From assembly GCA_046758505.1 (NCBI GenBank), contig JBHIAH010000041.1:1-22250 (forward strand): a stretch of DNA of 22,250 nucleotides, read 5' to 3'. This document shows positions 1-22,250 of this stretch, in pieces; position 1 is the stretch's first letter, and the number at the start of each line of letters is the position of its first letter. The notes beneath the pieces were generated by a model, which did not search any database, was not told the origin of the DNA, and saw only the letters and a program-made list of their open reading frames with translations. The position numbers and the translations under genes are program-made. Source of the DNA: Candidatus Methylomirabilales bacterium. Lineage in GTDB: Bacteria; Methylomirabilota; Methylomirabilia; Methylomirabilales; CSP1-5.

Positions 1-1
1 C

Positions 2-3000
2 CACCGATTCGAACTTTGCGCTCTGGATCAATTGGAGTTGGGTGGTTTTTAATTCGTCCTCGGCCCGCTTCAGCTCGCGGATCGTCTCCTCGAGGTGCTG
101 CTTCTGCTCGGTGACCTCGCGGTAGAGACGCGCCTTGTTCACGCTGATCGCCGCCTGGTCGGCAAAGGCCATGGCCAGGTCGACGTCTCGCTGGGTGAAT
201 TGCCGGTTCGCCTTGGTGAGGACGTTCAGGACCCCGATGACGCGATCGGCGATGCGGACGGGGATGAGCATGATGCTCTTGACCCCGTGCCGGACTCCGG
301 CCGCCTGATGTTCCTCGGCCCAGGGCGAGGCCGCGGAGGTGTCGGGTAGGAAGAAGGGGCGATTCTCCGCCGCGACCAACCCACTCAGGCTCTCGCCTAT
401 CTTGAGACGGGGGGCCAGCATCACGTCGCCGGCGACGCCGCTCGTGGCGGCGACCACCAGGGAATCTCCATCCACCAGGCGAAACCCCGCGCCGTCCGCC
501 TCCAGCAGGCGCACCGCCTCATCCGTGATGGTCTGCAGGAACTCGCCGGCCTGGGCAGTGCCGATCTTTGTGTTGATTTCCAGGAGGGTGGTGAGCTGGT
601 CCTTCGCCCGAAGGCTCTCCTCGAACAGCCGAGCGTTTTCGAGGGCGATGGCTGCGTGATCCGCGAAGGCCTGGAGCAGGTCTTGCTCCTCCTTGTCGAA
701 GGGTTTGAACGAGCGTCGGAGGACCGTTAGGCTTCCTGAGCACTTCTCACCGAGAAGGAGGGGAACGCCCATGAAGGCGTGGAAGTTCTCAGCCTGGCGC
801 CACTCCACGTTCTTGAATCTGGGGTCTTTCTCGACATCATCAACCAGTACTGGCTTTTTCTCTTGGGCGATGCGGCCCACCAAGCCCTGACCCATCGGAA
901 TTCTCCTGTGCACCCTGGCCTTGGGGTGGCGGCTTAGATCGGCTTGGAGGCCCAGCGTCTCGCCACCCTTCTCGATCAGCCAGAGATTCGCCGCTGCATC
1001 CTCAAAGAGTTGGACCGCTGCGTGGACGATCCCATCGAACACCTGCTGGGGGTCCAGAGCGGAAGCTACTATCTGGCTCAAACGGTTCAAGGCTTGTAGC
1101 TTTGTTGCCTTTTCCTTGGCTTCCTCAAAGAGGTGGGCATGCTCGAGGGCGATGGCCGCCTGATCCGCGAAGGCTTGGAGCAGATCCACCTCGCCCTGAT
1201 GAAACGTGCGCCGCTCTTTTCCGTAAACATTGAGGGCACCAATGATCCTCTCCCGGTAGCGGAGCGGAACCCCCAGGTAGGCCACCACCCCATGCGCCAC
1301 GGCCGCCGCCTTGTGTTCGGGAAGATAGAGATGGTCCTCCTGGAGATTGGGGACAGCGATGGGGCGGGCCTGCTGCGCCACGAGTCCGGTTAGGCTTTCT
1401 CCCATGCGGATCGCGGGGTTGAGCATGACGTGATGGGCGAGGCCGTAGCGGCCCCGGATCACCAGCCGGTCGCCCTCGAGGAGCCTGAACCCCGCCCCCT
1501 CCACATCGAGGAGGTTTGCGGCCTCCTCGGCGATGCCCGTGAGGACCTCATCCACCTGCAGTGTTCCTGTTATCCTGGCGCCCGTCCGAATCAGTCCCTG
1601 AAGACGTTCCGTTTGCTCCAGCGCCTCACTGTACAGGTGGGCGTTTTGGATTGCGATGGCTGCCTGGGCGGCGAAGGAGCCAAGGAGGGCCAGCTCCTCC
1701 ACCTGGAACGGCTCCGGGGCGCGCCGGGCGGCGGTGAGGACGCCGACGGCGCGCTCGCCGAACAGCAGGGGGACAGCCGCGTATGCCTGGATGCCCTTCT
1801 CGCGGGCCCATGCCTGGTCCCCGAAGCGAGCGTCGGTCGCGGGCGCATCCGCGGTCAGGGTCTCCCGGCGTGCAAAGGCGAGGCCGGACATCCCTTGGCC
1901 GGGGCGTGAGGTCTGCCGGCGATAGGCGAGAAGATCGGGATCGCCGGTCGAGGTCGCAATCCGGAGTATCTGGGCGGCTTCCTCCCAGAGCCACAGTCGG
2001 GCCAGGTTCACGTTCAAGAGGCTGACCGTCGCCTCCGCCACGAAGTCCAGGACCTGCCGGGGGTCCAGGGTGGCACTGACGGTGCGGGTCAAGGTGCCCA
2101 GGATCTCGAGGCGTTCGCTCTTGATGGCGAGTTCGCGCGCCCGCGCTTCCAGCTGCGCCTCCGCCCGCTTGCGTTCCCGCAGATCCTTGCTGAATCCCAC
2201 GGTCCCGGCTTCGTGCCCGTCCGCGTCGAAAAGAACGGAGGCCGAGATCAGGACGGGGATGAGGGAGCCGTCCTTCGCTCGAAGGGTCGTTTCAAATCCT
2301 GCCGTACTGCCACCCTGCTGCCGCATGCGGCGCATCACCTCTTTTGCCCGGTCCTCGCTTTCGTACACGAGCGTCACGCGCCGGCCAAGGACCTCCTCCC
2401 GCCGATAGCCCAAGAGGGCCTCGGCCCCGCTGTTGAAGAGGGCCACGTTGCCTGCCTTGTCCGTTGCCATGATGGCGTCGGCGGAACTCTCGATCAGTCG
2501 AGTCAGGTACTGCCTCGTCTCCCGCAGCTCATCCTCTCGCCGCTTGCGCTCGGTGATGTCGGTGATGATGGCCATGATGCCGGTGATCTTGCCTTTCGCG
2601 TCGCGAAGCGGTGCGGTCGAGAGGCTCACGTCGATGAGCGACCCGTCCTTCTTTTGTCGGCGCAACTCCACAGTCCCGAGGGATTCGCCCTGCAGTATCC
2701 GCCTTTGGAGCGTGTTGAACTCTTCCTGTTTCTCCTGAGGTACGAAAGGGGGGAGGCGATCGAGTGCCTCGGGCGCACTCCACCCAAATGTGCGTTCGGC
2801 GGCGGGGTTCCACATCCTGACGCGCCCCTCGAGATCGAGGGCAACGATTGCCGCCGGCGAGGCGTGGACGAGTGCCTCCAGGGTGTCCGTGAGTTCTCGG
2901 ACCGCGTTCGCCGCCTGCTTCCGCTCGGTGATGTCACGGATGACGGCTTGGATCCCTCGCTTATCGTCATAGCTGATAGGGGCGGCGGTTACCTCGACAT

Positions 3001-4231
3001 CCACCTCTCTCCCATCGAGCCGGATCATTTTTTCCTCGATCAGAGGTAGCACCGTTCCTTCGTCTATTCTCTGTTGAATTCGCTCCTTGACTAACTCCCG
3101 ATAATCGGGGTGCACGATGTCCATTACCGGTGTTCCAATGAGTTCTTCAGGGTCACCTGCGCCGAGCAGCATTCGTCCGGCAGTGTTCACATAATCAATC
3201 GTACCCTCGCTGTGGACCAAGATCGCATCGGGGGAAAGCTCCACGACCTTACGGTACCGTTCTTCGCTCTCCCGCAGCGCGCTCTCCACCCGCTTGAGTT
3301 CGGTGATGTCGCGCGATATCCCCATGGCGCCGATGACCGTGCCGTTCGCATCACGGATCACCGATGCAGAGAGGAACGAGTGAAAGATTTCCCCGTTTTT
3401 CCGCCTGTTGGTGACCGTCCCCGTGTACTCCTGATATCGCGATCGGGCGGAGTACACCCGCGTCCCCTCGGAGGGGTTCGCGTACAGGATGTCAATGGGC
3501 TTTCCCACCACCTCCGCTTTGCTGTATCCGAAGGCCTCTTCGGCGGCGCGGTTGAACTCGACGATATTCCGATCCACGTCGGTGGCCACGATCATGTCGA
3601 GGGAGCTTTTGATGAGGTTCTCCGCATACTCCTTGGCGACCCGCGAATCCTGCTCTGCCCGCTTGCGTTCGGCGATTTCGTGTTCCAGGCGCGCGACGGT
3701 GTCCGCCTCCGCGTGGGCGCGTTGCTGCTCTCGACGCACGCGGTCGACAAGGTAGCCGTAGAAGGCGGCCGCCGCGAAGAGAAACGGGATGCGAATGAGC
3801 GATGGCGAGTTCCAGACGGGGAGCGTCGTGGTGGTCTTTGAGAGGATGTAGACGTATGCACCGGAGGCCACGACGGCGCCGACGGCGATCAGGGTGAGGT
3901 TCTCGCCGATCGCGGCAAGGAGGAGCACAAAGAAATACACATAGAAGAAATTGGCTCTGAAGTGACCGCTGTAGAGCAGGGCCGCCGTGATCCAGAGGGT
4001 GTCGGCGAGGATCATGCTTGCCGTGAATGCTGTGGAATCGGTGATCCGCGCGGGGAGGCGCGTGATGACCACGTTTGAGGCAAGCGCCGCGGCGATGAGC
4101 AGGATGAGGCTGGTTGGGAGATTCAAGAATCCGTGCTCGGCGAGCAACAGGTAGGCGACGGCGATGATGAGCGTGTAGCGAAGAAGTACGATTGCCCGGC
4201 TTCTGGGTGTCTTGTCCGGGGCGCGGAACAT
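2..4231 (-). CDS. Membrane-anchored multi-sensor (4xPAS, 4xGAF) histidine kinase, 3'-truncated by the window edge
   Basis: Translated by hand: ATG at 4231 with an upstream GAGGGG RBS; open frame to the window edge. N-terminal hydrophobic helices (RAIVLLRYTLIIAVAYLLL...), four PAS/PAC units ending SRDITE/IRDITE/ITDITE/SKDLRE, four GAF units ending FAxQ/HAAIA/S, then ELKTTQLQLIQSAKFESV, the typical pre-H-box segment of NtrB-like HisKA kinases. The kinase core lies outside the window. Confidence 0.9.
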   Translation of the reverse strand, partial: MFRAPDKTPRSRAIVLLRYTLIIAVAYLLLAEHGFLNLPTSLILLIAAALASNVVITRLPARITDSTAFTASMILADTLWITAALLYSGHFRANFFYVYFFVLLLAAIGENLTLIAVGAVVASGAYVYILSKTTTTLPVWNSPSLIRIPFLFAAAAFYGYLVDRVRREQQRAHAEADTVARLEHEIAERKRAEQDSRVAKEYAENLIKSSLDMIVATDVDRNIVEFNRAAEEAFGYSKAEVVGKPIDILYANPSEGTRVYSARSRYQEYTGTVTNRRKNGEIFHSFLSASVIRDANGTVIGAMGISRDITELKRVESALRESEERYRKVVELSPDAILVHSEGTIDYVNTAGRMLLGAGDPEELIGTPVMDIVHPDYRELVKERIQQRIDEGTVLPLIEEKMIRLDGREVDVEVTAAPISYDDKRGIQAVIRDITERKQAANAVRELTDTLEALVHASPAAIVALDLEGRVRMWNPAAERTFGWSAPEALDRLPPFVPQEKQEEFNTLQRRILQGESLGTVELRRQKKDGSLIDVSLSTAPLRDAKGKITGIMAIITDITERKRREDELRETRQYLTRLIESSADAIMATDKAGNVALFNSGAEALLGYRREEVLGRRVTLVYESEDRAKEVMRRMRQQGGSTAGFETTLRAKDGSLIPVLISASVLFDADGHEAGTVGFSKDLRERKRAEAQLEARARELAIKSERLEILGTLTRTVSATLDPRQVLDFVAEATVSLLNVNLARLWLWEEAAQILRIATSTGDPDLLAYRRQTSRPGQGMSGLAFARRETLTADAPATDARFGDQAWAREKGIQAYAAVPLLFGERAVGVLTAARRAPEPFQVEELALLGSFAAQAAIAIQNAHLYSEALEQTERLQGLIRTGARITGTLQVDEVLTGIAEEAANLLDVEGAGFRLLEGDRLVIRGRYGLAHHVMLNPAIRMGESLTGLVAQQARPIAVPNLQEDHLYLPEHKAAAVAHGVVAYLGVPLRYRERIIGALNVYGKERRTFHQGEVDLLQAFADQAAIALEHAHLFEEAKEKATKLQALNRLSQIVASALDPQQVFDGIVHAAVQLFEDAAANLWLIEKGGETLGLQADLSRHPKARVHRRIPMGQGLVGRIAQEKKPVLVDDVEKDPRFKNVEWRQAENFHAFMGVPLLLGEKCSGSLTVLRRSFKPFDKEEQDLLQAFADHAAIALENARLFEESLRAKDQLTTLLEINTKIGTAQAGEFLQTITDEAVRLLEADGAGFRLVDGDSLVVAATSGVAGDVMLAPRLKIGESLSGLVAAENRPFFLPDTSAASPWAEEHQAAGVRHGVKSIMLIPVRIADRVIGVLNVLTKANRQFTQRDVDLAMAFADQAAISVNKARLYREVTEQKQHLEETIRELKRAEDELKTTQLQLIQSAKFESV

Positions 4232-4426
4232 GGTCAGTCCCCCTCGCGTTTCAGTGACCGGGCGGCGTGCTGTTGGCCCGTCTTCACCCCCGATTGTTCT
4301 CCCAATGTGCGCAGGCCACGCCTGGGCGTACGGTGCGGTGTCCGTCCTCGATACCCCCCTGGCTCGTCCGAAGACCACAGGGAGGAGGCGGTATTCTTGG
4401 CCTTTCCTCGGCTATCACAATTCCTG

Positions 4427-4443
4427 AGCAAAATCAGTGCCAA
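4427..4443 (-). promoter_or_regulatory. Sigma54 (-24/-12) promoter for the sensor kinase gene
   Basis: Minus strand reads TTGGCAC-TGATT-TTGCT, matching the TGGCAC-N5-TTGCW consensus with exact GG-N10-GC spacing, about 195 nt upstream of the ATG at 4231. Confidence 0.7.
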
Positions 4444-4605
4444 ATGGGGGTTACCCCCCTGAAAAAGGGGTCCAGCCATCGCCTGGCCCGGCGGGCGCGC
4501 CGGTCGACGTGGGTTTGGGCGCCGTCTGCCTGACGAGCGCGGTCAAGCGGACTCAGCAGCGGATACTGGTGTCGCCGTGGCTTTGGCAGGCTTCCGGGGA
4601 AGGCC

Positions 4606-4634
4606 TTGGTATTTTGGGGGGGAGGCCGTATCAT
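4606..4634 (+). promoter_or_regulatory. Possible sigma70 promoter for phoBR
   Basis: TTGGTA-17 nt-TATCAT, 27 nt upstream of the phoB ATG. Confidence 0.4.
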
Positions 4635-4661
4635 ACCGGCAGAATGGCCGGGAGGGACTTC

Positions 4662-5342
4662 ATGAAAACCAAGGTCCTGGTGGTCGATGACGAGCAGGAC
4701 ATCGTGGATCTGGTCCGATATCACCTGGAACGGGAGGGATACCAGGTGGTCGGGTGCCGAGACGGCAAGTCCGCCCTGGAGCTCGCCAGTCGGGACAGCC
4801 CGGATCTGGTGATTTTGGATCTCCTGATGCCTGGCGTGGATGGCCTCGAGGTGTGCCGTCGCCTCAGGCGGACCTCCACGATCCCCATCCTCATGCTGAC
4901 GGCGAAGGCGGAGGAGATGGACAAGGTGGTCGGCCTCGAGCTGGGCGCCGATGATTACGTCACCAAACCCTTCAGTCCACGCGAACTCGTTGCCAGGGTC
5001 CGGGCGATTCTGCGGCGGGGCGTGGCCGCCCCGGACGAAGAAGTGCTCGGGTTTGGCGATCTTGCGATGGATTTTGCGCGTCATCAGGTCACGGTCCAAG
5101 GGCAGCACGTGTCCCTCACCGCCAAAGAGATGGAGTTGCTGAAAGCGTTGGTCGGGGCCAAGGGCCGCGTGCTGACCCGTGAGTTCCTGTTGGAGCGGGC
5201 TTGGGATTACGACCGGGCCGCCGAGATCGAGTCGCGGACAGTGGACGTTCACATTCGTCGTCTCCGAGAGAAGCTCGGGCGGGCAGCACGGCGGATCGTC
5301 ACCGTCAAGGGGGTTGGATACCGTTTTGATCCGGAGGGATAG
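4662..5342 (+). CDS. phoB: OmpR-family phosphate response regulator PhoB/PhoP
   Basis: ATG 4662 after GGAGGG RBS (the track's 4437 start is over-extended). Receiver motifs VLVVDDE, LILDLLMP, LTAK, GADDYVTKPFS; winged-helix SRTVDVHIRRLREKL...TVKGVGYRF; adjacent to phoR and pst. Confidence 0.9.
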   Translation: MKTKVLVVDDEQDIVDLVRYHLEREGYQVVGCRDGKSALELASRDSPDLVILDLLMPGVDGLEVCRRLRRTSTIPILMLTAKAEEMDKVVGLELGADDYVTKPFSPRELVARVRAILRRGVAAPDEEVLGFGDLAMDFARHQVTVQGQHVSLTAKEMELLKALVGAKGRVLTREFLLERAWDYDRAAEIESRTVDVHIRRLREKLGRAARRIVTVKGVGYRFDPEG

Positions 5343-7190
5343 GTGCCGAGATTTTTCGGACGGCTTCAGGCCAAGCTGGCCCTGATGACCCTGGTCATGA
5401 TTGTGGTCGTGATGGGGGTGGTTGGGTTCCTTGTCGTGCCTCCTCTCGAGGATCTGGCGAAAAATCAGATCGCCCGGGGTCTCGAGGCCCAGGCCCGCCT
5501 GATGGCCTTGGACGTCCTCCCGGTTCTCGATGTCCCGGAGCGGCTTCAGCCGCTGGCCCAAGAGTTTCGCAGGCGGGGCGAGGCCCGTGTCACGGTGATC
5601 GATCGTACGGGGAAGGTCCTGGCGGAGTCGGATCGCGATCCCGAGACCATGGGGAATCACGCGAACCGGCCCGAGGTCCGTGCGGCCCTCGCCGGTCAAA
5701 CGGGGGTCAGCCTTCGCCACAGTGAGTCGGTCGGTCGGGATCTCTTATATGTGGCAATCCCGCTGCAGGGGGGGGCGGGGATCAGGGGTGTCCTGCGGGT
5801 CGCCCTCCCCTTGTCAGCAATCGACCGCACCATGACCTCCATTCAGCGCACAGTGGCTTTAGCGGTTCTGGGGGCTTTTGCGATTGCCTTTTTCCTCAGC
5901 ATTTGGATGGCCCGTCGCGTGAGCCGTCCGGTAACTACCATGGTCGAAGCGGCGCATCAGATGGCCAAGGGGGATCTCGGGCGCCGGGTGCCGATACCCG
6001 CCGAGGAAGAGCTGGCGACCCTGGCCCGAGCCTTCAACGTCATGGCAGAAACGCTCCAGGAAAAGGTCCGAGACCTGGAGCGGGAACAAGCGGCGACGGC
6101 GAGCATATTGGAAAGCATGATTGCAGGGGTAATGGCGGTCGACAGAAACGGGCTGATCGTCATGATGAACTCCGGTGCCCGCCGCATCTTTCGGCTCGCG
6201 CCGGACATTGGAGAAGGGAAACACTTCTTGGAGGTCGTCCGGCATCCGCATGTCAAAGCGCTTCTGCAGGAATGTCGTGAGTGCGCCGAGGGGGCGGTCT
6301 GCCGACGGGAGATCACATTGCAAGCCCCCCCGGTGGACCTCATGGTGGAGGCTGTCACGCTGCGGGGCGGGACCGAGGCTTCGGGGACGCTTCTGGTGTT
6401 TCATGACGTGACAGAGCTGCACCGCCTGGAACGGATCCGCCAGGAGTTTGTCGGCAATGCCTCGCATGAACTCCGCACCCCCCTCACCGCAATCCGGGGG
6501 TATGTCGAGACCCTGCTCGGAGGGGCACTGGAGGAGCCGGAGCGGCGCCGACAGTTCTTGGAGGTCGTGGCGAGGCACGTGGAGCGCATGAACCGCCTGG
6601 TCGATGATCTGCTGGATCTGTCGAATATCGAGACGGGACGACTGCAGCTCGAGCGACAACCCGTTCGGCTCACGGAGATGGCGGAGCAAATCTTTGCGCT
6701 TCACCAAGAGATGGCATCCAAGAAGGGCATTGCCCTTTGCCTTGACGTCAGTCCAGATTCGCCCGCGGTCTTTGCAGATCGGGATCGGCTGCAGCAGATC
6801 CTCATCAACCTCGTGGATAACGCTGTCAAGTTCACCCCTGCTGGCGGAACCGTCACCGTCGCTGCGCGGCCGGTTCAGGGTTCAGGGTTCATGGTTCAGA
6901 GCCGGATCGGTCCGGTCCATGAACCATCAACTATCAACCATGAACTGGCCAGCGATTTTGTGGAGATCGCCGTGACCGACACCGGGACCGGAATCCCCTC
7001 GATGGATCTGCCCCGGATCACGGAGCGGTTTTATCGGGTGGATTGGGGCCGGTCGCGCGAGCTGGGCGGGACCGGTCTCGGGCTGAGCATCGTCAAGCAC
7101 CTGATTCATGCGCACGGCGGCGAGCTGCACATCGAGAGCGAGCTCGGCCGGGGCACCCGCGTCAGTTTCACCCTCCCCATCGCAGCATAA
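5343..7190 (+). CDS. phoR: Phosphate sensor histidine kinase PhoR (2 TM, Cache-like, HAMP, PAS, HisKA, HATPase_c)
   Basis: [10 protein letters not shown] periplasmic motif typical of Pho[21 protein letters not shown]-box, [10 protein letters not shown]-box, [31 protein letters not shown]. Confidence 0.9.
6868..6950. repeat. Palindromic heptamer-repeat element inserted in frame in phoR
   Basis: GGCC-(GGTTCAG)2-GGTTCAT-GGTTCAG ... CATGAAC-CATCAAC-TATCAAC-CATGAAC-TGGCC; the arms are imperfect reverse complements. Confidence 0.75.
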
Positions 7191-7366
7191 GCTTCCCTCC
7201 GATTTTTGCCCCGATGTAACACGAGCCTCCTTCCCGTGTAATGTCGCGCCGCCATACTCTTGGTGGGAACGGGAGAAAAGACAGGTGGGGAGGTGGGCAA
7301 AGCGATCCTGGGGTGGAAAGGAATTCAGTGCGGGGATGCACCGATGGCGGGAGGGGAAGAGAAAAA

Positions 7367-7394
7367 TTTACGTGGCTGTAACATAGGCGTAACC
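7367..7394 (+). promoter_or_regulatory. Putative Pho box (11-bp periodic direct repeats) upstream of pstS
   Basis: TTTACG (7367), GTAACA (7378), GTAACC (7389) at exact 11-nt spacing, similar to PhoP TT(A/T)ACA and PhoB TGTCA repeat boxes. Confidence 0.6.
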
Positions 7395-7440
7395 TGGCCG
7401 CAAGCTTCTAGGAAGATCATTCGTGCAAAGGAGAAACCCG

Positions 7441-8520
7441 ATGCGACAAGGCACAAGAGGAAGCATGAGACAGATTCGATGTGCCAGCATCACTGCTCTG
7501 GTTGCGGGTGTGGCGCTCGCCGCTCTCCCGGCTGGGGCAGCGATGCTCATCAACGGCGCCGGGGCGACCTTCCCTTTCCCAATCTATTCTAAGTGGTTTT
7601 GGCAATACCGGCAGGTCGATCCCTCGGTAAAGTTCAATTATCAGTCCATTGGGAGCGGGGGGGGTATTCGCCAAATCATTGCGCGGACCGTCGACTTCGG
7701 GGCCAGCGATGCGCCCCTCAGTGATGCAGAACTCCAGAAGGCTCCGAGCACGCTGCTCCACATTCCGACGGTCATGGGGGCCGTGGTGGTGATCTATAAT
7801 TTGAAGGGGACGGGCAAGGGTCTCAAGCTGACGGCTGCGGTCCTGGCCGACATTTTCCTGGGCAAGATCACCCGCTGGAATGATGCACGCGTGTCCAAGC
7901 TAAATCCGCGAGTGTCCCTTGCTGGCGCAGATGTCATCGTGGTCCATCGATCGGATGGGAGCGGGACCACCAGTATCTTTACCGACTATCTGTCAAGCGT
8001 GAGCCCGGAGTGGAAGGAAAAGGTCGGGCACGGCAAATCGGTGAAGTGGCCGGTGGGTCTCGGCGGCAAAGGCAACGAGGGAGTGGCCGGTCAGGTCAGA
8101 AACACGAGGGGAGCGATCGGCTATGTCGAGCTGGCCTACGCAGAGCAGAACAAGCTCTCTTATGCGGCGATACAGAACACGGCCGGACACTTTGTCGCGC
8201 CGAGCCTCAAGACCACCAGCGCTGCTGCAGCCGGTGCCGCAGCCACGATGCCGGCGGACTTCCGCATCTCGCTGGTAAACCAGCCGGGGAAACATTCCTA
8301 TCCCATTGCCGGCTTTACCTGGATTCTCGTCTATCAACAACAGCAGCACTGCAACCGCGGTCGGAAGATTGTGGAGTTTCTCTGGTGGGCGACGCACGAG
8401 GGGGAGACGTACGCGCCGGAGCTCCTCTACGCGCCGCTGCCCGATAAGGTCGTTCGGATGGTGGAGACAACGCTGAAGACGGTAACCTGTAAGGGGAAGC
8501 GGCTCCTCACTTCCAGATAG
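7441..8520 (+). CDS. pstS: Phosphate ABC transporter substrate-binding protein PstS
   Basis: AAGGAG RBS then ATG 7441 (7465 is an alternative); signal peptide; INGAGATFPFPIY, YQSIGSGGG, DFGASDAP, HRSDGSGTT, GKGNEGVA, YPIAGFTW motifs. Confidence 0.95.
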   Translation: MRQGTRGSMRQIRCASITALVAGVALAALPAGAAMLINGAGATFPFPIYSKWFWQYRQVDPSVKFNYQSIGSGGGIRQIIARTVDFGASDAPLSDAELQKAPSTLLHIPTVMGAVVVIYNLKGTGKGLKLTAAVLADIFLGKITRWNDARVSKLNPRVSLAGADVIVVHRSDGSGTTSIFTDYLSSVSPEWKEKVGHGKSVKWPVGLGGKGNEGVAGQVRNTRGAIGYVELAYAEQNKLSYAAIQNTAGHFVAPSLKTTSAAAAGAAATMPADFRISLVNQPGKHSYPIAGFTWILVYQQQQHCNRGRKIVEFLWWATHEGETYAPELLYAPLPDKVVRMVETTLKTVTCKGKRLLTSR

Positions 8521-8527
8521 GAGAGCA

Positions 8528-9532
8528 ATGGACGAGCCTTCTCGGGGCGCAGCGCATGGCCCCGGAGTCGGGGCCATGCGCGTTTCTGCAGCCTTGCGGC
8601 GACCAGGCAGCCGTTTCGGCGATCGGGCCTTCAAATCCGTCATCGCCGGGGGGGCACTGCTTGTCGTGTCACTGATGCTGGTGATGGCCACCGAGCTCGT
8701 CAGGATCTCCTGGCCGTCCCTGGGACGTTTCGGATTCAGCTTTCTCTGGAGTTCGGACTGGGACCCGGTACGGTTGGAATTCGGCGCGCTTCCGTTCATC
8801 TACGGGACGCTGGTTTCATCATTGTTGGCCCTGGCCCTCGCGGTACCGCCGAGCGTCGGTGTTGCGATATTCCTCGTCGAGTTGTGCCCGGGGTGGCTCC
8901 GGGGACCTGTGGCCTTCCTGGGAGAACTCCTGGCGGCGATCCCGAGCGTGGTGTACGGGCTCTGGGGGATTTTCGTCCTGGCCCCCTGGATGCAACAGAC
9001 CGTGCAGCCCTTTCTCAAATCCACGCTGGGGTTTCTTCCTGTGTTCCAGGGTCCCGCGTACGGCGTGGGCATGCTGACGGCGGGCATCATCCTCGCGATC
9101 ATGGTGACCCCCTTCATCTCCTCGGTGACCCGTGAGGTGCTGGCCCAGGTTCCCAACGCGCAGCGCGAGGCCGCGCTGTCCCTGGGGGCGACGCGGTGGG
9201 AGATGATCCGGGTGGCGGTGTTGCCCTACGGTCGATCGGGAATCGTGGGGGCCTGCATGTTGGGGCTCGGGCGAGCGCTGGGTGAAACGATGGCGGTCAC
9301 CATGGTGATCGGCAACCGTCCCGAGATCGCGCTCTCCCTCTTTGCTCCCGGCTACACCATGGCCTCTGTGATTGCGAACGAATTCACCGAGGCAACCCAC
9401 GATCTCTATCTGAGCACCCTGATCGAGATCGGCCTGCTCCTCTTCGTCATCACGCTACTGGTCAATGTTCTTGCCCGGCTTCTAGTGTGGCGTGGGAGCG
9501 GAGGCATTGTGACGGGGGCGCCGGAGTGGTGA
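8528..9532 (+). CDS. pstC: Phosphate ABC transporter permease PstC
   Basis: FGALPFIYGTLVSS, ELLAAIPSVVYGLWG, REAALSLGATRWE, LGRALGETMAV motifs. Confidence 0.95.
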   Translation: MDEPSRGAAHGPGVGAMRVSAALRRPGSRFGDRAFKSVIAGGALLVVSLMLVMATELVRISWPSLGRFGFSFLWSSDWDPVRLEFGALPFIYGTLVSSLLALALAVPPSVGVAIFLVELCPGWLRGPVAFLGELLAAIPSVVYGLWGIFVLAPWMQQTVQPFLKSTLGFLPVFQGPAYGVGMLTAGIILAIMVTPFISSVTREVLAQVPNAQREAALSLGATRWEMIRVAVLPYGRSGIVGACMLGLGRALGETMAVTMVIGNRPEIALSLFAPGYTMASVIANEFTEATHDLYLSTLIEIGLLLFVITLLVNVLARLLVWRGSGGIVTGAPEW

Positions 9533-9535
9533 TTG

Positions 9536-10381
9536 ATGGCGCGTGAGGGACGCCGGCGACTGATCAATCGGCTGATGGAGGGGCTTGCGGTTTTCTCCGC
9601 GGTGGTGACCCTCCTGCCGCTCGCCGTGATCCTTGCCTTCCTGATCTATCAGGGCATATCATACATCAACTGGGACTTCTTCACCAAGATGCCTCGGCCA
9701 GTCGGCGAGGCGGGTGGGGGGATGGCGAACGGGATCGTGGGCACCCTGATCCTTATTGGCATCGCCTCGCTGCTCGGGATACCGATGGGTGTTGGGGCCG
9801 GTGTCTACATCGCCGAGAACGGGCACACCCGCCTGGCCTGGACAGCTCGGTTCATGGCTGATGTCTTGAACGGCGTGCCTTCGATTGTCGTGGGCATCTT
9901 CGCGTACACGCTGGTGGTCTTGCCGATGCGGACTTTCTCCGCCCTGGCGGGCGGTGCTGCGCTCGGGATTATGATGATTCCGGTGGTCCTGCGAACGACC
10001 GAAGAGATGCTGAAACTGGTCCCGACGTCACTCCGGGAGGCCGCCCTCGCCCTGGGCGTTCCCCAGTGGAAAGTCACCGTCCGGATCGCCCTGCGGACGG
10101 CGCGGGCCGGCATCATCACTGGGATTATGCTGGCAGTAGCCCGTATCGCCGGTGAGACGGCTCCCCTCCTCTTTACCGCCTTTGGGAATCAGTTCTGGTC
10201 CGTTCGATTGGACGAGCCGATCGCGGCGATGCCGCTGCAAATCTTTACGTATGCCATCTCCCCGTACGATAGTTGGCATGCGCAGGCGTGGGCGGGCGCT
10301 CTGGTGCTGGTGTGTCTCATCCTGGTGATCAGCGTCGTGGCTCGGACGGCTGGTCGCGGTCGGTTTGGGGTCGTGAGGTAG
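9536..10381 (+). CDS. pstA: Phosphate ABC transporter permease PstA
   Basis: [52 protein letters not shown]. Start is ATG 9536 or TTG 9533. Confidence 0.95.
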
Positions 10382-10383
10382 CC

Positions 10384-11142
10384 ATGTTTGAGGGGATTGT
10401 CATCGATCGACTCAGTGCATGGTTTGGTGCAAAGCAAGTCCTCTGCGATATTGACATGAAGGTTGACGGGCGCAGGATCACCGCCATCATCGGCCCGTCG
10501 GGATGCGGGAAGTCAACCCTCATTCGATGCGTCAACCGGATGCATGAGGTCGTTCCGGAGGCCCGGGTTACCGGCCGCGTTTTGATGGACGGCCGGGACA
10601 TCTACGCGGCCGAGGTTGATCCGGTTGAGGTTCGTCGGCGGATCGGAATGGTCTTTCAGCGGCCGAATCCGTTCCCGACCATGTCGATCTACGACAACGT
10701 CGCCGCGGGTCTCAAACTCAACGGCATCCGGAAGCGGCAAATCCTTGATGAGGTCGTGGAGCGGAGCCTTACACTCGCCGCACTGTGGGATGAGGTCAGG
10801 GACGACCTCCGCAAGTCCGGGACGAGCCTCTCGGGAGGGCAGCAGCAGCGCCTGTGCATCGCCCGGGCGATCGCGGTGGAGCCCGAGGTCCTATTGATGG
10901 ACGAGCCGTGCTCGGCCCTCGATCCGGTGGCCACCGCCAAGGTCGAGGAGTTGATGCTCGACCTGAAGAAGGATTACACCATCGTTATCGTGACGCACAA
11001 CATGCAGCAGGCGGCGCGCGTATCCGACTTCACCGGGTTTCTGCTGCTGGGGCAGCTCGTCGAGTTCGGTGGGACCCGCGATCTGTTTACCACGCCGAAG
11101 GATTCCCGGACCGAGGCGTACATCACCGGGCGGTTCGGCTAA
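10384..11142 (+). CDS. pstB: Phosphate ABC transporter ATPase PstB
   Basis: ATG 10384 after [13 protein letters not shown] Walker [39 protein letters not shown]-terminal YITGRFG. Confidence 0.95.
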
Positions 11143-11153
11143 GGAGGCGACGG

Positions 11154-12512
11154 ATGATCAGGCCCTTTGAGGCGGAACTCCAGGAACTCAAAGAGCAGCT
11201 CCTGGTGATGGGGGGACTGGCGGAAACCATGATTCAGCTCAGCGTCCAGGCCCTGGTAGAACGCAATGCGAGGCTCGCACGGGAAATCTTTCGGCACGAG
11301 GAAGAGATGGATCAGCGGTGCATTGACCTCGATGACCGGAGCTTCAAGCTGCTGGCCCTCCGCCAGCCGGTCGCCTCCGATCTGCGCTTTATCGTCGCCG
11401 GGATCAGGATCAACAGTGAACTCGAGCGGATCGGCGATCTGACGGTCAATATCGCCTTGCGGACGCTCGCCCTACTCGAAGAGCCGCCCATCCGACCGCT
11501 GATCGATATGCCAAAGATGGCGGAGCTAGCCCAAGAGATGGTCAAGCGCAGCCTGGACGCGTTCGTGAGCCGGAATCCGGACCTGGCGCGAGGCGTCATC
11601 GAGGCGGACGATACCGTCGATACGCTTCGGGATCGGTTCTTCCAGGAGCTCGTAGGCTTCATGGCCCACGAGCCGGAAGCGATTCCGCGGGCCCTGGACC
11701 TGATGCTGATATCTCGGAATCTGGAGCGCATTGCCGATCATGCGACGAACGTCGCCGAGGATGTCATCTATATGGCGAAGGGGGAGGATGTGCGGGAGCG
11801 AGGCGATAAAGAGATCCGGAAGGGAATCCGGTCCCCGGAGGAGGCGGCCAAGGCCCATCCCTCCTCCTTCTCTGGTGAGGGTCCGGTCGCTCGGGCCCGT
11901 GAGAAGGAGGAAGAGCTCTTCGGTCTGTTCCGAGAGGCGGCCGCCAACGTTCTGGCGGGGGCCAAAGCCTTACAGGAGTTGTTCGAGCGATACGCCGATC
12001 CCCGGGGGCAGTGGGACCGCATCGAGCAGCTAGAACGGCGGGGAGATGAACTAACCCATCAGATCATCCGACGGCTCAACGAGACGTTCATTACGATCCT
12101 CGATCGATCGGACCTCCACGGGCTCGCCTCGCGTCTCGACGATGTGCTCGACGGGATCGAGGCGGTGACCTCGCGGATGGTCCTCTACGCGATACCCGAG
12201 CCCACGCCGGCGGCGCGTGAGCTGGCCGGCCTCATTGTTGTCTCTGCAGAGCAGATTGTGCGGGCCATGGACCGGTTACCTCGGTTCGCGGACGTGGAAG
12301 AGATGTGCGTGGAAATCAACCGGCTGGAGAACGTCGCGGATCACGCCTACCGTCAGGCCATCGCCTCGTTGTTCCGGGAGGATCGCCCCGCCGCGGATTT
12401 GATCAAGTGGAAAGAGATCTACGACGCCCTCGAGACGACCACTGATCGCTGCGAGGACGTCTCTGACGTGATGGAGGCCATTGCCCTCAAGCGGCGGGTC
12501 CTCGGCTTCTGA
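11154..12512 (+). CDS. phoU: PhoU fused to a C-terminal DUF47 (TIGR00153, Pit-accessory PhoU-like) domain
   Basis: AAGGAGG RBS then ATG 11154. PhoU motifs LALRQPVASDLR, ELERIGD, RNLERIADHATNVAEDVIY..GEDVR; after a linker, DUF47 motifs ERRGDELTH, LNETFITILDRSD, LDDVLD, INRLENVAD, LIKWKEIYDALETTTDRCEDV. Confidence 0.85.
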   Translation: MIRPFEAELQELKEQLLVMGGLAETMIQLSVQALVERNARLAREIFRHEEEMDQRCIDLDDRSFKLLALRQPVASDLRFIVAGIRINSELERIGDLTVNIALRTLALLEEPPIRPLIDMPKMAELAQEMVKRSLDAFVSRNPDLARGVIEADDTVDTLRDRFFQELVGFMAHEPEAIPRALDLMLISRNLERIADHATNVAEDVIYMAKGEDVRERGDKEIRKGIRSPEEAAKAHPSSFSGEGPVARAREKEEELFGLFREAAANVLAGAKALQELFERYADPRGQWDRIEQLERRGDELTHQIIRRLNETFITILDRSDLHGLASRLDDVLDGIEAVTSRMVLYAIPEPTPAARELAGLIVVSAEQIVRAMDRLPRFADVEEMCVEINRLENVADHAYRQAIASLFREDRPAADLIKWKEIYDALETTTDRCEDVSDVMEAIALKRRVLGF

Positions 12513-12536
12513 GCTCTCACGATAGGGGGAGGTACC

Positions 12537-12869
12537 ATGGTGCTGATCGGCACGTCGATGGCCCTCTTTGTCCTGGCCGGGTTCTGTGAAATCGGGGGCG
12601 GCTATTTGGTCTGGCAATGGTATCGAAACGGCTGGAGTCTCATCTACGGTCTCCTCGGGGGCGCGGTCCTCTTCCTCTATGGGGTGATTCCCACGTACCA
12701 ACCCGCCCATTTCGGCCGGGTCTACGCCGCGTACGGCGGCATCTTCGTCGTCCTCTCGTTATTGTGGGGCTGGGCGATTGACGGTCGAGCGCCGGACCGC
12801 ACCGATCTGCTCGGCGGAATGATCTGCCTGGCGGGCGTGGCCGTCATCATGTACTGGCCGCGAGCCTGA
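12537..12869 (+). CDS. ynfA: YnfA/UPF0060 family small membrane protein (SMR-like)
   Basis: [40 protein letters not shown] signature; GGAGG RBS. Confidence 0.9.
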
Positions 12870-12870
12870 G

Positions 12871-13311
12871 ATGAAAGTGCTGTTCGTCTGCACGGGCAAT
12901 TCGGCGCGGAGCCAGATGGCCGAGGCCTTTGCCCGCCACTACGGGAAGGGACGGGTCGAGGCATCGAGTGCCGGCCTCGATCCCAAGGGACTTCACCCGC
13001 TCACGACCAAGGTGATGGCGGAGAAGGGGATCGATGTCTCACATCAGGAGTCCAAGGCGTTGACCGAGGAAATGGTCCAGGAGGCCGATGTCATCGTCAC
13101 CGTGTGCGGCCACGCCGATCACCACTGCCCGGCCCTTCCCTCCGGCGCCCGCAAGGTCCACTGGCCCATCGAAGACCCCGCTCTTGTGAGCGACCGCACC
13201 CCTGAGGAGGTGCTCTCGGCTTTCCGCCGAGCGCGAGACGACCTCGAGTCCCGCATCCGCAACTTCCTATCTATGCTCGGACGCGAGAACGCTGGGACGC
13301 TAGCACGCTAA
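12871..13311 (+). CDS. arsC: Thioredoxin-coupled arsenate reductase (LMW-PTP fold)
   Basis: P-loop VCTGNSARSQMAE, resolving cysteines in VTVCGHADHHCP, HWPIEDP. Confidence 0.85.
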   Translation: MKVLFVCTGNSARSQMAEAFARHYGKGRVEASSAGLDPKGLHPLTTKVMAEKGIDVSHQESKALTEEMVQEADVIVTVCGHADHHCPALPSGARKVHWPIEDPALVSDRTPEEVLSAFRRARDDLESRIRNFLSMLGRENAGTLAR

Positions 13312-13395
13312 AATGCGAGAAAGCAGAGAGACTCGAGGGTTAGGACGATAGGAGTCCCTGAAGCCAAGGGCTCTTAATGATCTCGTCTGAGCCTT

Positions 13396-13776
13396 CTAGC
13401 GTTCCAGCCCATTCGAGTCGAGCCACCGTGACAGCCACGTGCGGTTTCGGGCGATCCAGCGGTAGATCCGGTCGGCCACCCACATGCCGCCCGGCGCGTG
13501 AAAAGGGAGGGTCGTCAGGGCGGCGTTGGGGAGTCTCGCCAGGGTTTCGCGGACGGCAGCCGCTCCCGTAAAGATTTGTCCGCGCTCGTCGATCAGGTGG
13601 AGTTCGTCGCGGCAGCGCTCTCGCGAGAGGCTTGGGAAACGCGCTTCGAGGTCGGGCTCCTGGAAAGGAATCAGCTCGAGGCGCCTGCTACCGTCCCGCC
13701 GGTGGACCCACCGAGCGAAGCGCCGTCAGAGCCCTCAGTCGCCATCGTAGATGACCACCACCTTACGGTCTAGCAT
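13396..13776 (-). CDS. DCC/DUF393 thiol-disulfide oxidoreductase with UxxU motif (putative double selenoprotein, 126 aa)
   Basis: Translated by hand: MLDRKVVVIYDGD-U-GL-U-RRFARWVHRRDGSRRLELIPFQ...ELHLIDERGQIFTGAAAV...DRIYRWIARNR...LER*. TGA at 13735-13737 and 13726-13728 replace both Cys of the DCC YDGxCxxC motif; family similarity continues past them. Confidence 0.85.
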
Positions 13777-13993
13777 CCCGATCGCCCCCCGGTCGTGTCC
13801 GGTACCGCAGCCAGCCCAGCAGGGCCATTCCCAGGAACAGGGATAGGAGGGGAAACAGCACATAGTCCAGGTAGGGGACCAGCAGGGTGAGGCCGACCAG
13901 GCCGAGCACCCACGGCAAGACCGGCGTGAAACAGCACACGGCCGTGACAATGGTCCCCCACAGCCCTGTTTTGACCAATGGTTGTTTCTGCAT
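13763..13993 (-). CDS. merF: Mercury transport membrane protein MerF
   Basis: GTIVTAVCCFTPVL...GLVGL...YLDYVLFP closely matches MerF (ALCCFTPVL...GYLDYVLLP). It lacks the C-terminal Cys pair. Confidence 0.9.
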   Translation of the reverse strand: MQKQPLVKTGLWGTIVTAVCCFTPVLPWVLGLVGLTLLVPYLDYVLFPLLSLFLGMALLGWLRYRTRPGGDRDARP

Positions 13994-13999
13994 CGTTGC

Positions 14000-14290
14000 T
14001 CAATCCTTGATTTGTTCCAGGGCATAGGCCCCGAACTCGTAGGTGACGCGTTGCTTGGCACCGTGGCACTCGATGAGGTCGCCCGGCTGCACATCGTCGG
14101 GCAAGATCACCATCTCCTCGCCGACGGCACAGCTCGCCTTCTTCACCTCCGTCACGGACCAGACGCCGTCCTCCTCGCTCGCCCGGAGCGAGAGGCCGGC
14201 TCAGTTGGGGCAGTCGAAGACGTCCCCGCGTGTGATCCCAACCGGGATCCCGATCTCTTGCCCTCAGCCCTTGCAGAGTGCTGTCGGCAT
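14000..14290 (-). CDS. Small LysW-like zinc-ribbon protein with two CxxU motifs (putative selenoprotein, 96 aa)
   Basis: GGGAGAAG RBS then ATG 14290: MPTALCKG-U-GQEIGIPVGITRGDVFDCPN-U-AGLSLRASEEDGVWSVTEVKKASCAVGEEMVILPDDVQPGDLIECHGAKQRVTYEFGAYALEQIKD*. TGA at 14264-14266 and 14201-14203 complete the CxxC knuckles; the gene fills the operon gap up to merF. Confidence 0.75.
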
Positions 14291-14308
14291 CGCTCTTCTC
14301 CCCCGGGG

Positions 14309-14504
14309 CTAGCCCCGATCCGAAATTGTCCCCCGACCACGACCCTTTGAATGGCCTTGGAGAAATTGTGTGTCCAGATTGCGAGCAGCCGCTTCTGCCC
14401 CACTCCTGGGGCGTACGCAGCTAACGATGTAATCCTCCTGATTTCGGGGATGAATGCCAATTTCCGAAATTCTAGCGGTCAACCTTTTTTCGGATCGGGG
14501 CTAG
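14309..14504. mobile_element. MITE-like non-autonomous element (188 bp) flanked by CTAG
   Basis: CTAG|CCCCGATCCGAAA (14313-14325) ... TTTCGGATCGGGG (14488-14500)|CTAG: perfect 13-bp terminal inverted repeat, AT-richer interior, located at the glutaredoxin stop codon. Confidence 0.65.
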
Positions 14505-14737
14505 CCGATCCCGAGCAGCCGCTCGATCCTTCCCCGGTCAAAGCCGACGATCACCTCGCCGTCGATGACCGTGACCGGGGTCGCCCGCACCCCCAGCTTG
14601 ACCAGTTCGTCGAGCGCCTGTTGGTCTTCCCGGATATTCTTGGCGATGAACTGGACACCCTTGTGAGAAAGAAACTCTTTCTCTTGGTCGCAGGCGCCTC
14701 AGCCGGGCTGGGTATAGACGATCACCTGTTTCGCCAT
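14501..14737 (-). CDS. Glutaredoxin-like (NrdH/YruB-type) redoxin with UxxC active site (putative selenoprotein, 78 aa)
   Basis: AAGGAGG RBS then ATG 14737: MAKQVIVYTQPG-U-GACDQEKEFLSHKGVQFIAKNIREDQQALDELVKLGVRATPVTVIDGEVIVGFDRGRIERLLGIG*. TGA at 14699-14701; cis-Pro TP and IVGFD Grx motifs lie downstream. Confidence 0.9.
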
Positions 14738-14798
14738 GATTTCCTCCTTGTGTCCTGAGAGGGCGTCTGCGGGCTCCTCCGATGTGTGGGCATCGGCC

Positions 14799-15464
14799 TC
14801 ATCGCATTGGTGGTTCGGGCTCGACCAGGAGCGAGCCAAAGATTTCACGCCCGGCCTCGAAGGCCTCGAGCAGAGAGAGGACGACGCCGGAGGGCTCCCC
14901 GTGTCCCCGCTGCCAGGCCTCGAGGTGGTCACCGGTGCAGAAGAAGCTGATGTGCGGACACCGGGATTGGGCGACGGAACAGCAGTTGTCTTCTTCCGGT
15001 GTGGGAAACCACACAACGATCCCGGAAGGGAGATATCGCGCCAGGTTTTCGGGCTCTGCCCGAACCTCGACGGGCGACTCGCAGTGGGCACAGCGAGACG
15101 AGATTCCCGCGCTCTCCTGCAGCATGGCCGGTATCCCCAGGGCATCCACGGCACACAGGGCAAACACCTCTCGACCGGCGAGGAGGACCCGGTGCGGGGT
15201 CGGGGTCGCAGAGAACGGATAGGATCCCAGCACCGTTTCCACTGTCTGGTCGAGAAAGCAGAGGTCCAGATCCGTCAGTCGGCGAAGGATCTCCCGAACT
15301 CGAACAGAAGAGAGTCCACAGTGATTTTGAAGGCTCGAGACCTCTGGGATTGCCCCCGAGGCAAAGATTTGCAGGATATGGCGCCGGACGTTGTCCTCTT
15401 CCACGGTAAGCCGAGCGGCACTCAATCGGTCCGCGACGGTCTTCACGCTATCAGGGAGCAGCAT
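14799..15464 (-). CDS. merB: MerB-family alkylmercury (organomercurial) lyase
   Basis: N-terminal helical/HTH region, GSYPFSATPTPHRV, FALCAVDALG (catalytic Cys and Asp), SRCAHC, SRCPHISFF (second catalytic Cys); AGGAG RBS. Confidence 0.8.
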   Translation of the reverse strand: MLLPDSVKTVADRLSAARLTVEEDNVRRHILQIFASGAIPEVSSLQNHCGLSSVRVREILRRLTDLDLCFLDQTVETVLGSYPFSATPTPHRVLLAGREVFALCAVDALGIPAMLQESAGISSRCAHCESPVEVRAEPENLARYLPSGIVVWFPTPEEDNCCSVAQSRCPHISFFCTGDHLEAWQRGHGEPSGVVLSLLEAFEAGREIFGSLLVEPEPPMR

Positions 15465-15517
15465 CGTGAATCTCCTGGTCGATAACGGCAGGGGAAAGAC
15501 TCACGTAGCACCGAGGC

Positions 15518-15874
15518 CTACCGGCGTCGGTCGATTCGGGTACAGGCCCAGATGTGCTCGGCGTTATTCGCCACCATGTCGCGCGCCAGCTCCAGAACCT
15601 TTCGAACCCGCTTGTCGGCCACCCGGTAATACCGGTTTCGCCCCTCCCGGGAGGCGGTCACATAGCCGCACCAGCTCAAGCAGGCCAGGTGGCTGGAGAC
15701 GCGCCCCTGGGGGATGCCGAGGATTTCCACGAGCTGGGTGACGGTGCGCTCACCCTCGAGGAGCAGCTCGAGGATTTTCAGGCGGCTCGGATCCCCGAGG
15801 CCACGGAAGAACTTGGCCTCCAGCTGTAGCTGCTCCAGTTCACCGGCCGGAAGCCTATTGCTGAGTGATGACAC
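15518..15874 (-). CDS. ArsR/SmtB-family metal-sensing repressor (CmtR / actinobacterial MerR-like alpha4C type)
   Basis: FRGLGDPSRLKIL, VSSHLACLSWCGYV (CxxxC in helix 4), REGRNRYYR, and a C-terminal Cys (HIWACTR). Confidence 0.85.
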   Translation of the reverse strand: MSSLSNRLPAGELEQLQLEAKFFRGLGDPSRLKILELLLEGERTVTQLVEILGIPQGRVSSHLACLSWCGYVTASREGRNRYYRVADKRVRKVLELARDMVANNAEHIWACTRIDRRR

Positions 15875-15893
15875 GATGCCCCCAATGAGTTAG

Positions 15894-15936
15894 ATTCGGT
15901 TATCCGTATATTACGCGTTCCCGTTTGGACTGTCAA
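15894..15936 (-). promoter_or_regulatory. Sigma70 promoter and candidate ArsR operator of the mer-like operon
   Basis: Minus strand TTGACA (15936-15931)-17 nt-TAATAT (15913-15908). Imperfect palindrome ATTCGG-TTAT-CCGTAT (15894-15909) overlaps the -10/+1 region. Confidence 0.75.
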
Positions 15937-16159
15937 GCATGGATGTTCCTTTTCCCTTCGAGCGGGGAGGTGTGGCGGCCGAGCAAGAGGGGGGTACTCC
16001 TGTGGAGGGCCATCCGGATTCGGGTCGTGGCGACAGTCACCTTCGCGAGCGAGACCGTCCGCCCTGGTTCACCGAGCAGACATGTCGGGGGTCGATCGTG
16101 CGCGGGGTGACGTTGGGGAGGGCGGAGGCGGAAACGTGGCGTTGTGGCGGCAAAAAATC

Positions 16160-16188
16160 TTGACACGGGTGAGGGCGGGGCATATAAG
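16160..16188 (+). promoter_or_regulatory. Sigma70 promoter for ktrBA
   Basis: A-tract then TTGACA (16160)-17 nt-TATAAG (16183). Confidence 0.6.
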
Positions 16189-16190
16189 CC

Positions 16191-17594
16191 GTGAATCAGG
16201 ACAAGGGAGCGTTGAGCCGGATTACCGGAGGCATCCACAAGGTCGCGGAGCGGCCGCTGTCCCCGCCCCGGACGCTCGCCTTGGGGTACGGCGTCTGCAT
16301 TCTGGTGGGGACCGGGCTCCTCATGCTGCCGTACGCCACGGCGGCGGGGGAGAGTCCTCGTCTGATCGAGGCGCTGTTTACGGCGACCTCCGCCGTCTGC
16401 GTCACCGGCCTCATCGTCGTTGACACCGCCCGGTTCTGGTCCCCCTTTGGTCACGGGGTGATCCTGGCCCTGATCCAGGTGGGGGGACTTGGATACATGA
16501 CCGTCTCGACCTTCATTGCCCTGCTCCTCAGGCAGCGGGTCTCCCTGCGGGAGCGGGTTGTCCTGCAAAAGGCGGTCGGGATGCTCACGCTCGACGGGGT
16601 GACCCACTTCCTCAAGCGGATCCTCCTGATTACGGCCGTGGCGGAGGGGGTGGCGACGCTGATTCTCACCCTCCGATTTGCGACGGCACATCCGATCGGC
16701 GAGGCCTTCTTTCTCGGCCTGTTTCACGCCGTCTCCGCGTTTAACAATGCGGGGTTCAGCTTGTTCTCCAACAACCTGGCAGGCTATGTGGCCGACCCGG
16801 TGGTGAACCTTACCGTGGCCTTCAGTGTCATCTTGGGCGGGATAGGCTACCTGGTGATAGGCGAGTTCCTGGAGCGGCGGCGCGAGGGTACCCCCAGGCG
16901 CCTCTCGGTCCATACCCGGTTGGTGCTGCGGGTGACGGCGGGACTCCTGGGGGGCAGCTTCCTGCTTTTCCTCCTCCTGGAGTGGAACAATGCCGCGACG
17001 CTTGGCTCGATGGCGGTTCCCGAACGGCTGCTTGCCGCGTTCTTCCAGGCGGTGACGCCGCGGACGGCCGGGTTCAACACGGTCGGCATTGGGTCTCTCC
17101 GCGAGGCCACGCTTTTTATCTTCCTCGTGCTGATGTTCATCGGGGCATCTCCGGGCGGGACGGGGGGCGGGATCAAGACCACGACCTTCGGGACAGTCCT
17201 GGTCACGCTCTGGAGGAGCCTCCGGGGGGATCGGGACGTCAACGTGTTGGGCCGTCGCCTGCCCCAGAAGGTCCTCAACGACGCCTTTATCCTCGCGAGC
17301 CTCTCCTTCGTCTATGTGGTGGTGGTCACGCTGGTCCTGATGCTGGCCGAGGGCTATCCGTATCTGTTCACACTCTTCGAGGTGACGTCGGCCTTCGGGA
17401 CAATCGGGCTTTCCACGGGCGTCCCGGGCCTGCCGACCAGCCTCTGTAGTATCTTTACCGATTTTGGTAAGATCATCATTGGCGTGACCATGCTCGTGGG
17501 CCGCATCGGTCCCGTCACGTTGGGGGCGGCCCTCTTGTCCAGGGAGCCGACGCCCAGCTATCGGCTGCTGGAAGAGCAGGTTCTCATTGGCTAG
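16191..17594 (+). CDS. ktrB: Trk/Ktr potassium uptake membrane subunit (KtrB/TrkH)
   Basis: Four pore motifs: TATSAVCVTGL, SAFNNAGF, TPRTAGFNT, FEVTSAFGTIGLS; IGASPGGTGGGIKTTT; ends VLIG. The true start may be TTG 16212 given the promoter position. Confidence 0.92.
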   Translation: MNQDKGALSRITGGIHKVAERPLSPPRTLALGYGVCILVGTGLLMLPYATAAGESPRLIEALFTATSAVCVTGLIVVDTARFWSPFGHGVILALIQVGGLGYMTVSTFIALLLRQRVSLRERVVLQKAVGMLTLDGVTHFLKRILLITAVAEGVATLILTLRFATAHPIGEAFFLGLFHAVSAFNNAGFSLFSNNLAGYVADPVVNLTVAFSVILGGIGYLVIGEFLERRREGTPRRLSVHTRLVLRVTAGLLGGSFLLFLLLEWNNAATLGSMAVPERLLAAFFQAVTPRTAGFNTVGIGSLREATLFIFLVLMFIGASPGGTGGGIKTTTFGTVLVTLWRSLRGDRDVNVLGRRLPQKVLNDAFILASLSFVYVVVVTLVLMLAEGYPYLFTLFEVTSAFGTIGLSTGVPGLPTSLCSIFTDFGKIIIGVTMLVGRIGPVTLGAALLSREPTPSYRLLEEQVLIG

Positions 17595-17726
17595 TACCGT
17601 TCCAACTTGTTGCGCCGAATACGGGCAAGGCCGGTTCCGACGAAGGAACGGGCCAAGGAAGCCAGCTGGCTTGCACTTGGCACCACACACCTCTATGCTT
17701 GGCGAGAGCAGTTGGAACGGCACTAA
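17591..17726. mobile_element. MITE/REP-like element (~128 bp) between ktrB and ktrA
   Basis: CTAG|TACCGTTCCAACT (17595-17607) ... AGTTGGAACGGCA (17710-17722)|CTAA: 12/13 inverted repeat, located at the ktrB stop codon and immediately before the ktrA RBS. Confidence 0.6.
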
Positions 17727-17735
17727 GGAGCAGGG

Positions 17736-18410
17736 ATGAGTCAGTCGCAGTTTGCCGTGATCGGCCTGGGGAACTTCGGGTACGCGGTGGCCAGGACCTT
17801 GGCGGAAAAGGGACGCCAGGTCCTCTGTATCGACCGGTGGGAGGAGCGGTTGGAACGGGTCCGCGAGATCGCGACCCATGCGGTCCAGGCGGATGCAACC
17901 GATGAGAAGGCCCTGCGGGAGGTGGGGGTGGCCGAGGTGGATTGCGCGGTGGTGAGCCTGGGCCAAGCCATGGAGGCGAGCCTGTTGGCCGCCATGGCAC
18001 TGCGCGAGATCGGGGTGAAGGAGCTGGTGGTCAAGGCGGTGAGCCCCCTCCATGGCCGCATCCTGAAAAAGCTGGGGGTCGACCGGGTGGTCTTTCCGGA
18101 GGCGGATATGGGCCGGCGGGTGGCGGAGAGCCTGGTCACCCCGTCGATCCTGGACTATCTGGAGCTGGGGGAGGGATTTGGGGTGGCCGAGGTCGGCGCG
18201 CCACAGACATTCTGGGGCAAGAGCTTGGCTGAGCTTGAGCTGCGGAGGCAGTATGGCGTCACGATCCTCGCCATCCGCCGGGCCTCCAAGGGCGAGCAGC
18301 CGAACATCGTGGCGAACCCCTCGGGGGCAGACGTCATTCGGGAGGGGGACATCCTCGTAATTATCGGGGAGAACGAGAAGCTGGAGCAACTCAGTGCGGC
18401 AGGGGAGTGA
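17736..18410 (+). CDS. ktrA: Ktr/Trk regulatory RCK subunit (KtrA/TrkA)
   Basis: FAVIGLGNFG Rossmann motif, VQADATDE, VDRVVFPEADMG, TrkA_C GKSLAELELRRQYGVTILAIRR...GDILVIIG; AAGGAG RBS. Confidence 0.92.
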   Translation: MSQSQFAVIGLGNFGYAVARTLAEKGRQVLCIDRWEERLERVREIATHAVQADATDEKALREVGVAEVDCAVVSLGQAMEASLLAAMALREIGVKELVVKAVSPLHGRILKKLGVDRVVFPEADMGRRVAESLVTPSILDYLELGEGFGVAEVGAPQTFWGKSLAELELRRQYGVTILAIRRASKGEQPNIVANPSGADVIREGDILVIIGENEKLEQLSAAGE

Positions 18411-19135
18411 TGGGGGGGAAAGCTTACGTCGGAACGTCGGGCTGGAGCTATCCCCACTGGCGGGGTGTCTTTTATCCGAAGACGTTGCCGGGGGAGGCGT
18501 GGCTCGATCATTATGCGACTGTCTTCGAGACGGTGGAGATCAACAACACCTTCTACCACCTGCCGGAGGCGACCACGTTTCGCCAGTGGTATCGTGAACC
18601 GCCCAAGGGTTTCGTCTTCGCGGTGAAGGGGAGCCGGTACATTACGCACATGAAGAAACTGCATGAGCCCCGGGCGGCCCTGCGGCGGTTCCTCCGCCGC
18701 GTTGCGATCCTGAAGGAGAAGCTGGGGCCGGTCCTCTTCCAACTCCCGCCGCGTTTCAGGCGCAATGCAGAGCGCCTGGCCGCCTTCGCCGATTGCTTGC
18801 CGCCGAGGCACCGGTACGCCTTTGAGTTTCGGGATGCCACCTGGTTTGCGCCGGAGGTCTATGCCGTCCTAGAAAGACGCCGACTTGCCTTCTGCGTGTT
18901 CAGCCTGAAAGACCTTTCCTGCCCAGCAGTGATTACCGCTCCCTTTGTCTATCTTCGCTTGCACGGGCCGGGCGCCCGGTACGGTGGAAAGTATTCCGAG
19001 GGAGAACTCAAGGCGTGGGCCGGACGGATCCGGGAGTGGCTCGGGGACGGCCTCGACGTGTACAGTTACTTCAACAACGACGAGCGGGGGTACGCGGTGG
19101 CGAACGCGAGGCGCCTTCGCGAGCTGGTTGAGTGA
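18410..19135 (+). CDS. DUF72 family protein (TIM-barrel)
   Basis: VGTSGWSYPHW, TVEINNTFY, FAVKGSRYITH, LGPVLFQLPP, FEFRDATWF, YLRLHG, YFNND; TGATG overlap with ktrA. Confidence 0.92.
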   Translation: MGGKAYVGTSGWSYPHWRGVFYPKTLPGEAWLDHYATVFETVEINNTFYHLPEATTFRQWYREPPKGFVFAVKGSRYITHMKKLHEPRAALRRFLRRVAILKEKLGPVLFQLPPRFRRNAERLAAFADCLPPRHRYAFEFRDATWFAPEVYAVLERRRLAFCVFSLKDLSCPAVITAPFVYLRLHGPGARYGGKYSEGELKAWAGRIREWLGDGLDVYSYFNNDERGYAVANARRLRELVE

Positions 19136-19216
19136 TGTCCCGCCGCGGTGGTCCGGCGGGGAGGTCCCACGATCAGCCCCGAGTGCCGGCACGTCGCTCC
19201 TGGTGGTGAGGCAGGG

Positions 19217-21583
19217 ATGCCCGAAAAGAGCCTCCTGAAGGCAAAGCGGGATATTCGGAAGCGGCGGGTCGGCTCGGCCGAGGGACACCTGCGGCAAGCC
19301 GTGGACGCGCTGCGAGCGGTGCCGGCAGACACCGCAATGCGGCACCGTGAGGAGTGCGTGAACGTGACGTGTGAGCTCGCCCGGGTCGAGGCGCGTGCGG
19401 GACACGTGGCGGAGGCGGAACGGCTTCTCGGCTTTGCCCTGGAGACTGCCGGGGACGGCTGCGCGGTGGCGAGCGGTCTTCAGGTGCGCTGGCTGCGCGC
19501 GCTCCTTTTTGCCCATTGCTGCCGCTTTTCGGACGCCCGTGCGGAGTGTGCGCGGGCCCAGGCCATGGTCCGGGACCCGGGGGTCGAGGCCGTCTGGGGT
19601 CCGGAGCTGCAGGCCACGGTCGGGCTGATCGAGCGAATCGAGGGGGATCGCGTGGCTCGGGTGAAGGTCCCACCGATTTACGTGGATTCTTTGAGCTGGG
19701 AGAGCCGGTTTCTCCACAATGACCTTCACCTCGCCAGGGTCCTGGCGGATGCGGCGGCGGTCGTCTCGGACCTTCGCGTGCGGGATCGCGGTCCCTTCGC
19801 CTGGGAGGTTGAGCTCTGCGTGCGGTTCGAGGCGCCGGCACGCCTGACCGAACTCACTCAGGGTGAGGAATGGAAGCGAGCACAGCTGAAACTCACAGGG
19901 CAAAATCCGGCGGAATTTCCTGGGCTGATCCTGGGTCTTCAGCCGGAGGAGGAGGTTTTGGGGGTCGAGGCGCGCGGAGCCCGAGGGGACCTCATCCCCG
20001 CCTCGGCAGATGCCCGCCCGTGGACCATCTTTCTCCCCGACTCCTACCCGCGCCTCGGCGAGACGCCTCTTGACCACCTCACCGGTGAGACCCGGGGGGA
20101 TGTCCTGCCGCTCTGCAAGCGGTACCGGTATCTGCTGGGGAAGGGGGTGGTGGTTTCGTGGGCCGCAGTCGCCGGGATGACATATCGGCTCAGGGTAGTC
20201 ATCGAGGGCTATCCGAGGGACGGCGAGCTGGCGGGGAAACGAGAACGGGAAAGGCGCCTGTCGCTCTTCGTGCCTGGGGGAAGGGTCCATGTCGGCCGCG
20301 CGCAGATCTCCCCTGCGGATCTCGACGGAGAGGGACCACGCCTGGAGGCATGGGGCCCGTTCGTGGGGCAGGATATCCGGGAGGCGGACGAGGAGATCCT
20401 GCATCAGCTGCTTCGCGCCTCTACGCCCAGCCTCCAGGTTTCTGCGGAGGCCGGGCCGCCGCGGCAGCCGCTTGCAGGGGGACGCCTGCTCCGAGAGGGG
20501 AGGCTCACGCAGCCCGTGGCGCTCGAGGACTTTTCGCTTTTGGTGCTCTCATGGGCGTGGCAACCTTCCGATCCCGTGGCGGTGGCGGTGCGGCCGCTCC
20601 GGTCATCGCTCCCGGTGGCGGTCTACCCGCACCTCCGGGTGCTTGAAGGTTGGAAGGGGTTCGGCGTGCTCGTCTACCAGCTGGCGAATTTCGGGAAGGA
20701 GGCTGAGCGGCTTCGGGTGCGCACGGACTTGCTCGGCTGGTCTCATCCCCAGGTCGAAGAGGTCACCCTGCCACCGGGGAGCATACGCCAGATCCGCCAC
20801 GCCCCCGAGCTCTTGCCCGGTCCGAAAGACGCCGCCGTCGCGGCAGTGCGGTGGGAAGTGGTCCGCGTCCGCGACGGAGTCCTCCTCGAGTCCGGCAGCG
20901 CCCCGATATACTTCGTGGGCCGGTCCCAGCTGCCGCGCGTCCTGATGAGCCCGGAGGACGGCAGGCGGCGGGATCTCAGTCCCTTTGTGGCGGCGTACGT
21001 CATCCCGGGCGATCCGGCAGTTCAGGCGGCGGTGGCCGAGGCGGCGGAATATCTCCCGGGCGATCCTCCCATGCGGATGTCAGGGTATCCCCCGGCGGGG
21101 ACCGCGGAGGAGCCGAGTCAGGCCACCCACGCCCAGGTGGAGGCACTCTTTCGATACTTCAAAGAGGCGCGAGGGCTCCGGTGTACCGGCGAGGAGATCG
21201 TGTGGGGGACGGGGAAGGGATGGGAGGAACAATCCCTCCGATTGCCGCGGGAGACGCTGGAGGCGGGCGAAGGCCATTGCCTCGATGTGAGCCTCCTGAT
21301 GGCCAGTTGTTGTGAGTGCCTGGGTCTTCGTCCCTGGATCTGCCTGACCCGCGGGCACGCCTTCGTGGGGTTTGAGCCGCATGAGGATCGGGATGATGTG
21401 GCCTTCCTGGAGACGGCCTTCCTCGACGCCGGGGTGCCCGGTGGCTACCGGGAGGCCCTGGAGGAGGGGCACCGGTTGTTTCAGTCCGAGTTCGATCGGG
21501 GCGTTCCCGGTCGGAGATGGTGCCGGGGAATCTCGCTCATCGAGGCGCGAAGCCGATGGCAGATCGCCCCGTGGGAGGGGTAA
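19217..21583 (+). CDS. Large hypothetical protein: helical N-terminus, beta-rich middle, C-terminal transglutaminase-like domain
   Basis: Long open frame, ATG 19217 after GAGG (GTG 19148 is an alternative). C-terminus QSLRLPRETLEAGEGHCLDVSLLMASCCECLGLRP...GHAFVG...FLET resembles papain-fold transglutaminase-like domains. Confidence 0.6.
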   Translation: MPEKSLLKAKRDIRKRRVGSAEGHLRQAVDALRAVPADTAMRHREECVNVTCELARVEARAGHVAEAERLLGFALETAGDGCAVASGLQVRWLRALLFAHCCRFSDARAECARAQAMVRDPGVEAVWGPELQATVGLIERIEGDRVARVKVPPIYVDSLSWESRFLHNDLHLARVLADAAAVVSDLRVRDRGPFAWEVELCVRFEAPARLTELTQGEEWKRAQLKLTGQNPAEFPGLILGLQPEEEVLGVEARGARGDLIPASADARPWTIFLPDSYPRLGETPLDHLTGETRGDVLPLCKRYRYLLGKGVVVSWAAVAGMTYRLRVVIEGYPRDGELAGKRERERRLSLFVPGGRVHVGRAQISPADLDGEGPRLEAWGPFVGQDIREADEEILHQLLRASTPSLQVSAEAGPPRQPLAGGRLLREGRLTQPVALEDFSLLVLSWAWQPSDPVAVAVRPLRSSLPVAVYPHLRVLEGWKGFGVLVYQLANFGKEAERLRVRTDLLGWSHPQVEEVTLPPGSIRQIRHAPELLPGPKDAAVAAVRWEVVRVRDGVLLESGSAPIYFVGRSQLPRVLMSPEDGRRRDLSPFVAAYVIPGDPAVQAAVAEAAEYLPGDPPMRMSGYPPAGTAEEPSQATHAQVEALFRYFKEARGLRCTGEEIVWGTGKGWEEQSLRLPRETLEAGEGHCLDVSLLMASCCECLGLRPWICLTRGHAFVGFEPHEDRDDVAFLETAFLDAGVPGGYREALEEGHRLFQSEFDRGVPGRRWCRGISLIEARSRWQIAPWEG

Positions 21584-21590
21584 GACGTCG

Positions 21591-22169
21591 ATGGGAAGGC
21601 GGTCGAAGCGGGAGCGGAAGCACGAGGCAAAGGCACGCAGGGTCGAGGAGCGGCAGCGGAAGGAGAGGCGTCGGACAGTCACCCGGGTCTCCCTGGTCGC
21701 TCTCGTGGTTCTCGCTCTTGGATACCTCGGCTACCGGGTCTACGGCAGGATCGCTGAGCCGGTCACCTGGCAGGAACTTCCGAGTCTCGGGAATGCCCAC
21801 GTTTCCACCCCCTCGACGCCTCACCTCCCCTATAACAGCGACCCGCCCACCTCGGGCCCGCATACCCCATACCTTGCGAAGTGGGGAATTCATACCGGGC
21901 CGGTCCCCAAAGAGGAGCAGGTCCATAACCTGGAGGACGGCGGGGTGATCCTTCAGTATAACTGTCCGGACGGCTGCCCCGACCTGCTGGAAAAACTGAA
22001 AGCGATTGCGCGACGGTACGACACGCTGATTCTGGCCCCCTACCCCGGCATGGATCATCGGATCGCGCTGACCGCCTGGCAGCGCCTCGATAAGTTCGAC
22101 ACGTTCGACGAGCAGCGGATCGTCCGCTTCATCGACGCGCACATCGGGATCGACCACCACCGGCGTTAA
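21591..22169 (+). CDS. DUF3105 family membrane-anchored protein
   Basis: GGAGGG RBS then ATG 21591; basic N-terminus plus one TM helix; GNAHV, YNSDPPTSGPH, VHNLEDGGVILQY, IALTAW motifs. Confidence 0.85.
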   Translation: MGRRSKRERKHEAKARRVEERQRKERRRTVTRVSLVALVVLALGYLGYRVYGRIAEPVTWQELPSLGNAHVSTPSTPHLPYNSDPPTSGPHTPYLAKWGIHTGPVPKEEQVHNLEDGGVILQYNCPDGCPDLLEKLKAIARRYDTLILAPYPGMDHRIALTAWQRLDKFDTFDEQRIVRFIDAHIGIDHHRR

Positions 22170-22250
22170 GGCCTCGGGGGTCAGCGGAGCCCTCAGGGGT
22201 CACCTATGAAAAACCACGTCAAGGGAAAAGACTGCCCCTCGTCGGCCTGG

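Follow-up and report, generated by a model that had tools for sequence, protein, structure and literature searches.

A metal-sensor-controlled operon from a Methylomirabilales bacterium suggests a previously undescribed, selenium-based handling of mercury

The window analysed here, a stretch of 22,250 nucleotides from a methane-oxidizer relative (Candidatus Methylomirabilales), carries a row of six genes on its minus strand between positions 13396 and 15936; all features described below lie on this strand and are numbered by window position. In the order in which they are read, the genes encode an ArsR regulator, a MerB-family protein, a glutaredoxin (with predicted selenocysteine U13), a tandem zinc ribbon (U9 and U30), MerF and a DCC1-like protein (U14 and U17). 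A first-pass annotation had described a single six-gene operon with its own TTGACA/TAATAT promoter, and this is borne out by gene calls and a promoter scan: a sigma-70-type element, with a 17-nucleotide gap between the two hexamers and 10/12 matches, is located at 15908–15936, and its −35 hexamer is kept in four of the six related loci aligned. Promoter-like sites number two in the operon region, as against 0.3 expected from shuffled sequence. The −10 hexamer is spanned by an operator-like inverted repeat (15894–15913), which corresponds to invariant columns in an alignment of seven upstream regions; the consensus in the relatives is ATACG-N6-CGTAT, of which the window holds an imperfect copy, and this repeat presumably forms the ArsR operator. 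The spacer between the glutaredoxin and ribbon genes (14291–14500) is unconserved and strain-variable, with 41% mean column identity over six loci; in the DNA runs discussed below, loose ends fall at 14307–14309 and 14503–14504, and a joint in runs X1 and X3 skips 14328–14484. Genes for YnfA and an LMWP arsenate-reductase-like protein neighbour the operon.

Profile searches assign the regulator (15874–15518; 118 residues from a GTG start; HTH_5, 2.7e-16) to the ArsR/SmtB type, and not to the MerR family. It scores 85.7 bits against the general ArsR model NF033788 (cut-off 55) and 61.6 bits against the CmtR equivalog model (cut-off 150), and its best match in the PDB is CmtR (2jsc, 4.2e-13), with both α4 cysteines aligned. 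The candidate metal ligands are this CmtR-type α4 pair, Cys65 and Cys69, together with the C-terminal Cys111.

The second gene encodes a MerB-family organomercurial lyase in an all-Cys form (15464–14799; 221 residues; PF03243, 5.9e-37); it has no internal TGA and is the sole MerB gene of the genome. The protein scores 126.9 bits against PF03243 (cut-off 27), 104 and 91 bits against two NCBIfam equivalogs (cut-offs 193 and 200, respectively) and 68.1 bits against the SaoL model NF040728 (cut-off 140). Its catalytic set is Cys104, Asp107 and Cys169, the equivalents of which in the plasmid enzyme are, in the usual numbering, Cys96, Asp99 and Cys159. The C-A-V-D stretch and the second Cys are aligned in the best PDB match, MerB2 (5c17, 6.9e-21), which itself has a Ser at the Asp site. 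The fifth gene (13993–13763; 76 residues) encodes a MerF-type Hg(II) transporter with a single vicinal Cys pair, Cys20 and Cys21, scoring 74.6 bits against NF033565 (cut-off 50) and 38.5 bits against PF11431.

The glutaredoxin-like selenoprotein (14737–14501; 78 residues; Glutaredoxin, 1.2e-12) has the predicted active site U13-G-A-C16, U13 being encoded by a TGA at 14699–14701 that recurs at this site in all 31 sequences compared. Glutaredoxin selenoproteins with a UxxC motif (PF00462) are listed as experimentally verified in Table 1 of PMC13188914; the window's clade shares their fold and motif, but falls below the cut-offs of both the YruB-type model TIGR02196 (73.8 bits, cut-off 88.55) and the Uxx-star model, and it is fixed beside the ribbon and DCC genes. 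A SECIS-like hairpin, GAGAAAGA-GUU-UCUUUCUC (14665–14683), begins 15 nucleotides past the UGA; each of its eight pairs is kept in 27–31 of the 31 sequences, with AU to CG compensation in three. Moreover, codons 19–24 are fixed at synonymous sites (24–26 of 25–26 sequences), whereas other invariant residues use three to five codons.

The zinc-ribbon protein (14290–14000; 96 residues), the gene for which also ends in TGA as its true stop codon, is a tandem of two LysW-like units. Site 1 is formed by C6-x2-U9 and C27-x2-U30 (TGA at 14264–14266 and 14201–14203, respectively), whereas the second half presents Cys54, Cys75 and His76. The match to Zn_ribbon_LysW (PF21344) is weak (19.9 bits, cut-off 27), and that to NF041070 reaches 39.4 bits (cut-off 75); the AF2 model (pLDDT 90.8) finds LysW as its top fold match (3vpb_E; TM 0.71, E 0.022). 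Each half has the zinc-ribbon fold of the LysW/ArgW carriers, and the fold alone is common to both: the window's protein differs in its tandem arrangement, in its Sec ligands, in both family scores lying under cut-off and in occurring in mer neighbourhoods rather than lysine biosynthesis clusters, and the acidic tail of these carriers is not apparent. Position 9 is TGA in 27 of 34 sequences and a Cys codon (TGY) in the other seven; at position 30, 32 sequences have TGA and the remaining two have TGC. A hairpin past U9, GAUCCC-GGUU-GGGAUC (14234–14249), starts 14 nucleotides after the UGA, and a stem of at least 6 bp is found in 23/27 of the TGA sequences, but in only 1/7 of those with a Cys codon. 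Past U30, the hairpin UCUCGCUC-CGGGC-GAGCGAGG (14173–14193) starts after 7 nucleotides; its five-pair core is kept in 29–30 of 31 sequences and a stem of at least 5 bp in all 32 TGA sequences, whereas the consensus hairpin is absent from the Cys forms of loci L054 and L060.

The last gene (13776–13396; 126 residues), the ATG of which overlaps the 3' end of merF, encodes a DCC1-like (DUF393) selenoprotein (PF04134, 3.8e-25; 89.8 bits, cut-off 27.8). Its motif, D-G-D-U14-G-L-U17 (TGA at 13735–13737 and 13726–13728), occupies the place of the family's DxxCxxC after strand 1 and, in the AF2 model (pLDDT 81.9; thioredoxin-like fold), opens helix 1; the best fold matches, to mycoredoxin and thioredoxins, are weak (E at least 0.03). 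All 12 distinct close copies read YDGDUxLU, whereas all 19 distant copies checked read YDGxCxxC, with Cys at both sites. Among the matches listed, the two-TGA form is confined to this genus (12 matches, from the window's genome and 10 of 13 genus-mates) and occurs in none of the distant proteins, the other 117 genomes matched having forms that are at most 43% identical. There is one hairpin for both UGAs, UCGGUG-GGUC-CACCGG (13699–13714), which starts 11 nucleotides past the second and 20 past the first; it is present in 12/12 distinct sequences, with an invariant core of 17 nucleotides and variable synonymous sites on either side.

Each of the five in-frame TGAs very probably encodes selenocysteine, because the Sec machinery, the alignment with Cys, the conservation downstream, the hairpins and the variant-free DNA runs all point the same way. 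The first-pass annotation had placed five such codons in three of the six genes and proposed a search for selA, selB, selC and selD, all of which are present: the genome encodes a tRNA-Sec (80 bits, anticodon TCA), SelA (607 bits), SelB (333 bits; the contig end cuts the gene, with positions 1–391 of 581 matched) and SelD (407 bits), the last with an in-frame TGA of its own. Every one of the five sites aligns with Cys in homologues and the two residues are swapped at each of them, so that the Cys/TGA pairs anticipated by the annotation do exist. Protein identity of 45–90% runs across and past each TGA in dozens of genomes; decay beyond the TGAs in relatives, named beforehand as a finding that would speak against the annotation's proposal, is not seen. 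The four hairpins start 7–15 nucleotides past a UGA, and their loops (GUU, GGUU, CGGGC and GGUC) all contain a G; no model with which to compare them was found in Rfam. Additionally, contigs from four DNA runs, which belong to a single study and may represent the source sample itself, span all five TGAs with no alternative letter. That the TGAs are true stops, reflecting pseudogenes, split genes or assembly errors, might be argued from the truncated homologues that gene callers produce, most of the best 120 ribbon matches listed being fragments of 53–63 residues; the annotation had predicted that these genes would be truncated. At the sequence level, this reading is refuted by the continued identity, the aligned Cys, the retained hairpins, the complete machinery and the agreement between the runs, and we give it almost no credence. 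The ribbon and DCC selenoproteins are in neither the 2026 catalogue of 119 selenoprotein families nor NCBIfam and apparently represent two uncatalogued families.

A search with the ribbon protein found 36 related loci, in Methylomirabilota and Rokuibacteriota. The glutaredoxin is encoded in 31 of these, in 29 directly upstream of the ribbon, and in 10 of 11 contexts, counting the window, the two-Sec DCC gene follows that of the Sec-containing glutaredoxin. Genes of the mer families (one or more of MerB, MerF, MerC, MerE, MerT and MerA) occur in 20/36 loci, and the neighbourhood with merB and merF, the synteny of which the annotation had suggested checking, is conserved in relatives. In the other 16 loci, the available DNA shows no such gene; several of these have PCYCGC, PNPOx-like, ArsP or DsbD-type genes, and some adjoin ArsR or Thioredoxin_3 genes, such that the glutaredoxin–ribbon pair may serve in soft-metal or redox stress more generally. 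The ribbon gene was not found in five of 13 genus-mates and survives only as a C-terminal fragment in one, G035, and it is therefore dispensable. Selenocysteine also occurs in the relatives' MerP-like HMA, MerT-like and MerB proteins, and in L050, L072 and L028 such Sec-bearing genes of mercury-trafficking type adjoin the glutaredoxin–ribbon pair or DCC.

The annotation had further reported that merA is missing, and the absence extends from the operon to the genome and the genus: no MerA scores over the cut-off of 454.45 bits in any of 14 genus genomes. The best match in the window's genome (398.6 bits) is an NF004991 flavoenzyme that does not have the C-terminal Cys pair and was rejected as MerA. 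Locus L028, however, encodes a bona fide MerA (561.5 bits), which has both an NmerA domain and a Cys pair at its C terminus, beside the glutaredoxin–ribbon pair, an arrangement that fits the earlier idea of the Sec proteins acting upstream of MerA.

In the mer systems, Hg(II) is passed between paired soft ligands, a principle that the window's operon would share. The window's operon shares with the canonical form (Tn21/Tn501: merR-merT-merP-(merC/F)-merA-(merB)-merD) the Cys-Asp-Cys set of MerB, the vicinal Cys pair of MerF and a metal-sensing regulator at the head of the row, but it has no MerA, MerR, MerP, MerT or MerD, its regulator is of the ArsR/CmtR type and its three accessory proteins use selenocysteine. 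Known Sec-for-Cys proteins among the mercury-trafficking kin show the same placement of Sec, at metal-binding CxxC-type sites; their families are different, neither is encoded in the window's operon, and they have not been described as part of an operon-level system that includes MerB and MerF. Another parallel is the selenocysteine-assisted organometallic (SAO) system, which likewise combines a MerB relative (SaoL) with thioredoxin-like and metal-binding selenoproteins, and has Sec at presumed metal-contact sites (10.1101/2022.07.06.499078). However, the MerB described here is all-Cys and well below the SaoL cut-off, it does not have the CU motif of SaoL, and no Sao gene was found near the operon (no ABC transporter, SaoE, SaoC or SaoD). 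The SAO system is assigned to strict anaerobes and is proposed to be metabolic rather than a means of resistance, and a term search of the available text of that paper found no mention of DCC, MerF, LysW or zinc-ribbon (Haft & Gwadz 2022, 10.1101/2022.07.06.499078).

Judged from sequence, we consider it somewhat probable that the operon provides metal-inducible handling of Hg(II) and organomercurials without a mercuric reductase. What the Sec proteins would do with Hg we infer from gene neighbourhood and known chemistry. Hg(II), having entered through MerF or been released from organomercurials by MerB, would be handed to selenolate ligands, which bind it more tightly than thiolates. The ribbon protein, with its four-ligand Cys2Sec2 knuckle, may act as a cytoplasmic acceptor or chaperone, the role of NmerA or MerP in canonical systems, whereas the glutaredoxin, as the constant companion of ribbon and DCC alike, may be the hub; together with DCC, it could perform selenol/thiol ligand exchange and keep the Se sites reduced. 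In MerA-bearing relatives the glutaredoxin–ribbon pair probably feeds MerA, while in the window's genus the end point may be sequestration of Hg. A further likely benefit would be the shielding of the organism's very large selenoproteome from Hg. Against this reading, import of Hg(II) in the absence of MerA has no known productive end point, and the Cys2Sec2 knuckle could just be a structural Zn site.

A strictly mercury-specific reading is weakened because the regulator is nearest to the Cd/Pb sensor CmtR and because MerB scores under the NCBI equivalog cut-offs. Both points, along with the equal distance of MerB from SaoL, would suit a general defence against soft-metal or selenol/thiol stress, in which ArsR senses Cd, Pb or another thiophilic metal(loid), the MerB-like enzyme cuts some other organometal and the Sec proteins repair or buffer oxidized or metallated thiols and selenols. 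The mer-free loci, some with ArsP, ArsR, Thioredoxin_3, PCYCGC or PNPOx-like genes, and the adjoining YnfA and arsenate-reductase-like genes are in keeping with this; against it, MerF exceeds its equivalog cut-off, MerB retains its Cys-Asp-Cys set and mercury-typical genes (MerA, MerC, MerE, MerT, MerP-like) recur in the 20 mer-bearing loci. We regard such a defence as possible, albeit less so than a role in mercury handling. That the operon instead serves selenium, by delivering or recycling selenide or organoselenium to supply the large selenoproteome while the MerB-like enzyme attacks C–Se bonds, appears very improbable: all three accessory proteins do contain Sec, but no MerB relative is known to cleave C–Se bonds, the operon has no selD, selenocysteine lyase or ybbB, and it is mer genes that recur in the neighbourhood. 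The unusual wealth of selenoproteins in the genome (PMC13188914) would favour such a role.

If mercury is the substrate, the Sec proteins might even stand in for MerA, with the UxxU DCC, recycled by the Sec-containing glutaredoxin and a disulfide reductase, reducing Hg(II) or forming inert HgSe, so that detoxification would end within the operon. Diselenols are stronger reductants than dithiols; moreover, the genus retains MerB and MerF yet has no MerA, the UxxU form is limited to it among the matches listed, and in G030 a glutathione-reductase-like flavoenzyme is encoded directly after a UxxU DCC. The proposal has no known precedent, however, the very stable Hg–Se bonds oppose release of Hg(0) and the window's operon contains no reductase gene, and we think it unlikely. 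A bolder conjecture, which we advance tentatively and hold to be rather doubtful, is that glutaredoxin, Cys2Sec2 ribbon and UxxU DCC form a selenolate relay for MerA-free detoxification of mercury and organomercurials, Hg(II) brought in by MerF or freed by MerB being captured on selenium and then locked as inert Hg–Se or reduced by the diselenol, and that mercury resistance across the whole phylum has been rebuilt on Sec, with Sec in place of the catalytic Cys in many MerB enzymes.

The toxicity of mercury is largely a matter of its affinity for selenols, and, to judge by this operon and the related loci, bacteria may have turned this very affinity to use in defence or trafficking. No description of a mer operon built around selenoproteins was found in the literature, as the annotation had supposed, and section 30 of a 2022 survey by the NCBI selenoprotein curators records no selenoprotein in any mercury-resistance family (10.1101/2022.07.06.499078). 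Overall, the analysis suggests a previously undescribed, metal-sensor-controlled handling of mercury that is based on selenium. If correct, it would add two selenoprotein families, the DCC1-like UxxU and tandem LysW-type ribbon proteins, which standard gene callers cut short, account for the usefulness of merB and merF where merA is missing, and supply concrete small proteins with which to test Hg–Se chemistry. It would also bear on the cycling of mercury and methylmercury in groundwater and sediment, common habitats of these methane- and nitrite-linked bacteria.

The operon (13396..15936, minus strand) is part of contig C41, from a genome of 2.99 Mb (estimated completeness 96.8%) whose relatives are labelled Methylomirabilota/NC10. 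It begins with a TTGACA-17-TAATAT promoter (15936-15908); related loci share, ahead of their ArsR gene, its -35 hexamer and an inverted repeat spanning the -10 element. Six genes follow on the same strand: those for ArsR (15874..15518), MerB (15464..14799), a glutaredoxin (Grx; 14737..14501), a 96-residue zinc-ribbon protein (14290..14000), MerF (13993..13763) and a DCC1-like protein (DCC; 13776..13396), the ATG of the last overlapping the end of merF. Five of the products have Pfam/NCBIfam support; the ribbon protein has sub-threshold LysW scores only. The 210-bp spacer between the grx and ribbon genes (14291-14500) was considered as a hidden gene or RNA and rejected, being unconserved among loci and different between strains: co-occurring strains either differ in it or miss about 155 bp of it, and contigs assembled from DNA runs contain a joint from 14328 to 14484 with loose ends at both borders.

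Elsewhere, the window carries ordinary genes, namely those for a PAS/GAF kinase, PhoB/PhoR, PstSCAB, PhoU, YnfA, an LMWP arsenate-reductase-like protein, TrkH/TrkA, DUF72 and DUF3105. The YnfA (UPF0060) and LMWP-type genes (12537-13311, plus strand) adjoin the operon on the opposite strand, and are themselves preceded by the complete pst-phoU cluster. An 818-residue open frame (15933-18389, minus strand), antisense to the TrkH gene that the gene call supports (16191-17594, plus strand), has no family match and was dismissed as a high-GC artefact; long open frames at 19148-21583 (plus) and 18869-20404 (minus) have no Pfam match either. An Rfam search returned a single sub-threshold chance match and no other.

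The five in-frame TGAs, which give U13 in Grx, U9 and U30 in the ribbon protein, and U14 and U17 in DCC, are very probably selenocysteine (Sec) codons, judging from sequence comparison. The first-pass annotation had read them so, and the genome does encode the corresponding machinery: tRNA-Sec with anticodon TCA (80 bits, gathering score 47), selA (607 against 268), selB (333 against 242, the gene being cut by a contig end) and selD (407 against 125), which has one in-frame TGA of its own. For a Methylomirabilota MAG, Deng et al. (2026; Cell Rep 45:116760) reportedly list 63 selenoprotein genes. An alternative code, with TGA read as Trp or Gly, is ruled out: TGA aligns with Cys, and it is also the genuine stop of both merB and the ribbon gene, so the recoding is site specific and the genetic code unchanged. 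Contigs from four DNA runs span all five sites with zero differences but, since the runs belong to one study and may represent the source sample, they lend no independent support to the TGAs. The sequencing runs listed for this DNA included no RNA run.

Cys/TGA pairs were found among homologues for all five sites; in the loci read through, the Grx site is TGA in 31/31 sequences. Searched against 5.8 billion proteins, the ribbon protein gave 149 matches, the best 120 of which are mostly fragments of 53-63 residues starting just past the second TGA; a few of the matches listed are full-length homologues with Cys at both sites. The ribbon alignment, extended to one-genome-per-species contigs, yielded 36 loci. 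Of 34 sequences, 27 have TGA and seven have Cys at position 9, while 32 have TGA and two have Cys at position 30; the four ligand positions are invariably Cys or Sec (34/34). Two loci, L037 and L050, have a third Sec at position 27; the resulting D-U-P-N-U motif would make a Cys1Sec3 site, and ribbon matches with three TGAs also occur in genomes G018 and G228.

When the 251 genomes of the phylum were searched in six frames for DCC, 128 of them gave matches. Among these genomes, the two-TGA form (12 matches, 68-81% identity) is exclusive to the window's genus, where it occurs in the window genome and 10 of 13 genus-mates; no other form exceeds 43% identity. The motif is YDGDUxLU in the close forms, compared with YDGxCxxC in the 19 distant forms checked. 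The DCC, MerA, ribbon and MerB-domain tallies include unpublished genomes, namely G033 from the genus and G043, G075, G216 and G217 from the phylum, none of whose sequence is reproduced here; leaving out G033, the two-TGA form is present in 9/12 genus-mates and MerA in 0/13 genomes of the genus. The operon order of G033 is also found in the public record behind locus L045.

A conserved hairpin lies downstream of every UGA. That of grx, GAGAAAGA-GUU-UCUUUCUC, begins 15 nt past the UGA; each of its eight pairs is conserved in 27-31 of 31 sequences, with AU to CG compensation in three. Synonymous sites in grx codons 19-24 are frozen on rare A/T-ending codons (GAG 26/26, AAA 24/25, TTT 24/26, CTT 26/26 and TCT 25/26), whereas the remaining invariant Grx residues use three to five codons. 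In the ribbon gene, 29-30 of 31 sequences retain the core of the U30 hairpin (CGCUC-CGGGY-GAGCG), which is lost from two of the three Cys-codon forms; at U9, a stem of at least 6 bp is present in 23/27 TGA forms versus 1/7 Cys forms, a contrast given descriptively and with no statistical test because the sequences are related to each other. DCC has a single hairpin, (C/U)CGGUG-GGUC-CACCGG, located 11 nt past the second UGA and 20 nt past the first, in 12/12 distinct sequences; presumably, it serves both UGAs, an assumption also made for other UxxU selenoproteins.

The MerB of the operon is a Cys form that retains C104, D107 and C169; among solved structures, MerB2 (PDB code: 5c17) is its best match, and its score falls below the NCBI MerB equivalog cut-offs. 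The best alignment of ArsR is to the Cd/Pb sensor CmtR (2jsc; 4.2e-13), both α4 Cys ligands included. The ribbon model is all-β (pLDDT 90.8) and has LysW as its best relative by both structure and sequence: the protein is a tandem of two LysW-type ribbons, with a Cys2Sec2 knuckle in the first and C54, C75 and H76 in the second. A protein-atlas look-up with P0004, a natural all-Cys homologue, returned only LysW-like clusters with scores of at most 0.86, which we treat as a lead. The DCC model adopts a thioredoxin-like fold with weak matches, placing UxxU where helix 1 begins; by sequence, DCC has no match in the PDB. Given Foldseek E-values of at least 0.02 for both models, we claim the fold class alone.

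The Sec-glutaredoxin gene is present in 31/36 loci, directly upstream of the ribbon gene in 29. Within the DNA of each locus, at least one mer-family gene accompanies the ribbon gene in 20/36, MerC, MerE, MerT-like, MerP-like and MerR genes among them, and none does so in the other 16, some of which carry PCYCGC, PNPOx-like, ArsP or DsbD-type genes. The synteny with merB and merF for which the first-pass annotation proposed a search is borne out by L039, L043 and L045, which have the identical six-gene order; L044 has, within its DNA, the same order minus ArsR. In 10/11 contexts from the genus (the window counted), Grx(U) precedes the UxxU DCC, sometimes without an intervening ribbon gene or merF, and thus the glutaredoxin is the common partner of both other selenoproteins. 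In locus L063 (G035:C32) of one genus-mate, the ribbon gene, between grx and merF, is reduced to about its last third (2093-2188), the remaining operon being intact. A genus-mate has a second DCC(UxxU) locus, L072 (G030:C170, 3-3355), in the order MerT-like, HMA(UxxU), MerF, membrane protein, DCC(UxxU) and a glutathione-reductase-like flavoenzyme, the last of which is a possible electron donor.

The lack of merA that had been remarked for the operon extends to the whole genome, where the best MerA-like match is the flavoenzyme NF004991, without the C-terminal Cys pair; MerA above cut-off was found in 0/14 genomes of the genus. In L028, a bona fide MerA comes after MerB and the ribbon gene; it scores 561.5 bits (cut-off 454.45) and has both an NmerA domain and the C-terminal Cys pair.

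MerB-domain matches occur in 155/251 genomes of the phylum, most with one in-frame TGA; among the matches listed, nearly all below about 104 bits have it. In four examples (L053:2866-3483, L035:1927-2619, L050:3330-3740 and L047:2724-3139), the TGA replaces the second catalytic Cys, as in AHUPRTNFF or SLUTxLNFF. The TGA-bearing proteins read score below the cut-offs of both MerB and SaoL, the MerB-like protein of the Sec-assisted organometallic (SAO) system, and this Sec-MerB clade therefore appears to be uncatalogued. Additionally, mer-type clusters of relatives (L050:4263-5678, L050 upstream and L028:2500-3230) encode Sec proteins including a MerA-like flavoenzyme whose active site reads C-x4-U and which lacks the C-terminal Cys pair, HMA domains containing the motif GMTUGSU or GMTUPGC, and a MerT-like protein with a CU motif.

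Grx selenoproteins are already known, and Table 1 of a 2026 review (PMC13188914) includes predicted selenoproteins of the MerT-like and HMA kinds; neither PF04134/DCC nor a LysW-type ribbon is among the 119 families of that table. NCBIfam release 20 has no model claiming either protein. According to Haft and Gwadz (10.1101/2022.07.06.499078), their catalogue contained no mercury-resistance selenoprotein; the SAO system described there resembles the operon in combining a MerB relative with Sec proteins, but the genes themselves differ. Literature searches found nothing relevant, by title or abstract, on selenoproteins and the mer operon, nothing relevant on selenoproteins in Methylomirabilis, and nothing linking selenocysteine with DUF393, and the BSepDB and deep-Sep papers make no mention of DCC, DUF393, LysW, ribbon or mercury; these families may already be named in the lists or supplementary material of Deng et al. 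2026 and Haft 2025 (mSystems; PMC12013261).

Gene content, Sec sites and linkage to mer genes are matters of observation; from them, we infer with moderate confidence a role in Hg(II) handling by a selenolate acceptor and relay proteins. A broader soft-metal or redox role, the main rival, draws support from the CmtR-like sensor and from the loci devoid of mer genes, and we consider it rather unlikely. Under the Hg(II)-handling reading, MerF or MerB would deliver Hg(II) to selenolate ligands, with the ribbon protein as the acceptor, and Grx(U) and DCC(UxxU) would exchange ligands and maintain the sites in the reduced state; in relatives that have a MerA, the Grx-ribbon pair would probably feed it.

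Follow-up and report, generated by a model that had tools for sequence, protein, structure and literature searches.

In a 22,250-nt stretch of DNA (hereafter, the window) from a methane-oxidising, Methylomirabilis-like NC10 bacterium, we find a gene whose reading frame is interrupted by two UGA codons, and which we believe to be a real, recoded selenoprotein gene (probability roughly 0.85, a figure that excludes function). The encoded protein belongs to the DCC1-like family (PF04134, formerly DUF393), and the two UGA codons replace both cysteines of the family's CxxC motif. The coordinates in a preliminary description of this DNA, which had proposed a DCC/DUF393 protein with selenocysteine (Sec) at both positions, proved correct; the gene is, however, on the minus strand (13776..13396), and plus-strand translation of the same coordinates is meaningless. 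Read on that strand, the gene gives MLDRKVVVIYDGD-U-GL-U-RRF..., i.e., 126 codons and a TAG stop, with in-frame TGA as codons 14 and 17 (YDGD-TGA-GGG-CTC-TGA). After the pair 109 codons remain, where about 110 codons of intact domain had been estimated. Comparison with related sequences makes it very probable that the DCC gene is both real and recoded, and also gives us good confidence that the residue at both sites is Sec rather than Cys. The features of the locus are listed in Table 1.

Table 1. Features of the DCC locus; positions are those of the window.
Feature	Position	Strand	Basis or remark
Low-molecular-weight phosphatase (LMWP)/ArsC-type protein, convergent neighbour	12871..13311	+	PF01451, 6.8e-24
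DCC1-like (PF04134) predicted selenoprotein gene, active site D-G-D-U14-G-L-U17	13396..13776	-	translation, Pfam, conserved TGAs, dN/dS
Putative bSECIS, 5'-UCGGUG-GGUC-CACCGG-3'	13699..13714	-	invariant hairpin, sole consensus structure
UGA2, codon 17, second Cys of homologues' CxxC	13726..13728	-	TGA in 39/39 unique sequences
UGA1, codon 14, first Cys of homologues' CxxC	13735..13737	-	TGA in 39/39 unique sequences; Cys in 55 + 39 more distant homologues
MerF-like membrane protein with CC pair	13763..13993	-	NF033565, 74.6 bits (cut-off 50); PF11431
Small protein, two predicted CxxU motifs (CKGU, CPNU), TGA at 14264-14266 and 14201-14203	14001..14290	-	
Glutaredoxin-like (Grx) predicted selenoprotein, PG-U13-GA-C, TGA at 14699-14701	14501..14737	-	TGA in 10/10 relatives
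Grx hairpin GAGAAAG-AGUUU-CUUUCUC, 15 nt after its UGA	14665-14683	-	kept in 10 relatives; one base change in L018
MerB-like organometal lyase	14799..15464	-	PF03243, 5.9e-37; below NCBIfam equivalog cut-offs; 5c17 alignment
ArsR/SmtB-type metalloregulator, first operon gene	15518..15874	-	NF033788, 85.7 bits (cut-off 55); PF01022

When U is treated as C, the translation matches PF04134 at E 3.9e-25 (89.7 bits, cut-off 27.8) over model positions 1-112 of 113; a raw six-frame search in which stops were read through still gives this region 68.7 bits. No other Pfam family was matched, and NCBIfam yielded no family at E<=0.01. The active-site segment aligns with the YDGDCxxC of 94 homologues, so that the position is kept and predicted Sec replaces both Cys. 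The protein thus resembles DCC1-like oxidoreductases such as Arabidopsis DCC1 and the Bacillus YuxK-type proteins in its full-length HMM match, in the position of D-x-x-C-x-x-C, in its size and in a conserved C-terminal helix, but differs from them in carrying Sec, as predicted, at both motif cysteines. In an AF2 model (pLDDT 75.9) a strand spans residues 6-10 and a helix residues 15-27, with U14 and U17 at the N-terminal end of this first helix, after strand 1. A Foldseek search with the model returned no match at E<=0.001, and a PDB sequence search found nothing relevant and no solved DCC structure. The VIA structural matches of the model are weak (best Z 6.0, rmsd 2.7, 67 aligned), and almost all are to thioredoxin-fold proteins; the fold is probably of the thioredoxin type. 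No signal peptide was seen in the protein.

In Methylomirabilis-like genomes and metagenomes the gene was found at 51 loci, which reduce to 39 unique sequences, and both TGAs are invariant in all of these; the count is not one of independent cases because all UxxU copies belong to one genus-level clade. Eleven genomes of the genus hold 12 copies between them, every one with both TGAs; if the window's own genome is set aside, 10 of 13 genomes carry the gene, in 11 copies of 68-80% identity, each with two TGAs. On both sides of the TGAs and between them, codons change synonymously while the encoded protein is kept. The Y-D-G-D codons 5' of UGA1 vary synonymously among relatives, and the two codons between the TGAs are variable, with 7 and 4 different codons in use. 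Downstream of the TGAs the median dN/dS is 0.195 (range 0.119-0.307; dS 0.84; 66 pairs), and these codons are under purifying selection. The preliminary description had doubted that two nonsense mutations struck exactly these positions, and the invariance of the TGAs together with selection downstream of them bears this out.

The more distant homologues that were read, 94 of 94, all carry CxxC, as do 145 among the 150 matches listed for the phylum. A collection of genome contigs gave 59 loci, 55 with CxxC and 4 with UxxU, the latter all from Methylomirabilales or unclassified MAGs. Metagenomes gave 80 loci (39 UxxU, 39 CxxC, 2 cut), the UxxU loci having been retrieved with the peptide pattern ARWVHR[RK]D, which overlaps the hairpin described below. 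Of the four possible combinations, then, only UxxU and CxxC were seen, with no UxxC or CxxU intermediate among the 59 and 80 loci; the seeds of these scans favoured the UxxU clade or YDGDC, and intermediates may exist in other lineages.

An assembly or sequencing error at what are really TGC or TGT codons can practically be dismissed. Nothing was found in its favour, and identical TGAs recur in 51 independently assembled loci. Per-run contigs from four runs of one study, two of them possibly of the source sample, contain no TGC/TGT variant and no other letter anywhere across 13350-14800, at a word depth of about 20-36 and with the proviso that contigs can drop rare variants.

It is also very improbable that the locus is a pseudogene, or that it makes only a truncated product, namely a 13-residue peptide or a DCC protein starting after UGA2. 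Public gene models do take the latter form: each of the 19 close proteins in the databases is truncated, at 71-108 aa and no more than 82% coverage, and 4 of 5 that were inspected start at MARWVHR. However, only 8 of the 39 unique sequences have TTG at the start codon used in the databases. The window has TTC there, with no in-frame ATG, GTG or TTG in the 26 codons after UGA2, and its minus strand has no conventional ORF of at least 50 aa over the domain. A product of this kind would lack the whole active site, and a pseudogene is difficult to reconcile with the low dN/dS and with the conserved codons, synonymously changed, around the TGAs. Because the public models start after the second TGA, and thus omit the entire DCC active site, these proteins are invisible to annotation-based surveys.

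The genome carries tRNA-Sec, SelA, SelB and SelD. The tRNA-Sec scores 80 bits with the Rfam model; its anticodon is UCA and its discriminator base is G. SelB was recognized by TIGR00475 (333 bits), its gene being cut by a contig end, after a search for the SelB wing domain (PF09107) had given no match. The SelD gene itself contains one TGA, and two further UxxU genes, both HMA-like, are found together on one contig of the same genome.

One or both UGAs might instead be read as Cys, by a SECIS-dependent Cys-accepting tRNA (tRNA-ReC, or selC*), such that the protein would be CxxC, UxxC or CxxU in vivo. The same possibility is raised in a 2026 paper, which reports that tRNA-ReC-like genes are enriched in genomes with UXXU hydrogenases. 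Moreover, with the assembly 96.8% complete and 39 tRNAs found, a Cys-recoding tRNA could have remained unassembled. Nevertheless, only one tRNA passes the Rfam tRNA-Sec cut-off, and it has the UCA anticodon (the next scores 38.2 bits), while the one tRNA-Cys(GCA) found is of the ordinary kind, 76 nt long. For Cys, TGC or TGT would suffice: the second Cys of the neighbouring Grx alternates between these two codons in 10 relatives, whereas the DCC gene has TGA at both sites in 39 of 39. We therefore regard Cys recoding as improbable, and continue with Sec at both positions as the preferred reading.

A single hairpin downstream probably serves both UGAs, as had been suggested. It has a 6-bp stem and a GGUC loop, and begins 11 nt downstream of UGA2 and 20 nt downstream of UGA1; the distances to the apical loop are 17 and 26 nt, respectively. 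In the minimal SECIS of E. coli fdhF, a short upper helix is capped by an apical loop that contains GGUC, and the element is located 11 nt after the UGA. The DCC hairpin shares the GGUC loop and the 11-nt distance from UGA2, but differs in being preceded by another UGA, at 20 nt. Among the 39 unique sequences the hairpin is identical, except for a C-to-U change in the window's own copy that results in a U.G pair where all relatives read CCGGUG. Of the 5 single-codon columns among 43, 4 fall in the hairpin (Fisher p 4e-5, for kin that are not independent). Because the metagenome UxxU loci were retrieved with a pattern, ARWVHR[RK]D, that includes part of the hairpin, conservation there at the amino-acid level partly reflects how these loci were chosen; invariance at synonymous sites is not so affected. 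The consensus fold of the relatives keeps only this hairpin, with no second conserved structure.

The published bSECIS model specifies a stem of 4-16 bp, a loop of 3-9 nt with a G within the first two loop positions, 16-37 nt from UGA to loop, and an MFE of -7.5 or lower. The DCC hairpin agrees with this model at -9.2 kcal/mol in the relatives, and the window copy, at -7.4, is marginally short of the limit. A single-sequence fold of 81 nt is no better than shuffles (z 0.01), and the long lower stem that it suggests is not conserved in the consensus fold. No Rfam SECIS family matched within 13300-15000, the sole match there being a chance snoRNA (E 0.34).

In the mechanism we propose, SelB with Sec-tRNA(Sec) would read both UGAs through this one minimal SECIS: the ribosome would meet two UGAs three steps apart, and the same hairpin would serve for each. 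Either the SelB complex tolerates the 9-nt difference in spacing or, as a variant of the proposal, two successive SelB complexes would act on one hairpin. The former version, taken jointly with the mercury pathway outlined below, is rather unlikely to hold in its entirety. The locus nonetheless constitutes a clean natural decoding test, with two UGAs 9 nt apart and a single, very small hairpin. Since the one-Sec Grx gene, with a distinct hairpin, provides an internal control in the same operon, the spacing tolerance of SelB could be tested with reporters.

The preliminary description had called UxxU motifs rare, with eukaryotic SelL, on which diselenide work has reportedly been done, as the classic case. 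The motif is not restricted to SelL: for bacteria, a 2026 review tabulates UxxU families, among them Prx-like, NF041115 metal-binding and FmdB; to these are added UXXU hydrogenases and the two further UxxU genes of the present genome. The Prx-like thiol:disulfide oxidoreductases of the SelL type, given there as UxxC/UxxU, have a thioredoxin-fold-type motif with two Sec three residues apart, as the DCC protein probably does, but belong to PF00578, whereas the DCC protein matches PF04134 only. In the NF041115 'UxxU_metal_bind' HMA selenoproteins, as far as the accessible sources describe them, UxxU replaces a soft-metal-binding CxxC, and the annotation is mercury-related ('putative mercuric reductase'). 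These proteins have an unrelated, ferredoxin-like HMA fold and appear to be secreted, unlike the DCC protein, which lacks both an NCBIfam match and a visible signal peptide.

The decoding question raised by the two UGAs is already in print: the 2026 paper on UXXU hydrogenases describes a pair of UGAs spaced 9 nt apart and followed by one predicted SECIS, proposes single-SECIS decoding, sets beside it the alternative of a Cys-recoding tRNA, and notes no clear stepwise intermediates. The arrangement of the UGAs before a single hairpin is thus the same as in the DCC gene. The hydrogenases, however, are large enzymes in which Sec serves as a Ni ligand, and they also occur as CXXU and UXXC forms, whereas the DCC family was seen with 0 or 2 Sec. 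A Sec-containing DCC family is absent from the selenoprotein catalogues covered, although recent lists may already include it. DCC(UxxU) is therefore apparently a real, uncatalogued selenoprotein family, by which DCC/DUF393 would join the families with selenocysteine forms, and the small number in which a single redox motif holds two Sec.

The operon reads ArsR–MerB–Grx(UxxC)–[CxxU..CxxU protein–MerF]–DCC(UxxU), with DCC as the terminal gene, and totals three predicted selenoprotein genes with five Sec codons. The MerB-like protein scores well against Pfam (126.9 bits, cut-off 27) but not against the NCBIfam equivalogs (104 against a cut-off of 193, and 91 against 200). It aligns with the solved MerB2 structure 5c17 at 6.9e-21 and keeps C-A-V-D and the second Cys, which we take to be the MerB catalytic residues. 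Among the traits of a canonical mer operon, the MerF transporter is recognized by NF033565; the regulator is of the ArsR/SmtB type, not of the MerR family, and MerT (PF02411) has no match in the genome. The operon contains no MerA, and the best match in the 96.8%-complete genome (398.6 bits, cut-off 454.45) is better explained by NF004991.

A similar arrangement is found in the Sao system (Haft & Gwadz; 10.1101/2022.07.06.499078), in which the MerB-like lyase SaoL lies in an operon rich in small selenoproteins, including a thioredoxin-like UxxC protein. The window MerB reaches only 68 bits with the SaoL model, whose cut-off is 140, and carries CC in place of CU; the ABC-transporter genes of that system are absent from the window operon, and the accessible text of the preprint has no mention of DCC, MerF or Methylomirabilis.

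From this context, the selenol pair of the DCC protein may take over Hg(II), or some other soft metal, from Cys pairs in MerB or MerF; alternatively, it may form a diselenide/diselenol relay that cycles with the Grx selenoprotein. For a mercury or soft-metal role the odds seem to us slightly less than even. A more detailed version places DCC(UxxU) at the cytoplasmic end of an organomercury/Hg(II) pathway that lacks MerA and is based on selenium. Hg(II) freed by MerB or imported by MerF would pass up an affinity ladder, from Cys pairs to the CxxU and UxxC proteins and on to UxxU, which would hold it as a bis-selenolate; DCC(UxxU) would then act as the N-terminal domain of MerA does elsewhere, but on a thioredoxin-type fold. 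The ladder, the bis-selenolate and the single SECIS would all have to hold together, and we regard this joint proposal as doubtful. More generally, three selenoprotein genes beside MerB and MerF, with no MerA, suggest that some anaerobic methane oxidisers handle mercury or soft metals with selenols, which would bear on the antagonism between Hg and Se in sediments and groundwater.

The protein might instead be a genuine two-Sec protein that does not bind metal directly, i.e., a general disulfide/diselenide reductase partnered with the Grx selenoprotein, possibly returning the convergent ArsC-type protein, or further thiol proteins, to the reduced state. No pair is as constant across loci as Grx-DCC. 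It is seen in 10 of the 11 genome loci and in 30 of the 40 from metagenomes, 8 of the remaining 10 being cut too short to tell; 13 loci have the pair but lack MerF and the CxxU protein, and MerB was not found in 7 loci whose sequence continues upstream. The LMWP/ArsC gene is the usual convergent neighbour, downstream of DCC in 10 of the 11 genome loci and 27 of the 40 from metagenomes. A GR-like flavoprotein adjoins DCC in two loci (L022 and L157); the best match to it in the window's genome has 30% identity, and no orthologue was found. Arabidopsis DCC1, in addition, is reported in the accessible literature to reduce a protein substrate. On the other hand, the operon starts with a metalloregulator, and double Sec is otherwise catalogued, in the accessible sources, mostly at metal sites (NF041115, hydrogenase). 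The MerF-like gene, where present, immediately precedes DCC and overlaps its start (by 14 nt in the window), which suggests that the two are coupled. Synteny that is confined to one genus argues only weakly for either reading, and we consider a general reductase possible, though not likely.

The CxxU protein has a zinc-ribbon/LysW-like N-terminus and matches no Pfam family; its homologues, with 0-3 TGA, occur in 69 of 251 genomes of the phylum.

When its two in-frame TGA codons are read as selenocysteine (Sec, U), the minus strand of the window encodes a protein beginning MLDRKVVVIYDGD-U-GL-U-RRFARWVHRR.... The positions given for this gene in the preliminary description are correct, although it is read from the minus strand; a plus-strand translation is meaningless. 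Its assignment to the DCC family was confirmed: with U taken as C, the protein (P0001) matches PF04134 (DCC1-like thiol-disulfide oxidoreductase) with an E-value of 3.9e-25 and 89.7 bits (cut-off 27.8 bits), over positions 1-112 of the 113 in the model. No model in NCBIfam release 20 matched, and under the standard code no ORF of at least 50 aa covers the domain on the minus strand.

The recoded frame is conserved and under selection. In a search of 41 genomes, i.e., 40 relatives and that of the window, homologues were found in 10 of the 13 other genomes of the same genus; these 11 copies are 68-80% identical and each has two in-frame TGAs. Two matches from other families of the order, at 34-38% identity, have none. 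All 12 genome copies, the window's included, read YDGD-U-[G/S]-L-U followed by an intact domain; one relative copy (L015, genome G007) is from an unpublished genome, and the conclusions are unchanged without it. Across the phylum, PF04134 is matched in 169 of 251 genomes; among the 150 matches listed, beyond which there are 51 more, 5 have two TGAs, all in the window's genus, and 145 have none. When one genome per species was scanned, 59 loci emerged, of which 55 are CxxC and 4, from Methylomirabilales or unclassified MAGs, are UxxU; a metagenome scan gave 80, namely 39 UxxU (68-81% identity), 39 CxxC (at most 42%) and 2 cut before the motif. The alignment of homologues proposed earlier as a check thus yielded only UxxU and CxxC, with no UxxC or CxxU form among the 59 and 80 loci; because both scans were seeded with patterns favoring the two classes found, mixed forms may occur elsewhere. 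Pooling the loci with the full 114-nt region gave 51 sequences, 39 of them unique. TGA occupies both sites in 39/39, while the codons between take 7 forms at the first position and 4 at the second, and the upstream Y, D, G and D codons vary synonymously. Nei-Gojobori estimates from 66 pairs among the 12 genome copies give, downstream of the second TGA, a median dN/dS of 0.195 (range 0.119-0.307) and a median dS of 0.84. Contigs from four sequencing runs of one study, labelled hydrothermal vent metagenome and including two runs that may be the source sample, show no variant letter over the locus. Taken together, TGA conservation, dN/dS and run contigs rule out an assembly error, i.e., the TGC or TGT that the preliminary description had named as a possible refutation, and make decay into a pseudogene very unlikely.

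Database gene models depict a shorter protein. Of 23 database proteins with E<=1e-10, 19 belong to the UxxU clade (71-84% identity), and all 19 are truncated (71-108 aa, 41-82% of the query), under the names 'DUF393 domain-containing protein' or 'thiol-disulfide oxidoreductase DCC family protein'. Four of five retrieved records start MARWVHR, four codons past the second TGA. Only 8 of the 39 unique sequences have TTG at this start; the window has TTC there, and in its copy none of the 26 codons after the second TGA could serve as an in-frame start. Judging from these codons, the truncated model is an annotation artefact.

A predicted hairpin, 5'-CCGGUG-GGUC-CACCGG-3', begins 11 nt past the second UGA and 20 nt past the first. 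In its GGUC loop and 11-nt offset it resembles the minimal SECIS of E. coli fdhF. The hairpin is conserved: it is identical in every relative, the one departure being a U.G pair in the window, where the first base is U. Its coding sense is A-R-W-V-H-R, and of the 43 codon columns whose amino acid is both degenerate and unchanged across the 12 genome copies, just 5 are limited to one codon, 4 of these inside the hairpin (Fisher p 4e-5, a value inflated by the relatedness of the copies). In the consensus fold of the 39 unique sequences the hairpin is the sole structure retained, and no second SECIS-like element for these UGAs appears. A longer stem in a single-sequence fold was dropped as not conserved; that fold equals shuffles (z 0.01). 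According to sections of a 2026 review, the bSECIS model comprises a 4-16 bp stem, a 3-9 nt loop with G in its first two positions, a UGA-to-loop distance of 16-37 nt and an MFE of at most -7.5 kcal/mol. The DCC hairpin has 6 bp, with an energy of -9.2 kcal/mol for the relatives' sequence and -7.4 for the window's. Its loop lies 17 nt from the second UGA and 26 nt from the first, so that both UGAs are in range of one element, as had been suggested from the sequence. SelB would thus deliver Sec at both UGAs from a single hairpin, a mode of decoding also proposed, in passages of a 2026 paper, for UXXU [NiFeSe] hydrogenases. The glutaredoxin-like gene (Grx) upstream, which has a single UGA, carries a hairpin of different sequence 15 nt beyond it, GAGAAAG-AGUUU-CUUUCUC, kept in 10 relatives with one base change in locus L018. 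For each of two HMA-like UxxU genes on contig C10 of the same genome, single-sequence folds show a hairpin about 15 nt past the first UGA and about 6 nt past the second. Since these predicted offsets span about 6 to 20 nt, the organism's system appears to accept stem starts over that range.

The Sec machinery is present in the genome of the window (2.99 Mb, 149 contigs, 96.8% complete; the window is contig C41). The single tRNA-Sec has a UCA anticodon, 95 nt and a G discriminator, with a score of 80 bits (gathering score 47); SelA scores 521.8 bits and SelB, cut by a contig end, 333 bits (cut-off 242). SelD (locus L008, C6:7795-8721, plus strand; 406.8 bits) has one in-frame TGA (HGAG-U-ACK), and selenophosphate synthetase is therefore itself a selenoprotein. 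Could the UGAs instead be read as Cys by a tRNA-ReC-like tRNA? In passages of the 2026 hydrogenase paper, such genes insert Cys at SECIS-associated UGAs and are enriched in genomes with UXXU hydrogenases, and the present assembly holds only 39 tRNAs. These include only one Sec-type tRNA, however, and the sole tRNA-Cys(GCA) is ordinary. Moreover, the second Cys of Grx is TGC or TGT in 10/10 relatives, whereas DCC has TGA at both positions, a pattern that points to selection acting on the UGA codons as such. We consider Cys insertion highly improbable.

Features of the DCC operon, with coordinates in the window
Feature	Coordinates	Strand	Remarks
ArsR/SmtB metalloregulator	15874-15518	-	first in gene order
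MerB-like lyase	15464-14799	-	matches PF03243; below NCBIfam MerB equivalogs
Glutaredoxin-like selenoprotein (Grx)	14737-14501	-	PG-U-GA-C; one UGA, own hairpin
Small CxxU protein	14290-14001	-	two CxxU (CKGU, CPNU); no Pfam family
MerF	13993-13763	-	above NCBIfam cut-off
DCC protein	13776-13396	-	126 codons, then TAG
DCC codon 14 (TGA)	13735-13737	-	plus-strand numbering
DCC codon 17 (TGA)	13726-13728	-	plus-strand numbering

The operon holds three selenoprotein genes with five Sec codons within 1.3 kb, and the end of MerF and the start of DCC share 14 nt. Aligned to the solved MerB2, the MerB-like lyase keeps C-A-V-D and the second Cys; no MerA above its cut-off was found in the genome. Grx falls below the NCBIfam cut-offs (YruB, 73.8 vs 88.55; Uxx-star, 55.7 vs 66). 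The CxxU protein has a zinc-ribbon/LysW-like N-terminus (NF041070, 38.8 bits, below cut-off). Of the 251 phylum genomes, 69 have homologues, in which the number of in-frame TGAs ranges from 0 to 3; by its codons the protein forms a graded Cys/Sec series, whereas DCC is all-or-none, and it may represent a further selenoprotein family not yet catalogued.

Of the 11 relative copies, taken with 1.5-kb flanks, 10 have Grx upstream of DCC and 4 show the full form; locus L022 instead has MerF, an unassigned membrane protein, DCC and a glutathione-reductase-like flavoprotein. In 40 metagenomic UxxU-clade loci, DCC directly follows the CxxU protein and MerF in 20 (2 more begin inside MerF) and Grx in 13; one has the reductase-like gene with MerF, and 4 are uninformative. 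Grx is present in 30 (8 of the remaining 10 end too early for it to appear), MerB in 19 (absent from 7 that reach far enough), and a convergent ArsC/LMWP gene follows DCC in 27. Because all come from one genus-level clade, this synteny is weak evidence for function. The flavoprotein beside MerF and DCC (L022:78-1466, minus strand; L157:3-920) has a GGTCALRGC redox motif and no C-terminal Cys pair, and is a candidate electron donor; no orthologue was found in the window's genome.

In an AlphaFold2 model (12-sequence alignment, mean pLDDT 75.9), strand 1 leads into a loop that ends at U14, and helix 1 has U17 in its first turn, which is the CxxC geometry of thioredoxin-fold proteins. No solved DCC structure was found, and Foldseek returned nothing at E<=0.001; weaker matches were to mycoredoxin, thioredoxins, glutaredoxins, PDI and GST N-domains. 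An independent search returned almost only thioredoxin folds (best Z 6.0, rmsd 2.7 Å, 67 aligned), a level that, by the tool's own caution, may mean only a common arrangement.

Two roles can be envisaged. U14 and U17 may act as a redox couple, oxidized to a diselenide and returned to the diselenol by the Grx selenoprotein, or they may chelate Hg(II) or another soft metal from Cys pairs of MerB or MerF. We favor metal handling, at a probability of about 45% given the gene context, because of the metalloregulator, the MerF overlap and the catalogued double-Sec motifs, which are mostly metal sites (review table; parts of the 2026 hydrogenase paper). A purely redox role ranks lower and seems rather unlikely.

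DCC(UxxU) is very probably a real selenoprotein family, and apparently an uncatalogued one. Full-text literature searches and the 2022 and 2026 reviews made no mention of a Sec-containing DCC/DUF393/PF04134 family, and none is in the main text and one supplement of BSepDB, in deep-Sep or in the Sao preprint; other supplements may list one. It is of a familiar type, with Sec for Cys in a redox motif, and is notable for its double Sec, clean single predicted SECIS and operon. The double-Sec DCC gene proposed in the preliminary description is supported, but it is less surprising than judged there, since the organism is selenoprotein-rich and both UxxU and a shared SECIS are already in print: bacterial UxxU is known in Prx-like proteins, NF041115 and FmdB (review table) and, from parts of the 2026 paper, in [NiFeSe] hydrogenases, and sections of the 2026 review report a Methylomirabilota MAG with 63 predicted selenoproteins. 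The HMA-like proteins on contig C10 (41082-41225 and 37349-37474, both minus strand) appear to be secreted and have UxxU at the metal site (GMIUPIUAYG, GMTUNFUAYG), with one predicted hairpin each; a third match, on C11, has one TGA.

Between Grx and the CxxU gene lies a 210-nt gap (14291-14500) with a 7-bp inverted repeat (ATTTCGG, 14464-14470; CCGAAAT, 14441-14447) that could be an operator or internal promoter. Contigs of runs X1 and X3 also contain a joined form omitting about 155 nt (14328-14483), probably from a strain or relative without the spacer. Finally, an 818-aa ORF (15933-18389, minus strand) with no Pfam match overlaps the TrkH gene (16191-17594, plus strand) and is probably a shadow ORF of GC-rich DNA.

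Follow-up and report, generated by a model that had tools for sequence, protein, structure and literature searches.

The window, by which we mean the whole stretch of 22,250 nucleotides analysed here, carries on its minus strand an operon that reads, from 5′ to 3′, an ArsR-type regulator, a MerB-like protein, a glutaredoxin with a U-x-x-C motif, a spacer, a tandem zinc-ribbon protein, MerF and a DCC-like protein with a U-x-x-U motif, U standing for a predicted selenocysteine (Sec). Five in-frame TGAs are distributed over three of these genes. The host lineage of the operon is Methylomirabilota (NC10/Rokubacteria), a phylum in which Deng et al. 2026 reportedly counted 63 selenoprotein genes in one MAG. 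The features discussed below are the following:

15518 to 15874, minus strand: ArsR/SmtB repressor with a putative CmtR-like site (a pair of Cys in its DNA-binding helix plus one Cys near the C-terminus)
14799 to 15464, minus strand: MerB-like organomercurial lyase, over the PF03243 cut-off and below the NCBIfam MerB cut-offs
14501 to 14737, minus strand: YruB/NrdH-like glutaredoxin, U-x-x-C, with its TGA at 14699-14701
14307 to 14506, no strand: MITE-like 210-nt spacer between the glutaredoxin and ribbon genes, with 19-nt perfect inverted repeats at 14307-14325 and 14488-14506
14000 to 14290, minus strand: predicted tandem LysW-fold ribbon (seleno)protein, 96 aa
14264 to 14266, minus strand: in-frame TGA of ribbon codon 9, predicted Sec
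14234 to 14249, minus strand: SECIS-like hairpin that follows the codon-9 TGA at nt 15-30 (stem of 6 bp, GG-led loop of 4 nt)
14201 to 14203, minus strand: in-frame TGA of ribbon codon 30, predicted Sec
14165 to 14200, minus strand: SECIS-like hairpin that follows the codon-30 TGA (CGGGC loop on a core stem at 14176-14190)
13763 to 13993, minus strand: MerF mercury transporter (NF033565, 74.6 bits, cut-off 50)
13396 to 13776, minus strand: thiol-disulfide oxidoreductase-like ORF, U-x-x-U, with TGAs at 13735-13737 and 13726-13728

The ribbon gene starts with an ATG at 14290 and ends with a TGA at 14000-14002, and under translation table 11 no ORF is listed at 14000-14290. A first-pass annotation, made from the sequence before this analysis, had its coordinates and its TGAs at codons 9 and 30 right. 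It had also placed the ribbon between MerF and MerB, and on this point it has to be corrected in that the ribbon is not next to merB: a Sec-glutaredoxin, absent from that annotation, and the 210-nt spacer separate the two. The spacer bounded by the inverted repeats is present as a single copy in the window genome, and the glutaredoxin is matched by selenoprotein models of NCBIfam 20.0. Taking Cys96/Asp99/Cys159 as the catalytic columns of MerB, the MerB-like protein of the window has, by motif, CAVD (CxxD) and a Cys at the Cys159 column, the third SaoL/MerB position. The regulator is CmtR-like and not a MerR, and resembles a Cd/Pb sensor at 61.6 bits (cut-off 150); its putative metal site was mapped from the description in PMC11672702, where a CmtR-type site is a Cd sensor and where an ArsR-regulated mer operon has a precedent in Streptomyces lividans.

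With both TGAs read as Sec, ribbon 1 of the window protein has the motifs C6-x2-U9 and C27-x2-U30. To follow these positions in relatives, we used 67 distinct full-length genes from fetched loci, a subset of the matching genomes from which duplicates, the partial or broken copies L026, L027 and L082 and the weak match L028 were excluded. At codon 9, 26 of them have TGA, 40 have TGY and one has CGT, and at codon 30, 43 have TGA and 24 have TGY; that is, the two columns hold TGA or TGC/TGT only, the single CGT excepted. Codon 6 is Cys in 67/67, codon 27 is Cys in 65 and TGA in two, and neither TAA nor TAG occurs at any of these four columns in the 67 genes. The first-pass annotation had tied its reading to homologues spanning the TGA positions, and such homologues, full-length and all-Cys, were found. 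All-Cys forms account for 662 proteins and for 22 of the 67 genes of the curated set, and are present even in genomes with selA. In a search of the phylum, ribbon matches with 0 to 3 internal TGAs were obtained in 75/251 Methylomirabilota genomes, and close relatives of the window protein belong to NC10/Methylomirabilota. Many database entries are C-terminal pieces of 55-63 aa that begin after codon 30, which is why the family was overlooked. The ribbon genes of loci L063 and L064 each contain in-frame TGAs at three positions (CxxU...UxxU), and a distance of only three codons separates two of these.

The ribbon protein is predicted to consist of two LysW-fold ribbons. An AlphaFold2 model, computed from an alignment of 36 sequences with U entered as C, is all-beta (pLDDT 94.4, pTM 0.76), and a VIA-align comparison with 48,161 chains put LysW chains on top (Z 7.0, rmsd 3.0 over 56 aa; Z 6.0, rmsd 1.6 over 47 aa), the next row having a Z of 3.6. 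A VIA-align Z under 8 is modest, and Foldseek and the HMMs agree on LysW, the best Foldseek match being LysW at an E-value of 0.025 with none at E<=0.001. No rubredoxin was found among the structural matches listed. In ESM Atlas, with an all-Cys relative as query, only auto-named LysW-like clusters from Methylomirabilota were recovered. The internal duplication that the first-pass annotation had read from its gap-free repeats also stands: matching residues 4-27 to 52-75 (offset 48) by eye requires no gap, the local alignment of one half of the window protein against the other reaches p=0.001 against 2000 shuffles, and for three all-Cys homologues 0/2000 shuffles were as good. Outside the gap-free stretch quoted there, the second knuckle of repeat 2 is shorter by a deletion of three residues.

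The two metal sites differ in their ligands. In the window protein, site 1 is C6/U9/C27/U30 and site 2 is C54/(G57)/C75/H76. The 67 genes fall into a subtype with C54, C57, C75 and C76 at site 2 (30 genes plus one variant) and the subtype of the window, in which C57 is lost and C54, C75 and H76 are left (36 genes), the latter grouping on a single weakly supported branch. In this subfamily, the loss of two Cys may have turned ribbon 2 into an open entry site or left it merely structural. All 26 TGA-9 genes belong to it, and its reduced-site-2 genes have at least one TGA in 36/36 cases, which are not independent because they form one clade. TGA at codon 30 is scattered over a tree with many unresolved forks; built from few columns and with unsettled bootstrap values, this tree gives no order of Sec gains and losses.

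Each TGA is followed by a hairpin that fits the bSECIS consensus of PMC13188914 (stem of 4-16 bp, loop of 3-9 nt, G in the first two loop positions, spacing of 16-37 nt). The codon-9 hairpin has 6 bp and a GGTT loop at nt 21; the codon-30 hairpin has a 5-bp core inside a longer stem and its CGGGC loop at nt 16, the lower edge of the spacing. The stems follow the TGA state at positions that we picked after inspection of the TGA genes, and among related genes that are not independent: all six pairs of the codon-9 stem are formed in 20/26 TGA genes vs 2/40 Cys genes (1/10 for the Cys genes of the window's subfamily), and the fixed 5-bp stem after codon 30 (nt 11-15/21-25, CGGGY-type loop) is complete in 41/43 TGA vs 3/24 Cys genes. 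One of its pairs is GC in 35 genes and CG in 8. Within the subfamily with four Cys at site 2, the codon-30 stem is found in 8/8 TGA vs 2/23 Cys genes, and the peptide downstream of codon 30 is nearly identical in the two groups. It is only this position-specific test that tells the TGA and Cys groups apart. A generic folding test, in which the 45 nt downstream are compared with synonymous shuffles, separates them weakly, with mean z values of -0.57 (TGA) vs -0.15 (Cys) at codon 30 and of -0.42 vs +0.11 at codon 9. For the window gene itself, folding gives -24.5 kcal/mol and z -3.1 at codon 30, and a z of only +0.4 at codon 9.

The window genome contains tRNA-Sec, selA and selB. Among the carrier genomes, selA was found in 53/61; six of the eight without a selA match have TGA ribbon genes, and these assemblies are mostly incomplete, the 99% complete G217 being a genome with a TGA ribbon gene and no selA match. 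A genome-wide recoding of TGA to Trp or Gly was considered and rejected, as TGA terminates ordinary genes here, the ribbon gene included, and tRNA-Trp(CCA) and tRNA-Sec(TCA) are both in the window genome. From these sequence features, we infer with high confidence that the ribbon protein is a selenoprotein into which Sec is inserted at the UGAs.

The claim of a new selenoprotein family made by the first-pass annotation is borne out by the interchange of TGA and Cys, the SECIS-like hairpins, the Sec machinery and the lack of a catalogue match. Indeed, a catalogue published in 2026 that covers 119 families of prokaryotic selenoproteins has no LysW-like entry in the accessible part of its Table 1 (PMC13188914), and the available texts of deep-Sep (PMC12013277), BSepDB (PMC13326102) and the SAO preprint (bioRxiv 2022.07.06.499078) do not mention LysW. 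With NCBIfam 20.0, the 36 ribbon members returned only generic ribbon models and no selenoprotein model among the matches listed (25 of 26 families). We found no description of the ribbon family in the literature searched; Haft and Tolstoy 2025, Deng et al. 2026 and the BSepDB family table may bear on this point. The ribbon proteins have a known fold and apparently constitute a selenoprotein family that is not yet in the catalogues. The mer-like operon that they mark encodes several selenoproteins, is mostly without MerA and is apparently undescribed as well.

Each half of the protein shares the zinc-ribbon fold of the LysW/ArgW carriers (PF21344, NF041070, TIGR01206; PDB 3vpb, whose title lists Zn, and 3wwl), and the LysW-like CxxC...CxxC site is kept in ribbon 1. 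It differs from them by its tandem duplication, its Sec ligands and its location in a heavy-metal operon instead of among lysine or arginine genes. Sec in a CxxC ribbon-type motif has a precedent in the FmdB family (TIGR02605), for which a zinc-ribbon selenoprotein was reported from two GOS sequences (PMC2398784) and which is listed as UxxU in Table 1 of PMC13188914. Thus, the use of Sec as a ribbon metal ligand, which the first-pass annotation called unusual, is rare but has a precedent. FmdB is nonetheless a different, single-domain family, with no mer context noted in the accessible text of PMC2398784; TIGR02605 gives weak matches in 8/36 ribbon family members (best E 1.7e-5) and none with the window protein. 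As in the SAO system (SaoL, Haft and Gwadz; NF040728), several selenoproteins are encoded together with a MerB-like protein, and many MerB-like relatives share with SaoL a Sec at the Cys159 column. In contrast to SAO, the MerB-like proteins here lack the CU motif (NF040728 68.1 and 51.4, cut-off 140), the operon has MerT/F/P-type uptake genes and a glutaredoxin, and the phylum is another one; an SAO-type ABC transporter was not seen among the recurring ribbon neighbours. With the classical mer operon (merR-T-P-F/C/E-A-B), the ribbon operon shares a MerF over cut-off, common MerT/E/C/P-like and MerB-like genes and, at locus L083, MerA; it differs in that it is mostly without MerA, has gained a Sec-glutaredoxin and the ribbon, and has several components recoded to Sec.

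The most constant neighbour of the ribbon is the glutaredoxin, found within 3 kb of 65/67 ribbon genes and directly upstream in 61/65 loci with enough DNA, and bearing a TGA in its own motif at all loci where the motif was found. Within the same distance of the 67 genes, we counted MerB-like genes at 47, HMA/MerP-like at 37 and MerT-like at 32, MerF being under-counted at the threshold of this tally. Any MerB/T/F/E/C-like gene is present at 57/67 loci and none at 10/67. In selected loci, a Pfam scan of 123 neighbour ORFs and an NCBIfam scan of 15 confirmed MerB, MerE, MerC, HMA and MerF, as well as MerR-family and CopZ-like genes, and L083 has a true MerA in the same operon (561 bits, cut-off 454). 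A metagenome scan with one distant homologue gave 26 loci, of which 8 weak ones (E 2e-6 or worse) were dropped; in this distant, mostly all-Cys clade the glutaredoxin lies upstream of the ribbon in 18/18 loci and TGA-30 occurs in 1/18, and locus L107 has ArsR, MerT-like, MerP-like, MerF and MerB-like genes in addition. Five homologues are longer: three are in-frame ribbon-MerT-like fusions, one is an in-frame ribbon-MerE-MerT-like fusion and one is a probable mis-start. These ribbon-transporter fusions may be stop-loss read-throughs. A plasmid tblastn search with P0131 as query gave no match.

Many of the surrounding proteins also carry predicted Sec. MerP-like HMA proteins with GMTUxxU occur in many loci (e.g. 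L074, L085, L107), and a MerT-like protein with a C-U pair at L083 and L093; for MerP/MerT-like proteins, forms with Sec have been listed before. At the Cys159 column of the MerB-like neighbours, U is found in 22/44 rows, duplicates included; such proteins with a single TGA at this column, distinct from the CU motif of SaoL, occur widely across Methylomirabilota (e.g. L035, L064, L074). Just downstream at L064 and L067 lies a glutathione-reductase/MerA-like flavoprotein whose CxxxxC redox centre has a TGA in place of the second Cys, that of L064 scoring below the MerA cut-off. As for regulation, ECF sigma factor genes replace or accompany ArsR at L005, L064, L069, L083, L093, L108 and L109, joined by zf-HC2 anti-sigma genes in most of these seven loci.

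What the ribbon does can be proposed from its fold, ligands and gene context. The reading that we prefer, with confidence about evenly balanced, is that of a cytoplasmic soft-metal acceptor, most likely for Hg(II), that is kept reduced by the glutaredoxin. SelB would read both UGAs as Sec, giving a tetrahedral Cys2Sec2 site that is probably loaded with Zn at rest, and the CmtR-like ArsR would derepress the operon upon binding a soft metal. Metal entering via MerP/MerT/MerF, or freed by the MerB-like lyase, would then be taken up by the ribbon, whose selenolates should out-compete cellular thiols, the affinity of Hg for Se being the textbook basis for such a preference. The co-translated U-x-x-C glutaredoxin would keep the ribbon reduced or unload it, and the metal would be stored or, where such an enzyme is present, handed to MerA or to a flavoenzyme resembling glutathione reductase.

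The Hg chaperone or sink proposed in the first-pass annotation stays the best single explanation, inferred from context. The steadiest partner of the ribbon is the Sec-glutaredoxin, not MerB or MerF, and mer-type genes are missing at 10 of the 67 loci, which counts against this explanation. The weakest link is the identity of the metal, because the regulator has a CmtR-type site and the MerB-like proteins fall below the equivalog cut-offs. These proteins also count against an Hg acceptor as such, being under the NCBIfam MerB cut-offs, and a protein that belongs to PF03243 does not necessarily have Hg as its substrate (bioRxiv 2022.07.06.499078); at some loci, Cu-chaperone-like CopZ and MerR/CueR-like genes speak against Hg as well. 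The glutaredoxin linkage, tighter than that of any mer gene and kept in the distant clade, would suit a redox partner of this enzyme, either a rubredoxin-like Fe(Cys/Sec)4 carrier or a Zn-release switch feeding electrons to metal or disulfide reduction. Some operons do encode glutathione-reductase-like flavoproteins, of which two have a predicted Sec in their redox centre. In Synechocystis, glutaredoxin acts together with a MerA-like enzyme (PMC8261052), and a redox function is assumed for the majority of selenoproteins (PMC13188914). However, the best structural matches are LysW chains, with no rubredoxin among the rows listed, a glutathione-reductase-like gene lies within 3 kb at only 4/67 loci and the fusion partners of the ribbon are transporters. 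We hold a redox role to be possible but doubtful. Somewhat less likely still is a structural Zn adaptor or scaffold that binds the glutaredoxin or a transporter by surface charge, as LysW does, with Sec as a near-neutral swap for Cys. The abundance of all-Cys forms, also in selA genomes, the occurrence of Sec in nearly all Cys motifs that the operon encodes (glutaredoxin, MerP-like, MerB-like, MerT-like) and the scatter of codon-30 TGA on the tree would be expected if this were so, but up to three UGAs with dedicated hairpins would be costly to keep, the hairpins follow the TGA state and the reduced-site-2 genes, albeit a single clade, all have at least one TGA.

Two further readings have far less in their favour. 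If the TGAs were true stops, the gene would be a pseudogene or would yield only a C-terminal piece of 59-66 aa, in line with the many truncated database proteins; this is highly improbable given that the stops are confined to Cys-ligand columns and are never TAA or TAG, that the N-terminal part stays conserved and that both the hairpins and the Sec machinery were found. A role as an amino-group carrier of the LysW type in making lysine or arginine, which for lysine the first-pass annotation had judged unlikely too, is largely refuted and the least probable of all. The fold and the weak HMM matches are what suggests it, the window protein scoring 19.9 with PF21344 (cut-off 27) and 39.3 bits with NF041070 (cut-off 75), and some all-Cys relatives passing PF21344 (e.g. 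P0109 with 32.9). LysW/ArgW carriers end in an EDWGE acceptor motif. No such tail is present in the family alignment, the C-terminus of the window protein being GAYALEQIKD. In addition, the window genome, 96.8% complete, has no PF21344 match and no LysX over cut-off (best TIGR02144 score 26 bits, cut-off 276), and no lysine or arginine genes are among the recurring ribbon neighbours.

Returning to the soft-metal acceptor, we compared the distribution of the ribbon with those of MerA and MerB. MerB-like (PF03243) genes are found in 156/251 Methylomirabilota genomes and a canonical MerA over the cut-off of 454 bits in 8/251, six candidates being scored per genome; the window genome has no MerA over this cut-off, its best candidate reaching 399 bits. 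The 69 ribbon genomes that remain after 6 weak matches were dropped have a MerB-like gene in 57/69 and MerA in 4/69. MerB-like genes also occur in 99/182 genomes without the ribbon, and 4 of the 8 MerA genomes have the ribbon; hence the ribbon is neither needed for MerB without MerA nor exclusive of MerA, and the reading in which it replaces MerA is weakened. How cells with MerB only cope with Hg(II) is stated as an open problem in PMC8261052, and the mer-like operon offers small, concrete and testable candidates for such handling. We can tentatively propose, as a less than likely extension, that Methylomirabilota run a selenium-based, largely MerA-independent Hg system in which cleavage of organomercury by a Sec-MerB, import by Sec-MerP/MerT, a Cys2Sec2 (up to CysSec3) ribbon trap and recycling by Sec-glutaredoxin would act together. 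If true, the ribbon would be the first case in nature of a zinc-ribbon metal trap built on selenolates, in a phylum abundant in soil and groundwater, and the system would offer one explanation of how MerB can function in the absence of MerA.

The family puts predicted Sec at metal-ligand positions of structural type. Its members have from 0 to 3 of them on the same 96-aa scaffold, a natural series that lends itself to testing the role of Se in tetrahedral metal sites. The family also brings to light a mer-like operon with several selenoproteins, which had been hidden in databases by truncation at stop codons.

Finally, the last ORF of the window operon, which we take to be DCC/DUF393-like, has no NCBIfam match at 1e-8 in its C-terminal part, and DCC/DUF393-like ORFs with U-x-x-U were also seen at L003, L013, L015 and L026. 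It is possibly a second unlisted selenoprotein, no DUF393 entry having been seen in the accessible part of the 2026 catalogue (PMC13188914). Named from their ORF sequences, YnfA (UPF0060) and an LMW-PTP/ArsC-like gene at 12537-13311 on the plus strand converge on the operon, and are preceded by a pstSCAB-phoU-like phosphate cluster at about 7423-12512. On the other side, the plus-strand genes at 16191-18410 are presumably an ordinary TrkH/KtrB-like and TrkA/KtrA-like potassium uptake pair.
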